Assembly: GCF_036321535.1 (NCBI RefSeq)
Contig: NC_087440.1
Coordinates: forward strand, 32,178,001 to 32,242,000
Length of the DNA: 64,000 nucleotides
Origin: Camelus dromedarius
Lineage: Eukaryota
Direction: 5' to 3'
Below, one piece after another: positions 1 through 64,000 of this stretch (the stretch's first letter is position 1; each line of letters begins with the position of its first letter). The notes under the pieces were generated by a model. That model ran no database searches. It saw only the letters and a program-made list of their open reading frames with translations, and was not told the origin of the DNA. The position numbers and the translations under genes were made by a program.

Positions 1-197
1 GTTCAGAGTTTTTGCTGAGGCAAAATTCCTTTAGAGGGCTGGGGCCAAGGAAACTACCCCTTAAGATGGGATGCAAATGGATGGGGGAAAAATAAGGTCA
101 ACAGAAGACCTAGGGTCAAAGTTGGACTTGAAAGAGTGGGTCTGGGGATGAGGGAGATCTGCTGGCCACTATCTTCTTGGTATCTGCTCTCCCCTAG

Positions 198-3100
198 CTG
201 GCTGGCCCGTACAGACCCCAAGGATGTGGCACGAGTAGAGAGCAAGACGGTGATTGTAACTCCTTCTCAACGGGACACGGTGCCCCTCCCGGCTGGTGGG
301 GCCCGTGGGCAGCTGGGCAACTGGATGTCCCCAGCTGAGTTCCAGCAAGCTGTGGATGAGAGGTTTCCGGGCTGCATGCAGGGTAACCAGGGCGGGGACC
401 CAGAGGCAGGGGCCCCGAAGGTCAGAATGGGTTGGAATCCTTCATCCAGGTTGCATTTTCCTCCACAGGCCGGACCATGTATGTGCTTCCATTCAGCATG
501 GGTCCCGTGGGCTCCCCACTGTCCCGCATCGGAGTGCAGCTCACGGACTCAGCCTACGTGGTGGCGAGCATGCGCATTATGACCAGGTTGGGGACGCCCG
601 TGTTGCAGGCTCTGGGAGATGGTGATTTTGTCAAGTGTCTGCACTCCGTGGGCCAGCCCCTAACTGGGCAAGGTGAGTGCCTGCTCGGCCCAGGGGAGGA
701 CACAAAGGCCTTCTTATATTCAGAGGGAACCCCAAATCCTACCCACCCTGATGGGTGAGATACCTATTTCTCAAGATCTTGGGTATCAGTGGGCTGGGGG
801 TCAAGCTGTGTTGGTGGAGCCATTTGCATAAGATTGAGAAGACTCAGTTATCCACTTCCAAGAATAGGGGCATGAGAACTGATGGATATTATGAGGTGGG
901 GGTCTTTAGCCACCCACTGGCACCACCACTGCTCCCAAGTGTTTCTCTTACCAACTCCTGCCCTCCTCCAGCCCCTGATACCCCAGTGCCTGATGCCCCT
1001 GTTGTTAGCGCCATGACCCCATTGTCCCCAGGGGAGCCGGTGAGCCAGTGGCCATGCAACCCAGAGAAAACCCTGATTGGCCATGTGCCCGACCAACGGG
1101 AGATCGTCTCCTTCGGCAGTGGCTATGGTGGCAACTCCCTGCTGGGCAAGAAGTGCTTTGCCCTTCGCATCGCCTCTCGGCTGGCCCGGGATGAGGGCTG
1201 GCTGGCGGAGCACATGCTGGTGAGGGCCTGGTGAGGATCTGGGCAGCTTTGGGGAGCAGGGCAGGGGTGGGGCCTGGCCAGTCAGCCTCAGCCTTGCCTC
1301 TCCACTGCCAGGTGCCAGATCAGTGGCCAGGGACTCTGACCAAATGCCCAAAGCTTTGGCCCGAGGCTGCTGAATGTTGGGGGGCTTCCCCTTGCCACCA
1401 CCCCAGGCCCCGTGGCAAGGCAGTGCCCCTATTTAGTGAATAAACACCAGTCCTCCCTCTTGACCCCTAGCTTTCCTTCCCATCCAGACCATGTTTGACC
1501 TCCCATGACCTCCTCTTTGTTCCCTCTCTCCCCAACTCGCAGATCCTGGGTATTACCAACCCCGTGGGGAAGAAGCGTTATGTGGCAGCCGCCTTCCCCA
1601 GTGCCTGTGGCAAGACGAACCTGGCCATGATGCGGCCAGCACTGCCAGGCTGGAAAGTGGAGTGTGTTGGGGATGACATCGCCTGGATGAGGTTTGACAG
1701 TGATGGTGAGAAGCCTCGGATTGTACTTTCGATTCTGGTTCTTACCAGAGCATAGGAGTCTCCCCTCCTCTGCTCATGGTGAACTTTGTCAGTAACAAGC
1801 TTTTCCTGAACAACTGCTCCTCCCAGCAGCCCGTTCACCTTGGAAGTGTAAAGCCCTTCCCCAGCAGATCTAGGGTCCAGCTCAGGGAAGGGAGGGACAG
1901 AGCAGGACCTTCTGCAGCTGAACCTCTCAACTCTTCCTGGTCAGTCCTTCCTTTCTTTCACTTCTCCTCCCAACAGGTCAACTCCGGGCCATCAACCCTG
2001 AGAATGGCTTCTTTGGAGTGGCACCTGGCACCTCTGCCACCACCAACCCCAATGCCATGGCCACAATCCAGAGTAACACTCTTTTCACCAACGTGGCTGA
2101 GACCAGTGATGGCGGCGTGTATTGGGAGGGCATTGACCTGCCTCTTCCACCTGGTGTCACCGTGACCTCCTGGCTGGGCAAACCCTGGAAACCTGGTATG
2201 TGGGGTGAGGGAATCATGACACAGCCCCCAGGGCTCAGCACCTTGATGATATAAAAGCCTCCTCTGCAACCTGCCACCATCTCCCAGGACCTCCAGGAGG
2301 CACAAGGAGTTACGAATCTTCAGTTTCCAACCCCAGGCAAGATTTCAGTTCACGTCCCAACTCCACCAAGTACTGGCTCTGTGTCCTGGCTGGGTCGCTC
2401 AGCCTCCTGAGCTTCAGAGTCCCCATGAGTTGAATGGGGAGAGTTATTACAGTACCTATCCCATAAGGTGTTGGAGGATTAAATTAAATAATGCATGCAA
2501 AGGGTTCAACACAGTGCGAAATACAGACTAAATTCTCAATATAAGTTGGATATTTTTAAAGGGGGAGGGCTGTCTTAGAAATTATTATAGAAGGAATTGG
2601 GCTCAAAGCACATCCATAAAGTTTGACCCATTAGGAAGGAAGAAGCCTGCCCCTCCCTCTGCCACTTGGCCCCCACCATCCCCCTGTATAATAACCATTG
2701 TCTAAAGGTCAGTATTATTGCCCTCACCCTTCCCCTGTCCCTCCAACACATGTACCCCAATCCTTCCAGATGAAATCAGACCAGCTCTTTAGCCTCTCTT
2801 AGAAGGTAGTTTCTCAACCCTGTCATTACCCTCTGGGGCCCTGCAGCCCTGCCCCCTCCCCTAGCCCTGCACTCTGGACCTTCAGCTTTCAGTGGCCTTT
2901 GGCAGTCAGATTGCCGAGGCCTATGGGAGGCGGGGGAAGCTGGACAAAGAAGAGTGTGGCAGGGGAGGGTGGCCTGTGGTCACTGAAGCCCACATTCAAA
3001 TCTTCCAGGCTGGCCTAGCAGTCACCCTCTTCATCTAATCACCCTTCATTTTCTCTACCACCATCATTAAGCCCTTCTCAGCCTCCCCACCCGACTGAGA

Positions 3101-5330
3101 AATCCAAGAAACTTTCATATTTCCCCACAGGCTAGTTCCCCAACCCTTTCATCATCTCTGGATTCAGGGGTATAACTGGGGCATATTGTGCCCAGCTTCA
3201 ATTCTCAGAATAATACCCTGTGCCAGGTTCTGAATTGGGGGCGGATGGAAGTGCAAGAGAGAAGCATTAGAGATGGCTCTTACGTGAGAGTGGAGGCAGG
3301 AGCTGGGGGCCCTGGCTCTGCGACTTCCTTGCCCCCCACGTCTGACCAGCAACCTCGAGCAGAGAAAGCTCCGTGTCCATTCAGGGTCCCCATGATGGTC
3401 CTTTATACATCTGCCAATGACTGGTCCCAACCCCTCTCCAGGGCACCTAAGAGGCCAAATGACCTGGGCTCCTCAAGTTATGCCTGCCCAGGTTATCTCC
3501 TAGTCTGAGTTCTTCAAGCCCTTTCACTCCAGCAGGGTCTGAGCAGACCAAGGGAAATCACCAAAATCCTGCTAGCTTTAAAATCAAGTCCCCTTTGCAT
3601 TTTGATAACTCAGGAGATTGTCTTCCCGCATTTGCTGATGGAAAGTCAATTATCTGAAAAACTGACCTGACAATCTTCCATTTTTGCTTTAGGTTTGAGT
3701 ATTTATTTAAATAATCATCCTGTAAATTAAAAGAAGCATTTCTGGGGGAAATTTTCTATTATAACCATATGCCAAAATCTAACCCCATTCCCTTGAGCAC
3801 TGGTCAATGCCATGTGGCTATGGCTTGGCATAAACATTGGTGTCCTGCTAAACCCCAGTTCTTCTCCCACTCTTCTCCCACAGCTCAGCCGATACCACCA
3901 TCATGGATAAATAACCTGATCTTTGAGGGTGATGTTCTGGCTCCCTTCCCCCTGCTCCTTATCAACCTCCAACCTGAGATTGCAGGGAGCCGATGAGGCA
4001 AAAAGAAATTGTGCAAGAGTACCTGCAAATGTTTGTGTCTTTGGGGGATGCACATGCCCTTGGGAGTGATAGTGATGGTATTTCCTCTGCCAGGTGACAA
4101 GGAGCCTTGTGCACATCCCAACTCTCGCTTTTGTGCCCCGGCTCGCCAGTGCCCCATCATGGACCCAGCCTGGGAGGCCCCGGAGGGTGTTCCCATTGAT
4201 GCCATCATCTTTGGAGGTCGCAGACCCAAAGGTAAACCTCATGTGGGCTCCATGCCTTCTGGGTGAAGGGTATGGCTCTCTATCAGGGCCCACCTCCCCC
4301 TTGTACTTGAAGCTCAGAGAGCGTCAGCCTAGATCGCCAACTACAGCTGTCTGCCTCTAGAGCGCTCCCCTGGAGAATGCAAAATTAGGGCATGGTGGGG
4401 AGGCATGGGGTTTGAAAAGGCAACAGTTGAGGTCCTAGGGGAGAGAGAGAGAGTGTGTAGGAGTCAAGGTTACCAGAAGGGATGGAGTGAGGGTGCAAAG
4501 ATACGAGCTGCCTGTGATTGTGTGTGTGGTGTCCCAGGAGTCCCCCTGGTTTACGAGGCCTTCAGCTGGCGCCACGGTGTGTTTGTGGGCAGTGCCATGC
4601 GCTCAGAGTCCACTGCTGCAGCTGAGCACAAAGGTAAGCTCCCTCCCTGCCCCTTTTCTTTGTGCCAGCATCACCTCTTCTCTCCCTTCCTGAGCCAGAC
4701 CTTCCTCCTGCCCACCGCTTCCCATGTTTCCTTCCCCCATTCCCTTCTCTTCACCCTGCCTCGAGGCTATTCCAGAACTGCCAACATTTCACAACTTCCT
4801 CTGGCTGGAGGCAGGGTGCCCCTCTCTTCTCCAATAAGGAGGAAGACTCCTTACCCATTCTGCTCTTCTCCCCAGGGAAGGTCATCATGCATGACCCATT
4901 TGCCATGCGGCCCTTTTTCGGCTACAACTTTGGGCGCTACCTTGAACACTGGCTGAGCATGGAAGGGCGCAAGGGGGTCCGGCTGCCCCGCATCTTCCAT
5001 GTCAACTGGTTCCGGCGTGACGAGGCAGGCCGCTTCCTGTGGCCAGGCTTTGGAGAGAATGCTCGGGTGCTAGACTGGATCTGCCGGAGGCTAGAAGGGG
5101 AGGACAGTGCCCGAGAGACGCCCATCGGGCTGGTGCCAAAGGAAGGCGCCTTGGATCTCAGCGGCCTGGGAGCCATAGACACCACCCAGCTGTTCTCACT
5201 CCCCAAGGACTTCTGGGAACAGGAAGTTCGTGACATTCGGAGCTACCTGACAGAGCAGGTCAACCAGGATCTGCCCAAAGAGGTGTTGGCTGAGCTGGAG
5301 GCCCTGGAGGGACGTGTGCACAAAATGTGA
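198..5330 (+). CDS. PCK2: Phosphoenolpyruvate carboxykinase 2, mitochondrial (PEPCK-M); partial, coding exons 3-10 (5' part outside window)
   Basis: AG/GT-bounded, phase-consistent exons: 198-382, 469-672, 1032-1219, 1543-1705, 1977-2195, 4094-4231, 4538-4633, 4876-5330 (TGA). Peptides [57 protein letters not shown] and [13 protein letters not shown] are GTP-PEPCK motifs. Synteny with DCAF11 favours PCK2 over PCK1. Confidence 0.98.
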
Positions 5331-6874
5331 CCTGAGGCTCCCAGCCTGGGGCTCCTGCCTAGTGAGAGAGCACAGCACCCCACCCCCACACCCCAGAATA
5401 AGCGAGCCACCAGGCTTGCAGAAAATATGAGCAGCTTGCCATGAGACACGGCCACAGACCTCTCCCCACATGCTGTCCAATAATAAGAGATGCTTGTTTA
5501 TAACATCTGTGCTGTTTTCTTTTCCTGCCTACCATCCCAGGCTTCCCTCTAACACCAATTTCACAATCTTCTTCCAGCCCTTCCAAGCAGCTGGTGGCCC
5601 AGTGCAGCCCGGCCTGGCACAGCCTGGTGGTATGAGGCAGCTCGACCACTGGGCCATATAAGTAGAAATTGGTTGGAGAAGGAAGTATCCACTCCTGTCC
5701 TGAGATCTTTAAAAGGTGGGGCCTCTGTGAGCTGCTCAGTACAGCCTGTAGGTCTAAAATTCTCAATCTCCCATCAGAGATGCAGAAGCCAGTATAACCG
5801 ACCCCACTCTCCAGTGAAGCAGCTCCACTGTCGATTCTCGACCTGTTTTTCCTCCTGCCTGACCTGAAATTGAGACTCGCAAAGAATGCATGAAGACATA
5901 ACTCAGCATCAAGGCAGCTAACACTTCTGTGTGCCAGGCACTGTTCAGGGGCATCAGCTGAGAATAACTTCACCTGTGATCTGGATCAGGCTGAGTGAAT
6001 GTATAAACTGAGATGGGTACAATGAAGTCTATACCCAGAAAATGAGAACAAATTTTAACAAATAAAATTAAAATTCTCATTTTAAAAATGGAAATAAAAA
6101 AAAAAAACCTAGGGATTCCCTCAAAAGAAAACACTGGAGAAGGAAACACCAAGTGTTCTCATAGAAAACAGCCAATGACGAGCTACAATGCGTAAGAGCA
6201 GGAAAGAATCTGAAGGTCAGAGTGGTTCACATCCTAAAAGACAGTTAGCAATGGAGCCCATTGCATTTATAAATATACAGCTTCAGCTTTATAAACAGCA
6301 TGTGATAACTGAAACAATATGATCAGAAGCAGCATAATATGGATGTTAGGAACCTAGTAGTCTCTGGCCAGGGGTGCCTCTCAGTTTCTTCAGCTGTAAA
6401 ATGGGGATGTGCCTACATCTAAGTGTTGTGAGGATTAAAAGAATCATTGGAGCCAGGCACTCAGCACTATGCCTGGCAAGAAATAAACATTGAATATGTT
6501 AGCCGCTCTCACCTTTCCATTCTGTTTTGATTAGAGTAGGCCCCGTAAGCATGTATTATATGTTGCTGACTCTACAGTTTAAGAGGAAAATGAGCAATGT
6601 AAATAAAATTTAGGGGAGAAAGAAAACAGGTTTGAAAATAAGTCCTTCCAGGAAAGAGGCAAGGAACCGGAGTTCCAGGCACCTCCCTGGTACCTAAATG
6701 CACAGTGATAGGAAGTGTCAGCCTTAAAAATGATTTTATTAATTAGAATAAAATAATGCTGCATGCCCTACAGCTCCAAATAAATGATACAATATAGTTA
6801 ACAAATTTTAGTTAACTTTTAATTTATTTATTTGAGTTGATGTAATGCCTTTTTTATTGAATATAGTTGATTTA

Positions 6875-6994
6875 ATTTCTTTTTGTTGGGGGAGGAAATT
6901 AGATTTATTTATTTAATGGCAGTACTGGGGATCAAACGCATGACCTCATGCATGCTAAGCACACACTCTACCACTGAGCTATCACTGTTCCCCC
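6875..6994 (-). mobile_element. Vic-1-like camelid tRNA-derived SINE inserted into an L1 3' fragment
   Basis: Reverse complement of ...TAGCTCAGTGGTAGAG...CATGAGGTCATGCGTTTGATCCCCAGTAC.... 8-bp TSD TTGATTTA at 6867-6874 and 6995-7002. Host sequence TTTTTATTGAATATAGTTGATTT...TGTACAGC is an L1 3' end. Confidence 0.85.
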
Positions 6995-7035
6995 TTGATT
7001 TAGAATGTTGTGCTAATTTCTGGTGTACAGCATAA

Positions 7036-8160
7036 ACCATTTTATTTTAAAATAAAACAGATACAGAAAATTGTACAAAACAAAAACATAGCTTAATAAA
7101 CTAATATACAGCAAATACCCTTGAAAACATCACCCAGAGAAAGAAACAGAACTTTGCCAAATACCAAAAGCCCTTCCACCCTCCTGGCCATGTTCTTCAT
7201 CTTCATCACAGCCCTTCCTGGTGTAAATGGACACTATGGTTCATGACAATAACATCCTTGCTTTTTTTTTTTTTTTTGGAGTTTTATTACCAAAATCCAG
7301 ATCCCTAACATTACAGTTTAGTCCTGCCCATTTAAAAAAATTCCATATGCTTTTTAAGTCTCTTTCAATCTACAGGCTCCTCTTCCATTCCTTTCTTTTC
7401 CTTCAGTTTAACCATTGAAGAATCCAGGCTTTGTTGCTCAATGCCTAGATTCATTCATTTATTAGGGATTTCAAAACAGCTCTGTTCAAAATCTGTCATA
7501 ATAGTTGGAATACTTTTACAAAGGAACACTTTTATCTTCTATTTCATTACCCTGAGGTACAGTTTATATAGGAATAGCAAGGTAACTGCCTGATTTTTTA
7601 TCATCTTCAAAATAATAATCTGTTTTTGTATCATCCTTCAAAAAGGTTACACACACACACAACCCATTATGAACTCATGGATTTAAATATACCTTCTATT
7701 AATGCTCAAATTAACCCATTTTTGGCCATAAGAGCTTGGCTCCTGAGTCCTTTTGCCATTACTCTGATCATGTTTGCTGGCTTCTTTGCTCGCTAGTATG
7801 GTAAGTTGTTCCATGTTCATCTGTACATTTCCTGCCCCAGACCTGGAATCAGCCATTGTCTCCAAGCTCTGGTTTCTTCCCCTGGGAAATGATATTTTAA
7901 GATCCAGGTGGTAGAAGTGTTTATTGCTACTAGATTGTTTCTAGATCTTTTCAGTGGATAGGGATAGGGAGATAAAACACCTCATGAGTTCATACTGATA
8001 GTTCCTATTCAAACTCAGGGCTACAGGGTTTTTAACCTCTGTATCACTTCTGTACCTCCTCTCTGCCACACAAAAAATTCTGGTTCTCAAGGACACAGGC
8101 CACAAGAATATTAGAAATCCCATAATTACTCAATTGCTTTATAGTCAACACATTTAATTT
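7036..8160 (-). mobile_element. Ancient L1M 3' region fragments
   Basis: AT-rich decayed sequence with L1MC/ME-like 3' UTR motifs; boundaries approximate. Confidence 0.55.
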
Positions 8161-8865
8161 TAAGTCCTGGGCAAATTAACATACTTCCCCCTTTCCTTCT
8201 ACACAGAGAATGCTACAAAAAGATAATGCATAAACTCATGTCATTGGTCACTTTGGGAAACAAAACACTCCCTTGTGTTGCCCAGAGCTATACATGTGTC
8301 CCAGGAGCTCTGTGCAGTCACCAGGCTGGGAGCTGGGACTAGGGAGAGGGAGGACAGGGTTACCCAGAGAAAGAAAAATTTGCTTTCCTTCTCTCCTCCC
8401 AAGCCCAGCCCGCCCTCTGGTGGAGATGCTAATAATCAGGAAACAGCCCAAATCAGGTCAGACAGGAAGTCAACTAGCTGACATTTACACAGCAATTACT
8501 AGAACCAGTCCTAAAATGGGTGCTGAAGGTAGAAAACCTCTCTGTGGCTTCAAGTGGCTTTAAATGTAGCTGGGGAGGGTGAAGAGTGCCCAAATGAAAA
8601 GCACTTAACAAACTGTCAGCAAATAACATGCCAAATTTCAAAATCATGAGAGGGAAGGTCTATAAAGTTGATCAAAGTGACTTAACATTATTTTTAAAGT
8701 AATACCATTTTCTTTCCATAGAACACACAGTATAGCCTAACATATAAATGCTTATATATTTTTTTAAATATTGTAAGTCACAAGTGATATAACCAAGTTC
8801 ATAGGCTTAAAAATCTTTTACATACAAAAATCTATCAGTGGATCCTGAGATGAAATCCTACATTC

Positions 8866-9295
8866 TGCTGACTGAAAAAAAAAAAAGCACAACCTAAAAG
8901 TGGACTTGCTGAGGACTTAAGCCCAGAGGCAGCTTCTCAGATAGCTCTTAGGGACTGCTCTGAAGAGGTAAGGGAGGAGCCAGGATACATAGCAGTTTTT
9001 GTAACAAAAATCTGGTAGTTGGAACATCAAAAGATTACTATTAATCAAAGAAAAAACAGACATCTCAAGTTAATGAATTTAGCGCTCTTCTATGTATGGG
9101 AAGATACAAGAGCCTGGACTTTTGAAATCAGTCCTTTGATATGCACCTTATCTATCTAGGGCCAGCATCCTGCTTTTCTGCAGTCTGAATCCCCTCAAGG
9201 TGCACAGTCCAGACTGCTGCAGTGGCTTGGCTGATGGCTTGATGGCGGCAATATCCTTTGTTTACTGATAAGGCAGGTGACATTTTTCATCTACA
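8866..9295. mobile_element. Solo LTR, ERV1 class (MER41-like artiodactyl/camelid family, tentative)
   Basis: TG...CA termini, 430 bp, flanked by a perfect 4-bp target-site duplication ATTC (8862-8865 and 9296-9299), which is typical of ERV1. Family name is from memory only. Confidence 0.8.
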
Positions 9296-9518
9296 ATTCT
9301 TTGGCATTTGATTTGATATGAAGACTCATTTTGGTTATAAAACCTCAGATTTTTCTTTTTAACATTTAACCATGACTTTTAAATGTTTTATTCAGTAATG
9401 TACAGTTCCATATTTCAAAGGGTTGCATTTAGATTTTAAGTTTTAAACTGGATTTGTAGGTTAAAAGGATTTGCAAGCTAAGGAGAAGAGGAAAGAGGTA
9501 ATTTTAAAATACATTATT

Positions 9519-9650
9519 GGGGGGAGGATATAACTCAGTGGTAGAGTGCATGCCTAGCATGCATGAGGTCCTGGGTTCAATTCCCAGTACCTCTATTAAA
9601 TCGATCAATTTAATCAATCAATCAACCTAATTAAAAAATTAAAAAAAAAT
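9519..9650 (+). mobile_element. Vic-1-like SINE
   Basis: GGGGAGGATATAACTCAGTGGTAGAG (A box)...GGTTCAATTCCC (B box)...AACCTAATT plus an A-rich tail. Confidence 0.9.
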
Positions 9651-11799
9651 TTTTAATCTAGACACCATAAAAATGAATTATTAAGGAGATGAGTTTAACA
9701 GAAGTTTTTGTTTTCTGTGGACCTCAGGTGGTCGAATTTTTTTAACCATAATACTCTGTTTAGCTGTATCTTTGCCAGTAGTTCATACAAGCACTTCTCC
9801 ATTTTATTATTTGTTTAATGATATAATGAGCCTAGGTATTTTAATATTTTTAATGAAAAATTGAAACCATATTGGTTTTGCCTCCAACACCACCATTTTA
9901 AACTAAAAATGTAACTTGCACAATTTCCCATGGCATAAAATTAGACTACCTCATTTTAATGGCTACCTGGTATTTCTGTGTCTACCGTATGGATCATAAT
10001 TTATTTAACCAATCCCATCCTGTTGCAGTGTTTGGATCTATTTTGTTTCCAGTGTTTTACTTCTATCAGTAATTGCTCTGCTGAACATAAACATTTATGC
10101 TAGACTTAGCATATAGGTCAGAGCTCAATTCCTAGAAGTGACACCAGCGGCTCATGAGGAAGTGAGTCTGATTGGTAGAGACAAAGTTTCCCCTAGATAA
10201 ACTCTCCTGGGAAGGTACAGACATGGAAACAAGCAAGAATTGATGGCCATATTTGCTTGGCAGAAGTAACAACAACAAAAAAATAACACCAGTAAAAAAC
10301 AGAGAATCAGGTTTGGAAGTCTGTATTTGAAACAACGATGGTGAACCAGTTGTAGGTTCTTAAGCTTTTAAAGAACACTGCAGTAGATCAACTAGAGAGG
10401 CATGAAATAGTGAAAATTTAATTTGGAGTGGTGACCCTGAAAGCAACCTCAACTACAGCTAAGAATCCATAGGACTTGAAGAACTGAATTTAAAGGACAA
10501 AGAAGAGGGAAAGATCATTTTGAAAATGATTCCAGATTTTCCAAGCTGGCCAACCCAGAAACCACAGAATCCTAAGGTCTCAGTATATATTATTATAGGT
10601 CACAGATAGTAAGTAATCTGGCAATAGGAGATGGGTGACTGGCAGAATCTGCTATATAATTAGTAGAGCCCAGAGAAAGGGGAAATGTGGGGTGCTTTTT
10701 CAAAGATTTTAAAGAATTTCAAACGCTGACAGCAGAACATTTAAGTGTGGGTTCGACTGTACAGGTCGCACACCCATGAAGCCGGCCCTGGTGACTGTGG
10801 ATAAGTTCAGGTCTAGCGGTCTAGAAACCAGGAGGCAACACCCGAAGGATTGACCACACCCTCGCCCTCCCAAGGAGAGTGAACCCCAGAAGGAGAGCCC
10901 GGGGACACTAAGGGCCCCCACTCCCTTTTCTGTCCTCAAGGGGCTCTGGGCGGGGGACAGATCGAAGCACTTAGGGAGACTGCGGGCTGGGGGCGCTGAG
11001 GTGCAGCTTGGACCCGGGGCCTTTCCGCTCTGCATGGTCACTGGAGCCACACACTCCCACCCCCACTCCATACTGGGCGAGGATCCCGAGGTACAAAAGT
11101 CCCGGCCTTGGACTCAGCCGGGTTACTCATAAACCCAGAGGAGAGGGTAGGAGGCGACGCGCGTGCACACTCTGGACCGGCGGCCCCGGGCGGAGAGGAA
11201 CCTCAGGGACAGAGGGGCCAAGGAAGGTTCGCAAATGCTCGAGGGCCCAAAGGCGTCAGAGGGGAACTGACAAAGAGGAAAGGCCTGTGAAGACCCACGG
11301 GTACATTAGGGAGCGTCTGCAAAGACCGCGGAGGGAAGCCAGGGGTCATCTAAAAAGTTGCCAAAGCGGCTAAGAGGAGGTCTAGAAAGGACCATCCCCA
11401 CAAGAACAAGGCTTCCGGAAGCTAAACCCGGAAGGGAGGGTGTGAAGCCCTGGGTTCCCATATGTGACGTGAACACACTCCAAAGGCGCCAGGTACCCCT
11501 TAGGGCAGGGCCGACTAGAGCTGTAGCCAGCTACACGAAGAAGGCTGGAGCCGGGTGAGGGACAAGGGGAAGAAAGAGACCCTTAGAGACCGTCTGAAAA
11601 GTGCAGAGCCAAATGGACACAAGGGACCGACAGCAAATTGTACCCCTTGCTAAGACATTTCTCGTCAGCAAAGCACCAATTTCTTTTCTAAGCCCCTCCC
11701 CTCACCCAGTAAATCTAGTTCCGTTGTCTCTGATTCAGGAAGCAGAGGTTCCCCACTTACTCCTCCCAATAAGGAGCGAACGCCCCTCCTGTGTCGCAC

Positions 11800-12400
11800 T
11801 CTTTCTCCTCCCCTTACACCCCTCACGCACTTTATCCCGCCCATCTGTCAATCACCGTGCTAAGCTGTCCAGTGAGCGGGCCAAGGGGGCGGGGCCGTCA
11901 GGGCGTCACGTGAGGTCCGCTGTCCGCCGGCCGCGGAGCACGGAGATGTGACGAAGGAGGCGCGTGACGAAGGAGCGGTTGGCCGACGCCGCGGCTGCCG
12001 TCCGTGTAAACAAGGCTTCGCGCCGCTGCGGGTCCTGCGACCACTCCTGGCTGGTGGGTGGTCTCGCGCGGGGCTGTAACAGCCAGCTTTGTGGGAGGTG
12101 CTTCTCGGCTTCCTCCCTGCCTCTCCCCCCACAGCGTACACACCCCCGGCACACCACGTGGGCGTGAGGCAAGGAAGGAGGGGGTGTTAGGCCGAATTTT
12201 AACCTCATTGGTTGTCCCTGCCGCCGGCTTTCGCAAGGGAGTGCTCTGATTGGTCAGTAAAGGGGGCGTCGGGGGGTCTTTGAGACCTAAGGCCTCTGAT
12301 TGGTTAGATGAGATAAGCTAATGAGGTCCTTTCTTCCGCGAGGGGTTTTGATTGGTCGGCCGGAGAGGTACCTGGGAATCCACCCCCATCCCGGGGACTT
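11800..12400. promoter_or_regulatory. CpG-island promoter of DCAF11 (probably bidirectional)
   Basis: CpG-rich. GC box GGGGCGGGG near 11887-11895, E-box/CLEAR-like GTCACGTGAG 11905-11914, direct repeat GTGACGAAGGAG at 11948-11959 and 11964-11975, four ATTGG boxes at 12207, 12249, 12299 and 12351. Strong acceptor poly(T)...CACAG ending 12516, ahead of the ATG exon. Confidence 0.85.
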
Positions 12401-12729
12401 TGGTAGGTGAGTTTGAGGTAGAAAACTGAGAAATTCCTCTTCAAAGGATTCTCACAACTGGGCTAGCGTAGCCTCTTAGGCTTAACTCCGCCTTTTTTTT
12501 TTTTTCTTCTTCACAGGATTGAGAAAGGTTTGTGTCCCTGCAGCCTTGGGAGTTGTTACAGGCTAAGGAGAAGGGATCTCGGTCCCTAGAAAGGGTCGCC
12601 CTCCTAGAGATAGCTACCCATGTATCTCAGGAGACTTTGGTGTTTCTAGAGCAGGCTTTGCTTTCACTAAACCCAAGGCGGTGACAGGAGGAGTCCCTGC
12701 ACAGGACTTAAGGATGCTGTGACCAGAAG

Positions 12730-15700
12730 ATGGGATCACGGAACAGCAGCAGCGCAGAAACTGGGTCCGGAGACCCCCCTGAGGGCTTGCCCCGAAGAGG
12801 GGCTGGCCTGCGTAGGAGTGAGGAAGAGGAAGAGGAGGATGAAGATGTGGATCTGGCCCAGGTACTGGCCTATCTCCTACGCAGGTAACTTACCCTCTGG
12901 TGTGTCCCCACCAGGCGCCACCACAGTCCCTTGATCCCAGCTCCTGTCAGGGAAGTTACAGAGAATAGGGAAGGGGATTAGCCCAGCACAGCTGTTCTGT
13001 TTGAGCTGGACACTCAGGGCACTCAGCTTTGTACCCAGTAAGAGTCGTTCTTGCCTAGGGAGGGTCAGCAAGACCCTCTTGTGTTTGAGGCGACCGTTCA
13101 GGGGAGTCTCTCTAGCTATGACTACACAAATATAACCTATTTTCTAAGTAAGTTAAAAAAAAAAAAAAACGAGCGGGACTGTGGTGGGAAAGGAGTGATG
13201 TGAGGGGTGCAGAGAAGAGTTGGGGAGGTGAGTGTTGAACTTTAGTGAAATTATTAATACATGATATGGGGCCATGTGGATTTACTGGAAAAACAAGTTT
13301 AAATTAACCTTACTCTAATCCTATTCTTGAGGAAAGAATGCTTTGAGGGAAGTGACCATCAGGAATTGACTGGAAAGGGATACAGCTGGCTTTGGTTCTT
13401 AGCTGTGGCTCCTTGGGGAGAAGACAAGCTTGGGGATCCCTTCAGGATACCATGTTCTATGCTGCACTCCTTGGGCAGAAGCTCAGAATTTTTAGCTCTC
13501 TGGGGAGTCAACTTAGTAGGTTGGTCAACATCATGCAATGTTGGGGTTTTCTACTCCCACTGTAAGAGAATGAGTTTCCTAGTGTGCCTTAATAGCAGGC
13601 TGAAAATAACAGCCAAGGTCTAGTGAGCTTCAAACCTCAAAATGGGGACAGTATGAGGGTTTGAGGACCAGCTCTAAGAACTAGATAGCCACTGACTCTG
13701 AATTTGGTTGGTTTGGGAAGGGATTCCTCCCCTTTATCATGGTGGGGGGGTCTCTCCACAGAGGCCAAGTGAGGTTGGTGCAGGGAGGAGGTGCAGCAAA
13801 TTTACAACTCATCCAGGCCCTCTCGGACTCGGAGGAAGAGCATGACAGTGCCTGGGACGGTCGTCTTGGAGACCGATACAACCCACCCGGTAAGAGGAAA
13901 GGCAGAGATCCTAACATCAGAAGACTTTTGTTAGAAAACCTTTTTTAAAAATTATTTTGGCCAAAACTGAAAGAAGATGAGATAATTCAGGGAATGAGGG
14001 AGTCTTTGCCACCCTGGTATAATCAGCCACATCAAGTGGGCTGAGCGCAGCTCTGCTAACTGTCCTCTGGGGCCAGAAGACCTAGGATGAAACTTGTCTT
14101 TGGTACTCACAGTGGATGCAACCCCCGACACCCGGGAGCTGGAATGCAATGAGATCAAGACACAAGTGGAATTGGCCACAGGGCGGCTAGGACTTAGGCG
14201 GATGGCCCGGGAGCACAGCTTTCCTCAAATGCTGCACCAGGTAGGCCTCTCTGCTTCCAGCCAGCCCGGCAGCAAGCCTATCAATGTAGCCAGAAGCTCT
14301 GCCAGTCCCAGAGGAGAGAGAAGTAAACTTTCCTAGAAGGCCTCAAGTGCTGGAACTGGAGAGCTTTTAGCCAACCTGCATCAGAGTTTGGTGGGATATA
14401 CTGCTGTGTGCGATGTTGGTTTCTGTATTGAGAGCAGTATCTTTGGAGGAGGGGGCGTGGTTGTGGCCTAAGTGGCCCTCTGTTTCTGCTAGCAATATTC
14501 CCCAATCTCTTCTTTTAGAGAGAACGGGGCCTCTGCCACCGGGGAAGCTTCTCCCTTGGAGAACGGTCTCGAGTGATGTCTCAGTGAGTATGGAGTTTGG
14601 TGGAGAGATTCCATGGGCCAGATAGGTCTCATCTCCTAAACTTTGAAAGGATCAGCATTAAAGGGTCCACAGGGATATTAAGGTTAGATTAAATGGGGTT
14701 GAGGCTTTGAAAGTAAACGAAGTGGAAAAGTATGGCATTGAGAGGACAATAGAAGGAATGAAAGAAAGGGGATTGTACCCAGAGCCAAAGGGAAGAATGC
14801 CCTTGAACTCACGTCCAGTTCTGTTAGGATTCTGCTAACCGGGACACTCCCATTCTGAGCTCCCTTTACCCTCATTTTCCCTCTGCTTCCCCAGCTTCTT
14901 GCCCAACGATCTGGCCTTCACTGATACCTACTCTCAGAAGGCTTTCTGTGGCATCTACAGCAAAGATGGTCAAATCTTCATGTCTGCTTGCCAAGGTAAC
15001 AGATCTTTGTCCTACAGACTGCCCTAGAACAAGAGATACACCCCGTGGCTGAGGCTGGAAAGCCTCAGACCCAGGGAGCTCAGACCCTGGCATAGGGCTG
15101 CTTAGCCAGAACAACTTCCCACGATCAAGGGATGATTCCACAAATACACCAAGTGAGAGAGATCTGAGTTAGGGAGGATTCCAGGAGGGTGTTCCCTAAT
15201 TCTGCCTGATCCCCACTTACACAGACCAGACAATCCGACTGTATGACTGCCGGTATGGCCGCTTTCGTAAATTCAAGAGCATCAAGGCCCGGGATGTAGG
15301 CTGGAGCGTCTTGGATGTGGCCTTCACCCCTGATGGGAACCATTTCCTTTACTCCAGCTGGTCTGATTATAGTGAGTATGCCCCAGACCTCCACTGTTTC
15401 TCCAGCCTGAGACCTGAGATCTCCAAACACCTATCTCTGTGCCAGTTCTCCATGCCTTCTCCTAGGAAGGTCACTGCCATGGTCTGACATCCTTGCCCTG
15501 TGTTTCATTCCCCTCCCTAGCTTCTCTCCCATCCTTCCTACCCCAACCCTGAAAGATTCTTGTTTCTCTTGCTTCTCTTAGTTCATATCTGCAACATCTA
15601 CGGGGAGGGAGACACACACACTGCCCTGGATCTAAGGTACTGGATTCCCTTCCTGGTCAGACTCATCAGAATCTTCTCAAGGAAGGCTCTCCGGGAGCAA

Positions 15701-18700
15701 ACCTCTTAAACCCGAACTTCCACTTAGAGGGAAAAGTACACTGGTTGCAAGTTTCTCTGTGGATTCCTGGGAGGGAATCACCCATCCTGTCAGCCAGCCA
15801 GAGGACCAGGGTAAAATAGACAGCTGCAGGATTCTTCCCAGGTTCTTACTGAGGTGCTCCACGTTCTGGTGTGTGCTGGCCGGACTTCTCGTCCCCTTGG
15901 AAGTGTGCCTCATGGCCCTCATCAGATTTTGTGTCAGTTTATGACGGCTGAAAGGAAGTCCATTTGACACAGCTCCTCCTTTGCTCTTTTCAGGCCAGAT
16001 GAGAGACGCTTTGCTGTCTTCTCCATCGCTGTCTCTTCAGATGGACGAGAAGTCCTCGGAGGGTGAGTGTTTGTGGGGATGTCTGCCTCACTTAATGGGA
16101 CTGGATATCTCTCAGAGACCAGCTCTGCTGCTACAGAGGCTGCACTGGACACATGTACCCAGGCGACTGTGGAGAACACCCAGGCTTTCTCCAGGGTCAG
16201 GGTTTATGAGTTGCTTCACCTCTTGTTCACCCTTCACCCAGCATAAGATGGGAGGTCTCAAACCTCCTGGCAAACACAGCTGACCCTTCTCCCATCTTCT
16301 GTTTAAGAAGGAACAAGGGCTTGCCCCTCCTCAGGGCTTCTCTGCAGCTTCCCCAGAACACATACAGCCTTGGTCCTCTTGGTGTTGGCTCCAGAGCCCT
16401 TTTTATCCCCTCCCTTTCAGGGCCAATGATGGCTGCCTGTATGTCTTTGATCGAGAACAGAACCGGCGTACCCTTCAGGTATTGCTTCCGAGACTTCGAG
16501 CCTCTGCCTCCTGGCTCTTGGCCTATTGGAAGACCTAGAAAGAGATCATAGGCATCCTGGCCTCTTTCTCCCCTAGATTGAGTCCCATGAGGATGATGTG
16601 AACGCAGTGGCCTTTGCTGACATAAGCTCCCAAATCCTGTTCTCTGGTGGTGACGACGCCATCTGCAAAGTGTGGGATCGACGCACTATGCGGGAAGATG
16701 ACCCCAAGCCCGTGGGCGCACTGGCTGGACACCAGGACGGCATCACCTTCATTGACAGCAAGGTGGGCCTGGAGGCAGGACCACACAGCCAGGCTACTGA
16801 GGTTCTGGTTCTCCAGGAGGGCATCAAAGTGGATGGGTGTGGGAATTCACCAGGCTCCTCATTAGCCAAGGTTTGCAAGAGGTGGAGTTTAGGGAAGAGG
16901 CTTAAGCCAGGAAACGTGAGATCCATTGGTATCTGCCACTCCTCCAGAAGCAGAGCAGGGCTTTCTGTACAAGAAAAGTAGAAGACAGTCTGATCCAGGA
17001 TAGACAAGGAGTCCAGCCAGCACCCTGGGCAAAGAAAGGGAAACTCTGCCAGGGGTAGAGGTCTGTGGTGAGGCCCGTTTGGATAAAGAAAGAGGCAACC
17101 AAAGTTAAAGGATTGGTGTTCTTACCTGTCAGCTGGGGAAAGGGAGCTGGACTGACAGACACCGACATTTGCAAGCTCCGATGCTTCATTATCCATCTTG
17201 GGATTCACAGGGTGATGCCCGGTATCTCATCTCCAACTCCAAGGACCAGACCATCAAGCTCTGGGATATACGGCGCTTTTCTAGCCGGGAAGGCATGGAA
17301 GCCTCGCGCCAGGCTGCCACACAGCAAAACTGGGACTACCGCTGGCAGCAGGTGCCCAAAAAAGGTGAGAGTGGAAGTAGAACCTGAGATCCTGAGAGTG
17401 CAGGGCCGGGGGTGGTAGCTAAAATATTTAAGCCCTGTTCAGGCTTGGCATGGGCACAGTGGATGGGGCTGTAGCCTGGAGCCAAAGTTCTGGAGACCTC
17501 CCCTGACACTCCCTTGCCAAGCTTTTGATAACTCTGTGTTTGCTGAACTGTGGGAGAGCCAGGGGTTCCCAGTGCACAGGCTGGGGATCACTCAGAACCA
17601 AGGAGTACAAAAGTATTTCAGGGTCTTAACAACCAGCAGAGCTCTGTTGGTGAATATCAGCTGACTATTAGGAGGGGAAAGAGCCACCAGTTGGGAATTG
17701 GAAAGGTGATTGTCCGTGAGCATTGATCTTTGCTAAGGACCAGTGATACGGAGAATTCAGACTCCCTAACCTAGGGCTCGCCCTGCATCCCTACCCAGCT
17801 TGGCGGAAGCTGAAGCTCCCAGGGGACAGTTCCTTGATGACCTACCGGGGCCACGGGGTGCTGCACACCCTCATCCGCTGCCGATTCTCCCCTGCCCATA
17901 GCACCGGCCAGCAGTTCATCTACAGTGGCTGCTCCACCGGCAAAGTGGTCGGTAAGGATTGTGTCAGAACTGGGGGCCTCAGGAAGGGCAGGAAGGTTTC
18001 TCTGGCATTCCTCCTGTAGCCACTAGTGACCACCTTAAAAAAAAACCAGTGACACCTACAAGTGAAATTTAATTTAGCCTGGGGCAAGAGAGGCTTAACC
18101 AGAGAAATAGAAAACATTCTACTCATCNNNNNNNNNNNNNNNNNNNNNNNNNNNNNNNNNNNNNNNNNNNNNNNNNNNNNNNNNNNNNNNNNNNNNNNNN
18201 NNNNNNNNNNNNNNNNNNNNNNNNNNNNNNNNNNNNNNNNNNNNNNNNNNNNNNNNNNNNNNNNNGAGATACTGGGACTTGAACCCAGGACCTCATGCAT
18301 GCTAAGCATGTGCTCTACCACTGAACTATACCCACCCCCTCTCCGTCAACATTTTAAATTAAGAAAAGGAACCTAGAATTCTAGTCAGTGAATATAATCA
18401 ATTACTAAAAATATACTCAGCTCTGTTTTTTAGCCAGTTGAGGGAAGAGATTGCAGATGAAAGGTAGGTGGAAACAGAGACAAAAAGAATGAAACACAAA
18501 GACACAGCATTTAGTAAAGGGTGTTGTACAGCCACTGAAGCAGGGTGACTGCACGAAAAGAAACACAAACACAGCCACAGGTCGAAGGAGTCTAAGACAG
18601 TTCCACGCCCAGGGAGGCCTCAGATGGAGGCCCATCCAGGGAGAGAGGAAGGTACACCCACATGCAGATAAGGGACAGCGGGTTCACACGTCTGTGTAGA

Positions 18701-19371
18701 CAGCCCATTGTTCACTTTTGTGGTGCCTTCCATAGCTCGTGGGCTTTTCAAAAATTGCTTCTAAAAACTAAAGCCACATTGCATTTTCTTAACTATAGAT
18801 CTTGTGAAATTTAGCTAAGGGCCAGAGACACCCAAGCTCTGCTAGACCATACCCTCAACCCGAGGTAGGGAAAAGAAACTGAGAAGTAACACCATCCTCG
18901 GATGTGGGCTTTGCTTCCCTGGACAAGTGGGAAGTTGCCTGGGGGGCGGGTAAGTGGTGCTGTGCAGGGAGAGATGAGGGGTAGCTCACAGGTCTTCTGG
19001 CAGCCCCTCTCCACTCTGGCCTTTCCTGGACAGTGTACAACCTCCTGAGTGGCCACATCGTGAAGAAGCTGACCAACCACAAGGCCTGTGTGCGTGACGT
19101 CAGCTGGCACCCCTTCGAGGAGAAGATTGTTAGCAGTTCGGTGAGGATGCTGGGGTCGGGGGGACAGTGTGTGTCTGGGAGATGGACCTGGGAGGGGGCA
19201 GTGCCCCCTGACTACTTGCCCCCTTCTTCCCTGCAGTGGGATGGCCACCTGCGTCTGTGGCAGTACCGCCAGGCTGAGTACTTCCAGGATGACATGCCAG
19301 AGTCTGAGGAACACCCTAGCACCCTTGCGTCAACGCCCCACCCCTCTGCAGCCTTTTCCTCGCCCCAGTAG
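12730..19371 (+). CDS. DCAF11: DDB1- and CUL4-associated factor 11 (WDR23), 546 aa, 14 coding exons
   Basis: Exons 12730-12884, 13762-13889, 14113-14240, 14519-14583, 14895-14995, 15225-15371, 15582-15636, 15994-16062, 16421-16478, 16577-16762, 17211-17364, 17799-17951, 19034-19140, 19237-19371; total 1641 nt. Starts MGSRNSSSA, contains WD40 repeats (HEDDVNAVAF, ICKVWDRR, TIKLWDIRR), ends FSSPQ. AATAAA at 20075-20080. Confidence 0.98.
18266..18340 (-). mobile_element. Vic-1-like SINE head in a DCAF11 intron, tail lost in the adjacent gap
   Basis: Reverse complement of TATAGTTCAGTGGTAGAGCACATGCTTAGCATGCATGAGGTCCTGGGTTCAAGTCCCAGTATCTC; abuts N run 18128-18265. Confidence 0.85.
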
Positions 19372-20624
19372 ATCTGACCTCCAGCCCCATTCATGGGTGA
19401 GCCTCTCGACAAGCTCTCCGCCTCCTCCTCCCTTTCTCCCTTCTGGGGGATCTTTGGGGAGTCACTGGCAGTGGATGGGGAGAAACAGAAGCTCAGGCTT
19501 CAGGAGCCCTGGGAGATCCTCCCCTGGGGGTAGAGTGGTCTCCTCATGTGTTGACACCCAGCTTGGGTTTGGGTGGCTATCTCTGGCCTGAGTCTGGCAG
19601 GATTGCCATTATCTGGGGTGTGGCCTTTGTCAGCAGGAGAACTGTCCTGAGTGTTTTTAATCATGTTTGGGTGTCAAGTGTAAGCTCCTAGAGTAGATGC
19701 CTGGGGCCGGGTCTGAAGTGAGCCGTCAGCCAGCCCAAAGCCCAGGCCTTCACGTTGAGGATTAGACCTGCCAATCAGAGGGCCAGGTGTTCTGGTCTTC
19801 TTCCTTAGGTCCCACTGGCTAGAGCTCTAGCCCCTCAGGGGAGGGTGTGATGGGTAAGGTGTGTCCTCAGCACCCTCCTGGGGTGGGAATTACGTCTTCT
19901 CTCTCTTGCATCTGGGTCTTTGGGGTAGGACAAGCTGTGGTGTGAGAGGCTTCATGTGGCCCCACACAGCACAGCCCACCCGTCCCAGAGTGTTCCATCC
20001 CATCAGAGCCAGCAGCTTCAAGGAGGGATGGTGAGGTAGGACTCCTTCGTCCTCTCACTGGCTTTGGCTCCCTCAATAAACTCTCTGTGGGAACCTGGTT
20101 CAGTGTCTGCCTATCTCTCTCTTTTTCCTGTCTGAGGTCTTTTATCCTGTCACTTCAAGAAAATAGTTTCAGCAGAGCCTTCAGATATGCTCCTGTATGG
20201 GAGAAAATACAGCTTTGATGCCCCAAGATGAAGGGAAATACCAACATCATTTGTTAACTGAGCTTTGCAACAGGCAGTTAGTCCCTCACCAACCTCAGAA
20301 ACTTGCCAGCAAGTAGAACTCGAGATAGCAGGAAATAAGCACGTTTTAGATTAGATCCTGGAACACCCGCCTCAGCTCTGCCCTGGGGCGGGTCCAGTCT
20401 ACCCTGAGAAGTAGCCCAGAGCCAAAGAGAACCGAGTGGGCACTGATGCAGGCCCTGTCCAGGCATTTCACAGCTAGGAGCTCATCCACCCTCACAGCCA
20501 CCCTTTTTTTTTTTTAACAGGTAAGGACATGGAGATGTGCAGAGGTCAGGCACCAAGGAGCAGACCCATGGTGTGGGCAGTAGGGGAGCTTGAGTTCACA
20601 TGCTGCTCAATTACCCATTATCTC

Positions 20625-21560
20625 TAAGGCAGTTTTCAAACCAGGATACACACCTCCAGGGGTTTTTAAAGACACTGCATAGGGTTAAAAGATGTACCCA
20701 TTTTAACAGTGAAACAGGTCATTTTAAAAGAATAGTCCAGATACCCAGCCTCCATGTGCTCTCTTTCCTTCAACTGATCTACCTGTGTGACACTGTCAGG
20801 CCAGATCTCCTTCCCCATCCTAGAGATGCCACCCATCTTACCCAGAACTGTATTACCTCCAGGGTGCCAAAGGTAAAGGCAAATTTCTTCACCCTAGAGA
20901 TGCCACCCATCTTACCCAGAACTGTATTACCTCCAGGGTGCCAAAGGTAAAGGCAAATTAAAATTATTAGTGTCCTCAAAGCCTCATTTAATTAAGGCCC
21001 CAAGGACCAACCGTTCTTCTCATTAAGAGATGTATTTCCAATACAATTTTAGTTTATTATTAATTATCAAACTGTGTGAAATGTTTGTTGTACTAATTAT
21101 ACATTTTGTACTATTAACAATTTTAAAATTTGTACTACTAACAATATATGAAAATTCAATCTGGAAGAGAAAAAAATTCACTTTTAGGGCTTTATGATCA
21201 CAGGAAATGTGTAAAAATTGTTTCAAATTTGTATACTTTTTGCAGAGAAGTATAATCAATAAAAGACTTCCAGGCATAAAAACATTAGAATAAATTCTCT
21301 GGGGAAAGTAGGATGGAAACATAATTTCTGACTATTAAGATCTTGTCACGTGTTTTTTAAATAGATGATGGTGAAGTATAGAATCACTTGTGTTTAGATT
21401 CTATGGATATATTTAAAAGAGTGATATAAATAGCTTTATTTTGGAAATGTCAGTATATACAATACACTGGAAATTATGTCCTTTGCAGCTATTTAAATTA
21501 CAATGAAAAATTTTGTGTCCACTTGAAAATGTGTGAGGGCTTCTATAGATCTCGTATAGG
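20625..21560. mobile_element. Old AT-rich DNA-transposon-like relic (hAT/Charlie?) containing a perfect 67-bp duplication
   Basis: GCAGTTTTCAAAC is a hAT-like terminus; the body is AT-rich and decayed. Family assignment is not secure. Confidence 0.4.
20819..20959 (+). repeat. Perfect 67-bp direct repeat x2 (period 74)
   Basis: CCTAGAGATGCC...GGCAAATT at 20819-20885 and 20893-20959. Confidence 0.95.
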
Positions 21561-22445
21561 GTCCATGTCAAGGTATGGGCTGTAGGACCTGGAAGGATCC
21601 TGATGGGTTCATCCCTCGGTTTGCAGATGAGGGCACTGAGGACCAAGGAGGGTTAATTGATTTTCCCAAAGCCACAGAGTTGGGCCCAGAAGCCAAGTGT
21701 CCTTTTTTTGCTCATTCCTTTCACTACTTCTTGGGCCTCCACTGTGCTCTGAAATCCCTCCCCAGTTTTGAGGAATGAGGGAGGAAGACAAAAAGGGATC
21801 TCAAAGCAATTACTGAGTAACAGGGACTTCTCTTGGGTAGGTTGCTCGCCACCCTATGGCTCCAGCCCCAGCGGTCAGGCTGAGAGTCCAAGTTTTACAT
21901 GCAGCTAAGGCCCAGGGAAACTGGGGACACAACCTAAGGTTTCGATGGACTCCAGGCTGGGGGTTTTCCTTCTGGAGTCTCCTCCGCTTCCTGTCACCTG
22001 GGTGTAAACCTGATCTTTGGGGCATTGAGAGTCCAACCTGGGTTGGGTGGGGGTGACTTTGGCTTACCAAACAGAGACAGGCAAACCCAAGCAGGCTGTG
22101 GACAAAAACAATCCTGAACAGCAGGCGTGGCCCTGAAACATGAACTAGAACATGGTTTGAGCTGGGGACAGAAACCTAGAGGGTCTAGAGGACACAGGAC
22201 TAATAAGGGAGGACACAGGCTGCTGTCAGGACACATACCCGAGGCAAGAACCCTGTTGACGTGGCAGTCCTCTGCCCTGGCCCCTTACTGCCCCCCGCCC
22301 CTCTCCCTCGCCTGCCAGCTGCCAACAGGGCTCTGCCCTGTGTCTGCCACACCTGTCACTGCCTGTCCTTGTCTGGTGGGGGGGGGGCATCAGCCCCTCC
22401 TCAGCTGCCCAGCAGAACAAGCCGTTAGTGGGGAGGGGAGGGAAC

Positions 22446-23710
22446 ATGGAGAGGGGGCCGGTGGTGGGGGCAGGGCCCAGGGCCGGGGCCCAGATCCGGT
22501 CACTGCTGGGCTGCTTGGTTAAGGTGCTGCTCTGGGTGGCCTCTGCCTTGCTGTACTTTGGAAGTGAACAGGCCGCCCGCCTCCTGGGCAGCCCCTGCTT
22601 ACGGCGCCTCTACCACGCCTGGTTGGCAGCAGTGGTCATCTTCGGGCCCCTTCTGCAGTTCCATGTCAATCCTCGGACCATCTTCGCCAGCCACGGCAAC
22701 TTCTTCAACATGTGAGTCCATTCGAGGCTGTGGGCGCCCAGCGGCTCCCTGGGCTCTAGGATCCCAGCTCCCTCCTTAAGGTTTCTGTCCTCCTGCCAGT
22801 CCAGGACACTAAAAATACGCTAGGAGGTTGAGGAGAAGGTCAGAGGGGGGAGGGGAACAGAGTCATGGGGGTACAGGAGCAGGGCCAAAGAGAAAACATG
22901 GACCCTAGAAGGCTGAATGGGCCTCTAAGGAGATGGCCAATTTTAAGTGGATGGGGGCCGGGTGGGTCGAGGGCAGAGGAAACAGAGAACCAGTGCTGCT
23001 ATTTGGGACCAGAGGCAAGTCCTGATGGGAACACAGAGCAGGGTGGGGAGATGGGGCTCAGAGGGTCTCAGAAGCCTTCCCTCTTCTCTGCCCACAGAAA
23101 GTTTGTAAATTCAGCGTGGGGCTGGACATGCACCTTCCTGGGGGGCTTCGTCTTGCTGGTGGTGTTCCTGGCTACACGGCGTGTGGCAGTGACTGCCCGG
23201 CACCTGAGCCGGCTGGTGGTGGGGGCAGCTGTGTGGCGGGGAGCCGGCCGGGCCTTCTTGCTCATCGAGGACCTGACCGGCTCCTGCTTTGAGCCTCTGC
23301 CCCAGGGCCTGCTGCTCCACGAGCTGCCTGACCGCCGCAGCTGCCTGGCAGCCGGCCACCAGTGGCGGGGCTATACCGTCTCCTCCCACACCTTCCTGCT
23401 CACCTTCTGCTGCCTCCTCATGGCTGAGGAGGCGGCAGTGTTCGCCAAGTACCTGGCCCACGGGCTGCCGGCCGGCGCGCCCCTGCGCCTCGTCTTCCTG
23501 CTCAACGTGCTGCTGCTGGGCCTCTGGAACTTCTTGCTGCTCTGTACCGTCATCTATTTCCACCAGTACACTCACAAGGTGGTGGGCGCCGCCGTGGGCA
23601 CCTTTGCCTGGTACCTTACCTACGGCAGCTGGTATCATCAGCCCTGGTCTCCAGGGAGCCCGGGCCATGGGCTCTTCCCTCGCCCCCACTCCAGCCACAA
23701 GCATAACTGA
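22446..23710 (+). CDS. FITM1: Fat storage-inducing transmembrane protein 1, 292 aa, 2 exons
   Basis: Exons 22446-22711 and 23098-23710 (879 nt). MERGPVVGAG...HGNFFNI|KFVNSAWGWT...GYTVSSHTFLLTFCCLLMAEE (FIT signature)...SHKHN*. AATAAA at 23715-23720. Confidence 0.98.
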
Positions 23711-24249
23711 AAGAAATAAAGGCACATCAGGCCTGGCTCTGGCTTCGCTCATCATTTGGTTGGTGGACCTGCAAAGGGTGGGAAGGATGAAAAGAGAGTC
23801 TTGTTGTCACCAGGATTCCTCAGCCATTCCTTGCTGTCACTGACCTTGAGTGTCCTTGTACTTGGTCGCTTTCCCTCCAGCTACCCTTTCAGTCTCCTAG
23901 TTCTTGCAGACTTCAAGCTATCTGGGGTTCTGATGTCAAGGACAAGCACCGCTAGGGCAGGTAACAGTGCCCTTAGGTATGGGCGGCATTCCTGCTGAGT
24001 AGATGCTCCATCTCCAGCCTGATTGATCTGGTTTTCCTGCCTCCACCACTGAATCTCCCCTCTGCCATCCTTAGAGGCACCCTACTTAGGGACCCTTCCT
24101 ACCCTGTCTTCCTGTAGGGGGCTCTATGTGTGCTCTTTAACTGATGTTCATTGAGCCAAGCATAGTTCCATGCCATGTGGTAAGACAAAGTTTCTGCCAT
24201 TTGGGACTCATGGGCTACTAGGGGAGGGAGACGATAAACTCACAAATAA

Positions 24250-24490
24250 AAATAGCAAACACTTATATTGTGCTTATTCTGTGCCTGGCACCATTCTAAG
24301 TGTCTCTAAGTTCTTTATATAAATTCACATTATTTAGCCCTCACAACAACAACACTGTGAGGTAGCTTTGGTAGTGTTCCCATCGTACAATTGTGAAAAC
24401 AGAGGTACAGAGGTTAAGTAACTTTTTCACAGCTAGTAAATATCAGAGCCAGAATTAACCCAGGCAGTATGGGTCCATGGTCTGTGCTCT
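24250..24490 (-). mobile_element. MIR SINE
   Basis: CCCTCACAACAAC...GAGGTAG...ACAGAGGTACAGAGGTTAAGTAAC MIR core. Further MIRs lie near 2375-2550, 6340-6510, 21560-21700, 33430-33670 and 58760-58940. Confidence 0.7.
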
Positions 24491-24494
24491 AAAT

Positions 24495-24952
24495 CAGGGA
24501 TCAGCAAACGACAGCCCTCCTGTGGCCAGTGTTTGTATGGCCTGAGAGCTAAGAAATGGTTTCACATTTTTTAATGGTTGAAAAAAAAATCAAAGAATAT
24601 GTTTTTAAAATTTTTTACTGAAGTGTTGATTTACAATGTTTCAGGTATACAGCAAAGTGAGTCAGTTACACATATATATACATACATATTTTATCTTTTC
24701 AGATTATTTTCCATTAGATGTTATTACAAGAAATTGAATATAGTTCCCTGTGGTCCCTGTTGTGAAGAATATTTCATGACATGAAATTCAAGTGCCAGTG
24801 TCCATAAAGTTTTATAGGAACCAGCCATGCTAATTCATTTAGGTATAGCTGTTAACCTGCTGCAATGGTAGAGTTGAGTAGTTGCTATAGGCACTGTATA
24901 GCCCACAAAGCATAAAATATTTACTATCTGGTCTTTTACAGAAAAGACCCTG
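24495..24952. mobile_element. hAT-Charlie non-autonomous DNA transposon (MER58-like) with a nested L1 3' fragment at 24601-24764
   Basis: CAGGGATCAGCAAAC...ACCCTG termini; degenerate 8-bp TSD CTCTAAAT/ATCTAAAC. The nested L1 piece is flanked by the TSD AAGAATAT (24593-24600 and 24765-24772). Confidence 0.75.
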
Positions 24953-25059
24953 ATCTAAACCAACCCCTGATCTAAACCACGCTATCCTCAAAAAATAAAC
25001 TGGCTAATATCAGAGAGAGAGCTGTGAAGGTACTAAAACAGACTGCTTTCTAATAGACT

Positions 25060-25480
25060 TGGAGGGAGTTACTTTATAAGGAAGATAGAGTTCTCCCTGA
25101 AGAAGTGACATTTAAGCTGAGAATAGAATGACGTCCTGAGGCAGCAGAAGGGTGTGTCAGGCAAAGGGATTAACGAGAGCAAAAGTCCTGAAGCACGAAT
25201 GAATGTGACACTGACAGGTTTGAGTACAAATGGAAAGCCCAGGTATATGTAAGTAAAATGAAAGCAGTGGAAAGTGAACTGCAAGGGGAACAGGTGCCAG
25301 GCAGGCCTTTTGGGCCAGGAAAGTCCTCTGGATTTCGTTCTAAGGTCAACAGGAAGCTGAGAAAGTTTTGAGCAAGAGAAAGGTGGAATCCCACTGCTGT
25401 GTGGAGAGTGGATTACAAAAGAATGGAATCCTCAAGGGTCAGAAGAGAGCTGCCTGGGGCCCGTGATGGGGTGGTGCTGG
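25060..25480 (-). mobile_element. L2 fragment (antisense)
   Basis: GAAGAAGTGACATTTAAGCTGAG and related L2 motifs. Similar L2 pieces lie near 31700-32090, 38150-38520, 42570-43100 and 57890-58330. Confidence 0.55.
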
Positions 25481-25689
25481 AGTCTGAGTGTCACTATATG
25501 GGCCCGTGGACCCAGGGGTCCACGCTGGCAGGGCAAAGGGAGACCAGGTCTGGCTACACCACCGAGAAAAGAAGGAAGAGAACCAGATAAAGCTTGTCAC
25601 TGTCCCACGCCGAACAGGTAAAGACAAGAGCCAGAGGGCAGTCAGGGGGATGGAGAGATGGGAGGCGAGGAGTCCAGAGGCAGGCACTG

Positions 25690-26140
25690 GCGGGGGGCGG
25701 GAGTAACAGCTTGGGGGGGGGGGGCAACAAGTCTAGTGCGGGGAAACCTGGAAAGGAAAGAAGGCGGGGTAGGCGGGGCGTCGAGAGCAGAGCGGGGAAG
25801 GAGTGGCGGGGTGGGCGGAGTCGGCAGGCGGGGAGTGGAGAGACTGGCAGAGGTGGCGAGATGGGGAGGGGGAGGCGGGGCGATGGAAACGCGCCTCTCG
25901 AGCTCTAGAGGGAGCCCTGGCTGGACCGCCTCCTCGCGCCCCTCCGCCCCTCACCTCTCCCCGGTCTGTCCCCGCCTCCTCCAGTGCCTCCACTCCCACT
26001 ACCCGGGAAGGCCGTGCAGGGCGCGAGCGCTGCTTTCGCTTTCTCTTCCCGGTGCCCACTCCTCGCTCCGCGTGCGGCGCTAGGCCCCCGCCCCGGCCAT
26101 GGCCACGCTCAGGGTCCAGCCTGAAGCCCAAGCCAAGGTG
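25690..26140 (+). promoter_or_regulatory. PSME1 CpG-island promoter with ISRE/IRF-E
   Basis: G-rich GC boxes at 25690-25885; GCTTTCGCTTTC (tandem GAAA repeat) at 26032-26043; GAS-like TACCCGGGAA near 26000-26009. Confidence 0.8.
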
Positions 26141-28592
26141 AGCGCCGCGGGTTCGAGGAAGGGCTTATCAGGGAGGCGTGGCTGGGAAAGGCTGCAGGCG
26201 TCCTAGACCCGCCCCCCCCCAGCCCCCCCGACCCGAGTCGGGGTCAGTCGTCGGAGTTCCTCGTGAGCCCCCGTACCCAGAGCACCTGAGCCCGGGGAGC
26301 CCAGCCAGGTCTGCCTGCGGGGAGAGAGAGGCGAGGCGGCCGAGGTTCAGCGGGGTGAGGTGAAGCGGCGCGCTGGCGTGGAGGGGAAGTCCGCTGGCCC
26401 GGCGCCGGGCCCACACACAGACGGGGAGACTCCCCGCCCTGCCACCATGGGGGGCCCCGCCACTCCACAGGGCACTCCGATCCCGCCCCAGTCGCTGCGG
26501 CTCTCTTACATCCCTCCTCACCCAGTCCAGGAGACCCGAGGGATCTGTTCCCACTTGAACCCCTCGCCCTTCACCACCACGAATATTCTCGTTCCCCAAA
26601 TCCTGCCCCACGGGGACTACTCCAACCTTCCCCAGGTCAGGCCCTCCACAACCCAAAGGGTCCTCGAATGAACTGGCCATAAAGCCAGGTGTCTGAAGGG
26701 ATGCCTGTGTCCCGCAGGTGGATGTGTTCCGGGAAGACCTGTGTACTAAGGTAAGACCTGCCTGGTCACCACTCCATCTCTACCCTGTCCCACTGCTCAA
26801 CCCTTCCTTGCTGGGCAGTGGCAAGCCCTGGGTCGCTGCCTTGGAAAAAGACATTTGATTCTGACCCCCATCCTCCTCCCACCACTACTTCACAACAGAC
26901 AGAGAACCTGCTTGGGAACTATTTCCCCAAGAAGATTTCTGAGTTGGATGCATTTTTAAAGGTACTGGGACTGGGCAGGGAATAGAGAGTAGGGGGCAAG
27001 GGTAGAGTCTGGGGAGCCATGAGAGTGAGGAGGTGAGATTTCGCCCCTGCCTCCAGCCCTTCTCCCACCCTGCACCAGGAGCCAGCTCTCAATGAATTCA
27101 ACCTGAGCAATCTGAAGGCCCCTCTGGACATCCCAGTGCCCGATCCAGTCAAGGAGAAAGAGAAGGAGGAGCGGAAGAAACAGCAGGAGGCAAGTCAGGA
27201 AGAAGTGAGAGGAGGGACCCAACCCTGGGGAAAATCAGCCTTAGGGCTGACTCCCAAGAGCACCCCTCTCCCTACAGAAGGAAGACAAGGATGAAAAGAA
27301 GAAAGGGGAAGATGAAGATAAAGGTATGACTATGGTGGAAGGGACTTGAGTCTCACCTCCCAGGATCTCCTCTCTAAGGATGCCTCTTCCCTGCCCCTCA
27401 CAGTCCCCGCCATGTGACTGACCCAGTGCCCACTTCCTAGGTCCGCCCTGTGGCCCAGTGAACTGCAATGAGAAGATCGTGGTCCTCCTGCAGCGGCTGA
27501 AGCCTGAGATTAAGGATGTCATTGAGCAGCTCAACCTGGTGAGCCCTCCTACTTCCATCCCCAGGCTTCAGATCAAACCCTCTGTCCTCCTTCACCCCTG
27601 CCAGTTAGGGCATGGCACCTGCCAGGTCTTAGCAGGAGAGGGCACAGCAAGCAAAGCCAGAATTCCAGGCCCTGGGGTGCAGGATGGAGCTGGCATACAC
27701 TCACTGTGGGCAGGGAAACAAAGGAGGACAGGAATCTGGGAATTGGGTTAGGGGCTGATGGGGCTTTGCTGCTATTCCCTCCTATCAGGTCACCACCTGG
27801 TTGCAGCTGCAGATACCTCGGATTGAGGATGGGAATAATTTTGGAGTGGCTGTCCAGGTGAGAGTGCTGCCCAACTCTTCTCCCTGCCTTACCTCTCCAG
27901 TCCATGCTGCTTTCCACTTCCCCTCTTGCTTTCTTTCCCCAGGAGAAGGTGTTTGAGCTGATGACCAGCCTTCACACCAAGCTGGAAGGCTTCCACACTC
28001 AGATCTCCAAGTGAGTGACTACAGTGACTGCCCACCTGCACCAGCATGCACACTCTGCCTTTGACTGGTATGGGGGCCTAGGCTCCCTCCTCCTCCCACT
28101 CCACTCCCTTCTACTTCCCACAGGTATTTCTCTGAGCGGGGTGATGCCGTGGCCAAAGCAGCTAAGCAGCCTCATGTGGTAGGTGAGGCCCAGGTCAGGG
28201 TGTGTGGGAGGAGGGACACATCTGGTCAGGCCTGACCCGTGTCTCCCGCAGGGTGATTATCGGCAGCTGGTACATGAGTTGGATGAGGCAGAGTACCGGG
28301 ACATCCGGCTGATGGTCATGGAGATCCGCAATGCTTATGTGAGGAGGCGAGGGCAGGGGTGGGCAGAAGCAGCTTTCCCAGGCCACCTACTCCCTGACCC
28401 TGCAGGCTGGGGGTGAAGGGTAACAAAGCTCAACCTTTCCACAAGGCTAGAAATGGGGCACAGTGGCACTGGGGGCCTGCAGCTGACCCCCACTCCTCCC
28501 TGGCCCCATAGGCTGTGTTATATGACATCATCCTGAAGAACTTCGAGAAGCTCAAGAAGCCCAGGGGAGAAACAAAGGGGATGATCTATTGA
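26099..28592 (+). CDS. PSME1: Proteasome activator subunit 1 (PA28 alpha), 249 aa, 11 exons
   Basis: Exons 26099-26137, 26718-26750, 26899-26961, 27079-27189 (GC donor), 27278-27323, 27441-27538, 27789-27857, 27943-28010, 28124-28178, 28252-28338, 28512-28592; 750 nt. KEKE linker, activation loop IPRIEDGNNFG, C-terminus KGMIY*. AATAAA at 28710-28715. Confidence 0.98.
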
Positions 28593-28709
28593 AAGCCTCC
28601 TCATTCTGTGATGGGTCCAGCAGAGACCTTCCAGACTTTCACAGGGGACTCCAGACTTGCCCCACCTTCTGCCTGTTGAGGTTTCTCCCTCACCTTGTCT
28701 CCCGGGCAC

Positions 28710-28755
28710 AATAAATATAGTCATACCACTGCCCAACAACCCAAGTCTCTTTATT
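28710..28755. terminator. Closely spaced poly(A) signals of convergent PSME1 (+) and EMC9 (-)
   Basis: AATAAA at 28710-28715 and TTTATT at 28750-28755. Confidence 0.85.
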
Positions 28756-28784
28756 GGATCCTGAGCCTCCCCGCTGGCCCTGGC

Positions 28785-30858
28785 TCAGGTATTTCCATTG
28801 GTGGGACCAACCCACTGGGTGATTTGGGCATTGAGCTGCTGGTTGGTCCAATCTTCCCGGATGTCATCAAGGTGGCAGTCAAAGTCCACAAGGTGCTGGT
28901 GGGCCCGGCCCTCCAGTAATGCTCCTACCATCTGCCGTGACTCTTCCCAGTCCCTCCACATCACTCTGAAATAATAACCCCCATGGAGGTCAAACCCAGC
29001 AGGCAGTGGGGCCAGACAATTGGCAGAGGTTAGGGTCCAGAGAAGGACCCTTGGGGCAGAACCAAGGACAGAGGAGGCCCAGGAGCTGTGGGCTTCCAAG
29101 AAGAGGTAGAGGGAGTGGGGCACTCACAAGTTCTTGTCCTTGGGGACCCAGCGGAGACCATGGTTCTCTAGGACGATAACTGGGGGCACGTGAGGCTGGG
29201 GCACCAGTTTCTGATTATCCAACTGTGTGGACAGGGAAGGGCAGTTGAGGGTTTCAGGGATGCCCCTTCCTACTTTCTTTCNNNNNNNNNNNNNNNNNNN
29301 NNNNNNNNNNNNNNNNNNNNNNNNNNNNNNNNNNNNNNNNNNNNNNNNNNNNNNNNNNNNNNNNNNNNNNNNNNNNNNNNNNNNNNNNNNNNNNNNNNNN
29401 NNNNNNNNNNNNNNNNNNNNNNNNNNNNNCACATCCATCTGAGCTGGGCATCCCAGATCCCATAGACATGGACCCAGTGATGGCCTTTCTGTGTAGCTGG
29501 CCTAGGCGCATCAGGCCTGCTTGATGTTTCGTGCATGGCTGCTTGATGCTTGAGTGCTGTGGGAAACAGGAGCTCAGACAAAGCTGGTGAGAGTGAAAAT
29601 CTAAGATGGTCTTTTTAGAGAGTAATTTGGCATAACCACTCAGATTTATACTGTATATTATGTATGCTTATCTAGAATTTCTACTTACAAAGAATTTATT
29701 GTAATAATAGAACAGTGTATGTAATCACCAAAAAATTGGAAACAACCTCAATGTTTAATGTAAGGCATTAAGGTACATCCATATTCATACTATATAACTG
29801 TTAGGGTAAGGTAGATATTGGTGTAGAGATGGAAGGATGTCAGATATTTATTAAGGAGGGAAAAGCAAATTACAGAACAGTATGATTTGATCCAGATACA
29901 TGATTACTATATAAGTAGATAACTTTTTCTATATACAGTTGACCCTTGAACAACAAAGAGGTTAGGGCACAGACCCTCCAGCAGTTGAAAATCCACAGAT
30001 AACTTTACAGTTGGGCCTTCCCTATTCTGGATTCCACACAGATTCAACCGCTGCGGATCCCACTCAGTGAAAAAGTTCTGCCTATTAGTGGCCCCCCACA
30101 GTTCAAACCCTTGTCATTCCATGGTCAACTGTATATGTAAAAAGAAACTCCCTTTTTGATAAGTTGCTGGTTGGACTTCGTCTGTGTTCTTTCAGCACTT
30201 GGGGGACAACTCAATAAGTGTCAGCCTGTCCTTATTGAAACTCATTTGTCCTTCCCACTACCATGGCAGCTCCTCCAGGAAAGTATGTTTCTTTGTATTC
30301 CGTCACTGCAGTACCCATCCTAGTGCCTGGTGTGCAGTGCCTACTCCTAAGCTTTCGATGAAGGAAAGATGGAAGGAATGACCAAAAGGGGTTCTCTTGA
30401 CCCCACCCCACCCCCAATAACCCTTAGCCTTCTGCCTCTGGCTACCCAACTCACCTCTGATCGTCCAAAGCTGCATTGGCATGGTAGTACCCAGCCACTA
30501 CCAGCCCGGCCTGGGCGCCCCACACATCCACCTGCCATGGGAAAGGGGCCATCAGTAACCCGCCCTGTGGGTGCGCACTATTGCCAAGAGGCCAGGGATG
30601 GGCTTGGGCTAGGGGTATTAGGGGGGTTCGCGATGGTCAATGGGCGTCCAGAGGCGGCACCTGGTTGAGAGCGACCTCCAGCATGACAGACAGGGCCAGG
30701 TGGCTGTGGAATAGGGGCACACAGTCGGTGAGGCACAGGCATTCTCCCGACCGCGGCGCCGGCGCCAGCAGTAGCCCGTTGACAGCAGCGTGCGGATACC
30801 GGGCGGCGTGCAGGCACATCTTCACGTAGGCCTGGGCAGAGATCTCCACCTCCCCCAT
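28785..30858 (-). CDS. EMC9: ER membrane protein complex subunit 9 (about 206 aa); one coding exon hidden in an N gap
   Basis: Minus-strand exons 30858-30661 (MGEVEISAQAYVKMCLHAARYP...), 30531-30455 (VDVWGAQAGLVVAGYYHAN...), 29222-29128 (LDNQKLVPQP...), 28965-28785 (VMWRDWEES...NGNT*). Phase requires a further 3n+1-nt exon (70 nt in the ortholog) between 30455 and 29222, which is not visible. Minus-strand AATAAA at 28750-28755. Confidence 0.95.
29282..29429. other. Assembly gap (148 N); other gaps at 18128-18265, 54410-54545 and 54839-54970
   Basis: N runs visible in the sequence. Confidence 1.
29936..30131. mobile_element. TcMar-Tigger MITE (Tigger2-like) in an EMC9 intron
   Basis: Terminal inverted repeats CAGTTGACC...GGTCAACTG with TA duplications on both sides. 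Confidence 0.85.
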
Positions 30859-30859
30859 G

Positions 30860-31500
30860 GCAAGCAGGGCCCCAGCTCGCATCCACGAAGCCCCCTCCAG
30901 AGCCCCAGAGCCCTCTTGGGCTCTTCCCTGTGCCCCCTCACTTAGGTTCGACGGTGACGCTGACTCGGCTCAAAGGTAGCCCGCTGGCTCCGGCGGACCT
31001 CAGCCCGGCGCCTGGCCCCCACTCGGTCCGGAATGCAGCCGGCCGGGATTGCACGTTGCAGCACCGAACTCCACCTCCCCTCCGCCCTCCAGCGGCGCCC
31101 GCAGAGCTGCGCCTGCCTGCGGGACACACAACCGGAGACTCCAAGTTGGACTGGCTTCCTGAGTCCCGCCCACGCAGTGCTCTTTGATAGGCTTAGAGGG
31201 TCTCGTTTTGTCCAATTACCAGCCGCATCCAGCTTGCCCCGCCTTTGTCTCCAGCGGACTGGAAAGAACCCCCAACTGTAAACTAAAGAAAGCTGCCCGC
31301 ACGCTGATTGGCTACGATACCCCACTTCGGCTCTTCATTGCAGGATGGCTGCGCCTGTCACCTGTGCCGCCCGCCCCTACCGGCCCCGCTGAGCCAGCTG
31401 GGTGGAGCCCGTGCCCCGCGTCCAGAGTCTCTGAGTGGAGCTTCGAACGTGGGCGTGTAGGCTGGTTCCTGCTATAGAATGAGTGGATTTGTACTCAAGA
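30860..31500 (-). promoter_or_regulatory. EMC9 CpG-island promoter and 5' UTR
   Basis: CpG-rich tract immediately upstream of the EMC9 ATG. Candidate minus-strand UTR donor GTGAG at 30941-30937. CCAAT/ATTGG boxes near 31212 and 31308. Confidence 0.7.
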
Positions 31501-32149
31501 GAGGCTCTGCCGCTTACTAATGAGTCGTGTTACTTTGGCGACTACAGGCTATCTGGCCCTTGATTTATTCCGTGTAATAGCTACAGAAATAAAGATGGCA
31601 TTGGCTGAGGAACGGGGGTCAAGGTCAAAAAGAATTTTATAGACCCATCCTTCCCACAATGTTCTGTGGTATAATTTCCTTCACCGTAATGCCTTGAGAG
31701 CATTTTTTCCCCTCCCAGCCCTCGAGGAGTCCAACCATTCACCCATAATTCTCCCAATGAAACCTCATTCTCCTTTGAGGCATGCTTTGAGCTGATGGCA
31801 AAGGTTGTTCCTTTCTTCATCCCCTGACTTCATCTGCAGACCTTTCCCCCTATCTATCCAAAGCTTGATTATTCCTTTAAGGGGTTGACCCAAATGCCAC
31901 CTCTTACAGGAAGCACTCATGAGAACCCCCAGATGGAAATAATCTTGTGAAATTCCCAAATGCAGGTATCTTCATGACTGTTATGGCATGTAACAGTTTC
32001 CACCCTGTTCTTTAGGATGACTTCTTAAGAACAGGATGGACCTGTTCATCCTTGTCTTCCTGGCACCCCTCCCCTTCCCCAACACCACATTCACATTTAG
32101 TGTCTGGACATAGGTGACACTAGTAAATGATCCCCCCACCCCGCCCCTG

Positions 32150-32225
32150 CCAATGGAGCACTGGAACCCAGGACCTTGTACACACCAAGCATGCACTCTA
32201 CCACTGGGCTATATTCCCACCCCCT
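32150..32225 (-). mobile_element. Short Vic-1-like SINE just downstream of the PSME2 poly(A) site
   Basis: Reverse complement of GAATATAGCCCAGTGGTAGAGTGCATGCTTGG...GGTCCTGGGTTCCAGTGCTCC. Confidence 0.8.
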
Positions 32226-32310
32226 ATAAATGCTTTCTGAATGAATGACATACACCAGAGGTAATCCACACAAAGTATATAGGTCATTTATTTCCCTTCT
32301 AACCCTGGGC

Positions 32311-35300
32311 TCAGTACATAGATGGCTTCTCTTCACCCTTTGGGTTGACAATTTTCTCTAGGTTGCTGCTGATAATATGGTAAAGCTCAGCCTGGAAGAA
32401 GGCCAAAGGGCAACAGTCAGGTTCTGGCCTTTCTCCTGCACTCCTCACCCACCTCCCTTAGGGGCTTATTCCAGACTCACATAGAAGGCCCTCAGGTCCA
32501 GCACCATGGCCCTGAGCTCCCCATAGGCTGCCTCATCTCGCTCGTGCACCAGGGCCCGGTAATCCATCTGGGATGTGGGAGGCAAAGCTGAGTCAGCCCC
32601 ATGGGAGGTTGGGACGTTAGTCTGGTTTCCTCATATAGGGAATAGGTAACTTGAGGAATCAGTTTTTCTCAGCACCAAGAAATGGGATCCCACAAGATCA
32701 GAGAAAGGGGTCAAGGTTTTTGAAGGCCAAATCAGTTTTCCTAGGCAATACTTTTGGCTTAATATTCTCCACATTGGGAAGGTCATAAACAAGATAAGGA
32801 GAACCTCTAACCCCCCTTCCTCACCCCACCCCCAGCCAGCCTCAGCTAGAAGGCTGGTGGACTATCTACTCACTACATGGGTCTCCTTAGAAGCCTTGGC
32901 CACAGCATCCCCACGTTCTGAGAAGTACCTGCAGGAGGCAAGGGGAGGAACCACAGGTATGGAGATTAGAGAGAGATACTCCCTCAGACCCTTCCCAAAG
33001 TGCCCCCATCATCCCAATGGGAGTGCCCAGCTTTGGGAGTCCCAAGAAATGTCACTGCAGACTCCTGTGCTGGCCCTCCAGCTGCCCTTACTTGGAAATG
33101 GTTGTCTGGAAGGCTTCCACTTTGGTCTTGACTGCATTTACCCTCTCCAGAACCTTTTCCTGTGGTGATGAGAGAAAACACTTCATCTCCTCCCTCCTTC
33201 ACTCATGTCTCCCTCCCCCTACCCAGTTCATGTCTAGTTCCTCACTCCCCAAGTCTCTCCCTGCTCTCAATATCCTCACCCACCCTTTCTTACCTGGATT
33301 GCTACCCCAAAGTCATTTCCATCCTCAATTTTGGGGATCAGGTGTTGGATCCATGTGATCACCTACATAAAGAGAGATCATGTAGGAACCATTCAATGAA
33401 CTCTCTTGGTTCTTATTATCGAGGCTTCCTAATAATAGCTACATTTCTCTGAGTACTGATTATGTGCCAAGCACTCTGCCATGTATTATATATCTCATTT
33501 AATCTTCACTGCAACCTTTCAAGGTATATATTATTACTATATCCACTTAACAGATTTAAAAAACTGAGTCACAGAATGTCTAAGTGACTCATGCAAGGTA
33601 ACCAGTTAGGTTAAGTGTTAGAGTCAGGCTTTGAACCAAGGCAGTCTCCCTTTAGGGCCCAAGCCCTTAAACCAACTCACTGCAGTGTGTACCCAGTACA
33701 GCAGTAGGTTCTGAGGTTATGGAGATGGATGCAGCACAGTCTGATTTGGGGAACACCACTGTGATACCAGAGGTCTAATAGAAGGAGGAGAACAAAAGGC
33801 ATCTACCCCCAAGGCACTGAAGGAAGCTTCCTATTTTGGGAACAGGTTCCTGAATGAAGGACTTGCATCTCTGAAAGAGACCAGGGCCTGGCCTTGCTTG
33901 TCTTCTCTATTTCCCCCAGTTCCCAGGCTTACCAGAATGCATTTTTCTTTGAGAGTCCAGACTTCTGGCTTAATCAGAGCAAGCAGGGCCAGGACCTTCT
34001 CATTCCCAGGAAGGAAGCCGCACTTAGGGACTGTGGGAAAGAAGGAATTTAGACCTCTCCTCATCCATCAGTTAATGTGCCATTTCCCTTTCCCCATCCA
34101 CCCCTTCCTCTCTTACCTTCTTTCTTCTCCTGTTTATCCGTTTCCATCTAAGACAAAAAGTGGGAGAGTAGCTTTAGATGAGTCATGGAAGTTGGAAAGA
34201 CCATCATCAACACTAGGTTTAGAGTTGGAGCCCCACACCCTGGGTGCCTCACCTCATCATCCTTGGGTGGAGGGTCTGGGATGGGGATGTCCAGTGGGCC
34301 CCGGAGAGAAGTCAGGTCAGTCACATTGAGGGAGTCCTCCTGCACAGACCTCACTGTCAGGGCTGCCTAGCATCTTCCCCTCATCCCAAGTCACATCCCT
34401 CCATACAGCCCACCCGCCCTCTGCCTCCCAACCTAGGCTCAGGCCTCACACTATCCAGCTGTTCCCAGGCCACCATGGGAAACTGTTCTCTGCATTCTGG
34501 GCCCAGCTGTTAGCTAGAGAGGGTGGATGTAGAGGAGAGAAGCCGTGGGATGGACCAGAGGGGTCCACACTACTCACCTGCAAGAGCTGATTCAGGTATA
34601 TGATTTTCTGAGGCAAGAATCTGTAGAGGAATTCCTCAGCCTGTGGGTTACATTGCAAGGGTGGGAATCACAGAAGACCCTCAATGAGATGTCTGGGAAG
34701 TGGGACTGGAAGGGCCCTTGGAAATCATTGAATCCAACACTTACAAATGAGGAAACTGAAGCCCTGAAAAGTGAAGGGACTTGCCCAAGCTGGGGAGCGG
34801 CAGCACCAAGGTTTGATCTGCAGTATTACTGCTTTGAGGCCACAGCTTTTCCCTCCACACCAAAAGAGGGGAGAGGAAGTGGTGGAAGTGGGGAAAGTAT
34901 TAATCAAAGTAAAGGTAGAGATCAATAATTAGTTTATCTTGGGTGGAGGTTTGGATAAGCGAAGACCCCTGGTGGAAAGTGGGTTTAGGGGTCATTCTGA
35001 GAAGTTGCAACCCTCCAGTACTGATCTTAGATTCTGGGTCAAATCGCTAGAATCCAGAAGACTTACCTCCTGGAAAAGATTTTGCCTGAAGACATCCACC
35101 TGCACAGAGAACAGTACCCAGATGTTGGTTAAGGGTCTCAGTTGTCCAGAGTAAGATCCCACTCCCAGTGGGATGCCCTCCAACTTCGGTCAGGCCTTTC
35201 CTACCACAAGCCAGATTTCCCTGAAAACCCATGCTCAGTGCAGAGACTGGCCAGAGGGCAGGAATCTGAGAGTTCCCAGGCAGAAGTGAAAGCACTTAAA

Positions 35301-35456
35301 GAGATTGGGAGATTGCTCTGGCACGGCCTTGGTCCTCTGGAACACACAGTTTGGCCTCCATTCCGGAGGGCTCCCCGGCCCCTTCCTGGCCTCCTGGTCC
35401 CCCATTACCTGTTTGCGGGCTTCCCCGCTCAGGCGCACCCCACAAGGTTTGGCCAT
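32311..35456 (-). CDS. PSME2: Proteasome activator subunit 2 (PA28 beta), 239 aa, 11 exons
   Basis: Minus-strand exons 35456-35409, 35099-35067, 34640-34578, 34339-34253, 34147-34117, 34030-33933, 33362-33294, 33159-33092, 32928-32874, 32567-32481, 32391-32311; 720 nt. [16 protein letters not shown]...[11 protein letters not shown]...KPSMY*. Minus-strand AATAAA at 32287-32292. Confidence 0.98.
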
Positions 35457-35459
35457 GCT

Positions 35460-36520
35460 GCTCCAGTTGCTGCTAGATCGCCGGTCTTCCCTTTCGCCGC
35501 CTGGGCTTTCGCTTTCACTCACCACGTCCAGGCCCGCCCCCCTCAACCCCGCCCCCTTCCTTCTTTTCCCCCTCCCCCTGACAGTCTGCAAACCGTTGGG
35601 AGCCCCTCAGCCATTCTCGGCCTATGTGACTAAGAGAGGCGGTGCTGACTCGGTCACAAGCCCAGGGGCTGTCCGGGGGAGGGGCTAGGATAAGTGGGAC
35701 CGCTTAGACTGAACAGGGGCTGCCCCTTGGGGAAGAGGCGGGGCTTACAGGGAGGGGCGAGGACCGTCCAGGGGATGTCGAGGGTTGGGGTGAGAGGGGT
35801 GGGAGAATGGGAAGGGGGTTGTTCAGTGGTGGGCCCCCCCTGGAAGGCTCATTTGCTGTGAGAGAGCAGAGAAGGATCAGAGTGGAAGAAGTAGTAGGAG
35901 GGAGAAGGGATAGTAGGATGTGGAAGGGAGCTGGCGCGGGGGTTTCCTCCCGGAGGGATCCCTGCCTTCAAGACCGACTGGAGAAGAGCCTTGAGTGGGG
36001 CTCAAGCCGGCGAGAGTTGAGTCCCCGGCTGAGAGGGATTTCCCCAGTGGGGTTCGGGTAGAGGAGGGCTTTGAGGTAAATTTAAAAAACCCCACACCTG
36101 GGGCTATCCGTAAAGAGGTGGAATCAGCCTGGACGAAGGAGGGGAAAAGAGCTAGAACAGAGCGTAAAGCCTAGATACTCTGGGGGAGGAGCCAGAGGCT
36201 ATCTACCCTTCTCATTGGCTGGGACCCTCCTGACCACGCCCCTACCTTCTTGACCCCACCCTTCTTTAAGCTTAACCCCCTCCTTTTCCGCTGAAACTGG
36301 GTCGCAATCCCGCCCTCTTTCCTATTACTTCCTGTTCCCGCTAACCTTGGCGTGGGGCCCGGGGCCGTAGAGTGACAGTGGCTTGAGTGACCTGGGTCGT
36401 CCGCGACAACCGAGTCGGGTTGCGAAGCCAGACCCCAGCGCTCGGGGCGACGCTTGGGCCGCGCACAGACTGCGCGGGGTCCCAGCGGGCAGTGGGCTGG
36501 GGCTGACTCCTGTCTCAGGA
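35460..36520. promoter_or_regulatory. Divergent (head-to-head) PSME2/RNF31 promoter with ISRE and NF-kB sites
   Basis: The two ATGs are 1064 nt apart and face away from each other. ISRE GCTTTCGCTTTCACT 35505-35519; kappaB-consensus GGGGGTTTCC 35938-35947 and GGGATTTCCC 36035-36044; GC boxes. Confidence 0.85.
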
Positions 36521-39500
36521 TGCCGGGGGAGGAGGAGGAGCGGGCCTTCCTGGCAGCCCGCGAGGAGTTGGCGAGCGCCTTGAGAAGGGATTCCGGGCAG
36601 ACGTTTTCGCTAGAGCAGCTCCGGCCTCTACTGGTCACCTCTCTGCCGCCAGCAGCCCGCTACATGCAGCTGGACGCTGCACGCCTGGTCCGCTGCAACG
36701 CTCATAGGGAGGTGAGGCCTGCTCGGGAGGGGGCAGAGGACCTGAGGCCAGGCCGGGGCTCACAGTTCTCTCTGTTCTCTGACTGCTTCCAGCCCCAAAA
36801 CTACCTCAACATCCTCTCCACGGCCCTGAACATCCTGGAGAAATACGGCCGCAACCTCCTCAGCCCTCAGCGGCCCCGGTACTGGCGCGGGGTTAAGTTT
36901 AATAACCCTGTTTTTCGCAGTACAGTGGATTCTGTGCAGGTGAAGCCCCTGGGCCCCTTATGGCAGAAGGGGACTTAGCCTGGGATAGGGGTTGGCTAGA
37001 AAGGGCCGGAGGCTGTGCTGAATCGGGAGGGGTCAAGCCCTATTGAGAAGGGGGCCCACTTCGGTGACTGGTTTGAATGTGTGGCAGGGGGGCCGGGATG
37101 TTCTGCGATTATATGGCTACACAGAGGAGCAGCCAGATGGGTTGAGCTTCCCTGAGGGGCAGGAGGAGCCAGATGAGCACCAGGTCGCTGCAGTCACACT
37201 GGAAGTACTGCTGCTTCGGACAGAGCTCAGCCTGCTCTTACAGGTGAGGTACTTCTAGTTTTGAGGACTTAAGCACCAGGGCTGGGGAGCCCAGCCTAAT
37301 AACAAAGCCAGTCTGGGGACCCCCATGCTGCCAAACCATGGGCTTAGTCCCGACAGTAACTTGGGAACTCCTTGTACTTTTCTCCCTGAGAATGTTGGGG
37401 GACCAGGGCTTTGAAGGAGGGCTTTGTTCTAGGGCTCTAAGTGGGGACTCTTGTTTGCAGAATATTCATCCAAAACCACAAGCACTGGAGCAGCTGCTGA
37501 AAGACAAGGTTGAAGATGATGTAAGAAAGGCAGGGATGGGGCTCGGCTCAAGGGACTGGTGAACAAAGGGGACAGGTGGGCCTGTGTCCGCAAGCCCTTG
37601 CTTAGTCCCTGCCCTTTATCCTCAGACACTGCAGCTCTCAGAGTTTGCCCCCTTACTGAGAGAGATTGCTCCTGGCCACCTCACCATACCCTCTGTCCAA
37701 GGTATTATTGGCCTGTAATGGGGGGAGGAGGTACTAGTAGATTATTTGATGGACATGTCCTCTATCTTCTTGGTTATCTTCCTTTCTTTTTAAAAAGAGA
37801 TTAAAAGTGTTTCCTTGGGTTGAAAAGATATGCTGGAAAGTAATCTGTGATTTGGCCCCCGACACAGCAGATTCAGATGTAACCTGATCTTTTTCAGAAA
37901 GATGTTCTATTCTTCCTCTCCTGCTCTCCAGGCCCCACTCCTGGTCCCTGCTTCCTCTGTGGTTCTGCCCCAGGCACACTGCACTGCTCAGCCTGTAAAC
38001 AGGCCTTGTGCCCAACCTGTGATCGCCTGTTCCATGGACACCCAGACCGTGCCCACCACCTCCGCCAGACTCTGCCTGGGGTCCCCCAGGTCACCCACCT
38101 GACTCCCAGGTGAGAGGCCTTCTTTTCTAGGTGAGAGCAAAATTGAGAGAACTTAATATTGCTTAACGATCTATTGTGTGCTGGATTCTGTGCTGAAAAC
38201 GTTTCATAGAGGGCAAGCAGCCAGTTACTGCCCTCCGTGACATCATAGACATATGTATCAAGCAAGTAGCAATCACAGCAAGATAGATTATTATGGTGTG
38301 CAAATAGATAGTAGGAGGATGCAACCTAGTCAGAAGGATCAGCTCAATTATCAGTATTTTAAGCATCTGTTAGGGATATTTACCAGCCAGATATGAACTT
38401 GAAGCTGTCATGTTAATGTCGAACAGGCTCTGGGTATGGGAGTCTTCTAGACAGAACAACATGTGCAAAGGCCAGAGCTATATGTTGTCATGCAGGGAAT
38501 GAGGGAAGGGACCCACGCACCAGGGACAGGGGCCCCCCTCAGCAGGCCATGTCTGGTTTTCTGTTACAGCTTACCTGCCTCAGCTCCGCCACGGCCTCAG
38601 TCAGCCTCCCTCCTGGCCCTGGGAGACAGCTCTCTTTCTTCCCCTGATCCTGCAAGTGCCCATCTGCCCTGGCACTGTTCCTCCTGTGCCATGCTAAATG
38701 AACCTGGGGCAGTACTCTGTGTGGCCTGTGATCGGCCCCGAGGCTGTAAGGGGTTGGGACTGGGGATCGAGGGTCCCCGAGGAGCTGGGGGCCTAGAACC
38801 TGAGCTTGCCCGGGGTCACTGGGCCTGCCAGAGCTGCACCTTTGAAAATGAGGCGGCAGCTGTGCTGTGTGCCATATGTGAGCGACCTCGGCTGGCTCAG
38901 CCTCCTAGCTTGGTGGTGGATTCTCAGGATGCTGGTATTTGCCTGCAGCCCCTTCAGGTAACCTGTTCCTGGCCTTCCCAGCTCTTTATTTGCACTCGCT
39001 GCAACAAGTCATTCTCTACTTCCTCATCCCGTTTTCCTTCAGTCCCCTGATATCTTCGCCCCAGCTTCCTATATTTCCATCTTGAGCCTCAGCCAGCCTT
39101 CAGTGGGATAATTCTTTCTGCCTTCCCAGCAGGGGGATACTTTGCTCTCTTCTGCCCAGACTCCAGTGTGGTACTGTATTCACTGTACCTTCTGCAACTC
39201 GGGCCCTGGCTGGGTGTGTGCTATGTGCAACCGGACCAGCAGCCCCATCCCAGCACAGCACACCCCCCGGCCCCATGCCAGCTCTTTGGAAGAGCGACTC
39301 CCCGAACCAGGGCCTCCACGACGCTTCAGTGGCCCTCTGCCCAGTTCCTGTGGGGACCCTGAGAAGCAGCGCCAAGACAAGATGCGGGAGGAAGGTCTCC
39401 AGCTAGTGATCAAGATCCGGGTGAGGATTTGGGCCTGGCACAAGCTGGGGGTGGGGTGGAGAGGCTGCACTTGGTTGAAACAAGTTCTCATGAAACCTGT

Positions 39501-42500
39501 CATTGTTAGCAGTAGCTGCCTCTTATTGAATACTTCTCCCATGACAGGTGTCCTGCTGGGCACTGCTCACATGATCCATAGTCTGAGCTCAAGCACTGTA
39601 AGCATTTTGGTTCGGGCTGAGGCTGGGTGGAAGGTGCCCTTCCTGATGAGCCCTCTGGGTGGGACTGTGCCTTAGGAAGGGGAAGCTGGAGGCGCCAGTC
39701 CAGAGGAGGTCTTCTCGGCTCTGCAGTACTCAGGCACTGAGGTGCCCCTACAGTGGCTGCGTTCAGAGCTGCCCTATGTGCTGGAGATGGTGGCTGACCT
39801 GGCTGGACAGCAAGACCCAGAGCTGGGTGCCTTTTCCTGTCAGGAGGCCCGGAAAGCCTGGCTGGACCGTCACGGCAATCTTGATGAAGCCGTGGAAGAG
39901 TGTGTGAGGGCCCGGAGGAGGAAGGTAGTAGCAGCTGTCCTGGAGGTGGGGCATGGTTGAGGGTTGTGGATTTCAGAGCTTCTCACACACTTGCTTTTTC
40001 CCTCTTCACTCCTCCTCGCCATTCCCGACTCACAGGTGCAGGAGCTCCAGTCCCTGGGCTTTGGGCCTGAGGAGGGGTCTCTTCAAGCTTTGTTCCAACA
40101 CGGGGGTGACGTGGCCCGGGCCCTGACTGAGCTACAGCGCCAGCGCCTAGAACCTTTCCATCAGCGCCTCTGGGACAGTGGCCCTGAGCCCGCCCCTTCC
40201 TGGGATGGGCCAGATAAGCAGGTGCTGGTAGGAGGTGAAGAGCCCACTTAGTGGGGCAGAGGGCAGGCCGATGGGTAGGATCCCTGGGGTCTGACAGCCA
40301 TTTCTTCCCTCGCCACCTGAATCACGTTGCAGAGCCTGATCCGACGGCTTTTGGCAGTGCATGCCCTCCCTAGCTGGGGCCGGGCAGAGCTGGCGCTGTC
40401 GCTGCTGCAGGAGACACCTAGGAACTATGAATTGGGGGATGTGGTAGAAGCTGTGAGACAGAGCCAGGACCGGGCCTTCCTGCGCCGCTTACTCGCCCAG
40501 GAGTGTGCCGTGTGCAGCTGGGCCCTGCCCCGCAACCGGGTAAGCCCTCCCCACTGCCCCTGGCCTTAGAATTGCTCTGTTCCCTTTGGATCCCCACCCT
40601 ACCCCAGCCCCCACCTCTGGTCTTGTCTTTTGCTCTGTAGTTGCCCACTTCCCCCTGAAGGCTTCTGGGAAGGGAAGGGCAGGAATAGGCTACTTTCCTC
40701 TCTCTCTTTTTTTTTTTAATGTTCTATCATGGGAATTTCAAATATGCAATAGTAGAGAAAACTGTGTGACAGATTCCCTCCTTGGTGGGGTAGGAGATAG
40801 CTTAGTGATAGAGTGCATGCTTAGTATGCATGATGTCCTGGGTTCATTCCCCAGTACCTCCATTTAAATAAGTAAGTAAATAAATAAATCCCAATTACCT
40901 ACCTACCTCCAAAAAAAAAAAAAAAAAGAAAACAACAAAACAAATTCCCTCCTCCACACTCCCCCCAAGCCCCACCACCATGGATTCAACCAATTATCAA
41001 TTGTATGGCCAAGCTTTATTTCACCTACATACACAGAGGACTATTTTGAAGCAAATCTCAGACATCAGACAGTTTATCTGTAGTATTTCAGTATGTATCT
41101 GTATAAGATAAAACTCTTTGAAAATATAGCCACAAATACCATTGTCACACCAAAAAAGATTAACAGTTATTCTTTAATATCATCATCAAATACTCAGTTG
41201 GTAGGAATAGGCCCCTCTTATCTCCTAATCCCCTACTTACCCTAGGTCAGAATTGGCAGTTCTTGGGCCAAATACAGCCCAATTTAGTTAGAGTAGCTCT
41301 GTATGTTTTTTGTTTTTACTCTTTATTTGAAAATAATTGTAGATTCATAAGAAGTTGTAAAAATAGTAGAGTCCTGTACCTTTCACCCACCTTCTCCCAA
41401 TGGTGACATCTTATATAACCGTAGTGCAATATTAAGGCCAAGAAATAGACATTGATACAATGTCAGCTTGTTGCAGACCTTGTTCATTTTGTGCATGAAC
41501 GTGTATGTGTGTAGTTCTATGCAATTTTTCCCCATGTATAGATTCATGTAAGCACAATTTTTCCCCATGTATAGATTCATGTAAGCACCACCACAGTCAA
41601 GATACCACAAGGGAACCCCCTGGTGCCACTGCTTTATAGTTGCAACCTTCTTCCCTTCCTCCTGTCACATAGCAACCGCTAGTCCATTCTCCATCTCTGT
41701 AGTTTTGTCATTTCAGGCATGTTGTTTGTGCTTTTGCTTTTAATTAAATGTGGATGGCCTTAGAGGGCGTTCTTCCATTTACCTTAGGTCTCACTATTGT
41801 CTGGTTTTTTCCATCTGACGGTCTTCAAACATTTAGGTTGCCTGCCTGGCACTTGTTGGCATTTGAGGTTGCTATTCCTGCCCCATTGTTAATTAGACCC
41901 TGGTTTCTCAGCAGACACCGGCTACTGCCCCTTCCCCAGCGGCAGTTATAGCTTCTGACTCCCCGCTCCCCTCCACCAGATGCAGGCCCTGACCTCCTGT
42001 GAGTGCACCATCTGTCCCGACTGCTTCCGCCAGCACTTCACCATCGCCTTGAAGGAGAAGCACATCACAGACATGGTGTGCCCTGCCTGTGGCCGCCCTG
42101 ACCTCACTGATGACACGCAGTTACTCAGCTACTTCTCCACCCTTGACATCCAGGTACTGCAGTCCCTAGGACTCAGGGTGACCTGGGCTTTGAACAGGAA
42201 CCTTGCCCACCCACCCTTTCTGCAACGTGTCCCCAGCTTCGAGAGAGCCTAGAGCCAGATGCCTATGCACTGTTCCACAAGAAGCTGACCGAAGGTGTGC
42301 TCATGCGGGACCCCAAGTTCTTGTGGTGTGCCCGGGTAAGTGGCCTACCCGGCGGGGCTGACCACAGGGGTAGGGAGTGGTGCCTGGTCAGGCCTCAGAC
42401 AGCTTTATGCTCCTGCACCCACAGTGCTCCTTTGGCTTCATATATGAGCGTGAGCAGCTGGAGGCAACATGTCCCCAGTGTCACCAGACCTTCTGCGTGC

Positions 42501-45500
42501 GCTGTAAGCGCCAGGTGAGGCACATCCATCCTTTCGGAAACACCTGCTGAGCCCTTGGCAGGTACTGTGTTAGAGTTGGGGTTTGCTGGAGAACAGAACA
42601 GATGCATGCTGTGGGCTCTAGAGCTTACAGACTAGTCAGGGAGGGAGGGAGGGGGAAGGAGGAGGGAAGAGAGGAAGAGGGAATGGAGGGAGGGAGGGAG
42701 GGAGGGAGGGAGACCGAGCATAATTAGACCGAGCCATAAATTCTATGAAGAAAACAAATAGGAAACTGAAGTTAGGAGTCACAGAATGGACCTACCTAGT
42801 GCATAGAATAGAGAGGTCAGGTAAGTCTTCTATAAAACGGTTTGGTTTAAGCTCAAGCCTGAAAGTTAAGAAGAAGCCAACTATGCAGAGAGTATTTGGG
42901 ACAGAAAGAACAAGACATGGAAAGGCCAAAGTCAGGAAAAAAGCCTTGTGTGGCTGGAGCCTCGAGAGCCAGGGTGAGAGTGGCAGGCGGTGGGAAAGGA
43001 GCTAGCTGCCAGATCAGGAGAGGCCTTGAGGCCAAACAAGGAAGGGATTGGCCTTTCACTCTAAGACTAAGCAAAGGGTGAACGCTCTCATTTACTTTTT
43101 AAAAAGTTCAGCATTTGATACCAAAAAGGTTGCATCTGTCTTGTGAAACACAATACTAAAATGGGCAGCTGAGACCTTACCACCAAACCTCCAAGCTAGA
43201 ACACTCCCAGGGCCTTTCAGGCTGCTTGATATACACGTTCAGAGGCACACTGGCTGCAAGGTGGCGGCTGGACCATAGGGGAGCAGGAGTGGAGGCACAG
43301 AGACTAGAAGTTGAGGCGAGTAACCAAGGCGAGCCCTGGCCTGGCCCAGAGTGAGGTGATCACAGTAGAGGTGAAGAAAAGGGTTGAGCTTGGCTTGGGT
43401 GGTGGAAATGGAGACTTGCTGCTGATTTGTGTGGTGTGAGGAGAGGAGAGAAAGGCTGGCCCCTCAGTTTGGGATTCGAGCAAATGGTGGATGGCAGTGC
43501 TGTAAACTAAGCCAGGGACCACTGCCCCTGAGAGGAGGGGCCAGCAAGAAGTGCCTGGGATGGGGCTTTCATAAGAAGCTTGCTTCCTTCTGGCAGTGGG
43601 AGGAGCAGCACCGAGGCCGGAGCTGTGAAGATTTCCAGAACTGGAAACGCACCAATGACCCAGAATACCAGGCCCAGGGTCTGGCCATGTACCTTCAGGA
43701 AAATGGCATAGGTAAGATTCTGTTTGCCCAGTAATCTCTCATTGCCAGCGGCTCTCTTCCTGAGGGCCTGAGGAGCAGTGGCAGCCCTGGCCCTGACCTT
43801 CTGTCCCTTGCAGACTGCCCCAAGTGCAAGTTCTCGTATGCACTGGCCCGAGGAGGCTGCATGCACTTTCACTGCACCCAGTGTCGCCACCAGTTCTGCA
43901 GTGGCTGCTACAACGCCTTTTATGCCAAGAATGTGAGCCCAGAGACCAGGGATGGGAGGTATAGCAGGGTGGGGACCGCTGTCTGGTGTGGGGGCAGAGG
44001 CCATTGAGGAACAGCCCAGAGGGAGAGAACAGTGTTGGGTAAAGCACCTCTCTCTGTCCCCTCTCCCCTTCGGCTTGCTCCAGACCCTCCAATGTCTCCA
44101 TCTCCCCCCTAAATGCCTCACGCAGGGGTTCCTGAGAGACCAGGACCCCAATATTTTCCAACTAACTGCCGCTCTCCCATCTGGGTTTCCACCAGAAATG
44201 TCCAGACCCCAACTGCAGGGTGAAGAAGTCCCTGCACGGCCACCACCCCCGAGACTGTCTCTTCTACCTGAGGGATTGGTCTGCTCTCCGGCTCCAGAAG
44301 CTGCTGCAGGTCGTGGGTTTGCAAATTGCCCAGGAGAGGAGGCAGGGTGCAGGGTGGCAAGAAGGGAAAGGCCGGATGCTGGGGAAAACCAGCCGGCTGG
44401 CATCAGGGGAACCTAATGCCCATCCTTCTGCCCTCCTCAGGACAATAACGTCATGTTCAACACAGAGCCCCCAGCGGGGGCGCGGGCAGTACCTGGAGGT
44501 GAGTGTCGGGGCAGGCCTCGGAGAAGGCAAGAGGGTGGGCTAGGCTCCCTCTGTGTGGTGGGTGAAGGGGAGGCTTGGGTCTAGAGTTGGACCAGGGCTC
44601 AGAGCCCATCCTGTGCTGGCTTGTGCCCTTCAGCAAGTCAGCCTCCCCAGGCTTGTTTCTTCCTCTGTAAAGCCAGGGTCATATCTACCTTGCAGCCGTG
44701 TTATTTTATATAAAGCCACAGTAAAGCACCTGGCACCTCAGTGCTAATTTTACTTTCCTATTTCCAAAGGATAATCATTTATTAGTTAACTCAGTGACTA
44801 CTTGATGAGACTTGCTAGTTACACTGTTTTAGGTTCCATGAGGGCAGCAGAAAGGTATTATATATGATTCTAAGCTAGCCCACTTCTTACCATCTACATA
44901 GATTAAGACCTTCACAGAATGAGTTAACCTTACAAGAGCTAAATCACAACCAAGAGAGCTGTCTCAAGGGAATATGTGATTATGGGCCAAAAGTTAGCTT
45001 GGCTAAAAACAGGGACAGCAAGGTCCCTGCTTCTGTATCAGGAGGGGTCTGCATGATAGCATATCTCTTCCCCACTCCATTCATCACTGTTAGAGCAGGG
45101 GCTTCTGTCCTCAGTTCCCTCTCTGAAGACTGCTCTGCCTGCCTCCATCTATATCCCAGCTTTCCTGGGGCTTTGTGGTCAGTGGCCCCTTCCTGACAAA
45201 GGGTCCTTTCCTTCCCTTATCGCTAGGTGGCTGCCGAGTGATGGAGCAGAAGGAGGTTCCCAACGGGTTCCGGGATGAAGCCTGTGGCAAGGAGACTCCA
45301 GCTGGTTATGCCGGCCTCTGCCAGTGAGTGCCAGGCAGGGAGTGGAGCATGGTGTTGGGGAGGCCAGGAGCACTGGGGGTACACCCAGGCAAAAAGGTGG
45401 GTCTCTGGGAGCAGTAGGTCCTGCGAGGATTGGGGGGGGGGCCCTCTAGGCCAAGGCTTGGAAAGGTAGTAGCAGGCAGAGTGCACAGGTTGGCAGGTGC

Positions 45501-45964
45501 CTGCAAGAACATCAGGTGAGGGGTGTCCGTCTTGTTCATCCAAGTATGCTAGTGCCCAGCACAGTGCTGGGCACACTCAGTTAATATCAGCTGAACAGAA
45601 GAACAAATATTTCACCCACTCCTCTCCCTAGGGCACACTACAAAGAGTATCTTGTAAGCCTCATCAATGCCCACTCACTGGACCCAGCCACCCTGTATGA
45701 GGTGGAGGAGCTGGAGACAGCTGCCGAGCGCTACCTGCATGTGCGCCCACAGCCGCTGGCGGGGGAGGATGCCCCCACCTACCACGCCCGCTTGTTACAG
45801 GTAAAGCCTTCCCCAGCCTCACCTCTGACCCCACACTGTGGAAGTCCCTTGTTCAGCCTGTGTCTGAGCCCCAGGCTTCCAGTATCATTATCTTCTCTCT
45901 CATTCTGCAGAAGCTGAAAGAAGAGGTGCCCTTGGGACAGAGTATCCCCCGCAGGAGGAAGTAG
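36520..45964 (+). CDS. RNF31: E3 ubiquitin ligase RNF31/HOIP (LUBAC catalytic subunit), 1072 aa, 21 exons
   Basis: Exons 36520-36711, 36793-36939, 37088-37243, 37461-37520, 37626-37701, 37932-38109, 38570-38957, 39130-39420, 39676-39924, 40036-40221, 40333-40539, 41980-42153, 42237-42335, 42425-42514, 43597-43711, 43814-43932, 44196-44309, 44441-44498, 45227-45323, 45632-45800, 45911-45964; 3219 nt. PUB, ZF/NZF, UBA, RING1-IBR-RING2 with catalytic RGGCMHFHC, and LDD. AATAAA at 46028-46033. Confidence 0.98.
40783..40940 (+). mobile_element. Vic-1-like SINE inserted into an older L1 (RNF31 intron 11)
   Basis: tRNA-like head, (TAAA)n, AATTACCT and poly(A). TSD CA(G/A)ATTCCCTCCT at 40770-40782 and 40941-40953. 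Confidence 0.9.
41522..41587 (+). repeat. Perfect 33-bp tandem duplication
   Basis: CAATTTTTCCCCATGTATAGATTCATGTAAGCA x2. Confidence 0.95.
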
Positions 45965-46569
45965 CTGAGGGCGGGGGTCCCAGTGAGGGTCCCGTGCTCT
46001 GACTCCCTCAGGAACAGCTCCTGCACCAATAAAGAGGCATTTCCTTGCCCAGGCTTCTTGGTGGTCCTTCTTCCTTCCTGATCCCACTGAGGGCACCAGG
46101 GAAAGAGCGGGGTAAACAGAGCTTTGCTGAAAGGGCCCCATGTAGCCCACCACCTGACCGTCCCTAGACTCAGGCCAGGAAGGAATTGACACTGTGGATG
46201 GCCAACATAGGATGGCCCCATAGAGCCACCTGGCCTGGGCTTTTTCCTTCCCTACCTCTCTTATTTTTTTCATTGAATTCAGCTATTTGGGGTCACTTAG
46301 CTAGGTAACAAGCAGGCACTGTAGGGGAACACAGATGCACATGTGGTACAGAGCTATCCAGAGACCACAGGCCAGACTGCAGGACACTGTGGCCTCCCTG
46401 GGGAAGCAGCAATGTTATAGAGATGGTTGGATACTAGCAAGGAGTATCTTTAGGGAGGAAGGGGAATGATCCTGAGGTAGGAGGGGCCCTCCAGACTGAC
46501 AGCAGGTTTCCAACAGTAAGATTCTCAGATGCTGCTTCCCTCTGGTGGCAGCCAGTTGTCTTGCAACTC

Positions 46570-46724
46570 AGAGACCACGTGATTTCGGGGAAAAGGACCT
46601 CCCTGGAAGAGAACTGAAACTTAGGGTGGGGACTGTAGAAAGGGGCGGAGAGATCCGGAAGCTGACTTGCCAGGAGTTGAGCTGAGGTTGGCTGAGCCGT
46701 GGGACAGCCTGCACAGAGGTTCAG
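46570..46724 (+). promoter_or_regulatory. IRF9 core promoter and non-coding exon 1 (E-box, GAS, ISRE/GATE-like, GC box, ETS)
   Basis: CACGTG 46576-46581; TTCGGGGAA 46584-46592; CCCTGGAAGAGAACTGAAACTTAGGG 46601-46626; GGGGCGG 46641-46647; CCGGAAG 46654-46660; donor CAG|GTAAGA after 46724; acceptor CAG|G-ATG at 47457. Confidence 0.85.
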
Positions 46725-47458
46725 GTAAGATTAACCAAAAATAGGTGTCAGCTTGGGTCTCAGTGTGGAAAACCTAGCTGGATTGAAGGTGGTGGGTGGG
46801 GGCTTCTTTGCTACACTGAGGAGTAGACAGAAGGCTAGGAAGCTGGAAGTTTGGCCTGAGTAAAAGACTGATCAGTATCCCAAGCTCTATAGGCAAAGGC
46901 CAGGGGGACCTGCTACCGGGTTGTTTAGGGAAGAAGGCCCTGCCTGATTCCCCTGACTGTTTTCTTGCCTTCTGGCCCTGCCCACTTCCGCCACAGCTCT
47001 GCCCCTGCCCTCAGCTCCCTGCCCTATGTACCCCTGAAACTAGCAGAGGAAGGAAGGGTTGTGGGGGATCAAAGGATAGGTTGTGGGGGCAATGGATGAA
47101 GAGGGTTGATAAGGCATCTGAGAAGCAGCTACTGCCTTTGCAAATGCTTGGGGATCTTGCTGCTCTCTCACCAGAAGCAGGACACCAGAGGAGTTCTCTT
47201 TCAAACCATAGATTCCTGAAAAGTCTTAAGATTAAGACTGATGCTTAAGATTTCCTTCCAGATGTCACAGCCTAGAAAGTTACGAAAGATTTTTTTTTTG
47301 GTAATTCCTAGTGATAAAAATGAAACAATTCAGCCTCAGATTTTTGAGATGGATGGGATCTCTGGGGGCCCTTGCCAGAATCCAACCCCAATGACCAGGG
47401 TCTCCCTATTTCCAAAGTATCAGTCCTGTGGACGCTTCCTGCTGTTCTTATTCCCAGG

Positions 47459-50400
47459 ATGGCATCAGGCCGGGCACGCTGCACCCGAAAGCTCCGGAAC
47501 TGGGTAGTGGAACAAGTGGAAAGCGGGCAGTTCCCAGGAGTGTGCTGGGATGATGAGGCCAAGACCATGTTCCGGATTCCCTGGAAGCACGCAGGCAAGC
47601 AGGACTTCCGGGAGGATCAGGATGCTGCCTTCTTCAAGGTGAAAGGCCTGGAAACCAGCCCCTCGGAGTGAGGGATGGAGTATACACCACACCGGTGCTC
47701 TCACCCTCAAGGGCTTGCGTCCTCCTGGGTTTCAGATAAAGGGGGGGTTGGAGGGTAGAACTAGCTACATAGTTGTCAGAGCCCAGTGCAAAATGTAAAT
47801 GCAAAGCTTAGTAAGGATGTCAAGCCAGCAACAGCCGAGCATAAACCTAGCACAGGCTTCTATGCAAGTGCTCGGGCTGCCCATCCATGATGCCACCCCG
47901 TAGAGGGTCTGCAGGGGTCTGTACATGCTCCTACTTTCTTTACTGTTTCCTAGGCCTGGGCGATATTTAAGGGAAAGTACAAGGAGGGGGACACGGAAGG
48001 CCCTGCTACCTGGAAGACTCGTCTGCGCTGTGCCCTCAACAAGAGCCCTGAGTTTGAGGAGGTTCCTGAGAATGGCCATAGGGATGGGGCTGAGCCCTAC
48101 AAGGTGTATCGGCTGGTACCACCAGGAACCCTTGCCGGTGGGTGTCCCCTTTGCCCCCCTACTCCTAGGATCAGCAAATGGGGGAGGAAGGATGGATATG
48201 TGGGCTTCCCAGGAGGATGGTGGGCCTCCCTCCAGGCCCCTCGGTCAGAGTTCTGCCCTGTCCTTGGGAAGCTCAGGTTCCCCTCCCCAGTTTCACCCCT
48301 CCTTTCACTGTCTCCTATCTCTTCACTTCCCTCTGTGCCCACTTAAGGCTCTGGCCCTTTCTTTCCCTGTCAATATTCCACAGCTCAGCCAGTGACCCAG
48401 AAATCACCATCAAAGCGACACCACAGTTCCATGTCCTCTGAGAGGGAGGAGGATGAGGTTACTAGGAAGAACTGTACACTCAGCCCCTCCTTGCTCCAGG
48501 ACCCCCTCAAAAACGTGAGAGCTGGGGAGGAAACTGGGGGAGTATGACGGCAGGACAGTAACTGGGGGAAAGGTGAGCCAACAATAGAAATTGTCTGCAG
48601 GAGTTGGTGGAGACCAATGGGGGAGCAAGCCATTCAGACCTCGGGAGCAGCAGCGGGAGCGGCAGCAGCAGCAGCAGCCCTGAGCCTCAGGAAGGTACCA
48701 ACTGCCCTGCCTCTTGTGTCATCCCCCGTGCCACACCCTCTGACCCTGGGACTCCCCAGTCCACTCTGAATGACCAGTGCCTCTGTTCCACTTCCAGGCA
48801 GGGACATAGCTGAGGCCCCTTTCCAAGGAGATCAGGTGTCCCTGGAGCTTCTGCCCCCTCCAGATTCAGGTACTTGGTGTTTGTGACTCATCCCTGCTCC
48901 TCATCCCCCCATGTCATTTCCTGTGGCTATGTGAGCGTTATCTAATCAGTCAGAGCTTGCAGCAAACTGGGCCCACCTTACCCAGAGGCACTGGTTTCCA
49001 GGCAGTGCATCCGGCCAGACTCCAAACAGCTTGCTTCTTAGAAATAGCCCCTATGTACTCTGTTCCCTGGGAATCCACTTTGAGACATTGATTCTGTGGG
49101 TTAAGTAGAGTCCCGATCTCTGGGACCTTCTTGTAAACTGTTAAGACCCAGTGCATTAAGCCCCGAGGCCTCAGTGGGAATCTGTAGATTAGCTCCTCTC
49201 CTGAGTGATGAGAAGGTCTGACAGGAAGCTCCCCTGCTGAGGAGGGTTGTGGGGTGAGGATAGAGGGGGCAGGAGCCTTCTCTAATCTCAGAAAGTGTAG
49301 CTGCTACCCCAGCCCACCATGTCCTCCCCAGCCCTCCCTCATATGGTTTCCTTCTCCGGACCTCACATTTCTCACCAGCAAAATGAGGACATTGGATTTG
49401 CAAGGAGCTCCTTTTCAATTCCCCAGGGTTTCACACTGACCAGTGGACCCCTGGGGAGGGATACGGGTGCAGCTGGCCTTTCTCTGTCCTCAGACTACTC
49501 GCTGCTGCTCACCTTCATCTACAGTGGGCGCGTGGTGGGTGAGGCCCAGGTGCAGAGCCTGGACTGCCGCCTCGTGGCTGAGCCCTCAGGCTCCCAGTGT
49601 GGCATGGAGCAGGTGATATTTCCCAAACCCGGCCCACAAGAGCCCACCCAGCGCCTGCTGAGCCAGCTTAAGAGAGGGGTCCTGGTGGCCAGCAACTCCC
49701 GGGGCCTCTTCGTGCAGCGCCTTTGCCCCATCCCCATCTCCTGGAATGCACCCCAGGCTCCACCTGGTCCAGGCCCGCACCTGCTGCCCAGCAACGAGTG
49801 TGTGGAGCTCTTCAGAACCACCTACTTCTGCAGAGGTGAGGCTGCTCCAGCCCAGCACGGGAGCCCCCACCCCCATGTCTGTTCCCCACCCTGGACTGTG
49901 GGCCCAGCCACCACCCTGCACTCCCTCCTCCCTGTGTTGGAGCAGATCCTCCATCACAGTCCAGGCATGGCATCCCTGCACTTGTGAGGTGCACATCCCT
50001 GTGCTCAGCCCTGGCAGCCCTCTTCCTCAGCCAAGGCCGCGGAAGATGAGGCCCAGGTGGAACCCAGCACGAGTGTCCCACCTCGGGAGCACCACCACGT
50101 GGAAGCAAACAGTATAATCATGGGAAGGTGCGCCTCATGGTCCCCCCTCCAGATACTCACACACAACCATTCACAGGTTTCAGAGAGCTAGCACACAGCA
50201 CAGACCCCGGCCCACCGCTCAGGTGCCCCCCAGGTTGCCCCCCTCCCATCCGGGCCTGGAATTCCACTTCCTGCCTCCATTCTGCTCTCAACCGGACCTT
50301 GGAAATGGAGGCCAGGAGACCCAGAGCACGTGTGTCCCCAGGGCCAAAGGGTGCCTAGTGTAGGGAGGGTGTAAGCAGGCGACAAAGGTGTGGCACAGCT

Positions 50401-51097
50401 GTGTTAGCAGCCAGGGCTGCTCAAGCACTGACTAAGCTCTCCCAGCAGAGAGCAGTTCAGGTTGTTTGATGGTCAGCTGCCTCTTAAAGGGGCCCCTTCT
50501 TTTCCTGTTTATCCACCGGCGAGCAGCAGCTTAGCTCCTAGCACATCTCCTCGCACAAGGCAGCAGCCTCGCCAGCCTGCAGCTTCTGCCCTGGCCTGGC
50601 TCTCCGAGTGGCCCCATTCCCTCCTGTCTTTCTCCACTCTGGGTTCTTCCCTCCGCCCTCCCTGCCTGGGGCCCTCTCTCTTTTCTTGTCCTTCTAACTC
50701 TTGACCTTTTCTCTCTCAGACCTGGCCAGATACTTCCAGGGCCTGGGTCCCCCACCTAAGTTCCAGGTGACACTGAATTTTTGGGAGGAGAGCCCCGGCC
50801 CCAACCACACCCCACAGAGTCTCATCACAGTGCAGGTGAGTCGGGGCAGGGCAAGACTAGCCTGCCCACACGGGGTGCCCAGGAGGAGAAGGGGCCTCCT
50901 GGGGAAGGGCCCCCAGGAAGGAGCTCCTGGTCATAGTGCTCACAAGCCCCTCTCCCCACCTCTTCACACAGATGGAGCAGGCCTTTGCCCGACATTTACT
51001 AGAGACTCCTGAGGAGCAGGCAGCCACCCTGTCCCTGCTGCAGAGCCTGGAGGACCCCCTCTCCTCCTCCCCTCTCTGTTCCTCCTACCTCCTCTGA
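47459..51097 (+). CDS. IRF9: Interferon regulatory factor 9 (p48/ISGF3 gamma), 414 aa, 8 coding exons plus a non-coding exon 1 ending at 46724
   Basis: Coding exons 47459-47638, 47954-48137, 48384-48514, 48601-48694, 48798-48869, 49494-49835, 50720-50835, 50972-51097; 1245 nt. Trp-repeat IRF DNA-binding domain (LRNWVVEQV...FRIPWKHAGKQ) and IAD. AATAAA at 51374-51379. Confidence 0.97.
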
Positions 51098-52589
51098 GAG
51101 AGCCCCAACCTCCACGCAGTCGACCGGCTGCCTCCCATCGTGATCATTCTCATTGGTTGTCTGTGTTGATTTTGTCGTTGAACTCCTTATGGAGCCTGGT
51201 TGTTGGGAACTCATGGATGACTTGTATTTGTGTGTGCGTGTATGTATTTTTTTTTTTAATTTTGAGATATACCCTTTTTTGTTTCTGAGGAACTGAGGGG
51301 GCCTTTCCCTCTACCCCAAACTCCAAAACCTAGCACTTTATATTTCCTTCTTAGTTCTTTACTAAGGATTTAAAATAAAATTTTATTGAAAAAGGAGTCA
51401 GAATCAGATTTGTTGGGAGTAGAAGGCAGCAGGGTCACAGGGAGATGATGGAGACGGTTTATATCCTGAGAGCAGAGTACTCAGACTCTCTGCTGCCAAT
51501 GACTCTGGGCCCCTTTCCTCTCCTCCCACCACAGGCCCTGGCCGGGAAGCTGTCTGGGATCTTTGGGTTCTGGGCCTGGCTCTCTATACCCTCTAGGCAG
51601 CCAGGATTAGGGAGAAGGTTGGGGTCAGCCACCAAGAGGGGCACTGAGCCTACAGCCACTGTAGCCACCTTCACATGGAAAAATCTGGCTCCACCGTCCT
51701 TGGCTGGAGGCTTCTGATTTCACCTAGCGTTGGACTCTGGCCTGGAGGTGTCAATGAACAGGAGAACTTAAGGTCAACCTGAAACTGTGAGCTACAGGCC
51801 CTGGAGCCTGGAGGGAAATCAGAGGGAGGAGCAGCCCTGTCTCCTGTGCCCATGGCAGACTGGGTCCTGGTGTTCTTTCTCCCAGCATGTGGAGCAGTGT
51901 CACCCCAGTTGAATGCTACTCCCAAATTGGTTTCCTCAGTCTACATGAGCCCCACAACAGACAGCCTGGCCTAGACGGCCACGTCATCAGTACGCTGTCT
52001 GTTGAGATCCCAGGGGTCCAAAGCAACCGACCCTTCTCTCCCTTACCCTGTGTTTATCCTGCTACCAAGCTGGAAGTCCTTCACAAGGCCGCTTGTCATC
52101 CCGCCTCCCTACACTCCACTCCACCAGACCAATCCACCACCTACCTGACTGCCACAGCCTCCGGCTTCCCCTGTTCTGTACATGACAGCAAACTGGAGAA
52201 GGGGCCTGTCTGACCAGCTCCATTCTGTCATGTCACTTTTATAAGCTTTGAGTGGTTCACCTACATGATCAAATCTAGATGCCCAAATTCTTGAGGAACT
52301 TCTTACTGTCTCACCTGGCAAAGTGCAGCGCTGCTTTCGAGACTTCCTGCCTCCTTGGACCTTCGTTGTCTTCAGTCTTGTCCATCATCCTCCTGAAGAG
52401 CCAAGAGCCCAACAGGCATCTGCACTAGCAGTGAAGAAATCGGGTACTGAGTCTTGCGCCCTTGATTTGCTGAGATCCCTCCGGGACCTTCTTCGGACCT
52501 CCTTTACTTCAATTTTCTCTCATACCACCACATCAAACCATCTGCAAATCCTATCAAAGGGTAGATTTCTGCAAAATCTACCCATAATC

Positions 52590-53235
52590 TGACCACTTAT
52601 TTCTGCTCCCCTCACCAACACTGGTTTAACCACCACCATCTCTCATCTCTTCTTTCTGCTTCCTTCCACATCTTCTTTTCTGCAAAAGGAATCTTTTTAA
52701 CAAATAAATCTCATCATGTCACCCTTCTGCTGAAAACTCTCCATTAGCTTTCAATTTCCTCAGGGTAAAATCTCCAGTCCTTACAATGGCCTCCAGGCCT
52801 CCATTGTAGCCCCTGTTCTCATTTCTAACCTCACCCCTTGCCATTCTCAGTTGCTTTGCTCCAGGCTCCCTGAACCCACTGAACACATTTCTGCCTCAGG
52901 ACCTTTGCACCTGATGATTTTTTTTTTCCTAAAACACATCCTTCAGGTAAGCACATGACTTGCCCCCTGTCTTCAGAGAGGGCTTCCCCTGAGCACCCGA
53001 CCTAAATAGCAGCCCTCCCCACTTTCTCTGTTCTCCTATGTGGCCTCATCTTTCTTCATAGCACTAATCACCACTTCCCACATTTCTAGTTGTCTACTTG
53101 TTTTATCATCGCTCCTTCCCTAATCCATGAGAACAGAGACTTGTTTTGTTCATTGCTATATCTGCATTGCCTGAAGGAGTGCCTGGCACATAGTAGGCAT
53201 GTAATAAATACTTGTTGGATGAATGAATGGATGAA
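52590..53235 (+). mobile_element. L2 3' end
   Basis: CTCAGGACCTTTGCAC...GTGCCTGGCACATAGTAGG...AATAAATACTTGTTGGATGAATGAATG is the L2 terminus. Confidence 0.75.
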
Positions 53236-53738
53236 CAAATTGCTGTATCCCTTATCTCTTAAACTAGGTTCTAAGCACCCTGAAGGTAGGTGCCCCTACT
53301 TTATCATGTTTGTGCCCCAATGTGAACGCTTACGAACATTGACAATATACATACAGTGATTGAAACAACTTGTAAGTATCATGTGGAAGTCAGTTTAGCC
53401 AAGCTCTGTGGAATAGGGACAGGGAACACTGGAATTCAAGAGAGCAGAGTTCCCAACCAGGCTGTGACTAGGACAGCCTAGTGTGTGGTCTGGGAGAAAC
53501 AGTCTATACAGGCCCCTGTTTTCTCATCTGTAAAGGCAAAGCTTGGACTAGGTTTGGAAATCCCTTTCAGATTTGATATTCTGTGATTGTAAATTTAGGG
53601 CAATCGCACTTCATTTGACAAATACTTGCGGAGCTAAGTTTCAGGCACTAATGGAAAAAATAAGACCCAAGTGTCCAGAGTTCTTAGATTGAAAAAACAA
53701 AATAAAATAGGGTCAGCTCAGCTGTAAAAAGTGCTGAG

Positions 53739-55330
53739 TTTTTTTTTTAAATGAACTACTGTTGATTTACAATATTGTGGAGACTTGGCCCTAAACCTAA
53801 CACTACCTTAAACCTATCCCGAGGCCTAACCCTAACCCTAAAACTGAACCTAACCTAAACCCTTACCCCTAAACATAACCCTATCCCTTAACTCTAACCC
53901 TAACCCCTAACCCTAACTGACCTTAAACCTAATCCTAACCCCTAACCCTAAAACTAACCCTATCACCTAATCCTGACCCTAACCAAAAAAAACAAAAAAA
54001 AAATTTTACAGTAGTGTCTTAATTTCCAGTATATATATATACATATATATGTATATGGAGTCTTTTTCAGATTCTTTTCCATTATAGGTTATTGCAAGAT
54101 ATTGAATATATTTCCTTGTGCTATACAGTAAATCCTTGGTTATCTATTTTACATGTAGTGGTGTGTATCTGTTAATCCTATACTCCCAGTTTATCCCTCC
54201 CTCACTCTCTTTCCCCTGGGAACCATTAGTTTGTTTTCTATGTCTTTGAGTCAGTTCTTATTTTATAAGTTCATTTGTATTATTTTTTTAGATTCCACAT
54301 ATAAGTGATATACAATGTTTGTCTTTGTCTGACTTACTTCACTTAGTATGATAATCTCTGGGTCCGTCCATGTTGCTGTAAATGGATGGGATTTCATTTT
54401 TTGTGGCTGNNNNNNNNNNNNNNNNNNNNNNNNNNNNNNNNNNNNNNNNNNNNNNNNNNNNNNNNNNNNNNNNNNNNNNNNNNNNNNNNNNNNNNNNNNN
54501 NNNNNNNNNNNNNNNNNNNNNNNNNNNNNNNNNNNNNNNNNNNNNATGATCATTGAGGTGCATGTATCTTTTTGAATTAGTCTTTGTCTTTTCTGCATAT
54601 ATACCCAGGAGGGGGATTGCTGGATCATATGGTAAATCTATTTTTAGTTTTTTAAGAAACCTCCATACTATTTTCCATAGTGGCTGTACCAATTTACATT
54701 CGCACCAACAGTATAGGAGGGTTTCCTTTTCTCCACAGTCTCTCTAGCATTTATTATTTGTAGACTAATATTAAATTTTACTTTTTAAAAAAATTTTATT
54801 ATTTTTTAAATTGCAGTATTTGTAGATTTTTTTGATGGNNNNNNNNNNNNNNNNNNNNNNNNNNNNNNNNNNNNNNNNNNNNNNNNNNNNNNNNNNNNNN
54901 NNNNNNNNNNNNNNNNNNNNNNNNNNNNNNNNNNNNNNNNNNNNNNNNNNNNNNNNNNNNNNNNNNNNNNTTCTGCCCATTTTTTGATTGAGTTTTTTGT
55001 TTTTTTGATATTGAGTTGTAAGAGCTGCCTGTATATTTTGGAAATTAAGCCCTTGTTGGTTGCATTATTGCAAAACCTCCCAGTCTGTAGGTTGCCTTTT
55101 CATTTTGGGGGTTTCCTTTGCTGTGCAAAAGCTTGTAAGTTTGATTAAGTCCTACCTGTTTATTTTTGCTTTTATTTCTTTTGCCTTAGGAGACTGATCT
55201 AAGGAAGTATTGCTAAGATTTATGTCAGATAATGTTTTGCCTATGTTTTCTTCTAGGAGTTTTATGGTGTCCTGTCTTACATTTAAGTTTTTAAGTCATT
55301 TTGAGTTTATTTTTGTGTATGATGTGAAGA
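53739..55330 (-). mobile_element. LINE-1 3' end (ORF2 C-terminus plus 3' UTR), antisense, interrupted by a telomere-like insert and two N gaps
   Basis: Minus-strand peptides [31 protein letters not shown] and FTATWTDPEIIILSEVSQ are L1 ORF2 C-terminal motifs. Typical 3' UTR TTTTCAGATTCTTTTCCATTATAGG; poly(T) at 53739-53748. Confidence 0.9.
53789..53984 (+). repeat. Degenerate interstitial telomeric-like (CCCTAA)n tract
   Basis: About 200 bp of CCCTAA, CCTAAA, CCTTAA, CCCTAT and CCCTGA hexamer variants, followed by A8CA10. Confidence 0.9.
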
Positions 55331-55699
55331 GCTGAGTCTTAAAGAGGCAAAGCATGCCCTGGAGTCGAGGCTGGGAAGGACATTCTAGGACAGAGAAATG
55401 GCTGTGCAAAGGCAGGAGGCATGGGGAAATTCAGGATATTTGTGACTGCAACCATACAACTTATGCTACACAAAGAAATGTTTGAGACAAACGGCTTTTG
55501 TATGCTGAGAAGTATGCTCTGTGCCCAACAAAGCAAAAGTCTGTTTCAGCCAGGATAACATTCACAACTGGAAAACAGCCAGGTGAGAAATGCCCACAAC
55601 CTAAATTGTTCAGGTTTAGGAAATGACTCGGCAAGTCCTCTCACTGCTTCCTATGAGATCTGACTTACTCCGCATCAGTCTGTGACGGCTCCAAGGCCG

Positions 55700-56680
55700 C
55701 CTCCCACGGCTTCTATCTCCACAGCTCACCCTAGGCCCTAGGCTGGGCACAAAAGCGGATCAATCGCTACTCGGTGGGATTCGAGGTGGGGGTGGGGGTG
55801 GAGAACAAGGTCTAAACTCAGGTCAGGCGCCCAGAAGAGGGCCTGGCGGTTGTCCCCAGGATGACCCGACCTCCCGGGCTAGTTGAAGCGCCTTTGTTAC
55901 CAGGCTCACTGCAGGGGAAGCCTGGGGTTTGCTCCCCGCTCATTGGTCTGCAGAGAAGCGCCTCCGAGGACCCGCTGTTACCGAGGCGAGGACGAGAGCC
56001 TATTGGTCAGGACACCTCACAATGGCCCCCCGGCCACGCAGGGTTCTTCCCATTGGTTCGCTGCCTGCCTCGGGAGACCCTTATTGCCTAGAACACAGGC
56101 CTGCTACTTGGCGCGCCCTGGAACGAGCGCCCCCCGGCTGAGCCCTGTTCTTCATTGGCTGCTCTGGGGGCCGCTATCTAATGAGGAGCGAGGCGCAGAG
56201 CCCCCCGGGCACTCTCTCCCTGCAGTAGGATCTAGCCCTGCTGGAGGGGGACCCGCCCGCGACGGCAGGAGCCAAAGCTGTGCAAAGGCCAGGAGCCCAG
56301 CATCTCTGAGGAGGACACCTGTTCTCCGTGGGGACCTGAACTGGATCGCAGCGCAGGCCTCCCAGCGTGAAGCTCTGCATCTCCGACTTGAAACTCAACC
56401 CGGCAACCTCCAGTAAGTTCAAAACACCCAGGCATTGCGTGAACCAGCTCAGGGCTGACGGAGAAGGTGTCCCAACTCCTGTGTATCCAGGCTACATCTC
56501 CATTTACTTATTCCCTTAATCATTTATCCACCCATTGTTTATCGGTTCATTTGTTTGGCATTCTATGGGTCCACCCGCTCCGCTGCATCCTTCTCTCTGT
56601 CAGTATTAGGAAATCCCGTGCCCTGAAGGCTTCGTCGGACTGAGATCCAAGAGCGGTGGAGACAAGTGAAAGCCCGGAGG
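55700..56680 (+). promoter_or_regulatory. REC8 CpG-island promoter and 5' UTR
   Basis: CpG-rich tract. ATTGG boxes at 55942, 56002, 56052 and 56154; donor GTAAGT at 56413; acceptor ending 56603. Confidence 0.75.
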
Positions 56681-56684
56681 GACC

Positions 56685-59600
56685 ATGTTCTACTATCCCA
56701 ACGTGCTCCAGCGCCACACCGGCTGCTTCGCCACCATCTGGTAAGGGCTGGCCGGGCCAGGGTGGGCAAGCCAGGAGGGACACCCAGGGATCCCAGCTGA
56801 AGGGCTCCCCTCTCCATCCTCACCCCACTTCCTCCCTCCAGGCTGGCAGCCACGCGCGGCAGCCGGTTGGTGAAGCGTGAATACCTGAAGGTGAATGTGG
56901 TGAAGACCTGGTAAGGCCCAGGGAAGGGAGGAGCGGCCTGGGGCCAGGGTGGGTCAGGGGATGGACTGGGCCGGGCCGGGCTGGGCTGTGGGGCTGGTCC
57001 TTGACGCAGTGGGTGATCAGGGCGTGCTGTTTCCCCAGCGAGGAAATCCTCAATTATGTGCTGGTACGCGTGGAGCCCCCGCTGCCCAGTCTGCCGAGGC
57101 CCCGCTTCTCCCTCTATCTGTCAGCCCAACTCCAAATCGGCATCATCCGGGTCTACTTTCAACAATGCCAGTACCTCGTAGGTAAGGCTGGGAAGGCTTC
57201 GAGGCAGGGCAGAGCGGAGGGTCCCTGGCCTGGGCTGGCGCTCTACCTTACCCTCCCTGCCCGCAGAGGACATCCAGCACATCCTGGAGCGCCTGCACCG
57301 GGCCCAGCTGCAGATTCGCATTGATATGGTGGAGACTGAACTGTGAGTATCCTCTGGGGACTGGAACCACCAGCCTTTGGCAGGGAGCCTTCCTGCTTGA
57401 CCTCAGCCCATCTTGGCCTCAGTACTTGATAGCTCACATTCTCCCTCAGACCCAGCCTGCTGCTTCCTAACCACCTGGCCATGATGGAGACTCTGGAAGA
57501 AGCTCCAGACCCTTTTTTTGGGATGATGTCTGTGGATCCCAGACTCCCCAGTCCCTTCAATATCCCTCAGGTAGGTCTCATCCCCTGGGACACCTGATGA
57601 GTGGACACTGCAGAGGGGTGTGCTGTTCCTGTGCCAGTTGTTCAGGGAAGGGCGGGAACCTGCTACAGCTCTGCCCCATAGGAGTTGGCGCAGGGCGACT
57701 GTCATGGGGGACCCATCCAGACAAGCCTGCTGCACTTCCCTATTCAGGACCAACCTAGAGGCAGCTCTTGTCGCCACTCTTCTCCATGCTATTCCCACAG
57801 TTGAAGCCTTAATCCAGACCCTGGTGTCTCTCAGCACCAGGTTTCCTTACCCATGTTCTTGTCCATCCATTTCTAATACCACTACAGCTTAGACAGTGTT
57901 ACCCCCTTTCTTCAAAGACGTTGCCAGTGGTTCCTCACTGCAAACAAAATACTAACATTTAAGGCTCTCCGTGTCCTGGCCCAGAGGGAGCCATCCCTAG
58001 ACATCCTCTCAGCGCATCCCCTGGGCATCTTTGGCTCCCAAACACCAGTCTGGCCCCTATGTCCCAAAGATACCACATTTACTTTTCTGTTTGAGCTATT
58101 TCCCTAGCCCTTAATGATCACTCCTCATTCTTTTACAGACTTCACTCAAATGCTACCCTTTCCCATGAAGCCTTTATCCCACTCTTAGCCAGAATCAAAT
58201 GTTGTTCTGGAACTGAGCACATCACTTGGGTCATGTTTTATCCTTAGTGTTGACTCTGGCTGGGGTCATATACTATTCGTCTCCCCACTAGACCATACAC
58301 TCCTTAACATCAAGAACATTTCCTGTTCCCTCTGTCCCCCACAACACCTGACATAAGGATGTAGTACTTCTTTCACAGACAAGTTGACACAGACTAGATA
58401 ATTGGGTGGGGGCAGGAAAAGGAGGAAAGGAAACCAGATAGTGAGTGGGTTCACTGCATACTAGTGTCAGTGCCACAGAATCGGGCATTTAGGGGTATCA
58501 CTGTCCACTGTCTGACTAGGGCTATGAAAGCGGGGAATTCGGGGGCTGAAGCTGAACCCTATCTCTTGTCCCCAATCCCTTCCCAAAGATTCGACACCTC
58601 TTAGAGGCTGTGACCCCAGAGAGAGTTCTTGAGGAGATTCCTCCTGAAGTCCCTACAGAGCCCAGGAAGCCAGGTGAGCAGAGAGAGACATCCTTCTGGT
58701 GAGAGGCAAAGAGCCAAGAGCTATAGAAATAACTCCCTTTGAGCTTCTCTCAGGAGCCAGGCCGTGTGTGTATAACTGCATAACTGTCTCACATGAGTCC
58801 TGTGCAACTGGAGTCCTTCCCATTTTACAGATGAGGAAAGTGCAGCCCATAGTGGTTAAGCAATGTATCCTGGGTCAGCTTGCCAGGGTCTGACTAAGAA
58901 CCTAGATTGAGCTGACTCCAGAGTCCATGCTTTCGCCTTACCACATGGGTATGGGAACTCAGAAAGAAGCAGAGGGGCTGGTGTGACTTCCCTGCCCCTG
59001 CAGACAGGATTCCGGTCACTGTGGTGTCTCCTGAAGCCATCACGATCCTGGAGGAGGAACCCATACGTATGCTGCAAATCGAGGTGAGCTGTCCCCCTGC
59101 AGAGACCAAGGCCCAGGTCTTGCTTCTGGTGGCCTAGCCCCCTGCATCCACTTCTCTCTGCCCCCGGAGTCCTGCCTTCTCTACCTCCATTCCCCCACCC
59201 CTGCCCCTGGCCCCAAGCACCCCTGGGCTCCCTTGGCCCAGCCCGGCCTTGTGGCATGTGCCTCTCAAACAGAAGTGGAATTGAGCCCCTTCTCCTTTTT
59301 CTTCCTCTTCTGACAGGGTGAAAAAGACCTCCCAGAGATCAGCCGCCGAGACTTGGACCTGCTGATTGCTGAGGAAGACGAAGCCATCTTGTTAGAGGAA
59401 CGTCGTCGGCTGGGTAGGCCTGTCCGGGAAGGTAGGGCCTACCCAGCGCTGGATGGTCAGGCCTCCGCACAGGCAGTCTGGGCCTGGGCCATGCTCCCAT
59501 CTCTTCTCTTCTGTGTTCTGAGCCCTGATCCTCTCTCTGCAGAGGCCAAGGAGGAGCTCCGGGCCCCAGAGGAGGAGATCGCAGTTCCCCCACCCTCACC

Positions 59601-62204
59601 TCTAGCTCTCGCAGAGTAAGGGCAGGAACCCCCAGACCAGGTACGGGTCACTGCTGGGAGGGGGAGTGTCTTCATTTTGCTTGCCCACTTCCCCTCAGGG
59701 TACTTCCAGGCCGGGTCCCGGTCCCCGAGGAGCCGAAGCTGCCAGTCTGGGAGCCCAGGGCCCCACTTCCTGGTGAGTATCCGCTATGCCTGGGTCCTTC
59801 CTGGGGGTCCAACTTGCTGAAGAAAGGACCCTCTAGCTTCTTGACTGGGTGGCTTTGAGAGTAAAGGCTGCGGGGCAGAGCCAGGACCTTGAGTGTTGTT
59901 GCAGAGGTGACCCCCCCGCTGGAGCTGCGTCTGCCAGCCCCACCAAGCCCAGAGGTGAGTACCCTTCCAAGCTGCCTTCTCTTGGCCCTCCCCTCCCAGA
60001 GCTGCTCACCGATTTTTAGTTTCCCTAAGCCCAAGGCCACCACTAGCTTCCACAGGCCTTTATGCCAATGAGCAAAAGGTGCCCCTGCCCATGCCCCATT
60101 CTATCCAGCTTGCACTTCCCAGATGGACACCTCATTCAGGGCGGGAGCTGCACCCGCTCCCGGAGGCCCCACCCAAGCCCTCTCCCAGGGCACCTCTAGG
60201 GGCGGGAGTGTGGGGCCTGTTTGCAGTCCACAAGAACGACAGGAAAAGGAGTAAAGGGTAGCCTTGCCCCTGCCTCCCCTCCTCATTCAGCGGAGGAGGC
60301 CCCCAGGCCCCCCACCTCCAGGGGCCCCACCTGCTCGCCGCCGCCGCCGCCAGCTGTTATTCTGGGACAAGGAGACCCAGATCTCCCGGGAGAAATTCCA
60401 GGAACAACTGCAAACCAGAGCCCACTGCTGGGAGTGTGTGAGTGTAGCCCAGGCTCAGGGGGGACAGAGGGAGGCAGGTGCACGCTGGGCCTTCTAAAGT
60501 CTCCAAAGTGCACATGGTGGGGGTTTGCCCACACACCACTTTGTGACCCTGCCTGTCACATCCAAGGGACCGGCTGAGTCGTCCCTTTAGCAATAAGCAG
60601 AGTGGGCAAGGACAGGAGCCTGAGAATTGGAAGGCCAAAGGCCTTGGAACAAGACTTTGCAGGTGAGGAAGGGGCAATGGCTCCTTCCTAACTGGGCTTC
60701 CGGCCTTCCCCACCACGTAGCCGAAGGTGCAGCCTCCTGAGAGGATGATCACAAGCCCTGCCGAGCTGTTCCGAACCCCGACTCACCGTGAGGAGTGGTG
60801 GGAGCTGGTGTGTGGGATCCTCTGAACCCATGTTCCTCGCTGTTGGTGTTCCTCACGCCTCAAACCCTCTCCCTGCTGCCTGCTACCCTCAGCTGCCCCG
60901 CTGCCCCCAGAGCTGCTGGCTTTCTGGACCCACTCTGCCCAGCCACCCCCGACAGCACTCAGGCGAAGGCCGCCCAAGGAGGCCGAAGAGGAGGCCGCAG
61001 CCGAGGAGGAAAGGAGAAAGGCTGAAACTCCAAGTGATATTGAGGTAACTGTATCTTCACTCCTTCCCGAAAAGACCATCTGCTCTGCCCAGCTCCAGGG
61101 CTGCTGCTTCTTTCCACGCGAGCACCAGGACTGAGCAGGGCTGCTCGAACCCCGCCCCCCATGCTCATGGAAGCTTGGGGTCTTAGTTCTCTTTCTTTCA
61201 TCCCCAGGCCCTGAGGGAGGCCCTGGAGCCCAGTGGGCCCCTCATGGTGTCAGGTAAGCACCTGGAAAAGGGATGGTGGAGGCCAGCACAATCCCAGGGA
61301 ACCGGTCCCCAACTGCTAACAGCTCTCATCAAAGCGTTTTAACACGAGAGCACACACTGAGTGTCTTCAGTAACCCCCACCAACCCATCCCCTGCCCCCG
61401 GTACTTTTAACGAGTCACTGCACAGCTCTGGCACCCAGTTTGACCAGGTGGCCCCTAGGGCCTGACTGCCTAGATGCAGACAAACCCGCTCAGGACCTCC
61501 CTCTCCCCTCGGACAGAGATCTCCCTAGAAGCGGCTGAGGAGGAGAGGGCCCGCGTCAGCCTCGTCCCCCCAGAAGAGCGGTGGTAAGCAGGACCTGGCC
61601 CGCGAGCCTGGCCAGGTTGGGGAGGTGGCTGAAGGGGTGGGCCCTCATCACCCTCACAGCCGCCCTTGCCCTGCTGTACCTCACTGCCATGCCCTAGGGC
61701 CTGGGCTGAGGTGGAGCAGCCGGAGCCCCCTGTGTTGCCTGTGGTGCCTGAACTCCCCGAGGTGCCTGTGGAGATGCCTGTGCCGCTGCCACTGGAGCCT
61801 GAGCTGCTCTCGCTGGAGGCCGTGCACAGGTACCAGGGAGGGTGGGCCGCAGTGGGTGGCCTGGGCCGGAGCCTCGGCCAATGGTCCTTGATCTCCACAG
61901 GGCAGTAGCACTGGAGCTGCAGGCCAACAGAGAGCCTGACTTCAGCAGCCTGGTGCCGCCTCTCAGTCCCCGCAGGATGGCTGCCCGAGTCTTCTACATG
62001 CTGCTGGGTGAGCTGGGCTCGTGTGCCCATGCGGGGCTGGGGAGCGGACACACTGGCCAGAGACTGCCACAGGGACTCCCTCTCACCAGCCTTCTCCTCC
62101 CCTCTTCACCAGTGCTTGCCGCACAGGAGATCCTTCGTGTGAAACAAGAGAAGCCATACGGGCGCCTCCTGATCCAGCCGGGGCCCCGATTCCACAGCGG
62201 TTAG
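56685..62204 (+). CDS. REC8: Meiotic cohesin kleisin REC8, about 591 aa, 19 coding exons
   Basis: Exons 56685-56740, 56842-56910, 57039-57181, 57267-57342, 57450-57570, 58589-58673, 59004-59083, 59317-59455 (donor ambiguous), 59543-59615, 59699-59772, 59905-59954, 60291-60437, 60721-60787, 60893-61044, 61208-61253, 61517-61583, 61698-61829, 61901-62007, 62113-62204; 1776 nt. N-terminal Rad21/Rec8 domain (MFYYPNVLQRHTGCFATIWLAAT), C-terminal winged helix (AARVFYMLL...QEKPYGRLLIQPGPRF). Probable 5' UTR intron 56413-56603. AATAAA at 62333-62338. Confidence 0.95.
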
Positions 62205-62332
62205 AGCTCATTTACAAAGCGGTCAGGAAACTGACTGCGTAAAACTAGGTCCTGCCTCACTAGGCCCTGCCTGCCTCATTATGAACAGGCATCTCTGTCC
62301 TTCCTGTTCTCAGAGCTACTGTTCAAGCAGAA

Positions 62333-62349
62333 AATAAACTGCCTTTATT
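62333..62349. terminator. Back-to-back polyadenylation signals of convergent REC8 (+) and IPO4 (-)
   Basis: AATAAA-CTGCC-TTTATT read directly in the sequence. Confidence 0.85.
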
Positions 62350-62525
62350 ACAGCCTGGTGTCATGACACTGTATTGTCCCACAGCACAAGGCAGCGAGTA
62401 GGGCTGAGACTCCAAGTGGGTATGAGGCCCAGGCTCAGAATCTTTGTTAAGGCATAAGCTGGAGCTGGGCTGAGAGCTGGGCCTGGGTGGGCTCTGTCCT
62501 CTCTGGCCCAGCTGCACCCCGTAGT

Positions 62526-64000
62526 CTAGGTGAGGCCCAGGACGGCCTGGAGCTCCTGGGCCTTGTCGCCAGGCAGGGAACCCAGTGCCGAATGGAAGCT
62601 GTCGGTGTGCTGTTTGGCCAAGAACGTCAGGAGAAGCAGCAGTGCCGCCTTGGTGTCTGGGTGGAGAGTGAAGAGGGAGAAACCTGGGGAGGGCTGGCCC
62701 CCAACTCCTAGCTGCCCCAGGCCCTCTGAAGCCCTGCTCCTCTGCTCTCCCCACAACCCTCCCACGACTGCCACCCTTACCTGGTGGGATCTTGTTCTTG
62801 GCCAGAATGAGGCTGTAAATGCGCAGGAGCTCGGGAGCCACATCTACAACCTGTGGGAAAAGGGCCAGCTCAGGGGCAGAAGCACTGCTGGGCCCCAGCA
62901 CTGGGGTAGGTGGTAGGAGCCCAGGAGAGGCGGTCTCCCAGTGGGGCCATCTGAGCTTAATACTGATTCAGACATCCTAAACTGTGAAACATGAGAAGGA
63001 CCCATGAAATGGAGTGGAAATAGTCCTTTTTTCTTTCCTTTTTTTTGAGAGGGTGGGATTGTGACCAAAGACACCTGAAATCCTGGCCTCAAGACCAAAA
63101 GAAGCCCACACACCCAGGAGCTCCACCAACACAGTAGTTTCCAAAGGTGCAAGACAGAGGTAATGGAAACAGGAACACTGGAGCATGAGTCCAAAGCTAG
63201 TCACTTGGTGCAGACAAATCTCATTCAGAAAGCAGAGCTGCTCTGATTCAAATAGATGGTGGGGTGGCCAGAGTCCACAGGCTCCATGGAGCACAATCTG
63301 AAAGAGTCCTGATCTAAGCAATCAGCCCAGGAAAGCTGTGACTTCTGGCTCAGATCAGAGAGTGGAAATGGCCAGGGAAGACAGCCTCTCAGAGGAAAAA
63401 TGCTACGTGTCGAGAGGAAGCCCCTCCTCTCCCATTACAGGCCTGGCTACCAAGCCTTGCAGACCAATGAGAAAGCAAAGAGCAGCTTTAACCGATGCCA
63501 ACTCTGCCTGTCCTTGAGACTGGAGCATCAAGCTTCCCTCCAAGGGCCCCAGCATTGGCGTTACCTGGTCAGGGCTGCTCTGGTACAGGAAGCTGAAGAG
63601 GTGCCCTATGGTGACCCACTCCTCCAAGTCCTCCTTCAGTGGCAGGGCGTGCAATAGGGCAGCCAGCACCTGGACGCAGACATGACTTTGGCCCCTAGCC
63701 ATGCGCATTTCACACCCTCCTCGGGTTCCCGACCCTGCCTGATGCCCCGACCCCTCACCTGGGGCTCTGGTTTCCTTGTGGGACTGGCCATCAGCAGGCG
63801 GGCGAGTGCCCCACAGATGTTGTCACGGACACGATCGTGGCGCTCCCGCGCCAGGAGGGGCAGCAGGAGCCCCAGCAGCTTGGGGAAGTGTCTGGTCCCC
63901 AGTCAAGGAACAGGCACATGGAAAGAACTTTCCCATCCCAAGTCCCAGGGACACCCACCCTACCCAACCCCGGCTCCTTCCTGCAAGCTGAGGATACTCC
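62526..64000 (-). CDS. IPO4: Importin 4, last four exons (partial; gene continues beyond window)
   Basis: Minus-strand exons 63891-63759 (HFPKLLGLL...VRDNICGALARLLMAS...EPQ), 63669-63565 (VLAALLHALPLKEDLEEW...), 62850-62781, 62656-62526 (DTKAALLLLLTFLAKQHTDSF...VLGLT*). 64000-63998 is probably the tail of the previous exon, followed by donor GTATCC. Minus-strand AATAAA at 62344-62349. Confidence 0.96.

What the first reader, a model, noticed from the sequence alone, without database searches (positions are those of the whole stretch)
53766..54018. Telomere-repeat tract with an A tail inserted into an L1 3' end upstream of REC8
Seen: an antisense L1 3' end starts normally (T10-AAATGAACTACTGTTGATTTACAATATTGTG). 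It is then interrupted by GAGACTTGG, about 200 bp of degenerate (CCCTAA)n and A8CA10, and resumes with TTTACAGTAGTGTCTTAATTTCCAG. The flanks TTTACAATATTGTG (53766-53779) and TTTACAGTAGTGTC (54005-54018) match at 11 of 14 positions, like an aged target-site duplication. The tail points opposite to the L1's own poly(A). A sub-motif CCCTAAAACT recurs about 110 bp apart. Established: interstitial telomeric sequences usually arise by telomerase-assisted double-strand-break repair and have no poly(A) tail. Inference: this may be a retrotransposed, polyadenylated C-strand subtelomeric RNA, or a member of an unnamed camelid retroelement built from telomeric hexamers. It sits about 1.7 kb from the REC8 CpG island and could bind TRF1/TRF2 or form a G-quadruplex on the minus strand.
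Basis: partly seen in the sequence, partly recalled or inferred. Interest (0 to 1): 0.7.

Follow-up and report, generated by a model that had tools for sequence, protein, structure and literature searches.

The report
Telomere-like repeat retrocopy inside an L1
A decayed 196-bp stretch of telomere-type repeats with an A tail and a 14-bp flank duplication sits inside an old L1 upstream of REC8; it looks like a one-off reverse-transcribed copy of a C-rich telomere-like RNA, not a usual telomerase scar, and is probably functionless.

Summary
A 5'-truncated L1 on the minus strand (53739-55326) has its own 14-bp target-site duplication. It is interrupted 26 bp from its tail by GAGACTTGG, 196 bp of degenerate (CCCTAA)n and A8CA10. 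The 14-mer TTTACAnTnnTGTn flanks the insert on both sides (11 of 14). Uninterrupted L1 copies, in this window and in public reads, carry it once, so it is a true duplication made by the insertion.

Best reading (about 0.55): a single retrocopy of a polyadenylated, C-rich, already degenerate telomere-like RNA, of the ARIA or ITS-transcript kind, made by LINE-type reverse transcription.
- For: tail orientation, the duplication, and 18% decay of the tract against about 10% for the older host L1.
- Against: no poly(A) signal and a non-canonical nick site.

Main rival (about 0.25): telomerase-assisted break repair. That route is known to give duplications and filler, but it does not explain the A tail.

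A retroelement family is not supported: there is no second copy in the window, no Pol III features, and reads on the first 80 bp are perfect telomere reads. It could not be tested genome-wide. The orthologous empty site and the source locus could not be checked either. Only five TRF-type sites remain and there is no canonical G-quadruplex motif. Modest interest.

The parts
53729..53742 (+). Left copy of the host L1's own target-site duplication (AAGTGCTGAGTTTT); its last Ts merge with the L1 tail
   Evidence: Matches 55327-55340 at 12 of 14 positions. The implied nick site is TCTT/AAAG, a usual L1 endonuclease site (sequence plus established knowledge).
53739..53779 (-). Terminal 3' piece of the host L1: its poly(A), read as T10, plus the last 31 bp of the 3' UTR
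   Evidence: About 480 L1 reads deep in run X24. The read majority gives ATTGAAGTATAGTTGATTTACAATATTGTG. It is collinear with the paralogous L1 end at 24596-24752.
53766..53779 (+). Left copy of the insert's target-site duplication (TTTACAATATTGTG)
   Evidence: No variant reaching 10% of reads is listed for 53762-53779, so this copy agrees with the L1 read majority. Paralogous L1 contigs continue after 53779 with TTAATTTCA... or TCAGTTTCTGG... (table 5c). In this locus that sequence follows the second copy.
53780..53788 (+). Nine non-telomeric, non-L1 bases (GAGACTTGG) at the insert's 5' junction
   Evidence: Read directly. Absent from intact L1 copies. No exact match of the 24-nt junction in the metagenome collection, which is uninformative.
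53789..53984 (+). Degenerate (CCCTAA)n tract, about 32 units, C-rich strand on +
   Evidence: TRF gives period 6, 65% matches and 8% indels. It is 36 edits in 196 bp from a perfect repeat, spread evenly. It contains 5 TAACCCTAA sites and 10 perfect hexamers.
53985..54003 (+). A8CA10 tail at the 3' end of the C-rich strand
   Evidence: Only 9 A runs of 8 or more occur on this strand in 63.4 kb. The tail is not present in intact L1 copies.
54005..54018 (+). Right copy of the insert's target-site duplication (TTTACAGTAGTGTC)
   Evidence: Matches 53766-53779 at 11 of 14 positions. It is followed by TTAATTTCC, which is what follows the single copy in paralogous L1s.
54004..55326 (-). Body of the host L1 (rest of the 3' UTR and ORF2 from about residue 950), 5'-truncated, with two masked N runs left untouched
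   Evidence: ORF2p residues 1149-1185 map to 54582-54692 and 964-1009 to 55155-55295. An L1-type YTKINSK motif reaches about 55326; I recognised this motif from memory. Read depth is in the thousands.
55327..55340 (+). Right copy of the host L1's own target-site duplication (AAGAGCTGAGTCTT)

Best explanation
The locus records two nested insertion events, and the second is best read as a one-off retrocopy.

1. A 5'-truncated L1 of about 1.36 kb entered on the minus strand at a TCTT/AAAG site. It made a 14-bp duplication. This is shown by the sequence.
2. Later, a 224-bp piece entered the L1 3' UTR, 26 bp from the L1 tail. It duplicated 14 bp of L1 sequence. This is shown by comparison with intact L1 copies.
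3. The piece is GAGACTTGG, then degenerate (CCCTAA)n, then an A tail.

Inferred mechanism: the piece is a retrocopy of an RNA whose sense strand was C-rich telomere-like repeats ending in an A tract. Such an RNA would be an ARIA-like transcript of an already degenerate interstitial or subtelomeric repeat. A LINE-type reverse transcriptase copied it from its A tract at a staggered break or nick. This corresponds to a class 1 templated sequence insertion, or orphan retrocopy.

The piece is not a telomerase product and not a mobile family. It now decays neutrally. I expect no function at REC8.
For: - **The duplication is real.** It is 14 bp, within the usual L1 size range. The paralog at 24596-24752 has TTTACAAT once. 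Paralogous L1 contigs run from 53779 straight into TTAATTTCA... (table 5c).
- **The A tail fits retroposition.** A8CA10 sits exactly at the 3' end of the C-rich strand, next to the right-hand duplicate. That is the orientation retroposition predicts. Chance adjacency is about 4e-4, and a chance flank match is 0.4%.
- **The tract looks older than the insertion.** It is 18.4% away from a perfect repeat. The host L1 must be older than the insert, yet it differs from the read-majority consensus at only about 12-13 of 130 covered positions, about 10%. The two duplications show similar decay (11/14 against 12/14). Simulated decay at 10% gives 0.113 +/- 0.022 edits per base. The template was therefore probably degenerate already, which telomerase synthesis does not predict.
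- **A suitable RNA class exists.** C-rich telomeric RNAs from interstitial repeats are about 50% polyadenylated in CHO cells (PMC13403905).
- **The mechanism has precedent.** LINE-1 copying of stray polyadenylated intronic or intergenic RNA, with duplication and A tail, is described as class 1 TSIP (PMC5110952).
Against: - No AATAAA, ATTAAA or listed variant occurs anywhere in the insert.
- The implied first nick, 5'-GTAAA/TCAAC on the minus strand, is far from the TTTT/AA preference (sequence).
- The age argument rests on few sites, and tandem repeats may mutate faster than unique DNA.
- No source locus, orthologous empty site or second example could be examined.
- None of the four ITS papers I searched by keyword describes telomere-repeat retrocopies, so the prior is low.
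- The A run could in principle have grown by slippage from TAAAA-type variants.
Confidence: 0.55

Rival explanations
1. This is an ordinary interstitial telomeric sequence. Telomerase, or capture of telomeric DNA, patched a staggered double-strand break in the L1. Fill-in of the overhangs gave the 14-bp duplication. GAGACTTGG and the A/T run are filler. A hybrid variant is also possible: an aborted LINE reverse transcription laid down the T run on the minus strand, and telomerase then extended it with GGTTAG repeats.
For: - This is the established origin of short interstitial telomeric sequences. Such insertions come with deletions, random additions (16-17% of loci) and duplications (4.6% in rodents, 16% in primates) (PMC2246262 Table 1).
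- Duplications attributed to staggered breaks are also seen in horse (PMC7215372).
- The non-canonical nick site and the missing poly(A) signal fit a break-repair event better than classic L1 endonuclease action.
Against: - It needs a duplication plus additions at both junctions in a single event.
- A 19-nt homopolymer is not what random filler looks like. It sits on exactly the strand and end that retroposition predicts.
- The telomeric repeats do not abut the 3' break end in register, because 19 Ts intervene. Register microhomology is seen at about 75% of loci (PMC2246262).
- The tract is more decayed (18%) than the older host L1 (about 10%).
- No TERC-like flank was found.
Confidence: 0.25
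2. This is DNA-level capture. A pre-existing genomic fragment, made of an old degenerate interstitial telomeric sequence lying next to the A tail of some retroelement, was pasted into a staggered break by end joining.
For: It explains the pre-existing decay, the lack of a poly(A) signal and the non-canonical site. Capture of telomeric fragments is one of the two routes proposed in PMC2246262.
Against: The fragment would have to end exactly at the end of an A run and start 9 bp before the repeats. No donor is known. The A-tail orientation next to the duplicate would be a coincidence.
Confidence: 0.1
3. This is a member of an unnamed retroelement family built of telomeric hexamers, with a shared 5' end (GAGACTTGG...) and an A tail.
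For: Only the retroposon-like anatomy of this one copy.
Against: - No other copy or junction occurs in 64 kb.
- There is no tRNA-like part and no B box within 2 mismatches in the insert.
- No Rfam family matches.
- At about 0.8x raw coverage, reads on 53800-53857 are perfect (CCCTAA)n. At positions 53812 and 53824 only 4-7 reads keep this locus's letters. That bounds close relatives to a few copies at most.
- The scan's notes hold one other telomeric finding in this genome, and it is a perfect array.
Confidence: 0.04
4. This is an assembly mis-join or collapsed telomeric reads.
For: Direct spanning reads could not be seen. The reads tool skipped 53859-54062 as repeat, and the unique flank had 0-1x depth.
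Against: 20 runs from 8 studies and 3 organism labels hold 0.91-0.96 of the sampled 31-mers across 53300-54400, and the insert makes up a fifth of that stretch. The L1 flanks are collinear with an exact 14-bp overlap, which a random mis-join would not produce.
Confidence: 0.02

Closest known systems
Class 1 templated sequence insertions, or orphan retrocopies, made by LINE-1 ORF2p acting on stray polyadenylated RNA (Onozawa and Aplan, PMC5110952)
   Same: Target-site duplication of at least 5 bp (here 14 bp), a 3' A tract of 10-40 (here 19), a short non-genic insert, and a single copy.
   Different: No poly(A) signal 10-30 nt upstream and no TTTT/A insertion site. The template is telomere-type repeats, and that paper reports no TSIP containing telomere sequence.
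Short interstitial telomeric sequences inserted by telomerase at double-strand breaks (Nergadze et al., PMC2246262; Santagostino et al., PMC7215372)
   Same: Telomeric hexamers appear in one step inside a pre-existing sequence, here a repetitive element. Duplication and short added sequences occur at the junctions. The length falls within the rodent range.
   Different: An A tail sits on the C-rich strand. The repeats are not in register with the break end. The decay exceeds that of the older host element.
TERC-ITS: telomeric repeats flanked by a fragment reverse-transcribed from telomerase RNA (PMC2246262, PMC8537989)
   Same: Non-telomeric letters accompany the telomeric tract, and an RNA-templated origin is proposed.
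   Different: No telomerase RNA match at E of 10 or lower. The order here is C-rich repeats followed by an A run. As I recall it, telomerase RNA has a U run before its C-rich template, which is the opposite order.
ARIA and ARIA-like C-rich telomeric transcripts from interstitial repeats (Domingues-Silva et al. 2026, PMC13403905)
   Same: An RNA of the sense and tailing required as template: CCCUAA repeats, about half of it polyadenylated in CHO cells despite no canonical signal in the repeat.
   Different: That work describes RNAs and does not describe genomic retrocopies. Nothing shows that such RNA exists in this species.

Membership tests
LINE-1-mediated retrocopy (class 1 templated insertion) | Target-site duplication of at least 5 bp flanking the insert | tested here: met
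   14 bp, 11 of 14 identical. Intact L1 copies carry the motif once. Chance is 0.4%.
LINE-1-mediated retrocopy (class 1 templated insertion) | Untemplated 3' A tract of about 10-40 next to the downstream duplicate | tested here: met
   A8CA10 at 53985-54003. It is absent from intact L1 copies. Whether it was untemplated cannot be known without the source.
LINE-1-mediated retrocopy (class 1 templated insertion) | Poly(A) signal 10-30 nt upstream of the tail | tested here: not met
   None of 13 signal hexamers occurs in 53780-53990. There is no 1-mismatch AATAAA or ATTAAA among hexamers starting at 53935-53983.
LINE-1-mediated retrocopy (class 1 templated insertion) | Insertion at a TTTT/A-like endonuclease site | tested here: not met
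   The implied minus-strand nick is GTAAA/TCAAC (or AAAT/CAAC). The host L1's own site, TCTT/AAAG, does fit.
LINE-1-mediated retrocopy (class 1 templated insertion) | A source locus elsewhere with the same sequence | not testable with these tools
   No searchable copy of this genome was available. Scans of the metagenome and prokaryote collections were blank and uninformative.
Telomerase-type short interstitial telomeric sequence | Telomeric hexamers inserted in one step into pre-existing sequence (empty orthologue or repeat consensus) | tested here: met
   Shown against paralogous L1 copies used as a stand-in for the repeat consensus. The orthologous empty site was not available.
Telomerase-type short interstitial telomeric sequence | Essentially exact TTAGGG units at birth | tested here: inconclusive
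   The tract is now 18.4% from perfect, against about 10% decay of the older host L1. This leans against, but the site counts are small and repeat mutation rates are uncertain.
Telomerase-type short interstitial telomeric sequence | Repeats start at the 3' break end, often in register with it | tested here: not met
   On the G-rich strand, 19 Ts lie between the L1 break end and the first GGTTAG. Nine unrelated bases lie at the other junction.
TERC-ITS | Flanking fragment homologous to telomerase RNA | tested here: inconclusive
   No telomerase RNA hit at E of 10 or lower in 53650-54120. A 9-nt flank is too short for the model to detect.
SINE-like retroelement family | Many dispersed copies sharing the 5' end, each with its own duplication | tested here: inconclusive
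   One copy in 64 kb. Reads bound close relatives of 53800-53857 to a few copies. 53859-54062 was skipped by the tool, and no genome-wide search was possible.
SINE-like retroelement family | Internal Pol III promoter or small-RNA-derived head | tested here: not met
   No tRNA-like structure. No B box within 2 mismatches inside 53780-54003. No Rfam family.

The most novel reading that the evidence does not exclude
The locus is one member of an unrecognised class of mammalian retroposed telomere-repeat elements. Under this reading, C-rich telomeric (ARIA-like) RNAs are recurrent LINE substrates, so a share of interstitial telomeric sequences arise by retroposition and not through telomerase. Copies would share 5' ends, A tails and individual duplications.
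Probability: 0.05. Interest if true: 0.7.

Novelty: new variant of a known kind. Interest (0 to 1): 0.33.

Why it matters
Interstitial telomeric sequences are read as scars of telomerase-assisted break repair. A tract with the marks of retroposition would add a second route: reverse transcription of C-rich telomeric RNA. It would also be genomic evidence that such RNA was tailed and available in a germ line. That would make a genome-wide census worthwhile, counting tracts with strand-specific A tails and duplications. The case rests on one decayed locus, with no empty site and no source. For REC8 regulation I see nothing that matters. The tract lies about 1.65 kb from the GC-rich promoter region, keeps five TRF-type sites and has no canonical G-quadruplex motif.

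Tried and rejected
- **Read laying.**
  - The unique left flank had 0-1x depth in the raw runs and none in the contig runs; the tool's filter drops records.
  - 53859-54062 was skipped as repeat. Junction-spanning reads, allele state and presence in organisms B and C at this locus therefore could not be read directly.
  - The call was still useful for the L1 consensus and for the joints in paralogous L1 copies.
  - Run X23 laid about 100-fold fewer L1 reads than X24 and gave little.
- **Collection scans.** Exact-pattern scans of the metagenome and prokaryote collections with the 5' junction and the 3' end were blank. Those collections do not hold this genome, so this says nothing.
- **Pfam.** Two ORF2 fragments gave no family. 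The solved-structure search gave the L1 ORF2p match instead.
- **Rfam.** Only chance hits on the TA microsatellite.
- **Scan notes.** One other telomeric note in this genome, a perfect array, and no look-alike by sequence.
- **Nergadze 2004 (PMC515315).** Not held. Its classes are taken from the 2007 paper's summary.
- **Rejected: both flanks come from two independent L1s.** The flanks are collinear with an exact 14-bp overlap, and one outer duplication encloses both.
- **Rejected: a template jump of the host L1's own reverse transcription onto a G-rich RNA and back.** This needs an RNA with a 5' U run and a return to the same 14 nt.
- **Rejected: a purity gradient typical of a telomere-subtelomere junction.** The edits are even along the tract.
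- **Higher-order repeat.** The 78-bp self-match (75%) is a multiple of the hexamer. I did not pursue it as a higher-order repeat.
- **N runs.** They were left untouched.

Full report
**1. Observation**

- T10 lies at 53739-53748, followed by AAATGAACTACTGTTGATTTACAATATTGTG up to 53779.
- GAGACTTGG follows at 53780-53788.
- A degenerate (CCCTAA)n tract runs from 53789 to 53984.
- A8CA10 lies at 53985-54003.
- TTTTACAGTAGTGTCTTAATTTCCAG... resumes at 54004.

Tandem Repeats Finder gives period 6, 32.3 copies, 65% matches and 8% indels for the tract. This is the only telomere-like tract in the window. All six matches to CCCTAACCCTAA with at most one mismatch lie in it, against 0.57 expected. It also holds 10 of the window's 17 CCCTAA hexamers.

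**2. The host element**

The flanks belong to one L1 on the minus strand.
- Minus-strand translations match solved L1 ORF2p at residues 1149-1185 (54582-54692, E 3e-12) and 964-1009 (55155-55295, E 8e-6). The two matches are collinear.
- L1-type ORF2 motifs, recognised from memory, run to about 55326.
- Raw reads pile on both flanks by the hundreds to thousands.
- The element has its own duplication: AAGTGCTGAGTTTT (53729-53742) against AAGAGCTGAGTCTT (55327-55340), 12 of 14. The nick site is TCTT/AAAG, a usual L1 endonuclease site.

It is therefore a 5'-truncated L1 of about 1.36 kb. The left 41 bp and the right 1.3 kb are parts of one insertion.

**3. The duplication is real**

No orthologous empty site was available, so I used other L1 copies.
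- The L1 3' end at 24596-24752 has GTTGATTTACAATGT...TTCAGG, with the motif present once.
- In the reads call, contigs of paralogous L1s run up to 53779 and continue with TTAATTTCATATGTACAGC... or TCAGTTTCTGGTGTCCAGC..., then rejoin at about 54075 (table 5c).
- In this locus TTAATTTCC follows the second 14-mer at 54019.
- The read majority agrees with the left copy, since no variant reaching 10% of reads is listed for 53762-53779.
- The right copy differs from the left at three positions.

Intact L1s thus carry TTTACAATATTGTG once, and this locus carries it twice, on either side of the insert. By chance, 11/14 or better within 20-bp flanks occurs at 13 of 3000 random sites.

**4. The tail**

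A8CA10 sits exactly between the C-rich tract and the right duplicate, on the strand where the tract is C-rich. The window has nine A runs of 8 or more per strand. The chance of one at that point and strand is about 4e-4. Intact L1 copies have no A run there. The tail therefore came with the insert or grew at its end.

**5. What does not fit classic L1 retroposition**

- No poly(A) signal hexamer occurs anywhere in the insert.
- The first nick implied by the duplication is 5'-GTAAA/TCAAC on the minus strand, far from TTTT/AA.

Two of the four class 1 criteria of Onozawa and Aplan are therefore met: the duplication and the A tract. The other two, the signal and the site, are not (PMC5110952).

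**6. Age and state of the tract**

- A wraparound alignment gives 36 edits in 196 bp from a perfect repeat, or 18.4%. The edits are evenly spread at 4-6 per 28 bp, so there is no purity gradient.
- The host L1 must be older than the insert. It differs from the read-majority letter at 4 of about 42 and 8-9 of 88 covered positions, about 10%.
- The two duplications are similarly decayed (12/14 and 11/14).
- Simulated decay of a perfect repeat at 10% gives 0.113 +/- 0.022 edits per base. The observed 0.184 corresponds to about 16-17%.

This suggests that the template was already degenerate when copied. That fits an RNA or DNA copy of an old repeat and does not fit fresh telomerase synthesis. The inference is only moderate, because the site counts are small and tandem repeats may mutate faster than unique DNA.

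**7. Literature**

- Interstitial telomeric sequences are held to arise in one step at double-strand breaks, by telomerase or by capture of telomeric DNA.
- The junctions show deletion (about 50%), random addition (16-17%) and duplication (4.6% in rodents, 16% in primates) (PMC2246262).
- Horse loci also show direct duplications, ascribed to staggered breaks (PMC7215372).
- None of these papers, nor the TERC-ITS paper (PMC8537989) or the review PMC6410037, mentions an A tail or a retropositional origin. I searched them by keyword and did not read them in full.
- A suitable template class exists. C-rich telomeric RNA (ARIA) from interstitial repeats is abundant and about half polyadenylated in CHO cells, although the repeat has no canonical signal (PMC13403905).

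**8. Other tests**

- There is no telomerase RNA or other Rfam match.
- As I recall it, telomerase RNA has a U run before its C-rich template. That is the opposite order to the C-rich-then-A arrangement here.
- There is no tRNA-like part and no B box in the insert.
- Family test by reads: at about 0.8x raw coverage (X24), the reads on 53800-53857 carry the perfect-repeat letter at every variant position. At 53812 and 53824 only 4-7 reads keep this locus's letters. Close relatives of this part number a few at most. Old, diverged relatives and the rest of the insert could not be tested.
- 20 runs from 8 studies and three organism labels hold at least 0.91 of the sampled words of 53300-54400. This argues against an assembly artefact. 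It shows the insert is shared by close relatives, which dates it only weakly.

**9. Mechanism and odds**

- **Retrocopy (about 0.55).** A polyadenylated or A-ended C-rich telomere-like RNA, already degenerate, was reverse-transcribed from its A tract at a staggered nick or break in the L1 3' UTR. This made the 14-bp duplication. The nine 5' bases are either the start of the template or junction filler.
  - Shown: the nested structure, the duplication, and the tail and its orientation.
  - Inferred: the RNA intermediate, its source and the enzyme.
- **Telomerase repair (about 0.25).** Telomerase-type repair with a duplication and filler on both sides, or an aborted LINE priming extended by telomerase.
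- **DNA capture (about 0.10).** Capture of an old tract together with a neighbouring A tail.
- **Family (about 0.04).**
- **Mis-assembly (about 0.02).**

**10. Function**

- Five TAACCCTAA sites remain.
- No G-quadruplex motif with loops of 7 or fewer exists on the G-rich strand. Motifs appear only with loops up to 12.
- The GC-rich REC8 promoter region starts near 55650, and the first coding exon is at 56685 (recognised from memory). The scan's notes on CHMP4A, TM9SF1 and MDP1 just beyond the window fit this neighbourhood as I recall it.
- I see no reason to expect a regulatory role.

**11. Verdict**

The feature is real and the anatomy was read correctly. The retrocopy reading is the best supported but unproven. 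The family and subtelomeric readings are unsupported. It is a new variant of known kinds: an interstitial telomeric sequence with retroposition marks. Interest is modest because it rests on one decayed locus. The decisive comparisons, an orthologous empty site and a source locus, need genome searches that these tools do not offer.

Noticed in passing
window 53729-53742 and 55327-55340: The host L1 has its own 14-bp target-site duplication (12 of 14) at a canonical TCTT/AAAG nick site. This gives a built-in age comparison for the nested insert.
   Followed up: yes
window 24596-24752: A second short antisense L1 3' end fragment of about 150 bp. Compared with the L1 end as I recall it, it lacks about 8 bp after TTTACAATGT. 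I used it as a paralogous empty site.
   Followed up: partly
window 54019-54060: Next to the insert, the host L1 3' UTR goes from TTAATTTCCAG straight into a (TA)n-rich stretch. Paralogous copies carry about 25 bp there (GTATACAGCAAAGTGAGTCAGTTACA). This looks like a small deletion or microsatellite takeover beside the insertion site.
   Followed up: no
window 18128-18265, 29282-29429, 54410-54545, 54839-54970: Four N runs of 132-148 bases, two of them inside the host L1.
   Followed up: no
window 55600-57300 and 56685: A GC-rich region (GC 0.56-0.68, CpG observed/expected 0.35-0.66) holds a first coding exon starting MFYYPNVLQRHTGCFATIW at 56685 on the + strand. I recognised it as REC8 from memory. 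It is only a moderate CpG island by observed/expected ratio.
   Followed up: partly
run X23: This run is labelled as whole-genome DNA of organism A. It laid about 100-fold fewer L1 reads than X24 for a similar number of letters read, so it may hold little host DNA.
   Followed up: no
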